The notes: generated from the letters alone by a model not told the origin. Counted from the stretch's first letter, positions 1 through 62,803 are shown. The stretch is DNA of 62,803 nucleotides from an uncultured Gammaproteobacteria bacterium (GCA_964486685.1 CAZAOE010000004.1:1-62803); one strand, 5' to 3'. Program-made: numbers and translations.

Positions 1-236
1 TGCTTTGTTTAAAAAGGGATTGACTTAATTTATAGGTATATTTAAATAATTTTAAATTTCTAATTTTTAATTTCGATTGAATTTTTAATGATTTAATTTT
101 AAATTGATTCAAAATTCGAAATTCAATCAAAATTCAAAATTTATCATTCAGAATTCATCTTTAATTATACCACATTTTTAAAATTTCAAAAAAATGTTAA
201 ACTATATATAGATAAATTAAACATATAAATTAGATT

Positions 237-1067
237 ATGAATTTTTCAGAGCCCTTAGATGAAAAACAAATCGAAAGACATCTTTGGTATATAAAAAACA
301 AAACTCTATTCAAAAAAATAATAATTATTTTATTATTCATTATTATATTATTTTTTTATAGTTTTGCTGTTTTAAAATTTATTACTATCAAAATACAGGA
401 TAATTATGAAAAAAATAATTATCAAGAAATATTTATTAATTTTCGAGCATGGCAAGAAAAAAACAAACCCGAAAATCTTTTAATTATGGAAGAAAATATC
501 ATCGCTTTAAAAAATAATAAATATGACATAGTTATTAGTGTTAAAAATCCTAATGAAAGAATAGCGGTCTCAAAATTAAAATATCAATTTATTTACAACA
601 ATGAACGGGAAAGCGAAACCAAGGAAACCTTTATACTACCCAAAGACACAAAAAAATTAATTGATTTTAATGTCGTCAGTAATCAAAAAATAAGGTCTTT
701 AGAATTAAAAATCATTGATATCGCCTGGCAACGATTAAAGGCCTCAGAAATCGAAAATATTCCCTCAAACATTTTCTTAATTCAAAACAAAGAAATAAAT
801 GTTAATAATAAAAATACCCGCAATTGGATTGAATTTACAGTTATTAATCAAACCCCTTATTCTTGGCTAGAATCTGAATTTTATATTAGTTTGCGCTTAG
901 GAACCAAAATGATTGCAATTAATAAAGTAACAATAGATGAATTTTATTCTTTGGCAGAAAAAAAAGTGGAAACCAGCTGGTTTTATCAAATACCATCATA
1001 TGTCACTTTAGAAATAGATGCTGATGTCAATATTTTAGATCCTAAAAATTATATCATCCAAAATTAA
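237..1067 (+). CDS. hypothetical membrane-anchored protein
   Basis: 276-aa ORF with one N-terminal hydrophobic helix (IIIILLFIIILFFYSFAVLKFITI) followed by a soluble domain. No family recognised. Confidence 0.45.
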   Translation: MNFSEPLDEKQIERHLWYIKNKTLFKKIIIILLFIIILFFYSFAVLKFITIKIQDNYEKNNYQEIFINFRAWQEKNKPENLLIMEENIIALKNNKYDIVISVKNPNERIAVSKLKYQFIYNNERESETKETFILPKDTKKLIDFNVVSNQKIRSLELKIIDIAWQRLKASEIENIPSNIFLIQNKEINVNNKNTRNWIEFTVINQTPYSWLESEFYISLRLGTKMIAINKVTIDEFYSLAEKKVETSWFYQIPSYVTLEIDADVNILDPKNYIIQN

Positions 1068-1072
1068 AAAAT

Positions 1073-2176
1073 ATGAAAATATCCTTAAGGGCTTTATTTA
1101 AATTTGACTATTTGCTGCTTGGCGCAGTTTTTTTATTACTGGTGATCGGTTTAATAAGTATATATAGTGTTGGTCTAAGCGATATTGAATCTAAAATGAT
1201 ATTTTTTGACAAACAATTATTGTTTGCTATAACCGGCATAATTTTATTATTTGTTTTTTCATTTATAGATTATCGGTTTTTAAAATCTTATTATAAAATT
1301 TTTCTGATTGTCTCTTTTCTGTTATTAATATCTGTTTTAATATTTGGTGCGTTTATTAGGGGCACTAGTTCTTGGTTTTCCGTTCTTGGATTTCAATTTC
1401 AACCAGTAGAATTTGCCAAAATAGGATTAATAATTTTTTTAGCGGCCTATCTTTCTAATAAGGCCAAAGAGTTTTATAATTGGAAGCCCATTTTAATTTC
1501 TGCCTTAGTAAGTTTTGCTATGATAGCTTTAGTGATAATCCAGCCCGATTTGGGTTCAGCTATAATTCTTTTTGTTATTTGGTTTATTATGTTGCTTTTT
1601 ACAAACATTAATAAGAAAAAGATTATTATCATCTTTATTATTTTGGCTATATTAATATCTGCTGGCTGGTTTGTGTTTTTAGAGGGCTATCAAAAAGATA
1701 GAATTATAACATTTTTAAATCCCGAAAAAGATCCTTTGGGGGTTGGCTATAATCTTTCTCAATCCATTATAGCTGTTGGATCTGGTGGTCTTGCTGGTCG
1801 TGGTTTTGGTCTGGGCTCTCAAAGCCAATTAAATTTTTTACCTGAACAAAGAACCGATTTTGTATTTGCCGTTATTTCTGAAGAGTTTGGGTTTTTAGGT
1901 TCATTTTTTATTATTCTAATAATTATTGTATTTTTATTAAAAATATTAAATATCATCAGAAAATCTAATGATAATTTTGCTGTTTTTTTAGCTCTGGGTT
2001 TTTTAATTATGTTTTTTACTCAATCTCTAATGAATATAGCTATGAATGTTGGTCTAGCCCCAGTAATCGGACTGCCCCTACCCTTTATTTCTTATGGTGG
2101 CTCATCTCTATTAATGAGTTTGATTGCTGTGGGAATTTTGGAAAGCATTGTCATTCATCGCGTAGAATACGGATAG
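1073..2176 (+). CDS. SEDS-family cell-wall polymerase (FtsW/RodA/SpoVE)
   Basis: 367 aa, polytopic membrane profile. C-terminal GLPLPFISYGGSSLL and SQSQLNFLPEQRTDFVFA motifs are typical of FtsW/RodA. Confidence 0.9.
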   Translation: MKISLRALFKFDYLLLGAVFLLLVIGLISIYSVGLSDIESKMIFFDKQLLFAITGIILLFVFSFIDYRFLKSYYKIFLIVSFLLLISVLIFGAFIRGTSSWFSVLGFQFQPVEFAKIGLIIFLAAYLSNKAKEFYNWKPILISALVSFAMIALVIIQPDLGSAIILFVIWFIMLLFTNINKKKIIIIFIILAILISAGWFVFLEGYQKDRIITFLNPEKDPLGVGYNLSQSIIAVGSGGLAGRGFGLGSQSQLNFLPEQRTDFVFAVISEEFGFLGSFFIILIIIVFLLKILNIIRKSNDNFAVFLALGFLIMFFTQSLMNIAMNVGLAPVIGLPLPFISYGGSSLLMSLIAVGILESIVIHRVEYG

Positions 2177-2314
2177 AGGACAATTTCAAATTATCAATTT
2201 CCAATTTTCAATTAAATTTTAAATGATTTAATTTTCAGACAAACTACCCCCGAGTTAAACTTAGTGATTTATATCATACCGACTAACATCGGTTTTTATA
2301 TTTTATTATAATAT

Positions 2315-2501
2315 CTGCGAACATTACAAAAATTTAGTCAGAATTTGAATGAGACATCCGTTAAAAACTTTGACTTGTTTGAGGAGTGAAATGACAATGG
2401 AACGACGAGTTTCAAAGTTTTAGGATGACGAATGATTAAATTACCTAAATTTTTGTACAGTTCGCGACTTTTTAGTTCTACCTTTTTCTAGAAAAAGGTA
2501 G
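2315..2501. repeat. composite long-hairpin element, copy A (23-nt inverted arms plus a 24-nt perfect palindrome)
   Basis: Arms are CTGCGAACATTACAAAAATTTAG and CTAAATTTTTGTACAGTTCGCGA. The palindrome CTACCTTTTTCTAGAAAAAGGTAG lies at 2478-2501. The reverse complement aligns with 61487-61691. Confidence 0.85.
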
Positions 2502-2554
2502 AAAAAAAGATATTCACAAAAGTAGTCTTTTTAACTAATAACCTGCGACTCGCA

Positions 2555-2619
2555 ACTTGCAACTTTTACCCCGTAAAATGTTATCGCTTCGCGATAATTT
2601 CACAGGGTAAACTTGAAAC
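2555..2619. repeat. CCCGTWA hairpin with TATCGCTTCGCGATA centre (family copy 1 of 3)
   Basis: ACTTGCAACTTTTACCCCGTAAAATGTTATCGCTTCGCGATAATTTCACAGGGTAAACTTGAAAC. Homologous copies at 12048-12120 and 41731-41790. Confidence 0.85.
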
Positions 2620-2731
2620 TTTTAACTTTAAACTATATAATTAAATTAGCTAAATTAAGGGGAATTCACCCCATCACCTAAAATTTTTAGGTGAGGGGTT
2701 TAGTATTTTTAGTTAATATTTAAATTAATTT

Positions 2732-4024
2732 ATGAAAAAAATATTTATATCTGACATCGATAAACATTTAGACCAAGAAGTAAAAATAGAAGGCTGGGTC
2801 CATAATTTCCGGTCATCTGGCTCTTTATATTTTCTTCAAATTAGAGACGGTTCTGGATTTATTCAAGCTATTATTTCTAAAAATACGGTTGGTGAAAAAA
2901 CCTGGAAAGAGTGTCTTAAAATTACTCAAGAAACTTCCTTGGAATTGGAGGGCAAAATTTCTAAACACCCCAAAAAAGAAGAATATGAACTTCAAGTCAG
3001 TGATTTAAAATTGTTTCAAATTGCCGAAGAATATCCAATTTCTAATAAAGAGCATGGTGAGGCCTTTTTACTAGATAATCGACACCTTTGGTTAAGGTCA
3101 AAAAAACAATGGGCAATTCAAAAAATAAGAGACCAAATTATTCAGGCGACTTATGATTTTTTCCATCAAGAACACTTTATTAAAATTGACTCTCCTATTT
3201 TAACTCCCAATGCCTGTGAAGGAACAACAACTCTTTTTGGAATGGATTATTTTGATTTGGGAAAGGCCTATTTATCTCAATCTGGACAATTATATTTAGA
3301 GGCAGCAATTATGGCTCATGCTCGGGTCTTTGATTTTGGTCCTACTTTTCGTGCTGAAAAATCTAAAACTCGCCGACATTTAACTGAATTTTGGATGATG
3401 GATGCGGAAATGGCTTTTTGCGATCATGAATGTAATATGCAAATTCAAGAAAACTTAATTTCATATATTATTCAAGATGTTTTGAAAAATTGTCCTAAGG
3501 AGTTAGAAATGCTAGAACGAGACATTTCCAAACTAAAAAAAATTAAAACTCCCTTTATTAAAATGACTTATCAACAGGTCTTAAAAAAATTACAAGACCT
3601 GGGCTCAAAAATAAAATCTGGAGAAGATTTAGGCGCAGAAGATGAAACTTTAATTACTAAAAATAGCGACCTGCCTGTATTTATTGAAAAATGGCCCAAG
3701 GAAATTAAGGCCTTTTATATGAAACGCGACCCAGAAAATAAAAACTTGGTCCTTGGTTCTGATTTAATTGCTCCGGAAGGACACGGAGAAATAATTGGCG
3801 GTTCACAAAGAGAAGATGATTATGAAATTTTAAAAAAGAGAATTTTAGAAGAAAAATTAAATATAAAAGATTTTCAATGGTATTTGGATTTAAGAAAATA
3901 TGGCAGCGTGCCTCATTCTGGATTTGGTTATGGCTTGGAAAGATTAACTGGCTGGATTTGTGGTGTCCATCATATCCGCGAAACAATTCCATTCCCAAGA
4001 ATGATAAATAGAATTACTCCGTAA
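2732..4024 (+). CDS. asnS: asparaginyl-tRNA synthetase
   Basis: 430 aa with an N-terminal OB fold and a class II core. The motif FRAEKSKTRRHLTEFWMMDAEMAF is the AsnRS signature. C-terminal GFGYGLERL. Confidence 0.9.
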   Translation: MKKIFISDIDKHLDQEVKIEGWVHNFRSSGSLYFLQIRDGSGFIQAIISKNTVGEKTWKECLKITQETSLELEGKISKHPKKEEYELQVSDLKLFQIAEEYPISNKEHGEAFLLDNRHLWLRSKKQWAIQKIRDQIIQATYDFFHQEHFIKIDSPILTPNACEGTTTLFGMDYFDLGKAYLSQSGQLYLEAAIMAHARVFDFGPTFRAEKSKTRRHLTEFWMMDAEMAFCDHECNMQIQENLISYIIQDVLKNCPKELEMLERDISKLKKIKTPFIKMTYQQVLKKLQDLGSKIKSGEDLGAEDETLITKNSDLPVFIEKWPKEIKAFYMKRDPENKNLVLGSDLIAPEGHGEIIGGSQREDDYEILKKRILEEKLNIKDFQWYLDLRKYGSVPHSGFGYGLERLTGWICGVHHIRETIPFPRMINRITP

Positions 4025-4208
4025 GTCTCCAATTTTCAATTACCAATTTTAAATTTGAATTTAATTTTCAATAAAATAATTTACAATAAATTTCATCTTG
4101 TATAACAAAAACGAATGAAATAAAACAGACATTGATAATTGAATAATTGGTTATTAAATGAAAATTGAGAAATGAAAATTGTAAATTTAAAAATAACATT
4201 TTAACGAT

Positions 4209-5570
4209 ATGCGAATAACTATCTTCGGTACTGGATATGTAGGGCTAGTCCAGGGGGCCTGCATGGCCGACCTCGGACATGATGTGCTTTGTATTGATAT
4301 TAATCAAGAAAAAATAAAAAAGTTGAATAAAGGAGAAGTGCCTTTTTATGAACCCGGCCTTTCAGATTTAATCCAAAGAAATGCTAAGCAGGGGAGACTA
4401 CAATTTAGCCTAGATGCTAAGAGGGGTATTGAATTTTCCACGGCAATATTTATTGCAGTCGGCACTCCACAATCTCTCAATGGTCAAGCTGATTTATCAG
4501 CTGTTTGGACTGTGGCTAAAGAAATTGGTAAAAACATGAAGGAATATAAGGTAATTGTTAATAAAAGTACTGTCCCCCCTTTGACTGCTCAAAAAGTTAG
4601 AGAAATAATTGAAAAAAACCTAAAAGAAAATATAAAATTTAGTGTAGTTTCTAATCCAGAATTTTTACGCGAGGGCTCAGCTGTAAAAGATTTCTTGATT
4701 CCTGATCGAATAGTAATTGGCATTGAACCAGGAGACGAAGATGCTAAAAAAATAATGTTAAAAATGTATGATGCCTTAGCCCGAACCGATAAACCCATCA
4801 TGTTCACTGACACCACCACTTCCGAAACAATTAAATATGCTGCCAATGCTATGTTAGCTTCTAAAATATCTTTCATGAACGAACTCTCCCATTATGTTGA
4901 AAAAACCGGTGCTAATATCAAAGAAATAGCCAGAGGTATTGGTTTAGATAACCGAATTGGTCCACGGTTTTTACAGGCCGGCTGTGGTTATGGCGGAGCT
5001 TGCTTTCCTAAAGATATTCAGGCCTTAATTTATGAAATGAAACAAAATAATCTTAGTAGTGAAATGTTAGAAGCCATTGAAAGTGTTAATGAAAAACAAA
5101 AAAAATCAATTATTAAAAAAGTAAATCACCTTCTTCCTAATTTAAAAAATAAGACTATTGGCATTTGGGGCCTTTCTTTCAAGCCCAATACTGATGATAT
5201 TCGCCAAGCTCCTTCTAAAACCATTATTAATGATTTATTAAAACAAGGAGCCAAAATTAAGACCTTTGACCCCGAAGCTATGGAAAATTCTCAAAAAGAG
5301 ATAATCAAAGATCCCGATCAAAAATCTCGAGTAGAGTCGAGAGACCAAAATGGGAGGAAAACTATAGAATATTGTAAAAATCCTTATGAAGTTACCAAAA
5401 AAATTGATTTATTAATCTTAGTAACTGAATGGAATGTTTTTAAAGAAATTGATATGCAGAAAGTTAAAGAATCTATGAAAACAGCTAATTTAATTGACTG
5501 TCGTAATGTTTATAATCCAAATGAAATGAGAGAATTGGGGTTTAATTATATTTCAATCGGTCGCCCTTAA
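4209..5570 (+). CDS. ugd: UDP-glucose 6-dehydrogenase
   Basis: 453 aa with the Rossmann motif IFGTGYVGL and the catalytic-Cys motif GYGGACFPKDI. UDPG/GDP-mannose dehydrogenase domain order. Confidence 0.9.
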   Translation: MRITIFGTGYVGLVQGACMADLGHDVLCIDINQEKIKKLNKGEVPFYEPGLSDLIQRNAKQGRLQFSLDAKRGIEFSTAIFIAVGTPQSLNGQADLSAVWTVAKEIGKNMKEYKVIVNKSTVPPLTAQKVREIIEKNLKENIKFSVVSNPEFLREGSAVKDFLIPDRIVIGIEPGDEDAKKIMLKMYDALARTDKPIMFTDTTTSETIKYAANAMLASKISFMNELSHYVEKTGANIKEIARGIGLDNRIGPRFLQAGCGYGGACFPKDIQALIYEMKQNNLSSEMLEAIESVNEKQKKSIIKKVNHLLPNLKNKTIGIWGLSFKPNTDDIRQAPSKTIINDLLKQGAKIKTFDPEAMENSQKEIIKDPDQKSRVESRDQNGRKTIEYCKNPYEVTKKIDLLILVTEWNVFKEIDMQKVKESMKTANLIDCRNVYNPNEMRELGFNYISIGRP

Positions 5571-5759
5571 ATAATTGATAATAGTTTAATAGGATAATAG
5601 GATAATAGAAAAACATTACCTAATAATCTATAAATAAAATAATAATTATAAAATAAATATATTTATCCCGTTAGATATCAGGATTTTAAAAGCTCTAATG
5701 GGATTAGCATAATTTATTCTAATTAAAACAAACAAAACTAATAAATAATATCTAATGGG

Positions 5760-7169
5760 ATGAAAACTTACATTAAAGAAACTATTACTAAAAAAATAAA
5801 TGAAGAAGTAGAATTAAAGGGTTGGGTTCATGTTTTTCGTCGCATGGGGAAAATTGCTTTTATTGACCTCCGAGATTCTACTGGCATAATTCAAGTAGTT
5901 TGCATACCAGCGGAAATGACTCCAGAATCAGCTATATTACTAGACAATATTCGCCCGGAATTTGTAATCAGTTTAAAAGGAATAATTCAAGCTCGAGGAG
6001 AAAAACAAATTCGCGCCGATCAATTAACTGATCAGATTGAAATCTTAGCTAAAGACATCAAAATACTCTCTGAATCCGAAACGCCTCCTTTTGAAATTGA
6101 AAATGAGGACAGACAAGCCAACGAAGAATTACGACTAAAATATCGTTATTTAGATCTCCGACACGAACGAATGGCTAAAAATATCAAAGCGCGCCATCAA
6201 GTAATAAATTTTTTAAGAAACAATTTAAACGACAAGGGCTTCACTGAAGTTCAAACTCCAATTCTAACTAAATCAACCCCTGAAGGAGCCCGCGACTATA
6301 TTGTTCCTTCTCGTTTGCATAAAGGTAAATTTTTTGCTTTACCACAAGCCCCACAACAATATAAACAATTATTAATGATTGCTGGATTAGAAAAATATTT
6401 CCAAATTGCTCCTTGTTTTCGAGATGAAGATGCTCGTTCTGACCGCAGTCCCGGAGAATTTTATCAATTAGATCTGGAAATATCCTTTTTAAATCAAGAA
6501 GAAATATTAAACTTAGTTGAAGATACAGTAACTAAAATGGTGGAAGAATTATTTCCCGAAAAAAAGATTACTACTAAACCATGGCCTCGAATTAATTATC
6601 AAGAAGCAATGGAAAAATATGGAACTGATAAACCAGATTTAAGAAAAGACAAAAAAGATCCAAATGAATTAGCTTTTGCCTGGATTATAAACTTTCCTTT
6701 ATTTACTAAGGATGCCGAGGAAGAATTTATTGGCACCAAAGGCAAATGGGCCCCATCTCATAATATGTTTACTGCTCCCCAAGAAAAAGATATTGAATTA
6801 TTAGATAAAGATCCGAGAAAAGTAAAATCATACCAGCACGATTTAGTATTAAATGGTTTTGAGCTTGGTGGAGGAGCGATCAGAATTCACGATATGAAAA
6901 TTCAAGAAAAAATCTGGGATTTAATTGGCTTTACTGAAAAACAAAAAAAAGAATTTACTCATTATTATGAGGCCTTTAAATATGGCGTTCCCCCTCATGG
7001 TGGAATTGCTTTGGGTATTGAAAGATTAATGATGATTTTAATGAATGAAAAAAACCTGAAAGAAGTCACTGCTTTTCCTTTAACTTCTGATGGCCAAGAT
7101 CCTTTAATGGATGCTCCTCAAGAAGTTAGTAAAGAGCAATTAGGGGAGTTGGGTATAGAAATAAAATAA
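5760..7169 (+). CDS. aspS: aspartyl-tRNA synthetase, bacterial-type core without the GAD insertion
   Basis: 469 aa with FRDEDARSDRSPGEFYQLDLEISF (motif 2), GGGAIRIH and PPHGGIALGIERL. DKPDLR is followed almost directly by the FPLF segment. Confidence 0.9.
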   Translation: MKTYIKETITKKINEEVELKGWVHVFRRMGKIAFIDLRDSTGIIQVVCIPAEMTPESAILLDNIRPEFVISLKGIIQARGEKQIRADQLTDQIEILAKDIKILSESETPPFEIENEDRQANEELRLKYRYLDLRHERMAKNIKARHQVINFLRNNLNDKGFTEVQTPILTKSTPEGARDYIVPSRLHKGKFFALPQAPQQYKQLLMIAGLEKYFQIAPCFRDEDARSDRSPGEFYQLDLEISFLNQEEILNLVEDTVTKMVEELFPEKKITTKPWPRINYQEAMEKYGTDKPDLRKDKKDPNELAFAWIINFPLFTKDAEEEFIGTKGKWAPSHNMFTAPQEKDIELLDKDPRKVKSYQHDLVLNGFELGGGAIRIHDMKIQEKIWDLIGFTEKQKKEFTHYYEAFKYGVPPHGGIALGIERLMMILMNEKNLKEVTAFPLTSDGQDPLMDAPQEVSKEQLGELGIEIK

Positions 7170-7176
7170 TAAAAAT

Positions 7177-8061
7177 ATGGAAAATTTAGAATTCGAAAAT
7201 CATACTAATAATTTACAAAAAATAAAAGACATTTTAGAAAATGGAATTAGTAAATTAAAACTAATCTTATTTCGTCATGGTCCCAAAAAAGAAGCTACCG
7301 GAGAAAAGGACATACTAGCTAATTATTTTTCAACACAAGTAAAAGAAGGTCTTAATGCGTTAAAATTAAATTCATCTGATTATATTCACATCTCATCTAG
7401 TCCGGCTGATAGAGCAAAAAAAACGGAAGATATAACGATAGAACATTTTGAAGACAGCAAAAATGTAAAAACTAAGCCACCTAATAAAAGATTAGGAACT
7501 TTTGATGATCTAAGTGAGCATCTTAAGTCAGAACTAAATACTTTAATACAATACCAAGAAAAATTAGAAAAAAAGTTTAAAATAGGAACTCATGAAAAAG
7601 ATGAAAATAATAGAGAAATCCAAGACAAATTAAAGAACAAAATTGATAGTATTATTTTAAAAAATATGTTTGACGGTACCTTGGATAATTTGAAGCAAGA
7701 ATTAAATATAGACGAAACGCTTAATTTAACAACTGAAGATTTTTCTCAAAATTTAAAAAAACACATTAGTGGATATTTAAAACATTTATCCTTACTTAAA
7801 TCAAAAACAAAAAAGCCAGTATCTTTAAATATTACTCATTCATATCCAATCATGTCTTTTTTAAAAAATTACTTGAAATTTATCGATGGAGAACAAATAA
7901 AATCAGCCAACGATATGAAAGGTGAAGAATTTTTAAATAAAGTAGGTGGCTGTATTAACGAAACAGAATCAATAACCCTAAATTATATTCAAAAAGACAA
8001 TAAAAAATTAATTAAGGTTAGTGGTAATAACTTTGAAGGATATATAGATTATGAAAAATAA
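7177..8061 (+). CDS. histidine-phosphatase superfamily protein (RHG motif)
   Basis: 294 aa with LILFRHGPKKE near the N-terminus and a second His segment NITHSYPI. Overlaps the next ORF by 11 nt. Confidence 0.55.
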   Translation: MENLEFENHTNNLQKIKDILENGISKLKLILFRHGPKKEATGEKDILANYFSTQVKEGLNALKLNSSDYIHISSSPADRAKKTEDITIEHFEDSKNVKTKPPNKRLGTFDDLSEHLKSELNTLIQYQEKLEKKFKIGTHEKDENNREIQDKLKNKIDSIILKNMFDGTLDNLKQELNIDETLNLTTEDFSQNLKKHISGYLKHLSLLKSKTKKPVSLNITHSYPIMSFLKNYLKFIDGEQIKSANDMKGEEFLNKVGGCINETESITLNYIQKDNKKLIKVSGNNFEGYIDYEK

Positions 8062-9583
8062 AAATATAAAATGGGTTTGGAGTCATAGAAGAAAAATGTC
8101 TATACATCATTTAGATATTTTTGTGTCTGGTCTAATGAATAATGGTTTTTCCCCGGCCTTAGATTATATGCAAAAAAATCAATTAGCTATTACCTTATCA
8201 GGGAATGACACCTATTTATTTGATGATAAAAATGAATTAGAAAAATTATATGATTCAATTTTAAAACAAAGTAAAAGTAAAATATTTATTCAAAATCTAT
8301 ACAAACGAAACGAAGAACTTTTTGGTAGTTTATTATTATTATCAGGTGATATGCAAAAATCTAATTTATCATTGTACAATGAAAAAAAACTAATCGAATT
8401 GTATAATAACTTTATAAACCACATTACTCAGGCTCCCTTGATTAGAATACAACTTACTGGCATAGATGCCTGTTGGTCTAAAAATTCACCATTAAAAAAA
8501 GAATTGCTATCAAGAGCTAAAAACGATAGTCAGTACAAAAAATGGGTACAAATTATATCGCATTTTGATGGTGAAAGCGTAGCCAAAACAGAACAGATGG
8601 ACTTTTTACTATTAGTAAATGAATTCTATAAAAAAAATCAACTCAAAAATTTATTGAAACAAGGAAACATGAACTTAGTTAGTAAGTTAATAAAAAACAA
8701 ATATCAACCACTCAAGGCATTATTATCTAATCATATAGTCAAATATGAATGGATTAATTCAGAATACACTGGACAAAAATGGTGCACTAATAGATGGTTA
8801 GAAGAAATATCTAAATCTTTATATGACAATCCATTAAAAAAAATTGAAAGGGTTAAAAAAGAAGAAAAACTAAAAAATTTAGCCAAGCAAAAATTAATCA
8901 AAAAATTAAAATTTAGCAAAAGCAGTTTACAAATAATAGACGCTTTGAATTGTTTTTCAACTATCAGAGATTGGTCAAAAGGATATTTTGTTAGAGCTTT
9001 ATTAGATTATAGATTTTTATTAAATGAAATTAGTAATCGCCTAAAAATTAAATATGAAGATTTATTATATTTTAATATTGATGAAGTAAGATATATATTT
9101 AAACAAAATAAATTTGATCAAAAAGAATTAAAAACTAGAAAGAAAAACAACGCCGGGTTACTAATGATTAATGCTAAGAAAAAAATATATACAAATCAAA
9201 GGGTCATAAAAAAATTAAAAAATACTAATGCAGTAAAAGAAGTTCTTTCAAAAAAAAATAAAATAAAAAAGTTTAAAGGTGAAATTGGCTACCCAGGCAT
9301 TGTAAAGGGTAAAATAAAAATTGTTTTACAATCAAAAGATATCAAAAAAATAAAAAATGGTGATATTTTAGTTACTTATATGACAACAATGGAATTTACT
9401 CCTATATTTAAAAAAATATCAGCCCTCATTACTGACGAAGGCGGTATTTCTTCTCACGCTGCAATTATTAGTAGAGAATTCAAAATACCTTGTATCGTGG
9501 GAACAAAGGTTGCTACAAAAATTTTGAAAAATGGAGATATGGTGAAAGTAGACGCAAATAATGGAATAATTACTAAAATGTAA
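8051..9583 (+). CDS. protein with a C-terminal PEP-utilising-enzyme mobile (swivel phosphohistidine) domain; N-terminal ~400 aa unrecognised
   Basis: 510 aa. The C-terminus GDILVTYMTTMEFTPIFKKISALITDEGGISSHAAIISREFKIPCIVG matches the PEP-utilizer swivel domain. Confidence 0.7.
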   Translation: MKNKNIKWVWSHRRKMSIHHLDIFVSGLMNNGFSPALDYMQKNQLAITLSGNDTYLFDDKNELEKLYDSILKQSKSKIFIQNLYKRNEELFGSLLLLSGDMQKSNLSLYNEKKLIELYNNFINHITQAPLIRIQLTGIDACWSKNSPLKKELLSRAKNDSQYKKWVQIISHFDGESVAKTEQMDFLLLVNEFYKKNQLKNLLKQGNMNLVSKLIKNKYQPLKALLSNHIVKYEWINSEYTGQKWCTNRWLEEISKSLYDNPLKKIERVKKEEKLKNLAKQKLIKKLKFSKSSLQIIDALNCFSTIRDWSKGYFVRALLDYRFLLNEISNRLKIKYEDLLYFNIDEVRYIFKQNKFDQKELKTRKKNNAGLLMINAKKKIYTNQRVIKKLKNTNAVKEVLSKKNKIKKFKGEIGYPGIVKGKIKIVLQSKDIKKIKNGDILVTYMTTMEFTPIFKKISALITDEGGISSHAAIISREFKIPCIVGTKVATKILKNGDMVKVDANNGIITKM

Positions 9584-9909
9584 TTAAAGTACTTTAAAGT
9601 TAAAAAGTTATCCACAACATTGATAATATATAAAAATCCTGAAAGCTATAAGCTAATTACTATTTATCTACCGAAGTCTAATGATGTAGGTAGGAAACCT
9701 AAAGAGATGGGAAGTTACTTGGGCTAATTTGATGACTTTATTTGAAAGTTTAGCTTTGGGAATTACTGATGATGATTTGAATAAAATAGGAAGTGGAAAT
9801 TTAGGTAATTAAAAAAACCGCTAAGGGACAAAACCGCTTAGAGGTTCTTTCTAATGTGTATTCTAATTAAATTATAGAATAACGAAGTAAAATAGTCAAT
9901 AAATAAAAA

Positions 9910-10938
9910 ATGAATAAAAAAATACCTGACAATCAAATAGCATTTTATCAATCTCCAGATGGGTCAATAAACATTGAAGTATTTTACGCAGAAGAAAATA
10001 TTTGGCTAACGCAAAAGAAAATTGCAGAACTTTTTGATACGACTTCACAAAATATAACCATGCATTTAAAAAATATTTACAATGAAAGAGAAATTGAGAC
10101 AAAAGCAACTTGTAAGAATTTCTTACAAGTTCAAGAAGAGGGCGCAAGAAAAGTAAAAAGAAAATTGACTTTTTATTCATTAGAAGCGATTATTGCTGTT
10201 GGTTATAGAGTAAATTCCGAAAGAGGTACTCAATTTCGTCAATGGGCAATTACTATTTTACAACAGTATATTCACAAAGGATTTGCCCTAGATAGTAATC
10301 GTTTTAAATACGGATCCCGATTTAGCACAAGATTTTTTGATGATTTATTAGAGGAAATTAGAGATATTAGAAATAGTGAAAGAATGCTATATCAAAAAAT
10401 TACAGATATTTATGCCACAAGTATAAATTATTCTCCAAAAACTTCTGAAACTAAAAAATTCTTTGCCACCGTACAAAACAAATTACATTTTGCCATTACA
10501 GGTCAAACCGCAGCAGAAATAGTGGGTAAGCGAGCTAAAAGTAATAAACCTTATATGGGTTTAAGATCCTGGCGGAAAAGCCCTCAAGGAAAAATTATGC
10601 CAAGCGATGTGATAATTGCTAAAAATTATTTGGGCAAAAAAGAATTAGATCATCTAAATAGAATTGTCACTATGTATCTTGATTATGCTGAGCTTCAAGC
10701 TGTAAGAAGAAAACCAATGAATATGAAAAACTGGATAAAAAAATTAAACTCTTTTCTAAAATTCAGTGAATACGAAATATTAACTAATACTGGAAAAATT
10801 AGCCATGAAATTGCCGAAACATTAGCACTTAAAGAATATGATAAGTTTAAAAAAGCACAAGATAAAGATTATATTTCTGATTTTGATGAAGAAGTAAAAA
10901 AAATTTTAGACCAAAAAAACAAAAAAATTACCACTTAA
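9910..10938 (+). CDS. RhuM-family (virulence-associated) protein
   Basis: 342 aa. The N-terminal FYQSPDGSINIEVFYAEENIWLTQKKIAELFDTTSQNITMHLKNIY ... AVGYRVNSERGTQFRQWA pattern is characteristic of the RhuM family. Confidence 0.8.
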   Translation: MNKKIPDNQIAFYQSPDGSINIEVFYAEENIWLTQKKIAELFDTTSQNITMHLKNIYNEREIETKATCKNFLQVQEEGARKVKRKLTFYSLEAIIAVGYRVNSERGTQFRQWAITILQQYIHKGFALDSNRFKYGSRFSTRFFDDLLEEIRDIRNSERMLYQKITDIYATSINYSPKTSETKKFFATVQNKLHFAITGQTAAEIVGKRAKSNKPYMGLRSWRKSPQGKIMPSDVIIAKNYLGKKELDHLNRIVTMYLDYAELQAVRRKPMNMKNWIKKLNSFLKFSEYEILTNTGKISHEIAETLALKEYDKFKKAQDKDYISDFDEEVKKILDQKNKKITT

Positions 10939-11103
10939 AAATGGCAATTTATAATAGTGTCGTGCTACGGTTTACAATGATTGACCGTGAGAGGGTAAAG
11001 ACCCTACACGAACACTATAAATAATATATCATAACAAAACAAAAAAGTCAAAAAGTTATCCACAGTGCAAATTATTTATATAAAATCACTAAAACCTAAT
11101 TAT

Positions 11104-11418
11104 ATGCAAAAATTATCTAAACTACAAAAATATATTTTAAAAAAGTCCTTAGGATATAATAGAGGAGGGGTTGATAAAAATATATTTTTTAAATTTTATG
11201 AAAGGATTAAAAATAAACCAAAAGATATTGAAAATGTGATTATTAAAAGTTTGAATCGTTTAATTGAAAGGGATTTAATTGTAGCTTTTTGCAAAAAGAC
11301 CAAATACAAAACTTTTATTCAAAAAATACTTTTGACCCCTGAAGGTAAAAAAATAGCCAAACAATTATGGGGAACTCAAGAAAAATTACCAATGAAATAT
11401 AAAAAATCAAAAAAATAA
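11104..11418 (+). CDS. small basic hypothetical protein (possible winged-helix)
   Basis: The ORF track starts at GTG 11065. I prefer ATG 11104 (MQKLSKLQKYILKK...) because 11047-11064 is repeat sequence. No family recognised. Confidence 0.4.
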   Translation: MQKLSKLQKYILKKSLGYNRGGVDKNIFFKFYERIKNKPKDIENVIIKSLNRLIERDLIVAFCKKTKYKTFIQKILLTPEGKKIAKQLWGTQEKLPMKYKKSKK

Positions 11419-11440
11419 TTTAACAATTAACCACAAACCT

Positions 11441-12040
11441 ATGCCAATTAAAAAACAAATTTTAAACCATCTTGAAAAAAACAACATTAAATATGAGGTA
11501 TTAAATCACCGTAAAGTGTATACTGCCTTTGATGCTTCCCAAACCTTAAAAGTTCATCCTCAAGAAATTGCAAAATCATTAATCATTAAAATCAAAAAGG
11601 ACTTTTATATGGTTATTTTGGGAGCAAATAAAAATATTGATTTTAAAAAAATTGCTCAAAAATATAAATTAGCCAAAAAAAATATTCAAATACCTTCAGA
11701 AAAAATACTTAGCAATAAATTTAAAATCAAACCTGGCTCAGCTCATGTTTTTGGTTCTTTATATAAAATACCAACTATTATTGATAAATCTTTTACTAAT
11801 TTAACTAGTGCTGTTTTTTCATCGGGAAGTTTCACGGAAAGTTTTAGAATCAAGCTAAAAGATTATTTAAAAATAGAGGAGTGTGAAATCTTTTCTTTTG
11901 GAAAAGTTAAAAAGTTAAAAATAAATAAAATTAAACCAAAGAAAAAAGTCACCAAAAATAAAACTAAAAAAACTAAGAAACCAAAAAACAAAGGAAACAA
12001 GAAACCAAGAAAGCAAAAAAACAAGAAAATAAATAAATAA
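11441..12040 (+). CDS. YbaK/ProX-type aminoacyl-tRNA deacylase domain protein with a lysine-rich C-terminal tail
   Basis: 199 aa. The first ~155 aa resemble the YbaK/EbsC editing domain. The last ~45 aa are KKLKINKIKPKKKVTKNKTKKTKKPKNKGNKKPRKQKNKKINK. Confidence 0.65.
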   Translation: MPIKKQILNHLEKNNIKYEVLNHRKVYTAFDASQTLKVHPQEIAKSLIIKIKKDFYMVILGANKNIDFKKIAQKYKLAKKNIQIPSEKILSNKFKIKPGSAHVFGSLYKIPTIIDKSFTNLTSAVFSSGSFTESFRIKLKDYLKIEECEIFSFGKVKKLKINKIKPKKKVTKNKTKKTKKPKNKGNKKPRKQKNKKINK

Positions 12041-12047
12041 AACCACA

Positions 12048-12120
12048 ACTTGCAACTTTTAAACTTTTATCCTGTTGAATTATCGCTTTGCGATACTATT
12101 CAACAGGATGAACTTGTAAC
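12048..12120. repeat. CCCGTWA-type hairpin with TATCGCTTTGCGATA centre (family copy 2 of 3)
   Basis: ACTTGCAACTTTTAAACTTTTATCCTGTTGAATTATCGCTTTGCGATACTATTCAACAGGATGAACTTGTAAC, ending 5 nt before the scpA ATG. Confidence 0.85.
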
Positions 12121-12124
12121 TAAT

Positions 12125-12841
12125 ATGACTAATTACCAAATTAAACTACAAGATTTTGAAGGACCCTTAGAGCTATTATTAACCCTGATTAACGACAATA
12201 AATTAGATATTAGTAAAATTTCTTTAACCCAAATTACTGATGAATATCTAGAATATATTAATGATAATCAAAGCTTAGATATTGATGAAATGGCTGATTT
12301 TCTAGTCGTGGCCGCTCGCCTATTATATATTAAATCAAAATTAATTTTGCCCGAGGCTCTAAATTTTGGAGAAGACGAAGATCAAATTGAACTAGAAAAA
12401 CAATTAAAAATATATAAAGAGTATTATCAAGCTCGGAAGATTATTCAACAAATAATCAACCAAAAAAAATTCAGCTATTCCCGCACAAGTCCTCTTATAA
12501 AAATAAAAGCTCAATTCCGACCACCAAAAAATATAAAAATACTGGATTTAAAAACTAAATTTGAAAAAATAATTAATTCTATCCAACCCCTAATAGAAAT
12601 TAAAGAAAAAAGAACCCTCAATAAAACTATTAGCATTATAGAAAAAATAAATTATATCAAATCAATCTTAAACAATAAATCACAAATACAATTTCAAGAA
12701 ATTTTAAAAGACCAAAAAAACAAAACCGAAATAATAGTTTCTTTTTTGGCCCTATTGGAGTTAATAAAACAAAAAACCATTCTAGTAGAACAAAAATCCA
12801 TGTTTAAACAAATTATTATTAATACTTATAATCATGAATAA
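12125..12841 (+). CDS. scpA: segregation and condensation protein A
   Basis: The DFEGPLELLLTLI motif lies at the N-terminus. The track's TTG start at 12050 reads through the repeat, so ATG 12125 is preferred. Confidence 0.85.
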   Translation: MTNYQIKLQDFEGPLELLLTLINDNKLDISKISLTQITDEYLEYINDNQSLDIDEMADFLVVAARLLYIKSKLILPEALNFGEDEDQIELEKQLKIYKEYYQARKIIQQIINQKKFSYSRTSPLIKIKAQFRPPKNIKILDLKTKFEKIINSIQPLIEIKEKRTLNKTISIIEKINYIKSILNNKSQIQFQEILKDQKNKTEIIVSFLALLELIKQKTILVEQKSMFKQIIINTYNHE

Positions 12842-13382
12842 AAAATTAGTATATTTAGAAAGTATTTTATTAATATCTGACCGGGCTTTAAAAATAAAAG
12901 ATTTGGCTAAAAAATTAAATTTAGAAAAAAAAGAGCTTAAAGAATCAATCGAAAATTTAAAAGAAAAATTCAATATTGAAAATAGTGGCATCCATTTATT
13001 AATGGCCAATGATAAAATACAATTCACCACCAATCCTTTAAGTGAAAAAATTATTAAGGAGTTTGTTAAAGAAGAATTAAATAGTAATTTAACCGATGCC
13101 TCTTTAGAAACCCTGACTATTATTGCCTATCGCGGACCAATTACTCGTTCAGAATTAGAACAAATTAGAGGTGTAAATTGTAGTATTATTATCCGCAATT
13201 TATTAATTAAGGGGCTAATAGCAAGCCAAACAAACAAAGAAAAAATGACCGAAGTTTATAATATAACAATTGATTTCTTAAAATATCTAGGAATTAATGC
13301 TCCGCACGAGCTTCCTAATTACGAAAAATTAAATAGCGATGAACTAATAAATAAAATCCAAGAAGCAAAGTCAGATGATTAG
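12834..13382 (+). CDS. scpB: segregation and condensation protein B
   Basis: 182 aa with LESILLISDRALKIKDLAK and TLTIIAYRGPITRSELEQIRGV, typical ScpB tandem winged helices. Overlaps scpA by 8 nt. Confidence 0.85.
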   Translation: MNKKLVYLESILLISDRALKIKDLAKKLNLEKKELKESIENLKEKFNIENSGIHLLMANDKIQFTTNPLSEKIIKEFVKEELNSNLTDASLETLTIIAYRGPITRSELEQIRGVNCSIIIRNLLIKGLIASQTNKEKMTEVYNITIDFLKYLGINAPHELPNYEKLNSDELINKIQEAKSDD

Positions 13383-13441
13383 AAAATTATTTTTGCTACA
13401 ATTTTGTAATCATTTTAATCTAATTCCTAAATTTTAATTTA

Positions 13442-14374
13442 ATGTCTTTAATATTAATTATTTCTAATATCCTCTTAATTACTAATTTAATCAGTTTACC
13501 AATAACTCAAAATTTTTATTTTGAAACTAATAATCCAGATGCCGAAGAAATATTTTTTAATATTCAATCCGAAAAAAATTCTACTCCCAATTTTCCACTG
13601 AAAAATCCTAGCGATTCTTTGGGCGTTAAAGTTTCAGCTCAGTCAGTTTTAGTAAAAGATTTTAATACCGACAAAATACTCTGGTCTAAAAATAAAGACG
13701 AAATAAGATCTATAGCCAGCATTAGTAAATTAATGACAGCCATGGTGATGCTAGATTTAGAAGAAATAGAATTAGATAAAGAAATAAAAATAGAAAAAAA
13801 TGATCTTAATGGAGATTTTAATAAATTAAAAATATATAATTGGGAAACAATAAAATTCATAGATTTATTAAGAGTATCTTTAATCACTTCATCAAATACA
13901 GGAATTAAAATTCTAACTAAAAATACCGGCCTAAGCGAAGAAGAATTTGTAAAAAAAATGAATCAAAAAGCCAAATATTTAAACCTGGAAAACACAAAAT
14001 TCACTGACCCCACTGGTTTAAATAAAGATAATGTTTCTACGGCCCAAGAGCTTATTAAAATGACTAAAAAGGCCTTTTCCTATCCAGAAATAGAACAAGC
14101 CACTTCGCAAAAAAATTATTCTTTTCAGACCATTAACTCCCAAAGGTGGATTAATGTTGAAAATACTAATGATTTAATAGGAGGGTATTTAAATATAGAA
14201 GCCGGTAAAACTGGCTACACAGAAGAAGCTGGTTATTGTCTTATATCAAAAATCAGCTATCAAGAACAAGGACCAATATTAATAGTGGTTTTAGGAAGCG
14301 AATCACATTATCAACGATTTTCTGATTTAAAAAGTGTTTCCACTTGGATATTTAATAATTATACTTGGAAATAA
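13442..14374 (+). CDS. D-alanyl-D-alanine carboxypeptidase (S11 serine peptidase)
   Basis: 310 aa with an N-terminal hydrophobic segment, SxxK motif SIASISKLMT, SSN and KTGYT motifs. Confidence 0.8.
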   Translation: MSLILIISNILLITNLISLPITQNFYFETNNPDAEEIFFNIQSEKNSTPNFPLKNPSDSLGVKVSAQSVLVKDFNTDKILWSKNKDEIRSIASISKLMTAMVMLDLEEIELDKEIKIEKNDLNGDFNKLKIYNWETIKFIDLLRVSLITSSNTGIKILTKNTGLSEEEFVKKMNQKAKYLNLENTKFTDPTGLNKDNVSTAQELIKMTKKAFSYPEIEQATSQKNYSFQTINSQRWINVENTNDLIGGYLNIEAGKTGYTEEAGYCLISKISYQEQGPILIVVLGSESHYQRFSDLKSVSTWIFNNYTWK

Positions 14375-14827
14375 ATGCCGGAAATTTTAACAATTTTATA
14401 TGCCACTCTACCCATTAATGAATTAAGGGGTACTATACCTTTAGCCATTAGTTGGGGCATTAAACCAATTTATGCTTTTATATTGGCTGTTATTGGTAAT
14501 AGTATACCTGTTTTTATTTTACTATTTGGATTAGACAAACTCTCTGCATTTGCTCAAAAACACTCTTTGTTTTTAAATAAAATCTTAAATTGGGTATTTC
14601 AAAGAACTAGAAAAAAAACCGAAAAAGCTATTAAAAAATATAGTTCTTTGGCTTTATTTTTCTTTGTGGCCATCCCTTTGCCTTTTACTGGTGCCTGGAC
14701 CGGCTCAATAGCCGCCTGGTTATTTGGCATACCATTTAAAAAAGCAATTTTGCCAATTATAGCTGGCATTATCACGGCTGGCATTATCGTTACCTCTTTA
14801 TCTATTGGCTTATTCTTATACATTTAG
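14375..14827 (+). CDS. small membrane protein, small-multidrug-export-like family
   Basis: 150 aa with 4 TM segments. The N-terminal LPINELRGTIPLAI...IGNSIPV pattern resembles the Sm_multidrug_ex family. Confidence 0.55.
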   Translation: MPEILTILYATLPINELRGTIPLAISWGIKPIYAFILAVIGNSIPVFILLFGLDKLSAFAQKHSLFLNKILNWVFQRTRKKTEKAIKKYSSLALFFFVAIPLPFTGAWTGSIAAWLFGIPFKKAILPIIAGIITAGIIVTSLSIGLFLYI

Positions 14828-14846
14828 ATATAATATAAATAATTAT

Positions 14847-15641
14847 ATGGCTTTAGAAAACGAAAAAATAATATTAGCAAATTGGAAAATGCAATTGTCC
14901 TATCAAGAAACAATTGATTTGGCTGAGGCTTTAAAAAAAGAATTAAAAAAATATAAAAACAAAAAATTAGAAATTGGATTATGTGCTGATTTTATGACTA
15001 TTCCTAAATTGTCTGAAATACTAAAAGATACTCAAATAAAATTGGGCTGTCAAAATATTTTTTGGGAGGACAGGGGAGCATATACTGGAGAAATAATGAT
15101 AGATAATCTTAAAAATTTTAATGTTCATTACGCTATTATTGGCCATAGCGAGCGCAGAAAATTCTTGCAAGAATCCGATGAAATGATCAATAAAAAAATT
15201 AAGCAAGCTCTAAAAAACAAAATCATTCCTATTTTATGTGTCGGAGAAAATTTTGAAGAAAGACAAAATGGCCAAAAGGACTTAGCCATCATTAAACAAA
15301 TCAAGTCGGCTTTATCGGAAATAAAAACAAATGATATAGAAAAAATCATTATAGCTTATGAGCCCATCTGGGTAATTGGCTCTGGTCAGGCCATTCAAGC
15401 CGAAGAAGCAGAACACACTAATAGGATAATTAAAGAGGTGGTCTTAGATACCCTAATGACTGCAGACAAAAATCTAAACCGAAAAAGCTTAGACAATAAA
15501 ATTAAATTAATATATGGTGGCAGTATTGATGCCTCAAATATTCTTAACTTTATTAAACAAAAAAATATTCAAGGAGTTTTAGTAGGTAGCGCTAGTTTAA
15601 AAAAAGAAAAATTTATCCATTTAATCAATGCTATAATTTAA
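14847..15641 (+). CDS. tpiA: triosephosphate isomerase
   Basis: ANWKM, IIGHSERR and AYEPIWVIGSG motifs. ATG 14847 is preferred over the track's TTG 14805. Confidence 0.9.
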   Translation: MALENEKIILANWKMQLSYQETIDLAEALKKELKKYKNKKLEIGLCADFMTIPKLSEILKDTQIKLGCQNIFWEDRGAYTGEIMIDNLKNFNVHYAIIGHSERRKFLQESDEMINKKIKQALKNKIIPILCVGENFEERQNGQKDLAIIKQIKSALSEIKTNDIEKIIIAYEPIWVIGSGQAIQAEEAEHTNRIIKEVVLDTLMTADKNLNRKSLDNKIKLIYGGSIDASNILNFIKQKNIQGVLVGSASLKKEKFIHLINAII

Positions 15642-15668
15642 ATTATTTAATCCATTAATTATAAAAAT

Positions 15669-16553
15669 ATGTTTTTAAATATAATATTAATATTAGTAAT
15701 TATAGTCGGATCGGCCGGGATTTTATCTATAACTTCCAAAAAAATACCACAATTAAAAAGAGTTGACCCAAAAAATATTCCCGAATCAAAACAAACCCAA
15801 ACCAAAAAATATATATTAGAAAAAAAATTCAAAAACGACATTGATTTATTTAAGAAAAAAATTATTGTTTTTGGTAAGCCAATTTTTTCTACTATTTATA
15901 AATATCTAAAAAATATTTATCAAGAAATTTATAAATTAGAAAAAAAATATAAAAATAAATTGATTAGAAGTCAGTTTGAAGATAAAATCTCTCAAGAAGA
16001 CAAAATAAATAAATATTTAGAAAGAGCAGAGGAGTTTAAAAATAATAAAGAATGGAGTAGTGCTGAAAATGAATACATTCAAGCCCTAAAATTAGATATG
16101 CGTAATTTTGATATTTATAAAAAATTAGGCAATTTATATTTTCAAAGCAAGGACTATAAAAAGGCCAAAGAAACCTATGAATATATTATTAAAACAGAAA
16201 ATGATGATACTATATATAATAAGCTCGGAGAAATATCAACCCAAAAAGGAGATTTAAAACAGGCCTTATTAAACTACAATAAGTCAATAGAAATAAAAAA
16301 TAATAATCCTATTTATCATTATAATTTGGCTGATATTAATCTGCGTTTAGATAAATTAGAAGAAAGCTTAGAAAGTATAAAAAAAGCCCTAAATATAGAA
16401 CCGGAAAACCCCAAATTTCTTGACTTTCTAATGGATTTAAGTATAATTATGGGAGACAAAGATCTGGCTAATAAGACCTTAAATGAGTTAATGGTAGTCA
16501 ATCCTAATAATAAAAAAATAGCTGAAATTCGAAGAAAGATTGATAATATTTAA
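15669..16553 (+). CDS. TPR-repeat protein with N-terminal membrane anchor
   Basis: 294 aa with an N-terminal TM helix and several 34-aa TPR-like units (AENEYIQALKLD..., YKKAKETYEYIIK..., ALLNYNKSIEI...). Confidence 0.7.
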   Translation: MFLNIILILVIIVGSAGILSITSKKIPQLKRVDPKNIPESKQTQTKKYILEKKFKNDIDLFKKKIIVFGKPIFSTIYKYLKNIYQEIYKLEKKYKNKLIRSQFEDKISQEDKINKYLERAEEFKNNKEWSSAENEYIQALKLDMRNFDIYKKLGNLYFQSKDYKKAKETYEYIIKTENDDTIYNKLGEISTQKGDLKQALLNYNKSIEIKNNNPIYHYNLADINLRLDKLEESLESIKKALNIEPENPKFLDFLMDLSIIMGDKDLANKTLNELMVVNPNNKKIAEIRRKIDNI

Positions 16554-16697
16554 AACTTTGTCTATTTTTTTATTTTTTAAATTTAAACTTTTTGCCGTTG
16601 TAGCTTCCACCATAATTCTTCGTTCTACTCAGAATTAAGGCGAGTAAGCAGTTGGTTAAATATTTTAAAATAACAAAATTAAAAAATTTAAACATTT

Positions 16698-16773
16698 GCC
16701 GTTGTAGCTCAGTTGGTAGAGCAACGCCATGGTAAGGCGTAGGTCTCGAGTTCAAATCTCGACAACGGCTCCA
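16698..16773 (+). tRNA. tRNA-Thr (anticodon GGU), CCA encoded
   Basis: GCCGTTG acceptor pairs with CAACGGC. Anticodon stem is ACGCC/GGCGT with loop ATGGTAA. T arm TCGAG-TTCAAAT-CTCGA. Ends TCCA. Confidence 0.9.
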
Positions 16774-16849
16774 TTCTAATTAATAGTTTAATTGCATAAT
16801 AGGGTAATAGTTTAATTGTTTATATATTATAAATAAAAGAAAAGCGATT

Positions 16850-17212
16850 ATGATGTATACAAAACATCAAAGTTATAAAATTGGATTTGAATTATCTAAT
16901 TTTATGTGGAAAATTGTTAAAAAATGAGATAAATTTTCCAAAGATACAATTGGAAAACAATTAGTCCAATCAGTTGATTCTATTTCCAGCAATATAGCAG
17001 GGGGTTGGAATAGATATTATAAAAAAGATAAGATTTTGTTTTTTAATTATGCCAAAAGTTCCTTTTATGAGACTATTGATTGGATAAATAAATCTATAAA
17101 TAGAGATCTAGTCTCAGAATCAGAAGCAGAAATTATTAATAAATTAGTGAAAGAATTTCCGAGAGAAATTAATGGATTAATTAAGGGCATAAATCAGAAT
17201 TTAAAGAAGTAG
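16850..17212 (+). pseudogene. four-helix-bundle protein (23S rRNA intervening-sequence protein family) with an in-frame TGA at codon 26
   Basis: My translation: MMYTKHQSYKIGFELSNFMWKIVKK*DKFSKDTIGKQLVQSVDSISSNIAGGWNRYYKKDKILFFNYAKSSFYETIDWINKS... The S-I-S/P-S-N-I-A-E/G-G core is the family hallmark. TGA lies at 16925-16927. Confidence 0.7.
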
Positions 17213-17220
17213 AATCAATT

Positions 17221-17336
17221 AATCTACTTGTCCTCCGACCTGTCCCCCGAAGCGGATGCGCAGGGGGAAGCTCGACTTGTCCTCCGAAGCTTGAAGAGCG
17301 GAGGGGGAAGAGCGGAGGGGGAAGAGCGGAGGTAGA
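17221..17336. repeat. GC-rich word-array hairpin (TTGTCCTCCGA x2 ... GAAGAGCGGAGG x3)
   Basis: Read directly. The ends ATCTAC and GTAGAT are complementary. Shares GTCCTCCGAAGCTT with 62451-62464. Confidence 0.8.
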
Positions 17337-17410
17337 TTAACCAATTATCCAATTAACAATTAATTTTTCAATTAATCTATTAATCAATTATCCAATTAAC
17401 AATTAATATT

Positions 17411-17495
17411 GGGTCGGTACCGAAGCGGTCAAACGGGGCAGACTGTAAATCTGCTGGCTATGCCTTCGGCGGTTCGAATCCGTCCCGGCCCACCA
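17411..17495 (+). tRNA. tRNA-Tyr (anticodon GUA), long variable arm, CCA encoded
   Basis: Acceptor GGGTCGG/CCGGCCC. Anticodon stem-loop GCAGA-CTGTAAA-TCTGC. Variable arm TGGCTATGCCTTC. T arm GGCGG-TTCGAAT-CCGTC. Confidence 0.9.
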
Positions 17496-17704
17496 TCCTT
17501 CGCTCTGCAAAGCAGAGCTACGGATGGCATCGCCATCCGTAATTTCCAACAGGAAATAGAAGGATAGTCCATCGAAGCCTTGGCGAAGATGGACATAAAT
17601 ATTATTATAAACCGGCCAATTTAACTCAGTTGGTACCCGCCCGCCATGGCTTCGCCAAAGACGAATCGGGCGGAGAGCAACAGTTTTGCCTGCCCGACTT
17701 GCCG

Positions 17705-17780
17705 GCCATCCTAGCTCAGTTGGTAGAGCAACAGTTTTGTAAACTGTAGGTCGTCGGTTCGAATCCGACGGATGGCTCCA
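17705..17780 (+). tRNA. tRNA-Thr (anticodon UGU), CCA encoded
   Basis: Acceptor GCCATCC/GGATGGC. Anticodon stem-loop ACAGT-TTTGTAA-ACTGT. T arm GTCGG-TTCGAAT-CCGAC. Confidence 0.9.
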
Positions 17781-17926
17781 TCCTTCGCTACTTCCTTCAC
17801 TACTTCCTTCGCTAAAGCTCCGGAAGTCAAGAAAGCTCCGGAAGTCAAGAAAACTACGGATGGCACGCCATAAATAACTTAACCAATTATACAATTAACC
17901 TATTAATCAATTAAGCAATTAACAAT

Positions 17927-18082
17927 ATGTCTCAAGATAATTTAGTCAAATTAGAATGTTCTGAGTGCCACAGAATTACTTATCGAACATTTAAAAATAA
18001 AAAAACTCTAAAGAACAAATTAGAGCTTAAAAAATTCTGTAAATGGTGCAAAAAGCATACCTTACATAAAGAAACTAAATAG
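17927..18082 (+). CDS. rpmG: 50S ribosomal protein L33
   Basis: 51 aa, not in the ORF track because it is short: [51 protein letters not shown], with the CxxC...CxxC zinc ribbon of L33. Confidence 0.9.
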
Positions 18083-18239
18083 TTTTTATTTCAATTACTA
18101 ATTAATAAATTCTTCACTCTATTTAGTTGAGGAATTTGTTTTTTAAACTTAATATTATTACAATAAAGTATATTTTACATTTTTGATGGGGGAGTATTTC
18201 AGTGGTAGAATGCGGGTCTCCAATCCCTCACCTTTTACT

Positions 18240-18313
18240 GGGAGCTTAGTTAAGTGGCATAACATCGGTCTCCAAAACCGAGGTCGGGGGTTCGATTCCC
18301 TCAGCTCCTGCCA
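18240..18313 (+). tRNA. tRNA-Trp (anticodon CCA), CCA encoded
   Basis: Acceptor GGGAGCT/AGCTCCT (G1-U72 wobble). Anticodon stem-loop TCGGT-CTCCAAA-ACCGA. T arm GGGGG-TTCGATT-CCCTC. Confidence 0.85.
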
Positions 18314-18396
18314 AAAAAATATCTCGATTTATCGAGTTTGACTCGACTTTGAGGTATTTTTTTGTTATATTTAACTTATAATTAATCATTATTATA

Positions 18397-19539
18397 ATGA
18401 AAAATAAAACCATTCTAGTCTTTACCGGTGGGGGACTAGCTCCCGCATTAAATTCAACTCTTTATGGAGTTATAAGCTCTGCCAAAAAAAATAATATCAA
18501 AGTACTTGGCGGTATGTTTGGTTGGACTAGTTTATTAAATAAAGGTAAAATTATTAATTTATCAAATATAGATATAAGTGCTATCAAAAATATCGGTGGC
18601 ACTTTTTTAAGATCTAGCCGCTCCAACCCCTTAACATACAAAGATGGGCTGAAACAAGTTCAAAAACAAATCAAAAAGTATAACATTGATTATATTATAG
18701 CTATTGGTGGTAACGATACTATGGGAGCTGCTTTTAAATTGTTTCAAGAAGGAATTCCAATCATTGGCGTGCCCAAAACCATAGATAATGATCTTTCCCA
18801 GACATACTGGTCACCAGGATTTCCTAGTGCCGCCCATTATTTAGCTAATTTTGCCATGGAAATAAAAAAAGATGCCGCTTATGCTCTTTCTAGAATTTAT
18901 ATTATTGAAAGCTTAGGTCAAAAAGCTGGTTGGCTAACAGCTGCTGCTACTTATGGACATGCTGATGTCATTATTCTCCCAGAAAAAGAAATTGATCTAG
19001 ATAATTTATTAAAAATTATTAAAAAAAGATACAAAGAAAATGGTAATTATGCCACTGTGGTTATTGCTCAAGAAGTTAACTTTAAACAAAAACTCAAAAG
19101 ATTAGATAACGCTCAATTTGATCAATATGATACTAAAAGAAGCTCTTATATTTGTCTTTCCTTAAGAGAAAAAATTAAAGAAACTATCAAAGATGTAACT
19201 ATTAAAGCTCTTTACCCAGGAAATTATTTACAAAGTGGCAATCCCGTTGATATTGATAAAAAAACTGCAATTAAACTAGGACAAAAAGCAATGGAATTGG
19301 TTAAAAAAGGAAGGTCCGGAAAAATGACTTGTTTAATCAGAAAAAATAATCAAATCAAAATATCTGAAACTGAATTGAGAAAAGTCATTCAATATCGATC
19401 AATGCCTGATGATTATTTTGACTGGGAAAACTTCCGAGTGACTAAAAAATACCTAAACTACATGGAACCTATTCTGGGTAAATATAAAAGAATTAGTCAT
19501 GACCCTTACTATAAAATAATTAGAAAAGTGAATAAATAA
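18397..19539 (+). CDS. 6-phosphofructokinase (ATP- or PPi-dependent not resolved)
   Basis: 380 aa with TGGGLAPALN, IGGNDTMGAA (a variant of GGDGS/GGDDT) and PKTIDNDL motifs. Confidence 0.8.
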   Translation: MKNKTILVFTGGGLAPALNSTLYGVISSAKKNNIKVLGGMFGWTSLLNKGKIINLSNIDISAIKNIGGTFLRSSRSNPLTYKDGLKQVQKQIKKYNIDYIIAIGGNDTMGAAFKLFQEGIPIIGVPKTIDNDLSQTYWSPGFPSAAHYLANFAMEIKKDAAYALSRIYIIESLGQKAGWLTAAATYGHADVIILPEKEIDLDNLLKIIKKRYKENGNYATVVIAQEVNFKQKLKRLDNAQFDQYDTKRSSYICLSLREKIKETIKDVTIKALYPGNYLQSGNPVDIDKKTAIKLGQKAMELVKKGRSGKMTCLIRKNNQIKISETELRKVIQYRSMPDDYFDWENFRVTKKYLNYMEPILGKYKRISHDPYYKIIRKVNK

Positions 19540-19542
19540 AAA

Positions 19543-19564
19543 AGGCAGGATTTTATTCCTGCCT
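19543..19564. terminator. hairpin between convergent genes (AGGCAGGA-TTTTAT-TCCTGCCT)
   Basis: 8-bp GC-rich stem flanked by an A-run and T-rich sequence. It overlaps the stop of the minus-strand ORF. Confidence 0.6.
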
Positions 19565-20701
19565 CTTAAAAGTTTGTATTATCTCCATCAATTGATTAGG
19601 AGATAATTTTTTTTGAGGATCAAGAGAAAGATTACCACCATAAGAAGCGAGATTGCGCATCGCAACTTCGGAACCAATTCTTCCAGATAATCTTAAAGTT
19701 TCACTATCAAGACGATGTTTGGCCTGACAATAAATCCTTAAAAAACCAGCTAAAAAAGCGTCTCCGGCACCAACGGTACTTCTAACACCATAAATCGGTT
19801 TTAAAGCACTTTGATTAACAATATCTGTTCCACCGTCTTTTTCAACAATCAGAGCTGAACCATACTTGCCTTTGGTAACTATGGTAACTGGATTATTAAC
19901 TAAATTTACCAACTCTTCTACTACATCAAATTCCCTAAATAAAGACAATTCTGAATTAACAAATTCTTTTGCTTCACGGTAATTAACTTGAAAAACACTA
20001 GTTAATTTTAAAATTTCTCTAAAACTTCTTTGAATTTGTGGATCAGGATTCATAATCAATCTCAAAGAAGGAATTATTGCCTTAACTGCTTTAGGATTTT
20101 TCGAAAATAATTCCAAAATTAAATCTAAAAATTCCTGATTATCGGGAATGCTGGTTGCAACAATTACATCCCAATTTTGAGAAATAATTCGCTCACGATT
20201 TATAGTACAATCAATGGCTGACGGTTTTTCCATATAGAGGGTGGGGTCTGGATTATTTTCAGTTTCCATAGCAAAAGTAACTCCGGTATTAGAAGCCCAT
20301 AGGGGTATAAATCCAATTCCTGCAGCCTTACAATAATCGGATAATTCTTTAGTTGGAGGTTCGTTGTCAACAAAAACTGATAGGGTGATATCTCTCATTC
20401 CCAGAAAAGATAGATGGTCGGCAACATTAAAAGAGCTTCCAGCAAAACTATGAAATAAAATTTTTTTAGCAAAAACTGAAAATTCTTGTTCGCCCTTTTT
20501 CCAAACAATATAATATTTATATGGATCTTCGGGCCAACCAATCCTATTAGAATTCTGTGAACTCTCGCGAAGTGAAAAAACTTTCACCTTATCACCAGAA
20601 ACAATTTGCTCTTGTCCGAGAGATAGAATCATGCAAATTTCTTTATTAGCGCTAGCCAAAACCAATGTTTTCCGATTACAATATTCAGATATTCCTTTCA
20701 C
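19553..20701 (-). CDS. PfkB-family sugar/nucleoside kinase, specificity unknown
   Basis: 382 aa with the C-terminal STVGAGDAFLAGF motif. GTG start preceded by AGGAGG (5-nt spacer). Confidence 0.7.
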   Translation of the reverse strand: MKGISEYCNRKTLVLASANKEICMILSLGQEQIVSGDKVKVFSLRESSQNSNRIGWPEDPYKYYIVWKKGEQEFSVFAKKILFHSFAGSSFNVADHLSFLGMRDITLSVFVDNEPPTKELSDYCKAAGIGFIPLWASNTGVTFAMETENNPDPTLYMEKPSAIDCTINRERIISQNWDVIVATSIPDNQEFLDLILELFSKNPKAVKAIIPSLRLIMNPDPQIQRSFREILKLTSVFQVNYREAKEFVNSELSLFREFDVVEELVNLVNNPVTIVTKGKYGSALIVEKDGGTDIVNQSALKPIYGVRSTVGAGDAFLAGFLRIYCQAKHRLDSETLRLSGRIGSEVAMRNLASYGGNLSLDPQKKLSPNQLMEIIQTFKRQE

Positions 20702-20919
20702 GGTATCCTCCTGTATTTTTTCTTTTTTCTTTTATACTTAAACTTACCATACCCATTTTAACTTGTAAATAGAAAATATCCACTCCCATTATTTGCTTTA
20801 TTAGAGCTATAATATTATACTTAAGGGGTTAATAATTTAAAAATTATGAATCCCGTTAGATAATCAAAGAGTTTAATCTAATAGGGAGTAGAAATTAAAA
20901 TTATAAACATTATTATAAA

Positions 20920-21009
20920 CCCCCACACCTAATTTAGGTATAAGGAGTAATTAATCAAAAATCTCATATTTATTAAAATTAGGTGAGGGGTAAATAATTA
21001 TCTAACGGG
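20920..21009 (+). repeat. CCCCACACCTAATTT...AAATTAGGTGAGGGG hairpin plus AATTATCTAACGGG junction (element E, copy 1)
   Basis: The reverse complement aligns with 60540-60629. Both copies lie in the 5' leader of, and in the same orientation as, the downstream gene. Confidence 0.85.
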
Positions 21010-21948
21010 ATGAATAAAAAAGTACTAATTACCGGTAGTATTGCCTATGACCGAATTATGAATTTTCCCGGATATTTTAAGGACAATATTTTACCAGAGC
21101 AAATTCATAATCTTAATGTTTCTTTTTTTGTAAATGAATTTCGAGAGTCCTATGGTGGCACAGCTGGCAATATTGCTTATAATTTAAACTTAATAAATGC
21201 TAACTTTACAACTTGGGCCAATGTCGGAGATGATTTTGAAAACTATAAACAATGGCTCTTAAAAAATGATATTGATATTTCTAAAATCAAAATTTTTAAA
21301 GAGCAAAAAACTGCTTCGGCTTATATTATTACCGATCAAGCTGATAATCAAATTGCTGGATTTTTTCCTGGTGCTATGATGGAATCCATTAGCTTAAAAC
21401 CAATCTCTTTAAAAAATATTGATTTGGCTATTATTGCCCCCCAAAATCCAATAGATATGGTTGAGCTACCTTTATTATTTAAAGAAAATGAAATACCTTA
21501 TATATTTGACCCCGGACAACAAGTCACAACCCTATCTGGGGAACAATTAAAACAATCCATCAGCAAAAGTAATGTCCTCATAGGTAATGATTATGAGATT
21601 AAATTAATTCAAGAAAAAACTAAATGGACTTTAAAGGATTTGCAAAAACAAACCGAAATACTAATAATCACCTTAGGAGAAAGGGGTTCTAAAATTTATA
21701 AAAAAAATAAAGAATATAATATAAATCCTGCTGAAGCAAAAAATACAGCAGATCCCACTGGAGCTGGAGATGCTTATCGAGCTGGATTAATTATGGGATT
21801 AATAAAAAATTGGTCTTTTCAAAAAATTGGTCAATTTGCAGGATTAATGGCTGTTTATACTGTAGAAAAATATGGCACCCAAACCCATAGTTTTAATTGG
21901 AAAGAGTTGGAAAAAAGATATCGACAAAATTTTCATGAAAAGCTATAA
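21010..21948 (+). CDS. adoK: adenosine kinase (PfkB family, mycobacterial AdoK-like)
   Basis: 312 aa. ITGSIAYDRIMNFPGYFKDNILPEQIHNLNVSFFV...GGTAGNIAYNL...FFPGAM...DPTGAGDAYRAG parallels Mycobacterium AdoK as I recall it. Next to ahcY. Confidence 0.75.
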   Translation: MNKKVLITGSIAYDRIMNFPGYFKDNILPEQIHNLNVSFFVNEFRESYGGTAGNIAYNLNLINANFTTWANVGDDFENYKQWLLKNDIDISKIKIFKEQKTASAYIITDQADNQIAGFFPGAMMESISLKPISLKNIDLAIIAPQNPIDMVELPLLFKENEIPYIFDPGQQVTTLSGEQLKQSISKSNVLIGNDYEIKLIQEKTKWTLKDLQKQTEILIITLGERGSKIYKKNKEYNINPAEAKNTADPTGAGDAYRAGLIMGLIKNWSFQKIGQFAGLMAVYTVEKYGTQTHSFNWKELEKRYRQNFHEKL

Positions 21949-22159
21949 TTATCACATCAATTTACAATAACCAATTTACAATTTACATTTAATAACCAAT
22001 ATAACAATAATCAAATTATTAATGCCTTACCAAATCTTTCCTTTGTAAAAAAATATATTGATAATTGAATTATTGAAAATTAAATGAAAATTTATAAATG
22101 AAAATTGATAATTTACTAAACTAGGATTTAAAAAATAAACATTAAACCTCAACAAAATT

Positions 22160-23422
22160 ATGTTAAAATATGATATCACTGACATTAAACTCGCTCCCCA
22201 GGGCAAAAAAAGAATTCAATGGGCTGATAAGGATATGCCCGTGCTTTCTGAAATAAAAAAACGATTTGCAAAAACAAAGCCACTGAAGAATGTAAAAATA
22301 TCAGCTTGCTTGCATGTAACTTGTGAAACAGCTAATTTAATGCGCACTTTAAAAGCCGGTGGAGCTGATGTATTTTTATGTGCTTCTAATCCCTTATCCA
22401 CTCAAGATGATGTAGCTGCTTCTTTAGTAAAAGATTATGGTATTAAAATTCATGCTCAACGGACTGAAAATACCAAAACTTATTATAAACATTTAGAATC
22501 AGCTATTCAACACGGTCCCCAAATTACTATGGATGATGGAGCGGACTTATTATCGCTTTTACATTCTAAATATAAAAAACAAACTTTTAAAGTAAGGGGT
22601 TCAATGGAAGAAACCACTACTGGCGTGATTAGATTAAGGGCCTTAGAAAAACAAGGAAAACTCATGGTACCGATTATTGCTGTAAATGATGCCCGAACAA
22701 AAAATTTGTTCGACAATAGGTATGGTACTGGTCAATCAACTTTGGACGGAATTATCCGGGCCACTGATATATTGTTAGCTGGAAAAAATATAGTTGTAGC
22801 TGGTTATGGTTGGTGTGGCCGCGGCTTTGCGATGCGCGCCCGCGGAATGGGAGCCAATGTTATTATTACCGAAATTGACGCTATTAAGGCCCTAGAAGCC
22901 GCAATGGATGGCTTCCGCGTTATGACAATGTTAGAAGCAGCTCCTATTGGAGATTTATTTTGTACCTTAACTGGCGATATTAATGTTTTAGATGTTAAAC
23001 ATTTTAGAAAAATGAAAAGCGGGGCGATAATTTGTAATTCTGGACACTTTGATGTAGAAATAAATATTCCTGGTTTAAAAAAAATATCCTCAAAAATTAA
23101 AAAAGAAGTACGTAATCTTACTGATGAATATACTTTAAAAAATGGCCACAAAATATATTTACTAGCCAATGGTCGTTTAATTAATTTAGCAGCTGCCGAA
23201 GGACATCCGGCTTCGGTAATGGATATGAGTTTTTCTACTCAGGCCTTAACCGCAGAATATATAAATAAAAATTATAAAAAATTCCAAAATAAGGTCTATG
23301 ATGTTCCAATAAAGATAGAGGAGTGGATTGCTCAAGCCAAACTTAAATCCATGAATATTAATATTGATAAACTAACCGCTGAACAAAAAAAATATCTGGC
23401 TTCTTGGGAAATCGGCACCTAG
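22160..23422 (+). CDS. ahcY: adenosylhomocysteinase
   Basis: 420 aa with SCNIFSTQD-like [11 protein letters not shown], the NAD-binding motif [10 protein letters not shown] and [16 protein letters not shown]. Confidence 0.95.
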
Positions 23423-23605
23423 CTAATTGGATAATAGTATAATTGAATAATAGATTAATAAATCATAACAATTATCCTATTAACCAATTAATCTATTAAC
23501 CTATTAACTGGCTCTTTATGGGCTTGTTTTTTTTCTCATAAATGTTAAAAATATGTTAAGATATATATAAGGAAAAAAATTGAAGAATATTTTTAAAATA
23601 AGAAT

Positions 23606-25861
23606 ATGGAAAATAACTTTCTAAAACAAAAGTTTGATGGTCTTCATATTAGTCCAGAAGTAGAAAGTGCTACTAAGAGAAAAGAAGTAAGAGAAGGAAG
23701 TAAAAAAATTACTAAACCAACAGAAAAGATAGAAGCACATCTAGATAGATTAGATGAAATTTTTAGTACAGAAGATAATAATAAAAGAAAATTTAGAATA
23801 AACTTCTTAAAGGATAAACTACATGATAAGTTTATTATTAAGCCAGAAGATATTCCTGAAAGCTATTATGACCAACAAAGAAGAATAGTTAGGCAAGAAG
23901 GACATGGAGATGTAGAAATTACTCCAAATATGAGAAAAGATGCTGAAACAACTATTGTAGCTGATCAAAAAGCAAGTTTAGATACTTGGATTGATTATTT
24001 GGGATCAAAAGATGCTACTTATCCAAACTATCTTAAATATTTTGCTTTTAGAGGAATAATCAAACTAGGAAAGTATAATAAAGAAAAACAAAAATTTGCT
24101 AATCGAACCAAAGAAACAGTAGCTCCTTTTATAGAACTAAATCGAGAAGCCTTAGCTTATGTCTTGGATGCTTTAGAAAAAGAACATCAAGGACAAGAAC
24201 AAGGCGAACTATCAGAAGAATTTAAAAAATATCTGAAGAATGCTAACTTTGGTAAAATGTATGCTCAAGCAATTAAAGATATCTACAAACAAGGAGGAAT
24301 GGAGAAACTAGATATCCATGACGGAAAATGGATTAAATATGAACAAGGAAATAATTATCAAAAATTACATAAATCTCTCCAAGGAAAAGCAACTGGTTGG
24401 TGTACGGCTGGTGAAAGCACCGCTAATACTCAATTAAAGAATGGTGATTTCTATGTTTATTATACTAAAAATAATGATGGACAATATACTGAACCACGGA
24501 TAGCTATTCGGATGAATGGTAAAAATAAGATTGGTGAAATTAGAGGAGCGGCTCCTAATCAAAATCTAGAATCAGAAGCTGAAGAAATCTTAGATGAAAA
24601 ACTAACTGAATTTCCAGATTCAGAAGCATACAAACAGAAAAGTCATGATATGAAGTTATTAACTCAGATTGAAGAAAAACAAAATAATAATCAAGAACTA
24701 AGCAAAGAAGATCTTAAATTCCTTTATGAAGTAAATAATCCGATTAAAGGCTTTGGTTATCAGAAAGATCCTCGAATCAAGGAAATACAAGACCAAAGAA
24801 ATGTTAAAAAAGATCTTTCTTTTGTTTTTGAATGTTCCCAAGAACAAATTAGCGCAACAAAAGAAGAGGCCTTAAAAGGAGATATTAAATTTCATTATGG
24901 CAATCTTGATCTTTATGGTCTGCAATCAGCTGAAGGACTTACGCTACCCGAAAGTATAGGTGGTGGTCTTTATCTTAGCGGACTTAAATCAGCTGAGGGA
25001 TTAAAACTACCAGAAAATATCGGCGGTGATATTATTCTTAATGGTTTACAATCAGCTAAAGGACTTAAACTACCTGAGAACATGGGTGGTAATCTTGATC
25101 TTGATGGTCTAACCTCAGCCGAAGGATTAAAACTACCAGAAAGTATAAGCGGTTATCTTGATCTTAGTGGTCTGCAATCAGCTGAAGGACTTAAACTACC
25201 TGAGAACATGGGTGGTAATCTTTATCTTGGTGGTCTGCAATCAGCTGAGGGATTAAAACTACCTGAGAACATGGGTGGTAATCTTGATCTTGATGGTCTA
25301 ACCTCAGCCGAAGGATTAAAACTACCAGAAAGTATAAGCGGTTATCTTGATCTTAACGGACTTAAATCGGTAGAAGGACTTAAACTACCTGAAAGTATAA
25401 GTGGTAGTCTTTGGCTTAGTGGTCTGCAATCAGCTGAAGGACTTAAGCTGCCTGAAAGTATAAGTGGTGATCTTTATCTTAGTGGTCTGCAATCAGCTGA
25501 AGGACTTACGCTACCCGAAAGTATAGGTGGTGGTCTTTATCTTAGCGGACTTAAATCAGCTGAGGGATTAAAACTACCAGAAAATATCGGCGGTGATATT
25601 ATTCTTAATGGTTTACAATCAGCTGAGGGACTTGAACTACCCGAGAACATAGGTGGTGGTCTTTATCTTAATGGTCTTCGATCAGCAGAAGGGCTTAAGC
25701 TGCCTGAGAGTATAAATGGTGATCTTGATCTTAGTGGTCTGCAATCAGCTGAAGGACTTAAGCTACCTGAAAATATAAGTGGTAATCTTGATCTTCGTGG
25801 TCTGCAATCAGCTGAAAAAGAAAAATTAAGAGAAAAATATCCTAATTTAAATATTATATAA
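23606..25861 (+). CDS. large repeat protein: unrecognised N-terminal domain (~430 aa) plus 14.5 LRR-like 21-aa repeats
   Basis: 751 aa. The repeat consensus is GLQSAEGLKLPE[SN]I[SG]G.L.L. No signal peptide is evident. Confidence 0.8.
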   Translation: MENNFLKQKFDGLHISPEVESATKRKEVREGSKKITKPTEKIEAHLDRLDEIFSTEDNNKRKFRINFLKDKLHDKFIIKPEDIPESYYDQQRRIVRQEGHGDVEITPNMRKDAETTIVADQKASLDTWIDYLGSKDATYPNYLKYFAFRGIIKLGKYNKEKQKFANRTKETVAPFIELNREALAYVLDALEKEHQGQEQGELSEEFKKYLKNANFGKMYAQAIKDIYKQGGMEKLDIHDGKWIKYEQGNNYQKLHKSLQGKATGWCTAGESTANTQLKNGDFYVYYTKNNDGQYTEPRIAIRMNGKNKIGEIRGAAPNQNLESEAEEILDEKLTEFPDSEAYKQKSHDMKLLTQIEEKQNNNQELSKEDLKFLYEVNNPIKGFGYQKDPRIKEIQDQRNVKKDLSFVFECSQEQISATKEEALKGDIKFHYGNLDLYGLQSAEGLTLPESIGGGLYLSGLKSAEGLKLPENIGGDIILNGLQSAKGLKLPENMGGNLDLDGLTSAEGLKLPESISGYLDLSGLQSAEGLKLPENMGGNLYLGGLQSAEGLKLPENMGGNLDLDGLTSAEGLKLPESISGYLDLNGLKSVEGLKLPESISGSLWLSGLQSAEGLKLPESISGDLYLSGLQSAEGLTLPESIGGGLYLSGLKSAEGLKLPENIGGDIILNGLQSAEGLELPENIGGGLYLNGLRSAEGLKLPESINGDLDLSGLQSAEGLKLPENISGNLDLRGLQSAEKEKLREKYPNLNII
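24905..25815 (+). repeat. 63-nt in-frame tandem repeat array inside the CDS (about 14.5 units)
   Basis: Block 24917-25057 is identical to 25484-25624 (141 nt). Block 25072-25165 is identical to 25261-25354 (94 nt). Confidence 0.9.
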
Positions 25862-25931
25862 GTTATTAAAACAAATAATTATTAAAACAAACTCTTTATG
25901 GGCTTGTTTTTATATGTTAAAATAAAGACAT

Positions 25932-26498
25932 ATGAGAATTTTTTTAGCTTTAAATCTTCCCTTGGGTATTAGGCAAGATATTTTTAATTTATATGCTAAA
26001 ATTAAAGAACCACAAATTAACCCCTCACCTTTTTCTAAGAAAAGATGCGGGGTGAAATGGACTAATTCAGATAATCTGCATATTACTTTAAAATTTATTG
26101 GTGGAGTAGGGGAGAGTGACTTGCAAAAATTAAAAACATTCCTTACTGCTAACCTAAAAATTCCAAGCATAGATTTAAAAATCAAAAACACTATCTTTTT
26201 TCCTAAATTTGGTCAAATAAAAATTATTGCTCTGCAAGGAATCATAGATAAAAAAACTGAGCAAGAAATTAATCATTTTCTAAATTTATTAAATCAAAAA
26301 TTAAAATTCATATCAAAAGACAATCATCCTTTTGCTCCGCATATTACCATTGGTCGAGTCAAAAAATCTATAAAAAAAGAAAATTATGAATTTAAATATG
26401 AAAATGAATGTAAAATAAATAGTATAGAATTAATGCAAAGCACTTTAACTCCTGATGGGCCAATTTACAAAATAATTAAATCTTATGCAACGAATTAA
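25932..26498 (+). CDS. thpR: RNA 2',3'-cyclic phosphodiesterase (2H phosphoesterase, LigT/ThpR)
   Basis: 188 aa with two HxT/S motifs (LHITLKF and PHITIGR). Confidence 0.85.
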   Translation: MRIFLALNLPLGIRQDIFNLYAKIKEPQINPSPFSKKRCGVKWTNSDNLHITLKFIGGVGESDLQKLKTFLTANLKIPSIDLKIKNTIFFPKFGQIKIIALQGIIDKKTEQEINHFLNLLNQKLKFISKDNHPFAPHITIGRVKKSIKKENYEFKYENECKINSIELMQSTLTPDGPIYKIIKSYATN

Positions 26499-27696
26499 TA
26501 TTTTAGGCACAGAAATAGATAAAATAAATTACCAACAAACCCTATCCAAAATAGAGGAGTTTATTAATGATGGCCAACAACATTATCTTATTACTCCCAA
26601 CCCTGAAATAGTTTTAAAAGCCACAAAAAGTGCTTATTATCGTGGCATCTTAAATAATGCTGATTTGTCTTTACCTGATGGCTTTGGGCTAATATTGGGC
26701 TCATGGTTTTTAGGAGATCCTATTTACCATCGTGTAACTGGAGTAGATTTAACTTATAAAATAGTTCAACTAGCCAATGATAATGGCTATAAAATATTTT
26801 TACTTGGAGGAAAAGGAGATGCCGTCCAAATTGCCAAAACAAAGTTAGAGTTAAAATACAAAGATATTCAAATTGTTGGAGCAGAGGAGGGCTTTAAAAA
26901 TATTCAAAATATTTCAAATTCAGAACAAGAAAAGATTATAGAAAAAATAAAACAAAGCCAGGCCCAAATATTATTTGTTGCCTATGGTGCTCCTTTTCAG
27001 GAAAAATGGATTTATAAAAATTTAGAAAAAATGCCCAATATTAAATTAGCTTTAGGTATTGGTGGAACTTTGGATTTTATATCCGGTAAAATAAACCGGG
27101 CCCCTAAAATAATCCGCAAAATTGGATTAGAATGGCTCTGGCGCTGGTTTTTACAGCCCTATCGAGCTCATAGAATATTTAACGCCACTATTAATTATTC
27201 TTATTGTCTTTTAAAATGGAAAATGCATATTTTGAAACCCTATCGAAAAAATGTTGTGGGAATTATAATAAATTACGAAAATAATAAAGTATTGGTTTTA
27301 AATAGAAAAAAATATCTAAATAACTGGCAATTTCCTCAAGGCGGAATAGAAAAAAACGAAACACCTGAGCAGGCAATATTAAGGGAAATGGCTGAAGAAA
27401 CCTCCCTTACTAAGTTAAAAATTATTGGCAAAATAGATAAATTAAATAAATACTATTTTCCAATTTATTGGTCAAAAAAATTACCCCCTGCGGTAATTAA
27501 ATATAATCAAAAATGGTGTGGTCAGGAGCGAATGATTTTTTTCTTAAAACAAACAGGAAGCGAAACTCCTAACCCCAAGGAAGAGCATCAAGATTATAAA
27601 TGGATTGATAAAGATGAACTTTTAAAAACAATACACCCCATAAGACACTCCCTAATAAAAATGATTTTAAAAAAAATTGATAAGTATCTCAATTAA
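26485..27696 (+). CDS. WecB/TagA/CpsF-family glycosyltransferase fused to a C-terminal NUDIX hydrolase domain
   Basis: 403 aa. The N-terminal ~240 aa (ITPNPEIV...LPDGFGL...LGIGGTLDFISGKINRAPK...GLEWLWR) are TagA-like. The C-terminal part carries the Nudix box GGIEKNETPEQAILREMAEETSL. Confidence 0.8.
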   Translation: MQRINILGTEIDKINYQQTLSKIEEFINDGQQHYLITPNPEIVLKATKSAYYRGILNNADLSLPDGFGLILGSWFLGDPIYHRVTGVDLTYKIVQLANDNGYKIFLLGGKGDAVQIAKTKLELKYKDIQIVGAEEGFKNIQNISNSEQEKIIEKIKQSQAQILFVAYGAPFQEKWIYKNLEKMPNIKLALGIGGTLDFISGKINRAPKIIRKIGLEWLWRWFLQPYRAHRIFNATINYSYCLLKWKMHILKPYRKNVVGIIINYENNKVLVLNRKKYLNNWQFPQGGIEKNETPEQAILREMAEETSLTKLKIIGKIDKLNKYYFPIYWSKKLPPAVIKYNQKWCGQERMIFFLKQTGSETPNPKEEHQDYKWIDKDELLKTIHPIRHSLIKMILKKIDKYLN

Positions 27697-27889
27697 CCTA
27701 TTAATCAATTAACCCCTCACCTTTTTTGGAAACAAATTGTTATGATAATTATCATTTTAAAATAAAAATAATCCTCTTACTTTTTTAAATAAAAAAGGTG
27801 AGGGGTTAACCTATTAATTTTATGAAGCCCGTAAGATAGATAATCCATTTTATGGGAATAAAATATTACCATAATAAACTATAAAAAAT

Positions 27890-29344
27890 ATGACTAGTAA
27901 AATAAAACAAAATATATCTAACGGGCTGAAATTACGTTTTGCTCCCTCACCAACTGGATATTTACATATAGGCGGATTAAGAACTGCTCTATATAATTAT
28001 TTATTTGCTCAAAAAAATAATGGAAAATTTGTATTAAGAATAGAAGATACAGACCAAAAAAGACACGTTCAAGGTGCTGACAAACAAATTATTGAAACTT
28101 TAAAAATCTTTGGAATAAAATTTGATGAAGGTCCTTTTTATCAATCTCAAAGATTAGCAATATACAAAAAATATGTCCAGAAATTAATAGCAAACAATAA
28201 GGCCTATTATTGCTTTTGTTCTAAAGAACGCTTAGATGAAATGAGAAAAAAACAAATTGCCGAAAAAAAAATTCCAAAATATGACCGTCATTGTTTAAAT
28301 TTATCTAAAGAAACAATAGAAAAAAAACTAAAAAATAAAGAACCTTATGTAATTAGATTAAAACTTCCAGATAATCAAGATATTGTTTTTCAAGACGAGG
28401 TTTATGGTCAAGTAAAAATCAATACAAATGACATGGATGACCAGGTTTTATTAAAATCTGACGGTTATCCAACATATCATTTAGCTGTTGTAGTAGATGA
28501 TCATGAAATGGGTATTACGCATATAATTAGGGGCGAGGAGTGGCTTCCATCAACACCAAAGCATATTTTGCTTTATCAAATGTTTAATTGGGAAATCCCA
28601 AAATTTATTCATTTACCATTATTATTAAATCCTGATAAATCTAAATTATCCAAAAGACAAGGAGATGTAACAGCAGAGGACTTTCTTAAAAAAGGATATC
28701 TCCCAGAAGCAATTTTAAACTATATAGCTTTCTTAGGTTGGAATCCAAAAACAACTAAAGAAATTTATTCAGTAGAGGAGTTAATTAAAGATTTTGATCT
28801 TGCTAAAATAAACAAAGCTGGTGCCATTTTTAATATTGAAAAGCTTAATTGGTTTAATGCCGAATATGTCCGCAATATAGTCAAAGTAAAAGGCAAAAGA
28901 TATCAAAAATTATTAGAAGAAGTAAAAAAATATTTTCCTAAAGATTTAGCTAAAAATAAATTAGAAAACATATTTATAGTTTTGTCAAGTAGATTAAATT
29001 ACTTATCCGAATTAAAAGAATCCAGTAAATTTATTTTCAAATTACCTAATTATGATTCTAAAATGCTGATATTTAAAAAAAGCGACACCAAAACAACTCT
29101 AAAGGGTTTAGAAATAGTTTATAATGAATTAGAAAAAACAAAGGAATGGGCTCTAAAAAATTTAGATAATAACTTGAAAAACATAGTAAATAATAATGAA
29201 TTAAAAGCCGGAGATGTATTTTGGCCTGTCAGAGTAGCTGTTTCTGGATTAGAAAAAAGCCCCAGTCCAGCCGAGATATTGTGGGTTTTGGGTAAAAAAG
29301 AAAGTTTAAAAAGAATTACAAAAGCTATTAATAGATTAAAATAA
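27890..29344 (+). CDS. gltX: glutamyl-tRNA synthetase
   Basis: RFAPSPTGYLHIGGLRTALYNY (HIGH) and KLSKRQG (KMSKS). The start is uncertain between ATG 27890 and in-frame CTG 27926 (see findings). Confidence 0.9.
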   Translation: MTSKIKQNISNGLKLRFAPSPTGYLHIGGLRTALYNYLFAQKNNGKFVLRIEDTDQKRHVQGADKQIIETLKIFGIKFDEGPFYQSQRLAIYKKYVQKLIANNKAYYCFCSKERLDEMRKKQIAEKKIPKYDRHCLNLSKETIEKKLKNKEPYVIRLKLPDNQDIVFQDEVYGQVKINTNDMDDQVLLKSDGYPTYHLAVVVDDHEMGITHIIRGEEWLPSTPKHILLYQMFNWEIPKFIHLPLLLNPDKSKLSKRQGDVTAEDFLKKGYLPEAILNYIAFLGWNPKTTKEIYSVEELIKDFDLAKINKAGAIFNIEKLNWFNAEYVRNIVKVKGKRYQKLLEEVKKYFPKDLAKNKLENIFIVLSSRLNYLSELKESSKFIFKLPNYDSKMLIFKKSDTKTTLKGLEIVYNELEKTKEWALKNLDNNLKNIVNNNELKAGDVFWPVRVAVSGLEKSPSPAEILWVLGKKESLKRITKAINRLK

Positions 29345-29361
29345 TGTTTTGAAATTTTAAA

Positions 29362-30594
29362 ATGATCCGCTATAATAAAACCATGGTCAAACAAAACAAA
29401 AATATCAGAAAAATACTCAGCGTTTTTTTAATGCTTCTTATTTTAATTCCCTTAAATCAAACTCGGTCTGAAACTATACAAGAATTAAATAAAAGAATAT
29501 CTGAACAAAAAAGAGTAATTGAAGAACTAAATAAACAAAGACAAGTATATCAAAACCAAATAAAACAAAAACAACAGGAGGCTGTCAGCTTAAAAAATGA
29601 ATTATCCACCTTAGATAATAAAATTGCTGACCGCACCTTGGGCATTCAAACTACAGAACTACAAATTCAAAATACTGGATTAGAAATAAAAGCTATTAAT
29701 CTAGAAATGAATAAAAAAGAAGCGGAAATAAAAATAAATAAAAAAAGAATAAAAAACTCATTACAAAACCTATATCAAGCAGAAGAAAAAAATGATTATC
29801 TTAAAATTTTATTAATGTATGATAATTTAAGTGATTTTTTTGATGAAATAAATAAATTGAAATCCCTGCAATCTGATTTAAATTTAAAATTAAATACTTT
29901 AAATGATTTAAAAGAATGGCTGGAGAAAAAAAATGATAGTTTGGACAAATCAAAAACTGAATTAGAAAGTTTAAAAAAGAAACTGGAAATGGATAACGAT
30001 AAACTAAAAGAAGAGCAAGGTGTTAAATTCTTATATTTATCCGAAGCTGAAAACGATGAGTCCAAATTTTACAACTTAATATCAGAATTACAACAAGAAC
30101 AGGCAGAAGCCAATACTTTAATAATTCAATACGAACAAATAGCTCGCCAAAAAATGGCCCAAACCGGAGAAATACCGGATGATAACGGAGAGTTAATTTG
30201 GCCAATGCCATCTAAATATATTACTTCATATTTTCACGACCCTGATTATCCCTTTCGTCGTATATTTGAACATCCTGGTATTGATATCCGGGCTGGGCAA
30301 GGAACACCCATTAAAGCCGCGGGCTCGGGTTATGTTGCCGTAGCTAAAGATAATGGCTATGGTTATAGTTATATCATGTTAGTTCATAATAATGGTTTAT
30401 CTACCGTCTATGGGCATGTCTCGCGCATAGATGTAAAAACTGGCGATTTTGTTTTACAAGGAGATATTATTGGGCTCTCTGGGGGCATGCCAGGTACAAA
30501 AGGAGCTGGCCGTCTAACAACTGGACCCCATCTTCATTTTGAAGTAAGGGTAAACGGAACGCCCGTTAATCCATTAACTTATTTAGGAAATTAA
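29362..30594 (+). CDS. M23-family peptidase with an N-terminal coiled coil (EnvC-like)
   Basis: 410 aa with a signal/anchor segment, long coiled-coil heptads, and a C-terminal HPGIDI...GPHLHFEV LytM motif. Confidence 0.85.
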   Translation: MIRYNKTMVKQNKNIRKILSVFLMLLILIPLNQTRSETIQELNKRISEQKRVIEELNKQRQVYQNQIKQKQQEAVSLKNELSTLDNKIADRTLGIQTTELQIQNTGLEIKAINLEMNKKEAEIKINKKRIKNSLQNLYQAEEKNDYLKILLMYDNLSDFFDEINKLKSLQSDLNLKLNTLNDLKEWLEKKNDSLDKSKTELESLKKKLEMDNDKLKEEQGVKFLYLSEAENDESKFYNLISELQQEQAEANTLIIQYEQIARQKMAQTGEIPDDNGELIWPMPSKYITSYFHDPDYPFRRIFEHPGIDIRAGQGTPIKAAGSGYVAVAKDNGYGYSYIMLVHNNGLSTVYGHVSRIDVKTGDFVLQGDIIGLSGGMPGTKGAGRLTTGPHLHFEVRVNGTPVNPLTYLGN

Positions 30595-30605
30595 TATTTA
30601 TGAAA

Positions 30606-30637
30606 CAAAAAATAGGTTTTTAAAAACCTATTTTTTT
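30606..30637. terminator. bidirectional terminator-like palindrome AAAAAATAGGTTTTTAAAAACCTATTTTTTT
   Basis: Perfect palindrome between the convergent M23 peptidase (+) and recombinase (-) genes, flanked by A and T runs. Confidence 0.7.
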
Positions 30638-30644
30638 ATTAGTT

Positions 30645-31619
30645 TTATTTTAAAGGATGAAATTTTCTATGTACTTCTTCTGCAAATCTATCTGAGGCAT
30701 GCACATATCTAGTGGTAGTATCTAAGGACTCGTGGCCCAATAAAATTTGAATTGCCACTACACTGGCGCCATTTTCAGCTAAATAAGTAGCAAAGCCATG
30801 CCGCAAAGAATGGGCACTCACTGGAATATTTATGTTTAAACGCTCTCGATAATATTTAATTCGATACTGTAAATAATTGGTAGATATTTTAACTCCTTTT
30901 TTATTAACATTTCGACCTCGAATGGGAACAAAAAGACATTTAAAATCGTCTTTTCTCAATAATAAATATTCATTTAAATATTTTTTAGATCTTTCCGTTA
31001 AATAAACAAATCTTTCTTTTTTCCCCTTACCTAAAATAAATATACGGCCAGTTTTATCAATTTGATCTTTTTTTAAATTTACTAATTCAGAAATTCTCAT
31101 ACCGGTTGAAAAAAGGACCTCTAAAATAGCTCGATTTCTAGCCCCGATTAAAAAATTTTTTTCTAGTTCTGTAGGGGATTCTATTAATTTTACCAATTCA
31201 TCAAACTCTGGAATTTTAGCGTGTTTTTTAATGCTTTTCACTAACTTCACATATTCAGGAAGTAGAGGAGTGGGCTCATCATGTTCTATTAAATATTTTA
31301 AATAAGCCCTTAAAGTAGAAAGAATTCTATTTACAGAATAAGCCGATAATTTTTTTTCTGTGTTAACTTGATTGCTAGTTAATCTATCAACAGAAAAAAG
31401 GTAGGCCTTATACCTATCCACAGATAGTTTATTTAAGTTATGAAATTTTAAACTTTCAGATTCTAAAAAATTAATAAAGACCTTTAAATCCCGTTCATAA
31501 TTATAAATAGTTTCTACAGAGTAGTTATTTACTTGTAAAGATAATAAAAAATCATCCAATAATGGTAATAGCGGTCGAGTAGTGGGCCCAGAAGCTGGTT
31601 TTGGCTTATTTTTAGACAT
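30645..31619 (-). CDS. tyrosine recombinase, XerC/XerD-like
   Basis: 324 aa with ARNRAILEVLFSTGMRISEL, HSLRHGFATYL and LLGHESLDTTTRYVH (R..HxxR..Y catalytic set). Confidence 0.85.
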   Translation of the reverse strand: MSKNKPKPASGPTTRPLLPLLDDFLLSLQVNNYSVETIYNYERDLKVFINFLESESLKFHNLNKLSVDRYKAYLFSVDRLTSNQVNTEKKLSAYSVNRILSTLRAYLKYLIEHDEPTPLLPEYVKLVKSIKKHAKIPEFDELVKLIESPTELEKNFLIGARNRAILEVLFSTGMRISELVNLKKDQIDKTGRIFILGKGKKERFVYLTERSKKYLNEYLLLRKDDFKCLFVPIRGRNVNKKGVKISTNYLQYRIKYYRERLNINIPVSAHSLRHGFATYLAENGASVVAIQILLGHESLDTTTRYVHASDRFAEEVHRKFHPLK

Positions 31620-31718
31620 ATTGTTAATTGAGTATAATATCTCTTACACTCAATTAAATAATAGCATAAATAGAGCTTTTAGCAAACACTTAATACCCTG
31701 TTTAATATATATAGCTCT

Positions 31719-32495
31719 TTACTTGGTCTTTTTAACTTTTAATTTTTTGGCGCCCCTGTCTTTGCCGGCTGTTATAATAAGTTTTAAAAATTTAGATTTA
31801 GCTTGAGGATTAAACATTATAGCATTTTCCCATACACAATGACCTCCAATACCTTTTTTTGGTGGATAAAGAGTTGGTCGAATAACATTTTTTTTACCCA
31901 TTTTTTTATAACCAAGGTTATAAGAATCATTAAAATCCTCAAAGGTTTTAAAATCTACGCCAAACTTATCACACAATCTTTTAATTTCACCAGTCCAAGC
32001 AATACAAAGCCCATAATAAGAAGTTGATAATATTTTATTTAATTCTGTAGATTCTGAAGGTATAAATATTTTAGATTTAACTCCTATCTTACGATAATTT
32101 TGAGCTGCTTTCTCCCCTGCTGCCTTAGTTTCAGCGCCAATATATTTTATAAAACATTTTAAACTTTTTGTCAAGTTAGGATGCATACCCCTGACTGGAC
32201 TATGAACCACAGATTTAGTTTTTAAAATCTGATTAATTTTTTTAGTAATACCAACGTCTACAGTAGATTCAATAATAGTAATCCCTGGTCTATTTTTTTT
32301 AATTTGTCGTACAGATTCTTTAACAAAGCCCTGACTATAAGGAAAACAAATATGCAGAACATCTATTTTATTATTCTTTAAGTCATCTTGCTTTAAATCC
32401 TTAGACAAAATATTATATTTTGATTTTGAATATAACTTGGCCACGGACTTACCAATTTCACCCCAACCCATAATTCCAATTATTTTCTTTTTCAT
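31719..32495 (-). CDS. short NAD(P)-binding dehydrogenase-like protein (UDP-sugar dehydrogenase-related?)
   Basis: 258 aa with the N-terminal Rossmann motif IGIMGWGEIGKSVA and a later GIGGHC segment reminiscent of the catalytic Cys region of UDP-sugar dehydrogenases. Confidence 0.45.
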   Translation of the reverse strand: MKKKIIGIMGWGEIGKSVAKLYSKSKYNILSKDLKQDDLKNNKIDVLHICFPYSQGFVKESVRQIKKNRPGITIIESTVDVGITKKINQILKTKSVVHSPVRGMHPNLTKSLKCFIKYIGAETKAAGEKAAQNYRKIGVKSKIFIPSESTELNKILSTSYYGLCIAWTGEIKRLCDKFGVDFKTFEDFNDSYNLGYKKMGKKNVIRPTLYPPKKGIGGHCVWENAIMFNPQAKSKFLKLIITAGKDRGAKKLKVKKTK

Positions 32496-32510
32496 ATTCT
32501 TTTATATTAT

Positions 32511-33536
32511 TCATTTAATAATTATTTGATCTTTTTGTCTTAAATCAATATATTCGATATTATCTAATTCTTTATTGCCCTCCTCTATTAAATAACGATA
32601 TAAATTAGAAATTTGACCTTCTAAATCCTCGTTGATTTTAAAATAAATTTTAAAATTATCTGTAACTAAAATTAAAAAATTTGGTCCAGCAAATTGATAT
32701 TCATAATATTTTCTCTGATAATTAAACTTTTCCTTATAATTATAATCTAAGTATAAAATATTTTCTATGATCTCTTCTTTAAAAAATTTATCCCCAATAT
32801 TAGGCATATTTGGATAAACTTCTTTCTCTATCGGCGCTATAATTGCTTCTTCTTTAACAATTAATCCTTGCCCTGTATCAGCCCAAACAAAAATAGTAGA
32901 AGTACTATTGGTGTCCTGATAAAGCGGATGGTCTCTAACAATCCTGCTATTTTGTTTATCAATCTCTTCTTGATTAATAATAATTTCTTGCGGAACTTCT
33001 TTAATAATAATTTCGTCTTCTGCTGGTGGGGCTACTTGAGAAATTAAAATTCCCTGTTCATCAACTAAAAAATTACGATTATCAATTGTATAAAATAATT
33101 TATAAGGCCTTTCTTCTAATTTTATAAATAAAGTAGAAAAGTATTTTTTCTCTACTTGTAAATAATTAAATAAATAATCTTGGGCCAAGCTCTGCTCTGC
33201 CTTGTCTGGGCTAAATAAAAAATAATTATTATTCTTGAAAAATATTAATCTTCTTTTATTTAATATTTCTTCGCATTTTTCAATAATTTCTTGCGTAGAA
33301 ATTTCTTCGTTGCCTTCGACAATGATTTGGTTTATCTTAAAATAACTAGAAAATAAAATAATATAAACAAAATACATGCAAACAAATGCCAAAAAAAGAA
33401 TTAAAACTCGAGTTTGCCATTTTAATTTAGCGGTTTTAGAAAAATATTCTGTAATTTTGCTTCTACTATAATTCTCTCTTCTCTTAAAAGAAACGTTTTT
33501 TTTCCAAGCTGGATTTTTGGGTATATATCTATACAT
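32511..33536 (-). CDS. FtsQ/DivIB-like cell division protein
   Basis: 341 aa with a single TM helix followed by a POTRA-like FKINQIIVEGNEEISTQEII segment. Ends with TGA. Confidence 0.6.
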   Translation of the reverse strand: MYRYIPKNPAWKKNVSFKRRENYSRSKITEYFSKTAKLKWQTRVLILFLAFVCMYFVYIILFSSYFKINQIIVEGNEEISTQEIIEKCEEILNKRRLIFFKNNNYFLFSPDKAEQSLAQDYLFNYLQVEKKYFSTLFIKLEERPYKLFYTIDNRNFLVDEQGILISQVAPPAEDEIIIKEVPQEIIINQEEIDKQNSRIVRDHPLYQDTNSTSTIFVWADTGQGLIVKEEAIIAPIEKEVYPNMPNIGDKFFKEEIIENILYLDYNYKEKFNYQRKYYEYQFAGPNFLILVTDNFKIYFKINEDLEGQISNLYRYLIEEGNKELDNIEYIDLRQKDQIIIK

Positions 33537-33537
33537 T

Positions 33538-34557
33538 TTAATATCCTCTTTTGATTCTTCTTATGCTTTCAATTAAATAATTAATAAAATATTTAGGTCT
33601 TAAAATTAAATCTTGAGCGTGAACATATTTTTCAGCCCAGCCCCCAAAGCCCATTTTAAATCTGCTTAAACCCAGCCAAGGATGCTTTTTTTTATCTGCT
33701 GGGGCAATTCCCCAAAAATTATAGAGTTTTAATCCCCTGGCCTTAGCTTCTAAAATGGCCTCCCATTGTAAAAGCTCTGCTGCTGGAACCTGGGCAAATT
33801 TTCTAATTGAAGCCCCGTGATGGTAAAAACCGGAATTATTAGCAAAAATAATTACAGCAGTTGCTATGAGAATATCTTGATAATAAGCAAAAAAGATCAT
33901 GGCCTTATTTTGAAAGCTAAAAATTTTAAACTCTTTTTGAATATATTCTTTGGAAAAAGGCACAAAGTCCTGCCGGTCAGCCGTTTGCTGATATAAATTA
34001 TAAAATTCATCTATATAATCCAAATTTTTGGTTTTAATAATTTTTACCTCATCTCTTTGGGCCTTATTAATTGAATACCTGGTTCTTTTTTTCATTGCTC
34101 TTAAAAGTTGGTTTGAATCTGCTTCAATATCTAAAATCCAGGCAATTTCTGGATGCATATGGATAGGTGCATTTTTAAAACCTAAATTTTTAAATATATT
34201 TTGATTATCTTGACTGTCTTTTAATAGGGGGCTGATTCTAATAAAATCAACCTTTTCTTGCTTGGCTAATTTTTTAATATAATTAATTAATTCATTAAAA
34301 ATATTTTTTTCTTGATAATTAATTAATGGTCCATGCGGACAAAATAAAAATGACCCTCTTTTAGCCCTTATCTTATAAATAAAAGCTATACCCTTTAATT
34401 GCTCGGCTTGATATATTCCTAATCTAAAAATTTTATAACCCAATTCTTCTTGAGCCAGACCCCATTCCCAAGTATGCAAAAAAGTGTGCGGAGCATATTT
34501 TTGTTCAAAATTAGTCCACTCCTCTCGAGAATCTATTTTTTTAATTTTATAATTCAT
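33538..34557 (-). CDS. FemAB-family peptidoglycan interpeptide-bridge aminoacyltransferase
   Basis: 339 aa. N-terminal HTFLHTWEWG and overall length typical of the FemX/FemAB family (tRNA-dependent lipid II aminoacyl transferases). Confidence 0.7.
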   Translation of the reverse strand: MNYKIKKIDSREEWTNFEQKYAPHTFLHTWEWGLAQEELGYKIFRLGIYQAEQLKGIAFIYKIRAKRGSFLFCPHGPLINYQEKNIFNELINYIKKLAKQEKVDFIRISPLLKDSQDNQNIFKNLGFKNAPIHMHPEIAWILDIEADSNQLLRAMKKRTRYSINKAQRDEVKIIKTKNLDYIDEFYNLYQQTADRQDFVPFSKEYIQKEFKIFSFQNKAMIFFAYYQDILIATAVIIFANNSGFYHHGASIRKFAQVPAAELLQWEAILEAKARGLKLYNFWGIAPADKKKHPWLGLSRFKMGFGGWAEKYVHAQDLILRPKYFINYLIESIRRIKRGY

Positions 34558-35819
34558 GGTTTAAAAGAATTAATGGCTTTAATGATTCTATGGGCATCTT
34601 TAGGGTAAATATTTATATTTACTGGCAAATTAGCTGATTGCGCAGACATCTCCTCTGCTACTGGACAAGTACCTTTTTGATACTTGGTTTGAGAAAAATC
34701 AATATCATGGGGAGCAATATTTGGTTGATACCAATCTCCTAAAATAATCTGTTGTTTTTTTAAATAAATTTTTAATTCCTTGAAATAATTAGTTAATAAA
34801 GGATATCTTAAACAAATACTATTCTGTAAATCAATATTATTCGTTTGCCAAGGCAATTTAATATATTGATTCTTAATTTCTTGATTATAAATCTGAGCAA
34901 TTTTTTTTCTATGAGCAATATTTATTTCTAAGGCCTTTAATTGCTCAAATAAAATATTAGCTAAAGAATTTGGCAATTGGGCTGGATAAAAAACATCTGG
35001 CTCTCCTCTCTTTTCTGGCTGATAAATAATTTTATTAATAATATTTAATTTTTTAGAAATATATAAAATTAATTTACCTAAAAAAATACTATAAAATATT
35101 TTTCCCTTCCAAAAAGCCGGATAATGAAATAAATGTTGCAAAACTCTGCTGAATGGCGACTGCTGAAGATTGTTTTGAATGCTTTTTAATTTTAAACCCA
35201 AATTGTCTTGATTAGTGATTAAAGCCCCGCCGCGAACACAGGAAATAATTTTATCTGAACCAAAACTAAACATTCCTATATCACCCCAAGTACCAGTTAA
35301 TTTACCTTGATATTTGGTGCCTAAAGAATGGGCACAATCCTCAATAATTTTTAAATTATATTTTTTGGCAATAATCAATAATTTATCTATATCAGCTACG
35401 GCCCCAAAAGTATGCTGAATTATTAAAACTTTTGCCTGAGGTGTAATTTTCTTTTCTAAATCTTCAGCATCCATATTAAAATCATTTTGCACATCAATAT
35501 AAACTGGCTTGGCCCCAGTCCAATTAATAGCATTAGCCACCACCACACAAGTATAGCCCTGAACCAAAACCTCGTCTCCTGCTTGGACGCCTAAGGCCTT
35601 GAGAGCTAAATGTAAAGCACTGCGACCACTATCAAAAACAAAACAATATTTAGATTGAAAATAATTTCTTAATACTGCTTCTGCTTTTTGAGGATAATTT
35701 CCAAAAATAATTTTAGGCCAATTCCAGGGCAAACATAAAAATTTTAAAGATATTAAAACATCTTTAAATCTTAAATTAGGAGCAAAACCAGTAAAAATTG
35801 TTTTTTGAAAAAACATCAA
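34554..35819 (-). CDS. DegT/DnrJ/EryC1/StrS-family PLP aminotransferase
   Basis: 421 aa with GDEVLVQGYTCVVVANAI and the PLP-lysine segment FSFGSDKIISC. Confidence 0.8.
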   Translation of the reverse strand: MMFFQKTIFTGFAPNLRFKDVLISLKFLCLPWNWPKIIFGNYPQKAEAVLRNYFQSKYCFVFDSGRSALHLALKALGVQAGDEVLVQGYTCVVVANAINWTGAKPVYIDVQNDFNMDAEDLEKKITPQAKVLIIQHTFGAVADIDKLLIIAKKYNLKIIEDCAHSLGTKYQGKLTGTWGDIGMFSFGSDKIISCVRGGALITNQDNLGLKLKSIQNNLQQSPFSRVLQHLFHYPAFWKGKIFYSIFLGKLILYISKKLNIINKIIYQPEKRGEPDVFYPAQLPNSLANILFEQLKALEINIAHRKKIAQIYNQEIKNQYIKLPWQTNNIDLQNSICLRYPLLTNYFKELKIYLKKQQIILGDWYQPNIAPHDIDFSQTKYQKGTCPVAEEMSAQSANLPVNINIYPKDAHRIIKAINSFKP

Positions 35820-36766
35820 ATTTTTTTAGTTAAAAAATCCACTTTAATTTTCAATCCTTCTTTGGGATAAACAAAAGGATGCTGTAAAATTGGAACTCTA
35901 AATTTTTTATTGTCTAAAATAATTGGAATATCACAGGCCTGTGAAAAAACTATTCGATCGCTTCCTATATTATTTAAAGAGCCGAGCTTTAAAGTTTTTT
36001 CCTGTTGATATAAATGCTCAATAGCTGGATCTGCTGGCGCCCATTTCTCATTGGGCAATAAAATTTCTGGCCAAGCATGCATAGTATTATTTTTATAACC
36101 AGCCCAAAAACCAGATAAAATTCTAGCTGGAATACCCTTTAAAATGCACAGGGAGACAAACAAAGAAGAAAAGCCACCACAATCAACACATTTTCTGTCT
36201 AAAGCATCCTGAGCAGAATAAAGGCCTGATATTGGGTCTCCATATTTAAGATTAGCAATTAAATAATTGTTTATTTTTTGTAAAATTTCATCAATTCTAT
36301 CCTCATCTCTAATAATTTCATCTGCTAAATCCTGAATATCCTTATCCTCTAAATTTAGAAAACTATTCTTTTTTTTATAAATCTGATTTTCTGTCTCCTC
36401 TTCATAATCTTGAAGCTTCAGTCCTTTTTCTAAAATTTCTACCCGCGGACTAACTTTAATAGAAAAATTCTCCTGAACCACAAAACTTTCTCGGGCCTTT
36501 AAATTCATTTTCCAAAAAACATACTTATTTCCATATTTTAAATCTTCTCCCCGACCATCTATTTGCGGGAAAAAATTTACAGAATCTAAAATATTTTGAT
36601 ATTTGGTATTACCGGGTACTGGCAAAACTAAAAAAAACTCTTTTTTAAAGTCGCTGTTATTAAAAATTTCTGCCCGATAATTAACTTTGTAGGTCTGGGG
36701 ATGGTTATAAAAATTTAATCCTAATTTATTCCTTAAAGAATTTAAGGATTTTCTTATTTTAAACAT
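35816..36766 (-). CDS. transglutaminase-like domain protein
   Basis: 316 aa with the core CVDCGGFSSLFVSLCILKGIPARILSGF and a later H (MHAWPE) and D, typical of the transglutaminase-like cysteine protease fold. Confidence 0.7.
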   Translation of the reverse strand: MFKIRKSLNSLRNKLGLNFYNHPQTYKVNYRAEIFNNSDFKKEFFLVLPVPGNTKYQNILDSVNFFPQIDGRGEDLKYGNKYVFWKMNLKARESFVVQENFSIKVSPRVEILEKGLKLQDYEEETENQIYKKKNSFLNLEDKDIQDLADEIIRDEDRIDEILQKINNYLIANLKYGDPISGLYSAQDALDRKCVDCGGFSSLFVSLCILKGIPARILSGFWAGYKNNTMHAWPEILLPNEKWAPADPAIEHLYQQEKTLKLGSLNNIGSDRIVFSQACDIPIILDNKKFRVPILQHPFVYPKEGLKIKVDFLTKKI

Positions 36767-38013
36767 TATTTTTCAATTCTAGATTTTAATATTTTAAAAT
36801 TTAAATACTTTCTTAATACCTTGGGTATTTTAACCGAACCATCTGCTTGTTGATTTTGTTCTAAGATAGCTGGTAAAATTCGCGAGGTAGCTAAACCAGA
36901 AGCATTTAAAGTATGAACAAATTTTTTGTTCCCTTGTTCGTCTTGATATTTTATATTAGCTCGCCGAGCTTGATAATCTAAAGCATTAGAAACGCTAGAA
37001 ACTTCTTTATAAATATCTATGCTCGGAAAATACACTTCTAAATCAATGGTTTTAGCCATAGTAGCACTAGTATCTTGGGCAGCTAATTTTGATGTTTGAA
37101 AATGTAAACCAAGCCCCTGAACAAGCTTTTCAGCGTTTTTTAATAATTCGTTGAATGATTCTTCGCTCTTAACTGGCTCAGCGAAATGAAACATTTCAAT
37201 TTTATTAAACTGATGTCCACGCATTATTCCTCTTTCTTTTGTACGATAAGCACCAGCTTCCTTTCTAAAGCAAGGCGAGAAAGCATAATATTTTAAAGGC
37301 AAATCTTGTTTTAAAATTTCATCTCGATGGTAATTTAAAAGCATCATTTCGCTAGTAGCATTTAAACACAATTGTTCATTATTTGTCCAAAATAAATCTT
37401 CTTTAAATTTTGGTAAATGGCCGGAAGCATAAGCTGATTCTTGATTTAATAAATAAGGTAATAATAAAAATTTATAGCCATTTTTTTGATGAAAATCTTT
37501 AAAATAATTCCACAAAGCCCATTCTAATTCTGCTCCTTGACCAACATAAGCCCAAAAACCAGCCCCAGACATCTTAGTGGCCCTTTGATAATCAATTAAA
37601 TTCAAGGATTGGGCTAATTCCATATGGTCCTTAATTTTAAAACTAAACTGGGGTTTTTTTCCATAAGTACTTATAACCTCATTATTTTCCTTACCACCAG
37701 CCAAAACATCAGCAGCCGGAATATTTGGTAAAGACGATAGCTCTTCTTTAAACTTTTTATCTAGATCATTAAATTTTTCTTCTAGAATTTTAATTTCTAC
37801 ACCTATTTTTTTCATTTCTTCTATAATTTCTAGACTAGGTTTGGTTTTAGAATGTTTATTTTTTTCCGCCTTTAAATTATCTAATTTGGCTATTAAATCA
37901 CGACGCTGTTTATCTAATTCTAAAATCTCATCCAAATTAATCTCTGGGACCCTCTTTTTTAAAGCTTTTTCAATTTCTGCTTTATTTTCTCTAATTTTTT
38001 GAATATCTAACAT
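36766..38013 (-). CDS. serS: seryl-tRNA synthetase
   Basis: 415 aa with an N-terminal coiled-coil arm, CFRKEAGAYRTKERGIMRGHQFNKIEMF (motif 2) and TLNASGLATSR (motif 3). Confidence 0.9.
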   Translation of the reverse strand: MLDIQKIRENKAEIEKALKKRVPEINLDEILELDKQRRDLIAKLDNLKAEKNKHSKTKPSLEIIEEMKKIGVEIKILEEKFNDLDKKFKEELSSLPNIPAADVLAGGKENNEVISTYGKKPQFSFKIKDHMELAQSLNLIDYQRATKMSGAGFWAYVGQGAELEWALWNYFKDFHQKNGYKFLLLPYLLNQESAYASGHLPKFKEDLFWTNNEQLCLNATSEMMLLNYHRDEILKQDLPLKYYAFSPCFRKEAGAYRTKERGIMRGHQFNKIEMFHFAEPVKSEESFNELLKNAEKLVQGLGLHFQTSKLAAQDTSATMAKTIDLEVYFPSIDIYKEVSSVSNALDYQARRANIKYQDEQGNKKFVHTLNASGLATSRILPAILEQNQQADGSVKIPKVLRKYLNFKILKSRIEK

Positions 38014-38170
38014 AGGTTTAGATTTTTTCTTTTTTGTCTCTCAAAAATTCTACCACCCCTTTGTCATTCTGAACTTGTTTCCTGCCTGCCGGTAGGCAGG
38101 CAGAATCTGTTATCAACAAAATAAATTTTTTAGATCCTGAAATAAATTCAGGATGACAAAAAAGAAAAAG

Positions 38171-38764
38171 TTACTTAATTATTATCTCAATTATATAATC
38201 TTTTTGTTCAATGGCATCAACTATATCTTGTCCAGAAATTACTTGGCCAAAAATAGTATGCAGACCATTTAACCAAGACGTAGCCGTGTGGGTAATAAAA
38301 ATTTGCGAACCATTGGTATTGGGTCCAGAATTAGCCATGGCCAAAACTCCGGCCTGAGCAAACTTTAAATTTGAATCAATCTCATCTTTAAAACTATATC
38401 CTGGTCCTCCTGTTCCAGCAATAGGTAATTTATCTGGATTATTATTCGGATCATAAACAAAATCTACATTCTCCTCTCCTTTGGTAAATAGATCACCGGT
38501 CTGAATCATAAAATCGGCAATTACCCGATGGAATTTTATATTATTATAATAATCTTCTTGAGCTAATTTAATAAAATTATCTACTGTAATCGGAGCTTGG
38601 TCTTTATAAAGTTTTAATTCTATATCGCCTTTATTGGTTTTAATAATTGCTTGCATATTTTTTTCAATTATTTCTTCTTTTTGATTAATATTGCTTATTT
38701 GTGCATTATTGGTACAGGCAGTTAGGCCTAAACAAATAATGGATAATAATAATATTTTTTTCAT
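38171..38764 (-). CDS. cyclophilin-type peptidyl-prolyl isomerase, lipoprotein
   Basis: 197 aa with the lipobox LGLTAC, FHRVIADFMIQTGD and MANSGPNTNGSQIFI. Confidence 0.9.
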   Translation of the reverse strand: MKKILLLSIICLGLTACTNNAQISNINQKEEIIEKNMQAIIKTNKGDIELKLYKDQAPITVDNFIKLAQEDYYNNIKFHRVIADFMIQTGDLFTKGEENVDFVYDPNNNPDKLPIAGTGGPGYSFKDEIDSNLKFAQAGVLAMANSGPNTNGSQIFITHTATSWLNGLHTIFGQVISGQDIVDAIEQKDYIIEIIIK

Positions 38765-38782
38765 AATATATATCTTAATTAT

Positions 38783-39340
38783 TTATAAACCCAATTCATT
38801 AGAAATACTTTGCATGGCTATTAAGCCAATCTTTAAAAAACGTTCTAAATCCATCTCAAAATCTGCACAAGCCACTATCCCTTCTCTGCGCGCTCCTTTG
38901 GCAAAATTACCCTCTCTAAATCTTTTTTGTAATGACGCTAATTTTAAATCCGCTAATTTTTTACTTGGCAAAACTAAAGTGGAAGCAACAATTAATCCAG
39001 TCAATGGGTCAACAGCATAAATACATTTTTCTATTAAAGTGTTTCGGGTTTTGCCAGTCATTTCATTATGTGCTCTAATAGCATTAGTTATAATTTTATC
39101 AACTCCAATTTTTTCCAACTCCTCTGCTATCTTAGCACCTTGCCTAGAAGAATTCTGCAAACATTCCTCGTCTTCCATATCAGCATCATGTAAAAGTCCT
39201 GCTAATCCCCAAGCCTCTTCATCCTCTCCAAAATGCTTAGCTAAGGCCCGCATAATGGCCTCGGTAGCCAACATATGCTTAATTGAATTCTGATTTTTTA
39301 CTCTGGACTTAATCAAATCCAAAGCTTCATCTCTAATCAT
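38783..39340 (-). CDS. HD-domain phosphohydrolase
   Basis: 185 aa with H...HD (LLHDADME) metal-binding motifs. Confidence 0.7.
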   Translation of the reverse strand: MIRDEALDLIKSRVKNQNSIKHMLATEAIMRALAKHFGEDEEAWGLAGLLHDADMEDEECLQNSSRQGAKIAEELEKIGVDKIITNAIRAHNEMTGKTRNTLIEKCIYAVDPLTGLIVASTLVLPSKKLADLKLASLQKRFREGNFAKGARREGIVACADFEMDLERFLKIGLIAMQSISNELGL

Positions 39341-39375
39341 ACTATTAACCTATTATTCAATTAACCTATTAACAA

Positions 39376-40857
39376 TTATTCTTTTGGTTTCATTAATGGA
39401 AAAATCTGACATTCTCGACCCGGTTTATCCATTAAAAAACTAAAAACCCTTTCACTCATTCCATAGCCACAAGTTGGTGGCATACCATATTCTAAGGCCT
39501 CCACAAATTCTTTATCATACATTTGAGCCTCATCATCTCCTTCGTCTCTTAATTTTTCTTGTTTTTGAAATCTTTGAGCTTGGTCAATGGGGTCATTTAA
39601 TTCACTATAGCCATTTCCTAATTCTGAACCAGCAATAATCGGCTGAAATCTTTGGGTAAGTTCTGGATTATCCTCTTTTCTTTTGGCCAAAGGAGAAACT
39701 ACTTCTGGAACGCCAATTAAAAATCCTGGACCCTTGATTTGCTTGCGACAGTATTTCCACAAATTATCTATCGCTCGAGTTAAATTAAAACCTTTTTGAT
39801 CATATTTAATTTTTAATTCTTTTAATTTAGCCTCTATTTCTTTTTGATTAGTTTTTAAAATATCTATCCCGGTCATTTTTTGCACAGTTTTTTGATAATC
39901 ATAAATTTCCCATTTTTTATTTAAATCTATATTAAAACCCTTAATTTTAAATTTGGCTGTCCCAAAAGTTTCCTGAGCCACATATTTATACATCTCTTCT
40001 ACTAATTGCATACCTTTTTTGTAATCAGCATAGGCCCAATAAAATTCCATTTGTTCATAGTCCTGTAAATGTTCGGCGTCCATGCCTTCGTTTCTAAATT
40101 GCCTACCAATTTCAAAAACTTTTTCAAAACCAGCCACCATTAACCTTTTATGCCATAATTCACCGGTCGAAATACGCAAATAAACATCTAAATCTAAAGC
40201 ATTATGATGAGTTATAAATGGCCGAGCATCAGCTCCTCCGGTTTTTATTTCTAAAGCCGGAGTTTGTACCTCTGTAAATCCTTTATCTAATAAAAAATTA
40301 CGAACAGCATTCCAAAACTTTCCTTTTTTAATAATCATTTCTTTGACTTCTGGATTGGCAAGAATATCTAAATATCTTTTTCTTAATCGCTCTTCTTCGT
40401 CTTTTAAACCATGATATTTTTCTGGTAAAGGTCGTAAGGTTTTAGTTAATAATTTCCAATCCTTAACCATTAAACTTTGTTCGCCTTTATGGGTAATAAA
40501 AAGAGTGCCATTAGCTTGGATAAAATCCCCAATATCAATTAATTTTGTAAAGTTTTTGTATTTTTCATCGCCAACTTCTTTTTTAGAAAAAGCTAATTGT
40601 ATTATTCCAGAATCATCTTGGATTTGAGCAAAACTAAGATTTCCATGCGAACGAATACTTCTTAAACGACCACATAAAAAAATATCCTCTTTCTTTTTTT
40701 CCAACTTTTTAAAATTAGCCAAAACTTCCTCAATCATGTGGGTTCTTTTAGAAACAGCTGGATAAGGATCAATACTTTTTTCCCGAATCTTTTTTAAACG
40801 CTCAACGCGAATCTTATATTCGTCGCTAGGGTTAATAATTGTTTGTTTATCTGCCAT
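39376..40857 (-). CDS. lysS: lysyl-tRNA synthetase (class II)
   Basis: OB fold plus class II core (FRNEGMDAEHLQDYEQMEFYWAY, GYGMSERV). ATG 40857 (MADKQ...) is preferred to the track's TTG 40893. Confidence 0.9.
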   Translation of the reverse strand: MADKQTIINPSDEYKIRVERLKKIREKSIDPYPAVSKRTHMIEEVLANFKKLEKKKEDIFLCGRLRSIRSHGNLSFAQIQDDSGIIQLAFSKKEVGDEKYKNFTKLIDIGDFIQANGTLFITHKGEQSLMVKDWKLLTKTLRPLPEKYHGLKDEEERLRKRYLDILANPEVKEMIIKKGKFWNAVRNFLLDKGFTEVQTPALEIKTGGADARPFITHHNALDLDVYLRISTGELWHKRLMVAGFEKVFEIGRQFRNEGMDAEHLQDYEQMEFYWAYADYKKGMQLVEEMYKYVAQETFGTAKFKIKGFNIDLNKKWEIYDYQKTVQKMTGIDILKTNQKEIEAKLKELKIKYDQKGFNLTRAIDNLWKYCRKQIKGPGFLIGVPEVVSPLAKRKEDNPELTQRFQPIIAGSELGNGYSELNDPIDQAQRFQKQEKLRDEGDDEAQMYDKEFVEALEYGMPPTCGYGMSERVFSFLMDKPGRECQIFPLMKPKE

Positions 40858-40958
40858 AAATTTATTTGAAATTATATTTAAATCATAAGCCAAAACTCCG
40901 CATTTTAATGCGTATTTCTTATCTTTATTATAACAATTCTATACACATTGAAAAGCCC

Positions 40959-40987
40959 TTGACATCAACATTTATTTATGCTATTCT
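40959..40987 (+). promoter_or_regulatory. sigma70-like promoter TTGACA-17-TATTCT
   Basis: TTGACA at 40959-40964, 17-nt spacer, TATTCT at 40982-40987. It is followed by GGGAGG (41012-41017) 6 nt before ATG 41024. Confidence 0.55.
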
Positions 40988-41023
40988 TCAAAAATCACAA
41001 AAAAATAATCTGGGAGGATTATA

Positions 41024-41587
41024 ATGAAAAAAATAACGTTGTTGCCAATAGGGATAGCCCTATTTTTGGCCATCCAAATCCTTTTTTCTCTTATTTGGAA
41101 AGAAAAAATAATTTGGACCGAAAACATCCTTTGGGTAAGTTTAATTATAGGACTCATATTAGCGATAGCCCTTGATAAACCCAAAATTGCTATTATCTTA
41201 GAAGTTGTCAGTGTATTTGCCTTGTTGTCTATCTTATTCATAAATAAAGTAACGTTCTTATTGGGGATTGAGGATCTGAAATATATTGTCAATCCTTTGT
41301 CGTATTTCATAATTACAGTAACAATTATGGGTGTCATATTAAACAAGATGCTCAAAAAACAGATCAGTCACGTTACTATAATTTGGAATAATATTTTGAT
41401 TCTTGTAGTTACTATGTTGATTGCCATAATTATTTTAAATAATTACGAAATAATTGACATGGGTCTGCTTTATGTCAAACCATGGAAATTATTTCTAATA
41501 TTGATCGTCAACATCATAATGTGTGTTGAACTTAACAAAGAACACGCTGAGTCAATTGGAACTGAATCTGAAACTCAAAACCAATAA
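41024..41587 (+). CDS. hypothetical polytopic membrane protein
   Basis: 187 aa with about 5 hydrophobic helices. One of the few genes here with a clear SD. Chosen over the overlapping antisense ORF 40981..41355. Confidence 0.5.
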   Translation: MKKITLLPIGIALFLAIQILFSLIWKEKIIWTENILWVSLIIGLILAIALDKPKIAIILEVVSVFALLSILFINKVTFLLGIEDLKYIVNPLSYFIITVTIMGVILNKMLKKQISHVTIIWNNILILVVTMLIAIIILNNYEIIDMGLLYVKPWKLFLILIVNIIMCVELNKEHAESIGTESETQNQ

Positions 41588-41730
41588 TTATTTAACTCCT
41601 TGGGCAGTTCGCAATCGCGTTCTGCCTTTTTTCTTTTTTAAAAATTATATAATCTCAAGTTAGAAGGGCTTAAACTATCAACTTCTCCACGCGGTCGAAG
41701 ATTGATAGATTTAAATCTCTTTGAAAAATC

Positions 41731-41790
41731 CTGGTAACTTTTATCCCGTTAAATTATCGCTTCGCGATATTATTTAACGGGATAAACCTG
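41731..41790. repeat. CCCGTWA hairpin with TATCGCTTCGCGATA centre (family copy 3 of 3)
   Basis: AACTTTTATCCCGTTAAATTATCGCTTCGCGATATTATTTAACGGGATAAACCTG, about 95 nt upstream of the priA-like gene. Confidence 0.85.
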
Positions 41791-41882
41791 TCTGACCACC
41801 GGTAATCCATGGGACAAAGGAAGGTAACCAGTAACTAATTCTTCCCCTTTATACTTTCTCCTTTTTCCTTTATACTTAAAAT

Positions 41883-43727
41883 ATGTATGCTCAAATAAAA
41901 CCCTTAATTAAGCTCAAAAAGGAACTAAATCTCCTGGATTATATTGTCCCAGAAAAACTTAAAATTAAGCCCGGACAGCTAGTAGAAATCCCTTTCCGCA
42001 ACCGTAATATCTACGGAGTGGTTTTTGATGTTAAAAATAGCACCGACCAACCTAAACATATTTTAAAACCAGTCACTAAAATCGTAAATTCAACTCCTCT
42101 CTTCTCTCAAAAACAAATTAAATTTTACCAATTTTTTGTTGAACACAATTTTAGTTCATTAAATTTTTTAAACCAAATCACTCCTCTGCCCCTCAAAAGA
42201 GCAACAAAAGAACTAAAAAACCAAAAAACAAAAAGACAAATAAAAAAATTTGAGTTGAAAAAGATTTCTGATGACATTCTAAAAAATAAGCAATTTATTT
42301 TTAAACATACTTATTTTTCTGAAAAAATATCCTTAATTAAAAAAACCATTGATACCAGCAATAAGCAAGTATTAATAATTTCTCCTACTAAATTACATTT
42401 AGAAAAAATGTATTCTTATTTATTAAATTTTTATAAAGAAAATGATATTAGTATCATTACCGGCCATACTCACTTGAACAAAACTGAACATAACCAAATC
42501 TGGCAGAATATTCAACAAGGAAAAATTAAAATTATTTTAGGAACTAAAACTGCTATTTTTTATCCTCTAAATAAAATAGGATCTATTATTGTAGATGAAA
42601 TTGAAAATGAAAATCATAATCAAATTGATATTAATCCCCGCTTTGAATTTTTACCCAATGTATTAGAGCTTAGTAAAATAAATAATTGCCAATTAATTTT
42701 GACTTCTTACTCTCCTCCAGCAAATCTTTATTATTTAGCTCAAGAAAAAAAAATAAAATTATTAGAAACAAAAAATAAAATAACTACTGAAATAAAAACT
42801 TTGGAAATGGCTACTAAGTATTTTGAAAATCAAATTCATTTTAATACTGAAGAATATATTAACCAAACATTAGAAAAAAAGGGTAAAATTTTATTTTTAA
42901 TCAATAAAAAAGGTTATAGTAAAAGCTTATATTGCTCTGATTGTGGCTATATTTTCAAATGTCCTGACTGCCAAGCAATCCTTAGTTATTCTAAGGAAAA
43001 GAATGCTCTCTATTGTTATCATTGTCAGCAAGAACACTCCCTGGCTTTAAAATGCCCTTCTTGTCAAAGCACAAACTTAAAATTTAAAGGCATTGGAAGC
43101 AATCAATTGCTTTCTAAAATCAAACAAGGCCTTCCCAAACATCAAGCTATCTTAATTGACAAAGACCATCAAGACAATCTCAAACAAATTAAAAAGCATA
43201 ATATCGTTGTAGCTACCCGTCTAATTATTAACTATTTAAAAGCAAAAGATTTTGACTTGATTATTTTGCCCTTAGCTGACCAATTTTTAAATACTAATTT
43301 TGATGCTCAAGAAAAATTTTATCAATTCTGTGCTAAATTAGTTTCTTTTCAACCAAATAAAATCATCCTTCAAATTTTAAATGAATTGCCAATTTATGAT
43401 TATATTCAAAAACAAAAATACTTTAAATTAATTACCGAGGAAATAAAATCTCGCCAATTATTTCACTATCCTCCTTTTTATGAAATACTTAAAATTACCA
43501 TTAAAGATAAAAATCAAAAAGAATTAGATAAAAAAACTAATTTTTTGTATAATGAAATCGAACATAATTTGCCAACCAAGGCAGAGCTTTTACCAATTGT
43601 TGACCCCCAAATTAAAAAAACCTTTAATTTTTATTTAAAATATATTATGATTAAATATCCCTTAAATGCTAATATTGAAAAACTAAAACCAATTTTAAAA
43701 AAAATAGATATAATTGAACAAATATAG
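41883..43727 (+). CDS. priA: primosomal protein N' (PriA)-like, helicase motifs degenerate
   Basis: 614 aa with an N-terminal 3'-DNA-binding-like region (GQLVEIPFRNRNIYGVV) and the Cys-rich zinc region CSDCGYIFKCPDCQAILSY...CYHCQ...CPSCQS. The Walker A position reads HTYFSEKIS. Confidence 0.7.
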   Translation: MYAQIKPLIKLKKELNLLDYIVPEKLKIKPGQLVEIPFRNRNIYGVVFDVKNSTDQPKHILKPVTKIVNSTPLFSQKQIKFYQFFVEHNFSSLNFLNQITPLPLKRATKELKNQKTKRQIKKFELKKISDDILKNKQFIFKHTYFSEKISLIKKTIDTSNKQVLIISPTKLHLEKMYSYLLNFYKENDISIITGHTHLNKTEHNQIWQNIQQGKIKIILGTKTAIFYPLNKIGSIIVDEIENENHNQIDINPRFEFLPNVLELSKINNCQLILTSYSPPANLYYLAQEKKIKLLETKNKITTEIKTLEMATKYFENQIHFNTEEYINQTLEKKGKILFLINKKGYSKSLYCSDCGYIFKCPDCQAILSYSKEKNALYCYHCQQEHSLALKCPSCQSTNLKFKGIGSNQLLSKIKQGLPKHQAILIDKDHQDNLKQIKKHNIVVATRLIINYLKAKDFDLIILPLADQFLNTNFDAQEKFYQFCAKLVSFQPNKIILQILNELPIYDYIQKQKYFKLITEEIKSRQLFHYPPFYEILKITIKDKNQKELDKKTNFLYNEIEHNLPTKAELLPIVDPQIKKTFNFYLKYIMIKYPLNANIEKLKPILKKIDIIEQI

Positions 43728-43817
43728 TAATAGGCAATTAATAACATTTGACATTTGACCTTTGATCCTTGGCCCCTATCTACAAACTACTAACTACCTA
43801 CTAATAACTAACCCCTT

Positions 43818-44321
43818 ATGAAACTAAACATCATCACCTACCCCCATAAATTATTACGCACTAAATTGGACAAAGTTCAAAATTTTAAGAACCCTGAATT
43901 AAATCAAATTATTAAAGAAATGACTTACTTAATGCTTAAATACGATGGGATTGGCTTGGCCGGTAATCAAACCGGAATAAATAAAAGAATTATTGTAGTT
44001 AATGACCGCGGAACTCCTCGGGCCTATATCAATCCGCAAATAAAAAGAAAATCATTTTTTAAACAAAAAATAGAAGAGGGCTGTATTTCTTTTCCAGAAA
44101 TAATGGGTTATGTTTCCCGGTCCAAATCAATAATTTTAGAATACTACGACCAAAAAGGTAAAAAATACCAAACCAAAACAAGCGGACTTTATGCCACTGT
44201 TTTTCAACATGAAATAGATCATATCAACGGCATTATTTTTACGGACAAAATTAAAAAATTTACCCAAGGAAAAGATAGATTTAAAAAATTACAAGCCCAA
44301 GCTAAAAATGATGAGAGATAA
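43818..44321 (+). CDS. def: peptide deformylase
   Basis: GIGLAGNQ, EGCISFP and QHEIDH motifs. Confidence 0.9.
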   Translation: MKLNIITYPHKLLRTKLDKVQNFKNPELNQIIKEMTYLMLKYDGIGLAGNQTGINKRIIVVNDRGTPRAYINPQIKRKSFFKQKIEEGCISFPEIMGYVSRSKSIILEYYDQKGKKYQTKTSGLYATVFQHEIDHINGIIFTDKIKKFTQGKDRFKKLQAQAKNDER

Positions 44322-44500
44322 TTTTCAATTATCAATTACCAATTTAAAATTTTTATTCAATAATCAATAAATCAATAATCAATTTTTATTAAGGATTTAT
44401 TTAAAATTGAGACATTGAAAATTCAATTAAAATTTAAAATTTCAAATTGAAAATTCTACAACAAACTATTTTAAAATTTCCTAACATTTAACTTCTATAT

Positions 44501-45469
44501 ATGAATAGTATAAAACCCACCAACATTGTTTTCTTCGGTTCTGATCAAAACTCAGCTAAATTACTAGCGGACTTAATTCAAGCTAATTATAATATTGAAT
44601 TAGTAATTACTAAATCAATTAAAAAAACTGGCCGGCAACAAAAACAAAACCCAGTTCAAAAAATGGCTGAACAGGCTGGGCTTAAAATTTTAACTAAAAA
44701 CAAATTAAACTCCGAAGAAGATATTAATCTTTTTAAAAACATTTCTGCTCAATTAGGCATTCTTTTGGCTTATGGAGTGATTATTCCGGAAAAAATTTTA
44801 AATTTATTTTCTTTAGGAATTATAAATATCCACCCCTCTCTACTTCCTAAATACCGCGGGGCCTCTCCTATACAAAGTGTTTTATTAAATGGAGAAAAAC
44901 AAAGTGGCGTAAGTATTATGCTTTTAGAAAAAGAAATGGATGCTGGACCAATTATTGCTCAAGAAAAAATTAAAATCGACCCTAAAGACAATCATGAAAC
45001 TTTAAACCAAAAATTATTTTATTTGGGTAATAAATTATTGCTTGATAATTTAGAAAAATATATTAATAAAAAGATTACTGCTCACCCTCAAGACAATAAT
45101 CAAGCAACTTATTCTAAAATAATTAAAAAAGAAAACGGATTAATTGATTGGAATAATTCTGCTGAAAAAATAAACAATCAAATCCGAGCTTTTTATACTT
45201 GGCCAGGGGCCTATACTTATTTTAATGGTAAACCCCAACACTTAAATAAGTGTAGGGGTAAATTATTCAAAATAATTAAAGCTGATATTAGCGATCAAAA
45301 TACTGACCATCAGCTTGGTAAAATTTTCTTAGAAAATCAACAAATTGCTATCCAAACTCAGCAAGGACTCCTCTATCCTTCCATTGTTCAAATTGAAGGA
45401 AAACAAAAAATGGATATTACTCCATTTAGCAACGGCCAACAAAATTTTATTGGAACTATTTTAAAATAA
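44501..45469 (+). CDS. fmt: methionyl-tRNA formyltransferase
   Basis: 322 aa with NIHPSLLPKYRGASPIQ and a C-terminal tRNA-binding domain. Directly downstream of def. Confidence 0.9.
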   Translation: MNSIKPTNIVFFGSDQNSAKLLADLIQANYNIELVITKSIKKTGRQQKQNPVQKMAEQAGLKILTKNKLNSEEDINLFKNISAQLGILLAYGVIIPEKILNLFSLGIINIHPSLLPKYRGASPIQSVLLNGEKQSGVSIMLLEKEMDAGPIIAQEKIKIDPKDNHETLNQKLFYLGNKLLLDNLEKYINKKITAHPQDNNQATYSKIIKKENGLIDWNNSAEKINNQIRAFYTWPGAYTYFNGKPQHLNKCRGKLFKIIKADISDQNTDHQLGKIFLENQQIAIQTQQGLLYPSIVQIEGKQKMDITPFSNGQQNFIGTILK

Positions 45470-45544
45470 ATTACCGTCAACTAAGGGGTAATGGTTTCTG
45501 TTGTGCCGACCAATCCGGCTTTTGTTTTTTTAATAAGCCTAAAC

Positions 45545-45635
45545 AACACCTCCCCTGCCTCCCCTCCTTCACCCCGTACAAAAGCTTCGCTTTATACGGG
45601 GCGAGACTGAGGAGGGGAAGAGAAGGGGTGGTGAT
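45545..45635. repeat. GC-rich nested hairpin containing ACCCCGTACAAAAGCTTCGCTTTATACGGGGCGAG
   Basis: The 35-nt core 45571-45605 is identical to 58705-58739. It is flanked by CCTCCCCTGCCTCCCCTCCTTC and GAGGAGGGGAAGAGAAGGGGTGG arms. Confidence 0.85.
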
Positions 45636-45863
45636 AAAAAAATATAAAATAAATAAATAACTATTGTAACTATAAATAATTTATCCCATTATACTAATCA
45701 TATCAAATAATATGACGAGGTGATACATGCACCACTAAGCAAAATAATTTTTTGTTAACAAAAAATGGAGATTAATCCATTTAGCAACGGCCAACAAAAT
45801 TTTATTGGAAGTATATTAGAATAATAAGCCATAAAATAACTAATAATAACTGATAGCTAGCGG

Positions 45864-47384
45864 CTATATTTTTTTTGTCACTTGAAATCCAAGACGAAAC
45901 TTACCGCCCAACATTAATCTGGTCTGGGCTTCGGTGGCTGGGATAGAACCAAAGAAAATCATAGTTATTGGAAATAATAACCACTGTAAAAACATCAAAG
46001 GATATGCCAACCAAGAAATCTCTTTAGGTTTTTTTGGTAAAAATCCCAAATTGAACAAAGAAATGAACATAATGCCTCCCAAACCAAAGTTCATAACCAT
46101 TTTCAAAATTTGAGGAGCATTGTGAATTAAAACATTATAATGAATAGTTTGGTCAGCTATCCAAATTGGTAGATAACCCAATAACAAAATTAAAATTGGC
46201 AAAGTGGCCCAAGTATAAACGCCCTCACTCTGATTCCATAAATAAGTAAATTTTTTCTTCCAAGAAATTTTTTTATTTTTAAATAAATGAGTCATCATCC
46301 AGGGAAAATGTTCGGCCCCCCAACCCCAGCGGCGCATTTGTTTATATTGATTTTTAAATGACCCCCAAATATTTCCAATATCTACGGTCTGCATAGATAC
46401 TGGAACAAAAATCGGCTGGGCCTGATAATCGCCATTAAAATAATTTAAACAGCGTAAAAATATTCTAGTATCTTCAGTAACAACATCTTTAGGATGAAAA
46501 CCTGCTTTAACTAAAGTATTAAAACTCATACTATGCGAAGAAAAAGTAAATAAACGTTCTGAACGCGACATATCTGTTAATAACCAGAAGGTGGTAGAAT
46601 TAGCCACTACTCGTACCAAAGGATTTGATTTCCAAATATTATTATTAAATAAAACTAAGGGCTGATAGCTATAATGTTCAGGATTATCAGAGGCCAGATA
46701 ATGATAAGTTAGGGCATTAAAATATTGCGGATGAGGCCAGGTTTCAATATCAAACATAGAAATTATTACTCGTTGATAATTTATATTTCTTTCTTTAAAA
46801 TATTCAGCCATTACTCGGCCAATATGATGCATATTAGAACCCTTACCTGGAATTTCTCCTGGCAAATCTTTGGGATGAACCGTAATTATAATATCTTTAA
46901 ACTTATCTTTATATTCGTTTTTAATTTGCTGAGCTATTTGTAAAAAATTTTTCTGGTCTCTTTCTTCTCCACCCAAAACAATAACCATTTTATTTTTGGG
47001 ATAATCTGACTCTAATAATTTTTCAAAAGTCGCTTGAACAACTTTATAGGGCTCCTGGTAAGTAGGTAAAGCGATTAGATGAATATAATTTTGCCAATTA
47101 TCAAATTGATTTAATTTTGCCTTCCAGTCAATTCTAATGGCCTTAATATATTTAACCCAGGAAACAAAAAGATACACAAAAAGATACCAAATTCTTACCA
47201 CCCAATAAACATCTATAACTATAATTCCATAAATAGCCCAAATTGGTTTGAATATTGATAAAAATATCGCTACAATAAAAGTAAGCCACACTAAAGAACC
47301 AGGAATCATTTCATATATTCTCAATTCTGTTTTATCTAAAGAATCCTCATGGACCCTAAAAAATTTTAAAATTCTTTTAAACAT
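45864..47384 (-). CDS. membrane-embedded family-2 glycosyltransferase (processive synthase-like)
   Basis: 506 aa with N- and C-terminal TM bundles around a GT-A domain, and a Q-x-x-RW motif (YKQMRRWGWG). Confidence 0.75.
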   Translation of the reverse strand: MFKRILKFFRVHEDSLDKTELRIYEMIPGSLVWLTFIVAIFLSIFKPIWAIYGIIVIDVYWVVRIWYLFVYLFVSWVKYIKAIRIDWKAKLNQFDNWQNYIHLIALPTYQEPYKVVQATFEKLLESDYPKNKMVIVLGGEERDQKNFLQIAQQIKNEYKDKFKDIIITVHPKDLPGEIPGKGSNMHHIGRVMAEYFKERNINYQRVIISMFDIETWPHPQYFNALTYHYLASDNPEHYSYQPLVLFNNNIWKSNPLVRVVANSTTFWLLTDMSRSERLFTFSSHSMSFNTLVKAGFHPKDVVTEDTRIFLRCLNYFNGDYQAQPIFVPVSMQTVDIGNIWGSFKNQYKQMRRWGWGAEHFPWMMTHLFKNKKISWKKKFTYLWNQSEGVYTWATLPILILLLGYLPIWIADQTIHYNVLIHNAPQILKMVMNFGLGGIMFISLFNLGFLPKKPKEISWLAYPLMFLQWLLFPITMIFFGSIPATEAQTRLMLGGKFRLGFQVTKKI

Positions 47385-47428
47385 AACTTAATCTTATACT
47401 AATAAGTTTTAAACAAAAAATCAATGAT

Positions 47429-49033
47429 ATGTTGACCCATATTCTAAATATTTTCCGAAAACCCAAGCCCAAAAAAAATTATATTTTTTATATTGCTATT
47501 ATATTTATAACTTTTATCAGTCGTTTACCATTTATAACTAAGTATTTATTTGAATGGGATTCTGTACAATTGGCCTTAGGAATGAAAAAATTTAATATCC
47601 TTTTACATCAACCCCATCCGCCAGGATATTTTTTTTATATCTATTTATCTAAATTAATAAATATTATTATCGCCAATCCCAATTATTCCATGATTATAAT
47701 AAATATCATCTTTAGTATTATTGCTGGAATAATCTTTTTCAAAATTTCACAAGAAATATTTAAAAACAAAACCCTCTCCTTATTGTCTGCCCTAATATTT
47801 TTATTTAATCCCTTTGTCTGGTTTCATGGTGAATTTGCCAATATATATACCGTTGATTTTAGTTTTGCTTTAATATTTTTTTATTTAACTTGTTTAATCA
47901 TCAAAAAAAAGAAAAATCTATTACCTTTATATAGTTTTTTATTTGCTCTGGGAATTGGTTTTCGGCAAAGCCTTTTGATATTTTTTAGCCCCCTTTATTT
48001 ATATACCTTTTATTTTTATATTCAACATCAAAAAAAACCAATCATAGAAATAGTAAAAAATGTCAGTATCTTAATAATTGTTAGCTTGGCTTGGTTAATG
48101 CCTACGGCATATTTAAGTGGTGGATTATTCCAATTCTTTAAAATCACTATTCATCAATATAGCGGAGCCGTAACTAATACTTCTATATTTTCCTTGAGTA
48201 AAATAAGCTCTGTATTTAAACAAAGCATTAATGCTTTAAAAATTATAATTTATTCTGGCAATATATTGTCTTTTCTAATTATTTTAAATTTTATTAAGAA
48301 AAAATTCAAATTTAATAAAATTACTAAAAATATCTTATTATTATGGTTTTTGCCTTCCTTTATTTTTTGTGCTTTAATCCACCTCGGTAAAATAGGATAT
48401 TTAATGACCATTGTTCCGCTAATTATATTATTGGGTATTTTGGCTATTGATAAAATTAAAAATACTAAGAAAAAATATTTTATTATGCTAAGCGTGATTT
48501 TAATTCAAATTATTATTTTTACTTTTGACATTGACTCTTGCTTAGAAAACAGATTATTAAACAAATTTCTAATTAATGTCGCTCCTTATAAAATAAATGC
48601 TCAAAATTTAAAAAATAATGACCTTAAATTAAATACTATTATTGATTTTATAAAAAAGTATAATCCAGAAAATACTATTTTAATATGCGAGGGAGATAGT
48701 CCTTATTATCAAATCCGAACTAACTTTATTAAAAATGCCCGTCATTTGAATTATTATTTGCCTCAATATTATATTTATTATTTATTTAATGATAAAACAA
48801 CAGCCACTAAATATTATCGATATTATGGTTCAAAAAGTGAATTATTGTACCAATGGTATATTCCTATTGGCCAAGAAATTAAAAATGTTATCTTAATAGC
48901 CGATGACTTTAATTATGAAATATACGACTTTAAATATACTAGCCACTATATAGATGAAAATGTATTTTATAAAAACATTTCAAATTTAAACAGCTTTGAA
49001 TATCTCGGGTATCAATTCGTAAAACAGTATTGA
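47429..49033 (+). CDS. GT-C-fold glycosyltransferase-like polytopic membrane protein (ArnT/PMT-like)
   Basis: 534 aa with more than 10 TM helices. An early loop WDSVQLALG...HQPHPPGYFFY is typical of the ArnT/PMT-like family. Ends with TGA. Confidence 0.55.
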   Translation: MLTHILNIFRKPKPKKNYIFYIAIIFITFISRLPFITKYLFEWDSVQLALGMKKFNILLHQPHPPGYFFYIYLSKLINIIIANPNYSMIIINIIFSIIAGIIFFKISQEIFKNKTLSLLSALIFLFNPFVWFHGEFANIYTVDFSFALIFFYLTCLIIKKKKNLLPLYSFLFALGIGFRQSLLIFFSPLYLYTFYFYIQHQKKPIIEIVKNVSILIIVSLAWLMPTAYLSGGLFQFFKITIHQYSGAVTNTSIFSLSKISSVFKQSINALKIIIYSGNILSFLIILNFIKKKFKFNKITKNILLLWFLPSFIFCALIHLGKIGYLMTIVPLIILLGILAIDKIKNTKKKYFIMLSVILIQIIIFTFDIDSCLENRLLNKFLINVAPYKINAQNLKNNDLKLNTIIDFIKKYNPENTILICEGDSPYYQIRTNFIKNARHLNYYLPQYYIYYLFNDKTTATKYYRYYGSKSELLYQWYIPIGQEIKNVILIADDFNYEIYDFKYTSHYIDENVFYKNISNLNSFEYLGYQFVKQY

Positions 49034-49066
49034 TATTCAATTTACAATTTTCAATTCTCAATTTTT

Positions 49067-49165
49067 ACCCCCTCTTTAATTCTCCCCCTTCCTCCCCTTA
49101 ATAAGGGGAGGTGTCCGTAGGACGGAGGGGTAGGTGGAGATGTCCTTAGCCCGCCGGCAGGCAGG
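49067..49165. repeat. GC-rich double-hairpin element (CCTCCCCTTAATAAGGGGAGG + GTCCGTAGGACGGA)
   Basis: The reverse complement of 54229-54309 aligns almost base for base. Located between convergent genes. Confidence 0.85.
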
Positions 49166-49214
49166 TTAAATTAAAATTTGAAATTGGAAATTTGAAATTC
49201 AATAATGCGTAGCA

Positions 49215-50222
49215 TTATTGGAGATACTTCTGCTTATTCTGCTTGTGTTCTTCAAAGGTCTTGCTCCAAATGGTCTGACCTGTTTTTGGATCAGTTAAAA
49301 AATAATTATAATCAGTGAATTGCGGATAAATAGCGGCCTGAATAGCATTTAAGCCCGGACTACATATTGGTCCCAAGGGCAATCCTCTGTGGCGATAAGT
49401 ATTATAAGGTGAATTAATCTGAGTATCTGCTTGCGAATAAACCTCTTTATTTTCTCCTAAAATATAAGCTAAACTAGCACAGGATTCTAAGGCCTGTCCA
49501 TATTTAATTCTATCCCAAAAAATACCTGACACAATTTCCATATCTTCAGCGCTACGCACTTCTTTTTCAATTAAAGAAGCCATGGTTAAAATTTCAAAAA
49601 TTGTTTTTCCTTGGGCCTGAATTTCAGCCCGTAAATTATCAGCTAATTTTTGATTAAAATTATTTAACATTTTTAATAAAATATCTTCACAATCTGCCTG
49701 AGTATAAATTCGATAAGTATCTGGAAATAAATAACCTTCTAAACTATCTGTCTTAGGTCTAGTGTTTAAAAAATCAAAATCATTATTATTATAATCATTA
49801 GCCAGCTCTAAAAAATCTCTCTGAGAACATAAAGTATTTTTACCTAAATAATCAGCAATTTGTTTTATATTCCAACCCTCAATAATGGTAATTTGCTTTT
49901 CAGCAGATAAAACTTCTGTAGAAGTAATTTTTTGGGCAATTTGTTTAAGATTCATATCTGCAGACAATAAAAAACTACCAGCAATTATTTTATTAGAAAG
50001 TTTTTCTTTTTTAAGATAATATCTAAACCAAAGGGCGCTGCGGATAATTTCTGAATTTTCTAAAGAATCAGCAATTTGTTTTGGGGACTGACCAATTTCT
50101 ATGGTAAATTCAAACTGATTAGTTTTTTTTGAAATTGGATAATTAATCTGATAACTATAATAAAAAATCCCGAATACTCCGAGAATAACCAAAAAAATTA
50201 ATATTAAATAAATCTTTTTCAT
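49215..50222 (-). CDS. mltG: endolytic murein transglycosylase MltG (YceG-like)
   Basis: 335 aa with an N-terminal TM helix, LEGYLFPDTY and ASLIEKE motifs. Confidence 0.9.
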   Translation of the reverse strand: MKKIYLILIFLVILGVFGIFYYSYQINYPISKKTNQFEFTIEIGQSPKQIADSLENSEIIRSALWFRYYLKKEKLSNKIIAGSFLLSADMNLKQIAQKITSTEVLSAEKQITIIEGWNIKQIADYLGKNTLCSQRDFLELANDYNNNDFDFLNTRPKTDSLEGYLFPDTYRIYTQADCEDILLKMLNNFNQKLADNLRAEIQAQGKTIFEILTMASLIEKEVRSAEDMEIVSGIFWDRIKYGQALESCASLAYILGENKEVYSQADTQINSPYNTYRHRGLPLGPICSPGLNAIQAAIYPQFTDYNYFLTDPKTGQTIWSKTFEEHKQNKQKYLQ

Positions 50223-51295
50223 AAATATTTCTTTAAGTTTTTGTCTTGTTTAATTTTTTCCACTATTTTTTTTACCTGCTGAGCTCGGGATTGAGGACAA
50301 ATTAATAATACGTCTTTAGTATTAATAACTACCAAATCATTAATTCCAGATAAAGCAATTAATTTATTTTTATCTTTATTGATAACTAAATTATTTTCAG
50401 CAGCCATTAACAAATTATTTCCAAGAGATAAATTCTTTGATTTTGAAAAACAATCTTTAACGGCCTGCCAATTTCCAATATCATCCCATTTTAAATCAAC
50501 TGGAATTACTAACATATTAGAAGTTTTTTCTATAATTCCATAATCAATAGAGATTTTATTTACTTTTTTAAATTCTTTCTCTAAAATAATCCCCTCCTCT
50601 TTTGTCCCAATTTTTTGTTCAATATTTTTTAAGGCCTTATAATGACTTGGTAAATGTTTTTTAAATAAATTCAACATGGTATCAGCTCGAAAAACAAACC
50701 AAGCTGGATTCCATAAATATTTTTTATTTTGAATATATTTTTTGGCTGTTTTTAAATCTGGCTTTTCTTTAAATTTTTTAATCTTATAAATTGATTGCTT
50801 TCCTATTTTACTAAATAAACCTCCTGATTCAATATAACCGTAACCTGTTTCTGGATAATCGGGCTTTATTCCTATTAAAGTTAAATGATTTGGATTTTTC
50901 TTGACTATTTTTTCAGCTATTTTTAAAACTTTAATATACTTATCTTCGTTGGCTATAAAATGGTCAGAATTGGCCATCGCTAAAATTGCTTGGGGATCTT
51001 TTTTAAATAGTTTTAGACAAGCTAAACCAATGGCCATGGCCGTACCCTTGGCTTCGGGCTCTAAAATAAAATGATTTTTTAAAACTTGTGGAATTTGTTT
51101 TTTTAATAATAACCATTGAGATTTTCCACAAGAAATATAAATATCTTTTTTAGCAAAGCCCTTTGAAATTCGTTGATGAGTTAATTGTAATAGGGTTTTT
51201 TTATCAAAAAAACGCTCGGCCTGTTTGGGCTGATTTTGGCGAGAAATTGGCCACAGTCGCGTTCCTGTTCCTCCAGCAAGAATAATAGGATACAT
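50219..51295 (-). CDS. mannose-1-phosphate guanylyltransferase-like nucleotidyltransferase
   Basis: 358 aa with N-terminal ILAGGTGTRLWPISR. No C-terminal isomerase/cupin domain. Confidence 0.8.
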   Translation of the reverse strand: MYPIILAGGTGTRLWPISRQNQPKQAERFFDKKTLLQLTHQRISKGFAKKDIYISCGKSQWLLLKKQIPQVLKNHFILEPEAKGTAMAIGLACLKLFKKDPQAILAMANSDHFIANEDKYIKVLKIAEKIVKKNPNHLTLIGIKPDYPETGYGYIESGGLFSKIGKQSIYKIKKFKEKPDLKTAKKYIQNKKYLWNPAWFVFRADTMLNLFKKHLPSHYKALKNIEQKIGTKEEGIILEKEFKKVNKISIDYGIIEKTSNMLVIPVDLKWDDIGNWQAVKDCFSKSKNLSLGNNLLMAAENNLVINKDKNKLIALSGINDLVVINTKDVLLICPQSRAQQVKKIVEKIKQDKNLKKYL

Positions 51296-51446
51296 GGTTT
51301 TAGTGATTAGGTAATTAGGTGGTTAGGTGGTTAGCTTGTAGTTTATCTACGAACTACTAACTACAAACTACTAACTATATTATACCATATTACATTTTTT
51401 ACAAAATAAAAAGGGCTGATAATTATCAACCCTAATATTTTTTTGC

Positions 51447-52079
51447 TCACACCCAGCCAAAAATCCAATGGTGGATGCGAACTAAGAATTCTTTTCTTCG
51501 CCAAGTTTTTCTGTCTCTGGTCCGATCCTGAACTGAACCCTCATCAAACAATTCAACAAAAGAATTAACAACTACTGGTTTTTCTTCAACCATAGCCTCC
51601 CACAAAGCAACAACTCTCTTAATATGTAATTTGTGGGCAAGTAAAATAGGAATGTTGAAATCCTTTAAATCCATAATCTCTATGGCTTTTTCTAAAACTT
51701 CTTTAGAATTAAAACCTTTTTTACAAGCTTTGGGTGGCCAAATTATAAAAACCTGGTCTTTATGATTTTCATAAAAATCTCGATCTAAAGCAACGGCTAC
51801 TTCCCACTGCAATAAAGCGGGAAAAGAATGTTTAAGCATCAGTTCTTGAACGCGTTCAGCCAGTTTAATATTTGGCAAACCAGGATCAAAAAAACTATTA
51901 TTAATGATCTCGATCATTTTCGGATCATCTAATCTTTCTGCCATAAAACCAAGTAAACCTAAATCATTATCCTCAATGTCATTCCGACCAAAGGCCAAAC
52001 AAATAATACAGTCTGCTTCTTGGTGTCCACCGGAATCAACCAATCCTTCACTTACCTTAAGATACTCAAACAGATTCAT
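51447..52079 (-). CDS. hypothetical protein (possibly DUF218/YdcF-like, weak)
   Basis: 210 aa. ATG preceded by AGGAGG with a 5-nt spacer. Composition looks G+C-richer than neighbours by eye. Confidence 0.45.
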   Translation of the reverse strand: MNLFEYLKVSEGLVDSGGHQEADCIICLAFGRNDIEDNDLGLLGFMAERLDDPKMIEIINNSFFDPGLPNIKLAERVQELMLKHSFPALLQWEVAVALDRDFYENHKDQVFIIWPPKACKKGFNSKEVLEKAIEIMDLKDFNIPILLAHKLHIKRVVALWEAMVEEKPVVVNSFVELFDEGSVQDRTRDRKTWRRKEFLVRIHHWIFGWV

Positions 52080-52195
52080 CTGTTCCTCCTACTATTTTTT
52101 GTATTTTTTATTATCTTATTTTCTAAATTGTCAATATATAAATTTAACAAAAAAATTCTAAAAAAGCAAGGGTAAAAAACCAAAATTTTCTGCTA

Positions 52196-52224
52196 TTGAC
52201 AAAGCGTTTTAGATATGCTATACT
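52196..52224 (+). promoter_or_regulatory. near-consensus sigma70 promoter TTGACA-17-TATACT
   Basis: TTGACA at 52196-52201, 17-nt spacer AAGCGTTTTAGATATGC, TATACT at 52219-52224. About 150 nt upstream of ATG 52375. Confidence 0.65.
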
Positions 52225-52335
52225 GAAACAGTAAGTTAAAAACTTACCAAAAATAAAAACCAAAATCAAAAAATACCTTAGATGAAAGTCGAGGTAAAAA
52301 CAAAACACAATAAGAGTAATTTTAGCTATATTTAT

Positions 52336-52367
52336 AAAGTACTTTGATTTTGGTAAAGTACTTTTTT
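52336..52367 (+). terminator. intrinsic-terminator-like hairpin in the 5' leader (AAAGTACTTT-GATTTTGGT-AAAGTACTTT-TTT)
   Basis: 10-bp stem plus U-run, ending 8 nt before the ATG. The segment 52259-52270 is complementary to 52343-52354 (an alternative pairing). Confidence 0.55.
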
Positions 52368-52374
52368 ATATTCT

Positions 52375-52962
52375 ATGATAAAAAAACACCAAAAAATAAT
52401 TCAACTCTTAGTCCTCTCTTTATTTATAATACAGATACTGTTTTTTAATTTTAAAACAACTGAAGCTGAGCCCCTAATATCAGAAACGACTATATTTAAA
52501 CTTATTAATCAAAAAAGGGTGGAAAATAATATCCCTCTCCTAAGCATTAATAATCAGCTTACTGAAGCAGCTATTGATAAGGCCCAATATCTATATAAAA
52601 ATGATTATTTTGACCACGAGTCCAAAGATGGTCAAAAAACATTTTCTTATTGGATAAAAGAGACTGGCTATGAATATTCTTTTGTCGGAGAAAATTTAGC
52701 TACTAACTTTAAAAATAATCAAGACCTTATTCAGGCCTGGATGGATTCTCCTAGTCATCAGGAAAATTTACTTAATGAAAATTATTTAGAAACCGGCATT
52801 GCGGTCTATAAAAACATTATTGTTCAAATATTCGGTCGACCAGCCGAGATGCCAATGTCTATTCAAAAAACAATTGGCAACCATATTTCAGAAAATCTGA
52901 TTTTATATATTAGTTCTGGAAATAAATTAGATTATAAATTAGAAACTAATAGTTTAACTTAA
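52375..52962 (+). CDS. CAP/SCP (YkwD-like) domain secreted protein
   Basis: 195 aa with an N-terminal signal/anchor, then YFDHES...GENLA...W..SPSHQENLLN motifs. Confidence 0.8.
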   Translation: MIKKHQKIIQLLVLSLFIIQILFFNFKTTEAEPLISETTIFKLINQKRVENNIPLLSINNQLTEAAIDKAQYLYKNDYFDHESKDGQKTFSYWIKETGYEYSFVGENLATNFKNNQDLIQAWMDSPSHQENLLNENYLETGIAVYKNIIVQIFGRPAEMPMSIQKTIGNHISENLILYISSGNKLDYKLETNSLT

Positions 52963-53748
52963 AAAAATTAAAATTATAATTGCGATAATAAGACGATAAA
53001 CAGCAAAGCTATATAAACCATATCTATTCTGTAAAAGCTTCATTAAAATCTTAATCGCCAATATACTAAAAACAAAAGAAATTAGAAAACCCAAAATATA
53101 TATTTTAAAATGATTGATATCTAAAAATGAAATATCAATTATTTTTTTTAATCCAGCTCCAAACAACAAAGGTATGGCCATTAAAAAAGAAAATTTAGCG
53201 GCCTCAATTCTGCTCAAGCCCCTCTGCATTCCTCCCACAATAGTAATCCCGCTTCTAGACATTCCTGGAATAAAAGCCAAGCACTGCATCAAGCCAATTA
53301 TAATACTGTCTTTAAAATTCAAATTTTTTAAATCTTTATTTATCTTAAAAAATCTTTCTGCTAAAATAAAAATAATAGAGCCAAATATTAAGGCACTAGC
53401 TACTATTAAAGGACTTCTTAATTCTTCAATAAAATCTTCTAAAAAATAGCCTACTAGCACAGCCGGTAAAATAGCAACAACTATAAACAACAAAAAATTA
53501 TGTTTAAAGTTTTTAGTTTTTAAATCAACTACAAGATTTTTACTTATCTTAATTATCTCTGGCCAAAAATAAATAATAACCGCCAATAAGCTTCCAGCGT
53601 GTAAAAAAACATCAAAACTCGCAGTATTTAAAATCCCTGAATCCAAAATACGATGAACAATTATTAAGTGCCCCGAACTAGAAACTGGTAAAAATTCAGT
53701 TAAGGCCTGAACTATGGATAAAATTATAGTATTTAAATAAATCATCAT
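52954..53748 (-). CDS. uppP: undecaprenyl-diphosphate phosphatase
   Basis: 264 aa with EFLPVSSSGHL and PGMSRSGITI motifs. 8 TM helices. Confidence 0.9.
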   Translation of the reverse strand: MMIYLNTIILSIVQALTEFLPVSSSGHLIIVHRILDSGILNTASFDVFLHAGSLLAVIIYFWPEIIKISKNLVVDLKTKNFKHNFLLFIVVAILPAVLVGYFLEDFIEELRSPLIVASALIFGSIIFILAERFFKINKDLKNLNFKDSIIIGLMQCLAFIPGMSRSGITIVGGMQRGLSRIEAAKFSFLMAIPLLFGAGLKKIIDISFLDINHFKIYILGFLISFVFSILAIKILMKLLQNRYGLYSFAVYRLIIAIIILIFLS

Positions 53749-53797
53749 TGTATATTTTTTAATTTCACCTTATAATTATATTATAATATTAAAAATT

Positions 53798-54229
53798 ATG
53801 GAATATAAATTAATCCTCATACCTATTTTAGTGGTCTTAATCTCTCAAATCATTTTAAAGCCCCTAATTGAAATGATTAAGGGTACTTGGACTTGGAAAA
53901 ATATCACTGCTTATGGCGGTATGCCTTCTGCTCATAGTGCCTTGGTTTCTTCTCTGGCAACTGTAGTTGGATTAAACCAGGGGTGGCAATCAGCTAGCTT
54001 TGCTATTAGTTTAGTGCTGGCTATTATAGTAATTACTGATGCTATTGGCTTTCGAGCTTATTTAACCGAACACAGTAAGGCCATTAATAAATTAATTATT
54101 GATTTACCGGATGAATTTGAATATAAGTATAAAACTTTAAATGAAAGAGTTTCTCATACCATGCCTGAAGTTTTGGCTGGGACTGCAGTTGGAATAATTT
54201 TTGCTTGGATATTGTTTCAAATAATATAA
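53798..54229 (+). CDS. divergent PAP2-family membrane phosphatase (DUF212)
   Basis: 143 aa with YGGMPSAHSALVSSLA and H..EV..G motifs. Confidence 0.75.
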   Translation: MEYKLILIPILVVLISQIILKPLIEMIKGTWTWKNITAYGGMPSAHSALVSSLATVVGLNQGWQSASFAISLVLAIIVITDAIGFRAYLTEHSKAINKLIIDLPDEFEYKYKTLNERVSHTMPEVLAGTAVGIIFAWILFQII

Positions 54230-54309
54230 CCCCCTCTTTGTCTCCCCTTACCCCTCCGTCCTACGGACACCTCCCCTTAACAAGGGGAGGAAGGGGGGAG
54301 AATAATTCT
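54229..54309. repeat. GC-rich double-hairpin element, inverted copy of 49067-49165
   Basis: CCCCCTCTTTGTCTCCCCTTACCCCTCCGTCCTACGGACACCTCCCCTTAACAAGGGGAGGAAGGGGGGAGAATAATT. Confidence 0.85.
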
Positions 54310-54665
54310 ACGCCTTGTTGGAGTCTCTCATTAGAGGACTCCAACATTTTCAATAATTGCTGAAACTTAGCGTCAAATATCGTTTAGGTTTTGAATAATC
54401 CCACCACTCCTTTACTTCCCCTCCTCATCTGAGGAGGGGAGGGCCTATGTGGCTATTCCAATGTAGTATCTAGAATAGTTAGGACCCCTCCTTACCAAGG
54501 AGGGGCATGGGGAGGTTATATTATGGCTTTTATAGGAATTATTTTCATTAATTTTTAACCCCCCTACCTTCATCCCCCACTTTTTTCAAAAAGTGGGGGG
54601 CTACGGCCGGCAGGCTTTATCTCCCCTTATTAAGACTGAACAATTATTGTGTTCAGTATTTTTTA

Positions 54666-55433
54666 TTAGATTAAAGATTTAGTTTTTACTGAATCGGGAA
54701 TAGAAAGGCCTAAAATTTTTAAAATTGTTGGATAAAGTTGATTAATTTCACCACTAAATTTTTGATTTTTCAAATCTTGCTTATAATTGAAATCTATAAA
54801 GCTTTTGTTTTTCCAGGCCTTAGAAATTAAAAATAAGGGTACTAAATTTTTTTCCTGATTAAATCCACTATCTGCCGTGATTAAAAGTCCCCCATTATAA
54901 GATAAGACAATTTCTACTAATTTTTTAATATTTTTATCTATTATTTTAAAAATATATTTAAAATTATCAGTAGTATCCAAAAGATCGTCGTAATTTATAA
55001 GCATAAAATCATAATAAGCACGACCGACCTCTTTGATGGCTTGCTGGGTTATTTTCTTGGTATTATATATAGAAAAATTATCTGATATTAAATTATTATT
55101 TAATTTCAACCAATCCTCTTTTTTATGCTTAGTCCTTTTTTGACTATTAAAATAATAACTTATATATGCATAGGAATTAATAGTGGCTAAATGTAATTGG
55201 CTTAAATCAGCATCGCTGATAACTTGAGCCAAAGGAATATTATTTTCTTGATTTCCTCTGCCCATATCTAAATAATTTTTAAATAAATCCTTGCGAGAAG
55301 CATAATGTGATTTTAAAACTAAAAAAGGATAACTCTGAACCAAACTATTTAAATAAGAAAAATTAGCAGATAAATCATTTAAATTTAATCCGCTAATAAT
55401 AATCAAACATAATGGTTTTGGTCTATCAATCAT
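54666..55433 (-). CDS. truncated, catalytically degenerate paralogue of cofactor-independent phosphoglycerate mutase
   Basis: 255 aa. The N- and C-terminal segments parallel the neighbouring gpmI (LCLIIISGLN vs ILIILDGWGL; ITADSGFN vs ITADHGN; QLYPTILKILGL vs DIAPTILDIFGL). The middle domain is missing. Confidence 0.55.
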   Translation of the reverse strand: MIDRPKPLCLIIISGLNLNDLSANFSYLNSLVQSYPFLVLKSHYASRKDLFKNYLDMGRGNQENNIPLAQVISDADLSQLHLATINSYAYISYYFNSQKRTKHKKEDWLKLNNNLISDNFSIYNTKKITQQAIKEVGRAYYDFMLINYDDLLDTTDNFKYIFKIIDKNIKKLVEIVLSYNGGLLITADSGFNQEKNLVPLFLISKAWKNKSFIDFNYKQDLKNQKFSGEINQLYPTILKILGLSIPDSVKTKSLI

Positions 55434-55567
55434 ATTATACTAATATTAGAAATTTGTTAAGTCGAAATTTGAAAATAGTAATAGAAAGTAGAAATTAGAA
55501 ATTCGTTATTAATGATTTTCGATTTTCGATTTTCTATTACGAATTTCTATTTTCTAGCAACTATTTT

Positions 55568-55640
55568 CTAATTAGTATATTAGTATCATTTAATCTAATT
55601 AGTATATTAGTATCATTTAATTAGTATCATTTGTATTAAT
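55568..55640. repeat. 27-nt tandem repeat CTAATTAGTATATTAGTATCATTTAAT x2 plus a partial unit
   Basis: 55568-55594 and 55595-55621 are identical, followed by TAGTATCATTTGTATTAAT. Confidence 0.9.
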
Positions 55641-55653
55641 TGCTATCGCTTAA

Positions 55654-57204
55654 TTACTTTTTCAATAAAGATTGCCCAGTCATTAAACGAGGCTTTTGCA
55701 GACCAAAAATATCTAAAATTGTAGGAGCAATATCTCCTAATTTACCTTTTTGCAATCTTTTCTTTTTTAAATCTGGATGGATTAAAATAAAAGGTACTGG
55801 TGCACAAGAATGTTTGGTGTCAACCTCTCCAGTTTTTAAATTAATCATTTCCTCAATATTACCATGGTCAGCAGTAATTATCATCGCAAAATTCTTTTTC
55901 TTCTGTAAGGCCTTATATATTAAGCCCAAAGAATAATCTACGGCTGCCACGGCTTTAATACCGGCCTCTAAATCTCCAGTGTGAGCAACCATATCTGGGT
56001 TAGGATAATTAACTACTATAAAATCATATTTATCTTTATTAATATAATTAATAATTTTCTTAGTTAAAATTTTAGAACTCATTTCCGGCTTTTGAGCATA
56101 AGAACGAACATGAGGAGAAGGAATCATTTCTCTATTTTCACCAGCCACGGGGTCTTTATAACCACCATTAAAAAAATAAGTTACATGGGCATATTTTTCG
56201 CTTTCCGAAATATACAATTGCCGATAGTCCTTTAATTGCATGGGTAGGGTCTCTTCAATATCTCGAGAGGGAAAGGCAGCTAAAATACCGTCTAAATCAG
56301 GACCAAAGTCAGTCATAGAAACAAATTTGATATTCTTTAATTTTTTTCTATTTATCTTACAATTTTTATTACGATCATAAAGATCTTGCTGTACGAAAAG
56401 CTTAGTTAATTGTCTGGCTCTATCAGACCTTAAATTAAAAAATATAATTGCATCATCATTCTTTATTTTAACAATTGGCTGGCCTTTTTTAGTAACTACT
56501 GTGGGCTTTATGAATTCATCCGATTCTTCCCTATTATAGGCCTGAACCATAGCTTCTTCTGGCGACTCAACTTTTAAGCCCTTGCCAGCAGTCATAGCCT
56601 CATAGGCCCTTTCTGTTCTAGACCAATTTTTATTTCTATCCATGGCATAAAATCTACCCATAATAGTAGCTATTTTTTCTTTATTTTTAAAATTATTTTT
56701 TAGATCCTTTAAAAAATTTATACTGGCGTGTTGAGAAGAATCCCGACCATCAGTAAAAAGATGTAAATAAACATTTTTCACACCCTTTTTTCCTAATAAA
56801 TTCAATAAAAAATCTAAATGTTCTGGATTAACATGAGCACTCTGGATTCCACTTAAAAGGCCTACTAAATGAAGGTTGGATTTATTTTTTTGAACATGAT
56901 TAATGGCCTCTAGAAAAGCTGAATTTTTATCAAATAAACCATCTTTAATAGCTTCGTTAATATAGATATCATCTTGCAATACGGTTCGACCGGCTCCAAT
57001 ATTCATATGACCGGCTTCTGAATTTCCATCCTGATCTTTGAGTAATCCTACTTGTATTCCATGCGCTATTAATTTAGTGTGTGGATATTTTTTCCACAAA
57101 AAATCATAATTAGGGGTTTGAGCCAAACTAATAGCATTACCTTTAGCCGGTACTGCCAAGCCCCAACCATCTAAAATAATTAAGATACATTTTTTTATTT
57201 TCAT
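55654..57204 (-). CDS. gpmI: 2,3-bisphosphoglycerate-independent phosphoglycerate mutase
   Basis: 516 aa with ILDGWG, GNSEAGHMNIGAGR (catalytic Ser) and ITADHGN motifs. Confidence 0.95.
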   Translation of the reverse strand: MKIKKCILIILDGWGLAVPAKGNAISLAQTPNYDFLWKKYPHTKLIAHGIQVGLLKDQDGNSEAGHMNIGAGRTVLQDDIYINEAIKDGLFDKNSAFLEAINHVQKNKSNLHLVGLLSGIQSAHVNPEHLDFLLNLLGKKGVKNVYLHLFTDGRDSSQHASINFLKDLKNNFKNKEKIATIMGRFYAMDRNKNWSRTERAYEAMTAGKGLKVESPEEAMVQAYNREESDEFIKPTVVTKKGQPIVKIKNDDAIIFFNLRSDRARQLTKLFVQQDLYDRNKNCKINRKKLKNIKFVSMTDFGPDLDGILAAFPSRDIEETLPMQLKDYRQLYISESEKYAHVTYFFNGGYKDPVAGENREMIPSPHVRSYAQKPEMSSKILTKKIINYINKDKYDFIVVNYPNPDMVAHTGDLEAGIKAVAAVDYSLGLIYKALQKKKNFAMIITADHGNIEEMINLKTGEVDTKHSCAPVPFILIHPDLKKKRLQKGKLGDIAPTILDIFGLQKPRLMTGQSLLKK

Positions 57205-57342
57205 ATACGAATTATTATAATGCTAATATACGAATTAATACTAATTATACAAATACAATACAAATAAATCACTTGAAGATAAAATAATCACTTAAAAATT
57301 AGTATAATATTCGTATTATTAGTATACATTAGCATATTGGCA

Positions 57343-58602
57343 TTATATCAATTCATCTTCAATATTTAATAAGCGATTATATTTACAAATCCTTTCGCCT
57401 CTACAAATAGAACCAGTTTTAATATGTTCTGCTCCACATCCAACAGCTAAATCAGCAATAAAATCATCACAGGTTTCACCACTCCGGTGAGAAACAACAA
57501 TAGACATCTTATTATCTTGGGCCAATTTAATACAATCAATAGTTTCTTTAATGGTGCCAATTTGATTTGGTTTAATAATAATAGCATTAGCGGCTTGTAA
57601 ATCAATACCCTTTTTCAATCTTTGCACATTAGTAGTAAAAAGGTCATCTCCAATTAATAAAATGTCTTTATCAATTAAATTCAAGGCCTGATTAAATTCT
57701 ACCCAATGCTTCCAATCCTCTTCATCTAAGGGGTCTTCAAAATAAGCTAAAGGATATTTTTTTAACCAATCAATATAATAATTAATCATTTCCGTAGAAT
57801 TTAAATTCTTTTGCTCTAATTTGATTTGATATTTACGAGAATGCTGATTATAAAATGTACAAGCCCCAGCATCTAAGCCCAATCTTACTTTTTCTGTATA
57901 GCCAGTTTGCTGAATAGCTTTTAAAATCATATCCCAAGCATCATCTGTTTTCTTTAAATCCGGAGCATAACCACCTTCATTACCAATATCAGTATCATAA
58001 CCGCCTTGGGATAATATTTCTCCAAACTTATGAAAAATTTCTGAGCTGGCCCTTAAGCGTTCTTTAAAACTATTAAATTTTTCCGGTATAATCCACAGCT
58101 CTTGAAAATCCAAATTAGTATCAGCATGTTTACCGCCATTGAATATATTAACCAAGGGAATTGGCAAACTAGGACTAACAGAAAATTTATAATATTGATT
58201 AATAAATTTATAAAGAGGTAAATTATTAATTCCAGCACAGGCCTTATTAATGGCTATAGAAACAGCTATAATAGCATTGGCTCCTAAATTACTTTTATCA
58301 GCGGTATCATCCAATGCTAATAATTTTTCATCAATAACTATGGGGTCAGAAACATCTATTCCGTGTAAAGCATCGTTAATTAAAGAATTAATATTATGCA
58401 CAGCCCCTAAAACTCCTTGGCCATTATATCTGGTCCTGTCTCCATCTCTTAATTCTTTGGCTTCTGAACTACCCGTAGAGGCCCCTGAAGGAGTAGAAGC
58501 AAAATAATAGCTATCATCATTTAAAAAAACTGTAGCGCTAACAGTAGGATTACCTCGAGAATCCAAAATTTCCCGACCGATTATTTTATCTATTTTAGGC
58601 AT
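57343..58602 (-). CDS. eno: enolase
   Basis: 419 aa with SHRSGETCDDFIADLAVG and IKPNQIGT motifs. Confidence 0.95.
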   Translation of the reverse strand: MPKIDKIIGREILDSRGNPTVSATVFLNDDSYYFASTPSGASTGSSEAKELRDGDRTRYNGQGVLGAVHNINSLINDALHGIDVSDPIVIDEKLLALDDTADKSNLGANAIIAVSIAINKACAGINNLPLYKFINQYYKFSVSPSLPIPLVNIFNGGKHADTNLDFQELWIIPEKFNSFKERLRASSEIFHKFGEILSQGGYDTDIGNEGGYAPDLKKTDDAWDMILKAIQQTGYTEKVRLGLDAGACTFYNQHSRKYQIKLEQKNLNSTEMINYYIDWLKKYPLAYFEDPLDEEDWKHWVEFNQALNLIDKDILLIGDDLFTTNVQRLKKGIDLQAANAIIIKPNQIGTIKETIDCIKLAQDNKMSIVVSHRSGETCDDFIADLAVGCGAEHIKTGSICRGERICKYNRLLNIEDELI

Positions 58603-58650
58603 GGCTTTAAATGGTTAAATAATTTAGTTATAATCGCTTTTCTCTAATTT

Positions 58651-58765
58651 TTAACCCCTCTTTGTCTCCCCTTGGTAAGGGGAGAATAATTAGGACCCCT
58701 CCTTACCCCGTACAAAAGCTTCGCTTTATACGGGGCGAGGCCAAAGAGGGGTTAGGGGAGGTTAA
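58651..58765. repeat. nested GC-rich hairpin cluster (TCTCCCCTTGGTAAGGGGAGA plus the CCCCGTA...TACGGGG core)
   Basis: Outer arms TTAACCCCTCTTTG and CAAAGAGGGGTTA. The inner 35-nt core is identical to 45571-45605. Confidence 0.85.
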
Positions 58766-59109
58766 AAATACTTTTTAATCTTTTCTATAACTCTATCTAA
58801 ATCTTCATATATTTCCAAATTACTGAAGCGTAAGAATTTGATACCTAGTGATTCTATATATTTTTGTCTATTATTATCATATTTTATGGCATCAATATGT
58901 GAATCACCATCTATTTCAATAGCTAGTTTTAGTATTGGACAATAAAAATCAATAACAAACTGTTTTACACTATATTGTCGACGAAATTTATAACCACTTA
59001 ATTGTTTATTGTTTAATTTCTTCCATAAAATCCATTCAGCTAATGGCATATTATTTCTTAACAATTTTCTTTTTTCTGTTTCTGATTTTTTATTAAATAA
59101 TTTAGTCAT
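58762..59109 (-). CDS. DUF559 (Vsr/endonuclease-like fold) protein
   Basis: MTKLFNKKSETEKRKLLRNNMPLAEWILWKKLNNKQLSGYKFRRQYSVKQFVIDFYCPILKLAIEIDGDSH... is the DUF559 pattern. The track's upstream 26 codons translate a repeat. Confidence 0.8.
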   Translation of the reverse strand: MTKLFNKKSETEKRKLLRNNMPLAEWILWKKLNNKQLSGYKFRRQYSVKQFVIDFYCPILKLAIEIDGDSHIDAIKYDNNRQKYIESLGIKFLRFSNLEIYEDLDRVIEKIKKYF

Positions 59110-59276
59110 AATCGCTTTTCTATTTAAATTTATTAATATAACCCCTCTTAATCTCCCCTTGGTAAGGGGAGAATGGTTGGTAGACAACCCATATTTGTCT
59201 CCCCTTGCTTGCCCTGAGCGAAGTCCCGTTTAGTGGGACGACGTCGAGGGAGTAAGGGGAGAATAATTAAAATTTA

Positions 59277-60470
59277 CTAACTATTAAACTTTTTATAATT
59301 TTTTTCTAAGGCCTTTAATGCTGGTAATTCATTTCCTGCTAAAAATTCTAAAGAAGCACCTCCGCCTGTGGAAACATGCGTCATTTTTTCTTCTAAGCCC
59401 AAACTTTCTATAGCACTAGCTGTGTCCCCTCCTCCTATAATTTTAACAGCTTTTAAATTAGAAATAAAATTGGCTATGGATCTGGTGCCTGCAGAAAAAT
59501 TAGTCCATTCAAAAACTCCCAAAGTACCAGCCCAGACAATAGTTTGGGCATCTGTTAATATTTCTTCATAATTAGTAATGGTCTGAGGACCAATATCTAA
59601 AATCGTTTTTTCCGCAGGAATGTCTTTTATATCAATAATTTCAAACTTGGATTGGCTATCAAATTTATTAGCCACTACTAAGTCCTCGGGTAAAATAATT
59701 TTATCTGCATGAGTATTAATAATTTTTTTAGCAAATTCCAAGGTCTTTTGGTCAAATTTAGAAAACCCAATATTGACACCTTGTGCTTTTAAAAATGTAT
59801 TAGCTAAAACCCCGCCAATTAAAAATTTGTCAACTCTGTCCATTAATAATTCTATTACTCCTATTTTATCTGATTTTACCCCACCAATAATAGCATAAAA
59901 GGGCTGGACAGGGTTTTTTATAACTTGATTTAAATTTTCTACTTCATTTTGGACAATAAAACCAGCGCAACTAGGAATAAATTTTTGAATACCGGCAATA
60001 GAAGCGTAATTACGATGGGCCTGGCCAAAACAATCAAAAACAAAAATATCTGCATAATCAGCTAACTTTTTAGCGTAGTCATCGGAATTTTTAATTTCAC
60101 CTGGATCAAATTGAATATTTTCCAACATAATAATTTCCCCAAATTTCATTTCTTTAATAGCCAGTTTAACATCATTTCCTAAAACATCATCTAATTTTTT
60201 TACTGGTTTTTGAATAATTTCTGATAAAGTTTGAGCAATTTTATCAACTCTTAATTTTTCTATTATTTCCCCTTGGGGTCGACCAAAATGAGTAGCAATA
60301 ATAAGTTTAACATTTTGGTCTAAAAGATAATTAATGGTCTTTAATGATTTTTTTATTCGCCAATTATTTAATATATTTCCTTGCTCATCAATGGGCAAAT
60401 TAAAATCTACGCGGAGTAAAACCCTCTTATTTTTAAAATCAAAATCTTTTAATGTTTTAAATTTATACAT
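59277..60470 (-). CDS. pgk: phosphoglycerate kinase
   Basis: RVDFNLP, the ATHFGRP-type motif and GGGDTA/STGGGASLEFL. ATG 60470 (MYKFKTL) is preferred because the upstream 12 codons lie in a repeat. Confidence 0.95.
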   Translation of the reverse strand: MYKFKTLKDFDFKNKRVLLRVDFNLPIDEQGNILNNWRIKKSLKTINYLLDQNVKLIIATHFGRPQGEIIEKLRVDKIAQTLSEIIQKPVKKLDDVLGNDVKLAIKEMKFGEIIMLENIQFDPGEIKNSDDYAKKLADYADIFVFDCFGQAHRNYASIAGIQKFIPSCAGFIVQNEVENLNQVIKNPVQPFYAIIGGVKSDKIGVIELLMDRVDKFLIGGVLANTFLKAQGVNIGFSKFDQKTLEFAKKIINTHADKIILPEDLVVANKFDSQSKFEIIDIKDIPAEKTILDIGPQTITNYEEILTDAQTIVWAGTLGVFEWTNFSAGTRSIANFISNLKAVKIIGGGDTASAIESLGLEEKMTHVSTGGGASLEFLAGNELPALKALEKNYKKFNS

Positions 60471-60539
60471 CCCATTAGCCCCGTTTAGAGATAAATCCAT
60501 CACCAAATTTTAAATTTGGTGATGGGATAAATCTCTAAC

Positions 60540-60629
60540 GGGGTTAGATAATTACTTACCCCCCACCTAATTTTAATAGCTATGAGGTTTTTGATTAATT
60601 ACTCCTGATGCCTAAATTAGGTGTAGGGG
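60540..60629 (-). repeat. element E, copy 2 (inverted relative to 20920-21009)
   Basis: CCCCCCACCTAATTTTAATAGCTATGAGGTTTTTGATTAATTACTCCTGATGCCTAAATTAGGTGTAGGGG. It supplies the last 7 codons and the stop of ORF 60612..61097. Confidence 0.85.
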
Positions 60630-61097
60630 TAAATATTTACTTTGCTTAATAATTTGCAGGGCCTGCTCTGGATCATTGATAGTTACAAAAAATTTCTTAT
60701 TCTTCTTGGTCTCAATCATTAAACCATCTCCAGTTCTAGCAATATAACCCATAATCCTATGTCTATTAAATCTAACACCATAGCCAAAAAAATTTCCTTT
60801 ACTAGTATCTATAATTATAGATTTAAGATCATTTTTAGCTATTTTGCTTTTAAAAAAACCATAACCAAACTCCAAACCCTCACTAGTAATTTTAAATTTA
60901 AGTTCATAAAAACTTCTAAAAATAAATATATCTACTAAAAAAATAACGCCTAATATAATTCTGGTAATCCAGGGTAAAGGTGGCAATCCCATTCCTGGCG
61001 GACTGATTATTAACAACAATAAGACCAAAGAAGAAAACAAATAAATCGCTGTTAATAAAAAATAGGACTTTTGTTTTTGTTCATGGATGATGTACAT
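60612..61097 (-). CDS. hypothetical membrane protein (two TM helices plus a small soluble, possibly bacterial-PH-like domain)
   Basis: 161 aa. No confident family assignment. Confidence 0.45.
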   Translation of the reverse strand: MYIIHEQKQKSYFLLTAIYLFSSLVLLLLIISPPGMGLPPLPWITRIILGVIFLVDIFIFRSFYELKFKITSEGLEFGYGFFKSKIAKNDLKSIIIDTSKGNFFGYGVRFNRHRIMGYIARTGDGLMIETKKNKKFFVTINDPEQALQIIKQSKYLPLHLI

Positions 61098-61486
61098 AGG
61101 GGTTAGGAATTAAGGGATAGGTTGTAGGAAATTAGGGGGTAGGTTTTAGGGAATTGGGGGGTAGGGATTAGGAGGTAGGTTGTAGGGAATTAGAAGGTAG
61201 GGATTAGGAGATTAGAAAATTGGAGTCGGGTCTAATTTTTACCTTTTACCTTTCCCCTTTTGCCTTTCTACTTACTTAATTTTATCATATTGAGCGTGGA
61301 TTGTCATTTGGGGTGAATGGATTGGTAATGGATAATAGTTTTTTATCTAATAAGATAAGTACTATTTGTTGAAAAATGAATAAATACAAATTCTAAATTT
61401 AGCTTAACTTATTTTAATAAAGTATTGTTTCGTTATATAGTAAAATATAATTATTTTAATTTTGTCTGAAGATATTTTTTCTTTTT

Positions 61487-61691
61487 CTACTTTTTTCTAG
61501 AAAAAAGTAGAGTCCCGCCTGCCAACGCCTGATGCCGTTAGGCTATGGCGGGCAGGCAAAAAGTCGCGCCTGTACAAAAATTTAGACAATTCATCATTAA
61601 GATAAATGAATTTCAATACTCGTCATACTTATTCCTCGTAGAAATTCTATTTGTCTTCATTCGAATTGTATCTAAATTTTTGTAAGGGCGC
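61487..61691. repeat. composite long-hairpin element, copy B (with a nested GC-rich hairpin at 61513-61557)
   Basis: Palindrome CTACTTTTTTCTAGAAAAAAGTAG at 61487-61510. Arms are GTCGCGCCTGTACAAAAATTTAG at 61563-61585 and CTAAATTTTTGTAAGGGCGC at 61672-61691. Confidence 0.85.
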
Positions 61692-61870
61692 TTAAAATAC
61701 AAATACAAAACTATTGTAATAATTATATTTTATTGTTTTAAGCGTTTACAGTGTTTGATGGAGAGCCAAGGGGAGTATATTATAACTTTTTTAACCCCTC
61801 CTATCCTCCCCTTGCAAAGGGGAAAAAATTAAGGTAAATAAATCCCCACACTTCAAGAAGTGTGGGGATA

Positions 61871-61905
61871 AAAAAAACCGCTGGAATAAAACCAACGGTT
61901 TTTTA
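61871..61905. terminator. bidirectional terminator-like hairpin AAAAAAAACCGCTGG-AATAAAA-CCAACGGTTTTTT
   Basis: 7 of 8 bp stem flanked by an A8 run and a T6 run, immediately after the stop of the minus-strand ORF 61924..62433. Confidence 0.5.
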
Positions 61906-61923
61906 TCAAATATCAAAATGAAA

Positions 61924-62433
61924 TTATTCTGCTTCTTGAGATTCTATATATTTTTGAATGGCCTGAACTACTTTTCCGTCTTCTTTTAAATCTTCAATAA
62001 AAAGAATATGGTCGCGGTTAATACGCATTTCATCATTAGGACCATGCAATTCATTGCCTAATTTTACCAAAGACAATTCACTTTGTTCTGTTTGGCCTTC
62101 TGTGGCTGGTTGAATGGCTCGAGTAACCTGCAAGTAATAAATATCTTTTAAAGTTACTATGTCAGAATTTTCACGAGAGGTCTGTCCAAAATAAACCTGT
62201 CCATTAGATAAAAATACGGCCTGATATTTGCCAGAAGCTCCGGTCTTATCAATTCCTAAAACATTCCAATTTGTAATTCTAGAAACGGCATATAAACCAG
62301 CCAAAATGATTAAAACCACAATGATTAAAACAATCAACCAGCGTAAAAAACTACCTTTTTTCTTTTTGGAGCTTTCTAGATTGCTTGCTCCTAACGGGGC
62401 AGATTTGATATCTGCAGTCACTTTTTTGTCCAT
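61924..62433 (-). CDS. hypothetical membrane-anchored protein
   Basis: 169 aa with a basic N-terminus, one TM helix (WLIVLIIVVLIILAGLYAV) and a soluble C-terminal domain. No family recognised. Confidence 0.45.
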   Translation of the reverse strand: MDKKVTADIKSAPLGASNLESSKKKKGSFLRWLIVLIIVVLIILAGLYAVSRITNWNVLGIDKTGASGKYQAVFLSNGQVYFGQTSRENSDIVTLKDIYYLQVTRAIQPATEGQTEQSELSLVKLGNELHGPNDEMRINRDHILFIEDLKEDGKVVQAIQKYIESQEAE

Positions 62434-62449
62434 AATTCTTTATCCTTTT

Positions 62450-62540
62450 CCGTCCTCCGAAGCTTTCTTGACCTCCGATTTATCCTCCGAAAATTTATTG
62501 AAGGAGGAAGATTTATCGAAGGAGGTAGCGTAGGAGGGCT
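62450..62540. repeat. word-array hairpin (CCTCCGA x3 ... GGAGG x3)
   Basis: CCGTCCTCCGAAGCTTTCTTGACCTCCGATTTATCCTCCGAAAATTTATTGAAGGAGGAAGATTTATCGAAGGAGGTAGCGTAGGAGGG. Shares GTCCTCCGAAGCTT with 17221-17336. Confidence 0.8.
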
Positions 62541-62803
62541 TTATTTTTAATTAATTATGTAAATATGCTTTTACCTATCGCCTTTTTTAAAAAGGTGATG
62601 GGTTTATTTTAGCATATTCATTAAATTTTTCAAGTGGAAAACCCCTCTATATCTCCCCTTGGTAAGGGGAGAATGAATCCCTCCGGCCTTTGCCCTTAAC
62701 TCCCTTATCCCCTCACCCCCATCCCCTCTCCACCCCTTTTGTCTCTCAACAAGCTCGAGACATTTCCCCCTATTCAGGGGGAATAGGGAGAGGGGTTAGG
62801 GGT

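Follow-up and report, generated by a model that had tools for sequence, protein, structure and literature searches.

The inverted-repeat leader of aspS in a Patescibacteria-like genome is probably one copy of a widespread MITE-like hairpin repeat

The Correia or NEMIS elements of Neisseria are short, non-coding sequences with terminal inverted repeats, which duplicate a short target and are present in many copies. They are co-transcribed with their neighbours, form long RNA hairpins and vary in presence between strains. The hairpin family to which the leader of the aspS gene analysed here probably belongs resembles them in these properties. It differs in the length of its repeat, which is 11 nt compared with 26 bp in Correia/NEMIS, and in its duplication, which is 4 bp (TNNA) instead of TA. 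Unlike Correia/NEMIS, moreover, the hairpin family has a rebuilt start codon as its favoured surviving site and spans very different GC contents, and its parent insertion sequence was not found among the fetched loci.

The Rickettsia palindromic elements (RPEs) and the mycobacterial MIRUs are palindromes or repeat units that are tolerated within or between open reading frames because they preserve the frame and the start and stop signals. The hairpin family offers two parallels, a gltX copy that is predicted to be translated and a copy (L121) that lies in an ATGA overlap. RPEs, however, insert in-frame inside coding regions, whereas the hairpin family is found at ORF position -1, and MIRUs are direct repeats without the terminal inverted repeats of the hairpin family. 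REP and REPIN sequences, which RAYT transposases mobilise, are also similar, being hairpins of about 100 nt made of two inverted short repeats and numerous in intergenic DNA. Unlike these, the hairpin family is without a GTAG-type head, no RAYT gene was seen with it and target duplications are present; it is also shared across distant genomes, whereas REP/REPINs are species-specific.

The intervening sequences (IVS) of 23S rRNA are cut out by RNase III, and the tip of helix 25 is a classic site for them. Like the inserts of 23S IVS and of CPR rRNA, the hairpin family is patchy and includes extended stem-loops that replace helix tips: a bacterial 23S rRNA gene holds three copies, and that of locus L118 replaces the tip of helix 25. 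Unlike IVS, its arms also occur at the starts of protein genes and in tRNA genes, and none of the copies described below from the analysed DNA lies in rRNA. Short rRNA inserts are patchy and may move horizontally. A 2024 survey of CPR rRNA found many unclassified inserts of less than 200 bp at IVS sites, the present motif not being reported there (PMC11270868). A literature search found no paper naming the hairpin motif. The family is apparently undescribed and very widely distributed, while its kind, the MITE-like hairpin repeat, is known already.

The window, by which is meant the whole 62.8-kb stretch of DNA that was analysed, is bacterial, has a GC content of about 30% and is without Shine-Dalgarno sequences at most of its genes. 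Its nearest named relatives are Candidatus Komeilibacteria (Patescibacteria). A sequence-only reading of the window had described an arm upstream of aspS with two alternative partners, the second in contact with the ATG without a spacer, and had proposed that a similar layout recurs at adoK, gltX and pgk as a conserved leader switch. At aspS the description is accurate: the arms ATCCCGTTAGAT (5665-5676), TCTAATGGGAT (5694-5704) and ATATCTAATGGG (5748-5759) are found where they were placed, both pairings fold, and the last arm touches the ATG. The features of this locus are as follows.

5666..5760, + strand: copy A of the hairpin family (aspS), a 93-nt core at 5667-5759 plus a terminal T-A pair
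5666-5676, + strand: 5' inverted repeat of copy A, TCCCGTTAGAT
5694..5702, + strand: internal second partner of copy A, TCTAATGGG, forming a local 5' hairpin with 5667-5675
5750-5760, + strand: 3' inverted repeat of copy A, ATCTAATGGGA, whose final A doubles as the first letter of the aspS ATG
5760..7169, + strand: aspS, a class II AspRS-type ORF of 469 aa, whose ATG (5760) would have been regenerated at the end of the element

Folded as RNA, the local 5' hairpin of copy A has an energy of -12.8 kcal/mol (z -2.9). The long-range stem is 17 bp long, takes in AUGAA and is the minimum free energy structure of 5655-5775, at -22.5 kcal/mol (z -3.55), with an equally good structure in 0 of 200 shuffles. 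G-U pairs on the sense strand are present in both the aspS and the gltX copies. The flanks of copy A are inverted (TTTAT/ATGAA) and form no direct repeat. Downstream, the AspRS N-terminus reads MKTYIKET in all of the relatives compared.

We consider it likely that the leader of aspS represents a single copy of a MITE-like family, that is, of miniature non-coding mobile elements with inverted repeats. Taken singly, the 9-mer of the arm is not enriched in the window, with 22 matches (allowing at most one mismatch) against 17.8 expected. The arm pair CCCGTWAGAT-N60-90-ATCTAAYGGG occurs twice in the window and in none of 100 shuffles, and a third pair, at adoK, has a gap of 138 nt. In all, the window contains seven family members, which include, besides copy A, three shorter hairpin relatives with variant arms CCCGTTAAAT/ATTTAACGGG. 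Copies B, C and D bear out the proposed recurrence at adoK, gltX and pgk.

20846..21015, + strand: copy B (adoK/PfkB), composed of ATGAAT, a core at 20852-21009 and ATGAAT, with the ATG at 21010
20920..20990, + strand: second palindromic repeat, nested in copy B, CCCCCACACCTAATTT...AAATTAGGTGAGGGG
27822..27931, + strand: copy C (gltX), composed of ATGAAG, a core at 27828-27925 and CTGAAA
60471..60629, - strand: copy D (pgk), an older composite element of which the window has the 3' part and lacks the 5' part
60479..60543, - strand: short hairpin nested in the 3' inverted repeat of copy D, CCCCGTTAGAGAT...ATCTCTAAACGGGG
2561..2616, + strand: short hairpin with arms CCCCGTAAAATG/TTTCACAGGGT, upstream of an AsnRS-like gene
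12062..12117, + strand: short hairpin, arms CCTGTTGAAT/ATTCAACAGG with full compensation, whose end is 7 nt upstream of ATG 12125, the likely start of scpA
41736..41791, + strand: short hairpin, arms CCCGTTAAAT/ATTTAACGGG, preceding priA by about 90 nt

Copy B is a clean example of a duplicated start, with ATGAAT on either side and the TGAA duplicates at 20847-20850 and 21011-21014; its left ATG is now the start of a mini-ORF, MNPVR*. The palindromic repeat nested within it is also found upstream of pgk (60559-60629) and upstream of the gene at 2732. In copy C, the internal partner lies at 27847-27856, with G-U pairs on the + strand. The claim that the arm directly precedes the initiation codon holds at aspS, adoK (21010) and pgk (60470) but fails at gltX, where the codon after the arm is CTG. 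The former start codon of gltX is decayed to this CTG, and an in-frame ATG is present at 27890, inside the insert and 36 nt upstream. This copy is predicted to be read as an N-terminal extension, MTSKIKQNISNG, of which ISNG comes from the 3' repeat. Copy D ends in ATCTAA/TGGG, as ...CTAATGGG, directly before the pgk ATG at 60470-60468 (- strand). Although the element thus abuts the ATG as described, the 5' arm that had been named for pgk belongs to the separate nested hairpin at 60479-60543. This hairpin has its own 4-nt duplication, CTAA, at 60547-60544 and 60478-60475, and folds at -41.1 kcal/mol (z -7).

The metagenome scan used the pattern CCCGTWAGAT-N56-116-ATCTAAYGGG and found the arm pair in at least 120 contigs of 29-65% GC, many with two to four copies. 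Such a range for one and the same 10-mer is unusually broad for a single family, and counts against the MITE reading. Among the matches listed, a typical copy is 88-104 nt long, while the family as a whole runs from about 35 to 160 nt; interiors are variable, A/T-rich and unrelated between subfamilies, and mini-ORFs are the only ORFs within them. The terminal inverted repeats, YCCCGTTAGAT...ATCTAACGGGR in about 145 copies among the matches listed, are 11 nt long because the nucleotide outside CCCG pairs with that outside CGGG. This terminal pair is complementary in 134 of the 145 listed copies (C-G in 112, T-A in 22). Changes in the arms are often compensated, at 31 positions (for example AAAT/ATTT, GAC/GTC, ACAT/ATGT and CCTG/CAGG), so that the compensatory changes sought for the proposed leader do exist.

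Perfect direct repeats of 4 nt surround 30 of the 145 listed copies, against 0.6 expected, with the consensus TNNA. The commonest are TGAA (8), TTTA (5), TTGA (4), TAAA (3) and TTCA (3), while about half of the copies are without a clean duplication. In 14 of the 145, including copy A at aspS, the 4-nt flanks are inverted instead of direct; these copies have the form of a 15-16-nt repeat in which no duplication is visible. Inverted flanks are not predicted by simple cut-and-paste transposition with a 4-bp stagger, and this too speaks against a MITE. The same arms precede unrelated genes, among them those for GAPDH, UvrC, RmlA, phosphoglycerate mutase, HrcA, RbfA, a YchF-like GTPase, response regulators and a DnaG-like primase.

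Searches of the fetched loci for an autonomous element or transposase with the ends of the family found none, nor were there arm pairs 0.4-4 kb apart with duplications. No protein family recurred beside the copies when 80 loci (L092-L171) were clustered, and no integrase or cassette array was seen beside them. Rfam scans at gathering thresholds of the window and 12 loci matched tRNA and rRNA only, and scans by E-value of L103 and of window positions 5560-5790 returned no family for the hairpin repeat. In viral contigs, the 15-mer ATCTAACGGGGTGAA is found mostly at solitary stop/Shine-Dalgarno/start junctions of phage genes; a few short hairpins excepted, these matches are convergent or due to chance.

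A strong association with start codons is seen outside the window. Among the matches listed, in 143 copies from other metagenomes, 22 of the 286 ends have the start codon of a long ORF at precisely offset 0, compared with 0-5 ends at every other offset from -45 to +45, where secondary peaks lie at -36/-33 and from +6 to +9. Contact with the start codon, which the sequence-only reading described in the window, is a property of the whole family. Of 23 start-adjacent copies, 15 have ATGNN followed by a pyrimidine on the left and RTGNN on the right. ATG is the left codon in every case; elements with T...A ends have ATG as the right codon and those with C...G ends have GTG, and the second-codon letters are copied from the host. 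At L121, where the copy sits in an ATGA stop/start overlap, the upstream stop is kept on the left and the downstream start on the right. Copies whose post-arm codon is still ATG or GTG have an in-frame stop close upstream, while those in which it has decayed (to CTG, TTA, TTG, GTA or GCG) have an in-frame ATG 30-42 nt upstream, within the element. Four GltX homologues have N-termini ending in (I/T)SNG, the translation of ATCTAACGGG, because translation from the internal in-frame ATG would take in the 3' repeat.

Close relatives, with 84-89% protein identity, were found through their GltX, AspRS and PGK homologues. In these, the start codons of aspS, adoK and gltX are unchanged and there is no insert. 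The aspS site is empty in L241 and L242, whose AspRS is 88-89% identical and in which the start, ATGAAAACTTAC, is preceded by ordinary DNA. At adoK the site is empty in five relatives (L083, L089, L086, L090 and L091), and in L083 and L089 the promoter-like region upstream can be aligned right up to the ATG. The gltX site is empty in L083, L089, L090 and L091. Between the sisters L090 and L086 the comparison is direct: the former is empty, aatataatattATGAATTATAAA, and the latter is filled, aatatgataatATGAAA[CCCGTTAGAT...ATCTAATGGA]TTGAGTTATAAA, so that ATGAAT in one corresponds to ATGAAA[insert]TTGAGT in the other. L241 and L242 are also without the short hairpins before scpA and the AsnRS-like gene, and about 130 kb of the relatives contains one or two family members, against the seven in the window. 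A relative at pgk, L243, retains a full element with ATGTAT on either side; here, two insertions lie in tandem, and the start ATGTAY occurs three times around them, TGTA having been duplicated twice. The motif was not found in 80 more distant aspS loci of reference genomes. A conserved 5' leader, as had been proposed, is therefore contradicted, since aspS, adoK and gltX are empty in the nearest relatives and none of the 80 distant aspS loci has it.

Curiously, four gltX copies occupy an identical site in four separate clades, each beside empty sisters. This pattern needs either repeated insertion at the same site or one old insertion followed by several precise losses. The arms of the gltX copies are better preserved than the flanking hexamers and duplications, while the interior has diverged; that the arms have outlasted the duplications hints at constraint after insertion.

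Several properties that define a MITE are found in the family: small, non-coding elements, terminal inverted repeats, many copies, and presence or absence between relatives. Target-site duplication is seen at copy B (TGAA), at the nested copy (CTAA) and, twice, at L243 (TGTA), and is not seen at copy A. These observations show that insertion duplicates a 4-bp target of consensus TNNA, mostly TGAA. Where the target is TGAA, TGTA or TGGA following the A of a start codon, the product is ATGNN-Y{element}R-TGNN. The left-hand ATG, that of the host, then opens only a short dead-end ORF (MNPVR* at adoK and gltX), while the element's final A or G and the duplicated TG rebuild an ATG or GTG flush with the 3' repeat. 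The lack of a spacer and of a Shine-Dalgarno sequence follows because insertion rebuilds the start codon against the 3' repeat, and contact with the ATG is a by-product of this mode of insertion. The genomes concerned are compact and AT-rich, and ATGAA is a frequent beginning of their genes. In them, start codons and ATGA stop/start overlaps may be among the few sites at which both neighbours of an insertion stay intact, and copies would persist there for this reason. If the rebuilt codon subsequently decays, the in-frame ATG 30-42 nt upstream would take over, and the 3' repeat would be translated.

Copies A, B and C, as well as L088, L121 and L243, all have the internal second partner, which probably belongs to the consensus of the element in the lineage of the window. 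When 28 start-adjacent copies were oriented by gene, a local partner was found on the gene-distal arm only in 18 and in the reverse arrangement in one; by a stricter call, the ratio is 13:3. All eight of the orientable TGAA/TTCA duplications read TGAA. A 5' hairpin formed co-transcriptionally with the internal partner might keep the 3' repeat and the start codon outside the long stem, and insertion may be tolerable because this hairpin leaves the start codon free. If so, only the orientation with a gene-distal internal partner would survive at start codons. The orientation bias fits selection for an accessible start codon, and may also result from an insertion preference tied to the asymmetric TGAA target. 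Covariation of the terminal stem, and the constant position and orientation of the internal partner, are equally expected from a transposon end combined with selection for tolerance. We take the internal partner to reflect tolerance of the insertion rather than regulation.

It is against this that the regulatory interpretation has to be weighed. It holds that the leader is a cis-acting RNA in which the 5' arm alternates between partners and so gates initiation at aspS, adoK, gltX and pgk. Much of the structural evidence is compatible with it: both pairings fold well, the gltX and aspS copies have G-U pairs in the sense strand, the arms covary, the gltX copies retain their arms despite a divergent interior, and of the 19 start-adjacent copies for which this can be decided, 18 have the internal partner on the gene-distal side. 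We nevertheless regard it as very unlikely, because neither the orthologous leaders in the closest relatives nor 80 other aspS loci have the structure, its hosts are functionally unrelated and extend to rRNA and tRNA, and copies carry flanking duplications. Nor was there a conserved interior able to bind a ligand or factor, or a match in Rfam. The more specific proposal of an RNA class shared by aaRS, glycolytic and nucleoside-salvage genes founders on the same unrelated hosts, the rRNA and tRNA copies and the target-site duplications. Programmed translational bypassing, in which translation starts at the upstream ATG AAN and hops to a matching codon past the insert, is so improbable as to be close to dismissal. 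The identical ATGAAT hexamers around the adoK insert, with a stop soon after the left one, are suggestive of a hop, but they are accounted for by target duplication; no ATG lies upstream at aspS or at many of the other copies, and the gaps of 90-330 nt are far beyond known hops.

A further possibility is an intron-like or IVS-like RNA element, in which the terminal stem marks a site of excision and copies in DNA have spread secondarily. In the form considered, RNase III would cut without ligation in rRNA, while tRNA and mRNA would be cut and joined. Both the general idea and this division of labour seem distinctly unlikely to us. In favour of the idea are the three copies in a bacterial 23S rRNA gene, one of them in place of the helix 25 tip, the frequency of short unclassified inserts at IVS sites in CPR rRNA (PMC11270868) and the copies that interrupt anticodon loops of otherwise intact, covarying tRNAs; in addition, joining the gltX ATGAAG to CTGAAA would give MKLKLRF. 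In protein genes, however, excision is unnecessary, as a rebuilt start or an internal in-frame ATG is always there, and the inverted-flank copies have no upstream ATG to which they could be spliced. There is no bulge-helix-bulge motif and there are no group I or group II features, and the 4-nt duplications indicate insertion at the level of DNA.

Several narrower candidates were rejected. A split gene, intron or bypass at gltX (MK + LKLRF) is at odds with the inverted-flank copies that have no upstream ATG, and with the constant presence of an internal in-frame ATG. The archaeal bulge-helix-bulge lies at exon-intron boundaries and has two bulges of 3 nt with a helix of 4 bp between them. Here the terminal helices are uninterrupted, the tRNA copies cannot be drawn as such a motif, and the hosts are bacterial. 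The folded attC site of integrons has RYYYAAC at its 5' end and GTTRRRY at its 3' end; the heptamers ATCTAAC and GTTAGAT are present in the hairpin family, but on either strand their order is reversed. As no head-to-tail arm junctions were found, dif/Xer-like and other junction sites were set aside, and so were CRISPR-like arrays, because the spacing is wrong.

Copies inside tRNA genes deserve separate consideration. In metagenome contigs, copies sit within tRNA anticodon loops, and in at least seven contigs (L106, L117, L137, L138, L139, L149 and L156) the arms enclose a complete tRNA-Val. This unit of arms and tRNA-Val interrupts the anticodon loop of a second tRNA, the stems of which covary between genomes; a related nested arrangement, with tRNA-Leu, is present at L153. 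If the outer tRNA is functional, the insert must be removed from the RNA. No known motif for RNA removal was found at the nested tRNA loci. The tRNA-embedded copies look vertically conserved and would need removal at the RNA level, which runs counter to the MITE reading. A bolder version, in which a widespread hairpin carries its own means of tolerance (rebuilt starts and a decoy arm), colonises the tips of 23S helices and interrupts functional tRNA loops, is rather unlikely.

The identification of the aspS leader as a probable MITE-like copy removes a false riboswitch candidate from annotation. It also explains odd gene starts in Patescibacteria-like genomes, namely ISNG extensions, leucine at Met1, and mini-ORFs before the real starts, and connects the short intervening sequences in the rRNA of candidate-phyla bacteria with a mobile repeat that their genomes contain at other sites as well. 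The nested tRNA copies provide a lead to possible removal of inserts at the RNA level; interruption of functional tRNAs, if true, would require a bacterial excision-and-joining activity that recognizes the CCCGUUAGAU/AUCUAACGGG stem. Because its insertion rebuilds the start codon, the family can occupy position -1 of essential genes even where genomes are tiny and densely packed with genes.

The window has two genes for class II tRNA synthetases of the Asp/Asn type, 1.7 kb apart (2732-4024, 430 aa, and 5760-7169, 469 aa), with only a UDP-glucose dehydrogenase gene between them, and this pairing is kept in the related loci L241 and L242. The non-coding gap at 2176-2732, at about 550 nt, is of unusual length for this genome. 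It holds a short hairpin copy of the element family, together with a terminator-like hairpin; no Rfam family match was found in this gap.

A second palindromic repeat, CCCCnCACCTAA...TTAGGTGnGGGG, has a large loop containing AAGGAG in some copies. It is placed 3' of gene ends and is also nested within the element copies at adoK (copy B) and pgk (copy D):

2663-2700, second palindromic repeat
20920-20990, second palindromic repeat
27773-27815, second palindromic repeat
60559-60629, second palindromic repeat

Another hairpin repeat, AACCCCTC...CTCCCCTTGGTAAGGGGAG, is present in four copies:

58648-58694, hairpin repeat
59135-59181, hairpin repeat
61788-61834, hairpin repeat
62635-62681, hairpin repeat

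Several intergenic tracts are made up of 8-nt periodic units of the AATTAACC / TAATAGGA type, and the relatives L083, L089, L091 and L241 have similar octamer tracts (ACTTGAAA / AAGTTACA) upstream of genes:

5579-5616, octamer tract
16781-16818, octamer tract
17336-17410, octamer tract
17869-17931, octamer tract
23424-23508, octamer tract
39335-39383, octamer tract

A degenerate 14/22-nt tandem tract, GGGGGTAGG/TTAGGGAATT, which is G-rich (C-rich on the minus strand), occupies 61099-61213, immediately upstream of a 161-aa hypothetical ORF (60612-61097). The ORF at 23606-25861 (751 aa) has a tandem 63-nt (21-aa) repeat in some 13-17 copies, with repeats at 24840-25895. The 83-nt segment 45402-45484 takes in the end of ORF 44501-45469 and recurs, 355 nt further downstream, as a duplicate at 45757-45839 with 86% identity.

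Among the metagenome contigs with the arm pair, L118 (1-2682, minus strand) carries a bacterial 23S rRNA gene with three homologous inserts of 80-100 nt each, bounded by CCCGTTAGAY/RTCTAACGGG arms; one is sited at the tip of helix 25. The 16S rRNA gene 3' end on L113 (1-118) is without the CCUCC anti-Shine-Dalgarno, having GGAAUAAUUCAAUU in place of the expected GGAUCACCUCCUU; start-adjacent copies of the element are also present on this contig.

Elsewhere a complete tRNA-Val, bounded by CCCGTTAGAT/ATCTAACGGG arms, lies within the anticodon loop of another tRNA that is otherwise intact:

L106, 745-1008, nested tRNA genes
L137, 7020-7282, nested tRNA genes
L149, L156, L138, L139 and L117, nested tRNA genes
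L153 (a related arrangement with tRNA-Leu) and L101, nested tRNA genes

In six of seven cases the outer-tRNA loop letter N is the N of the inner anticodon NAC, and the anticodon stems of the outer tRNAs covary between genomes.
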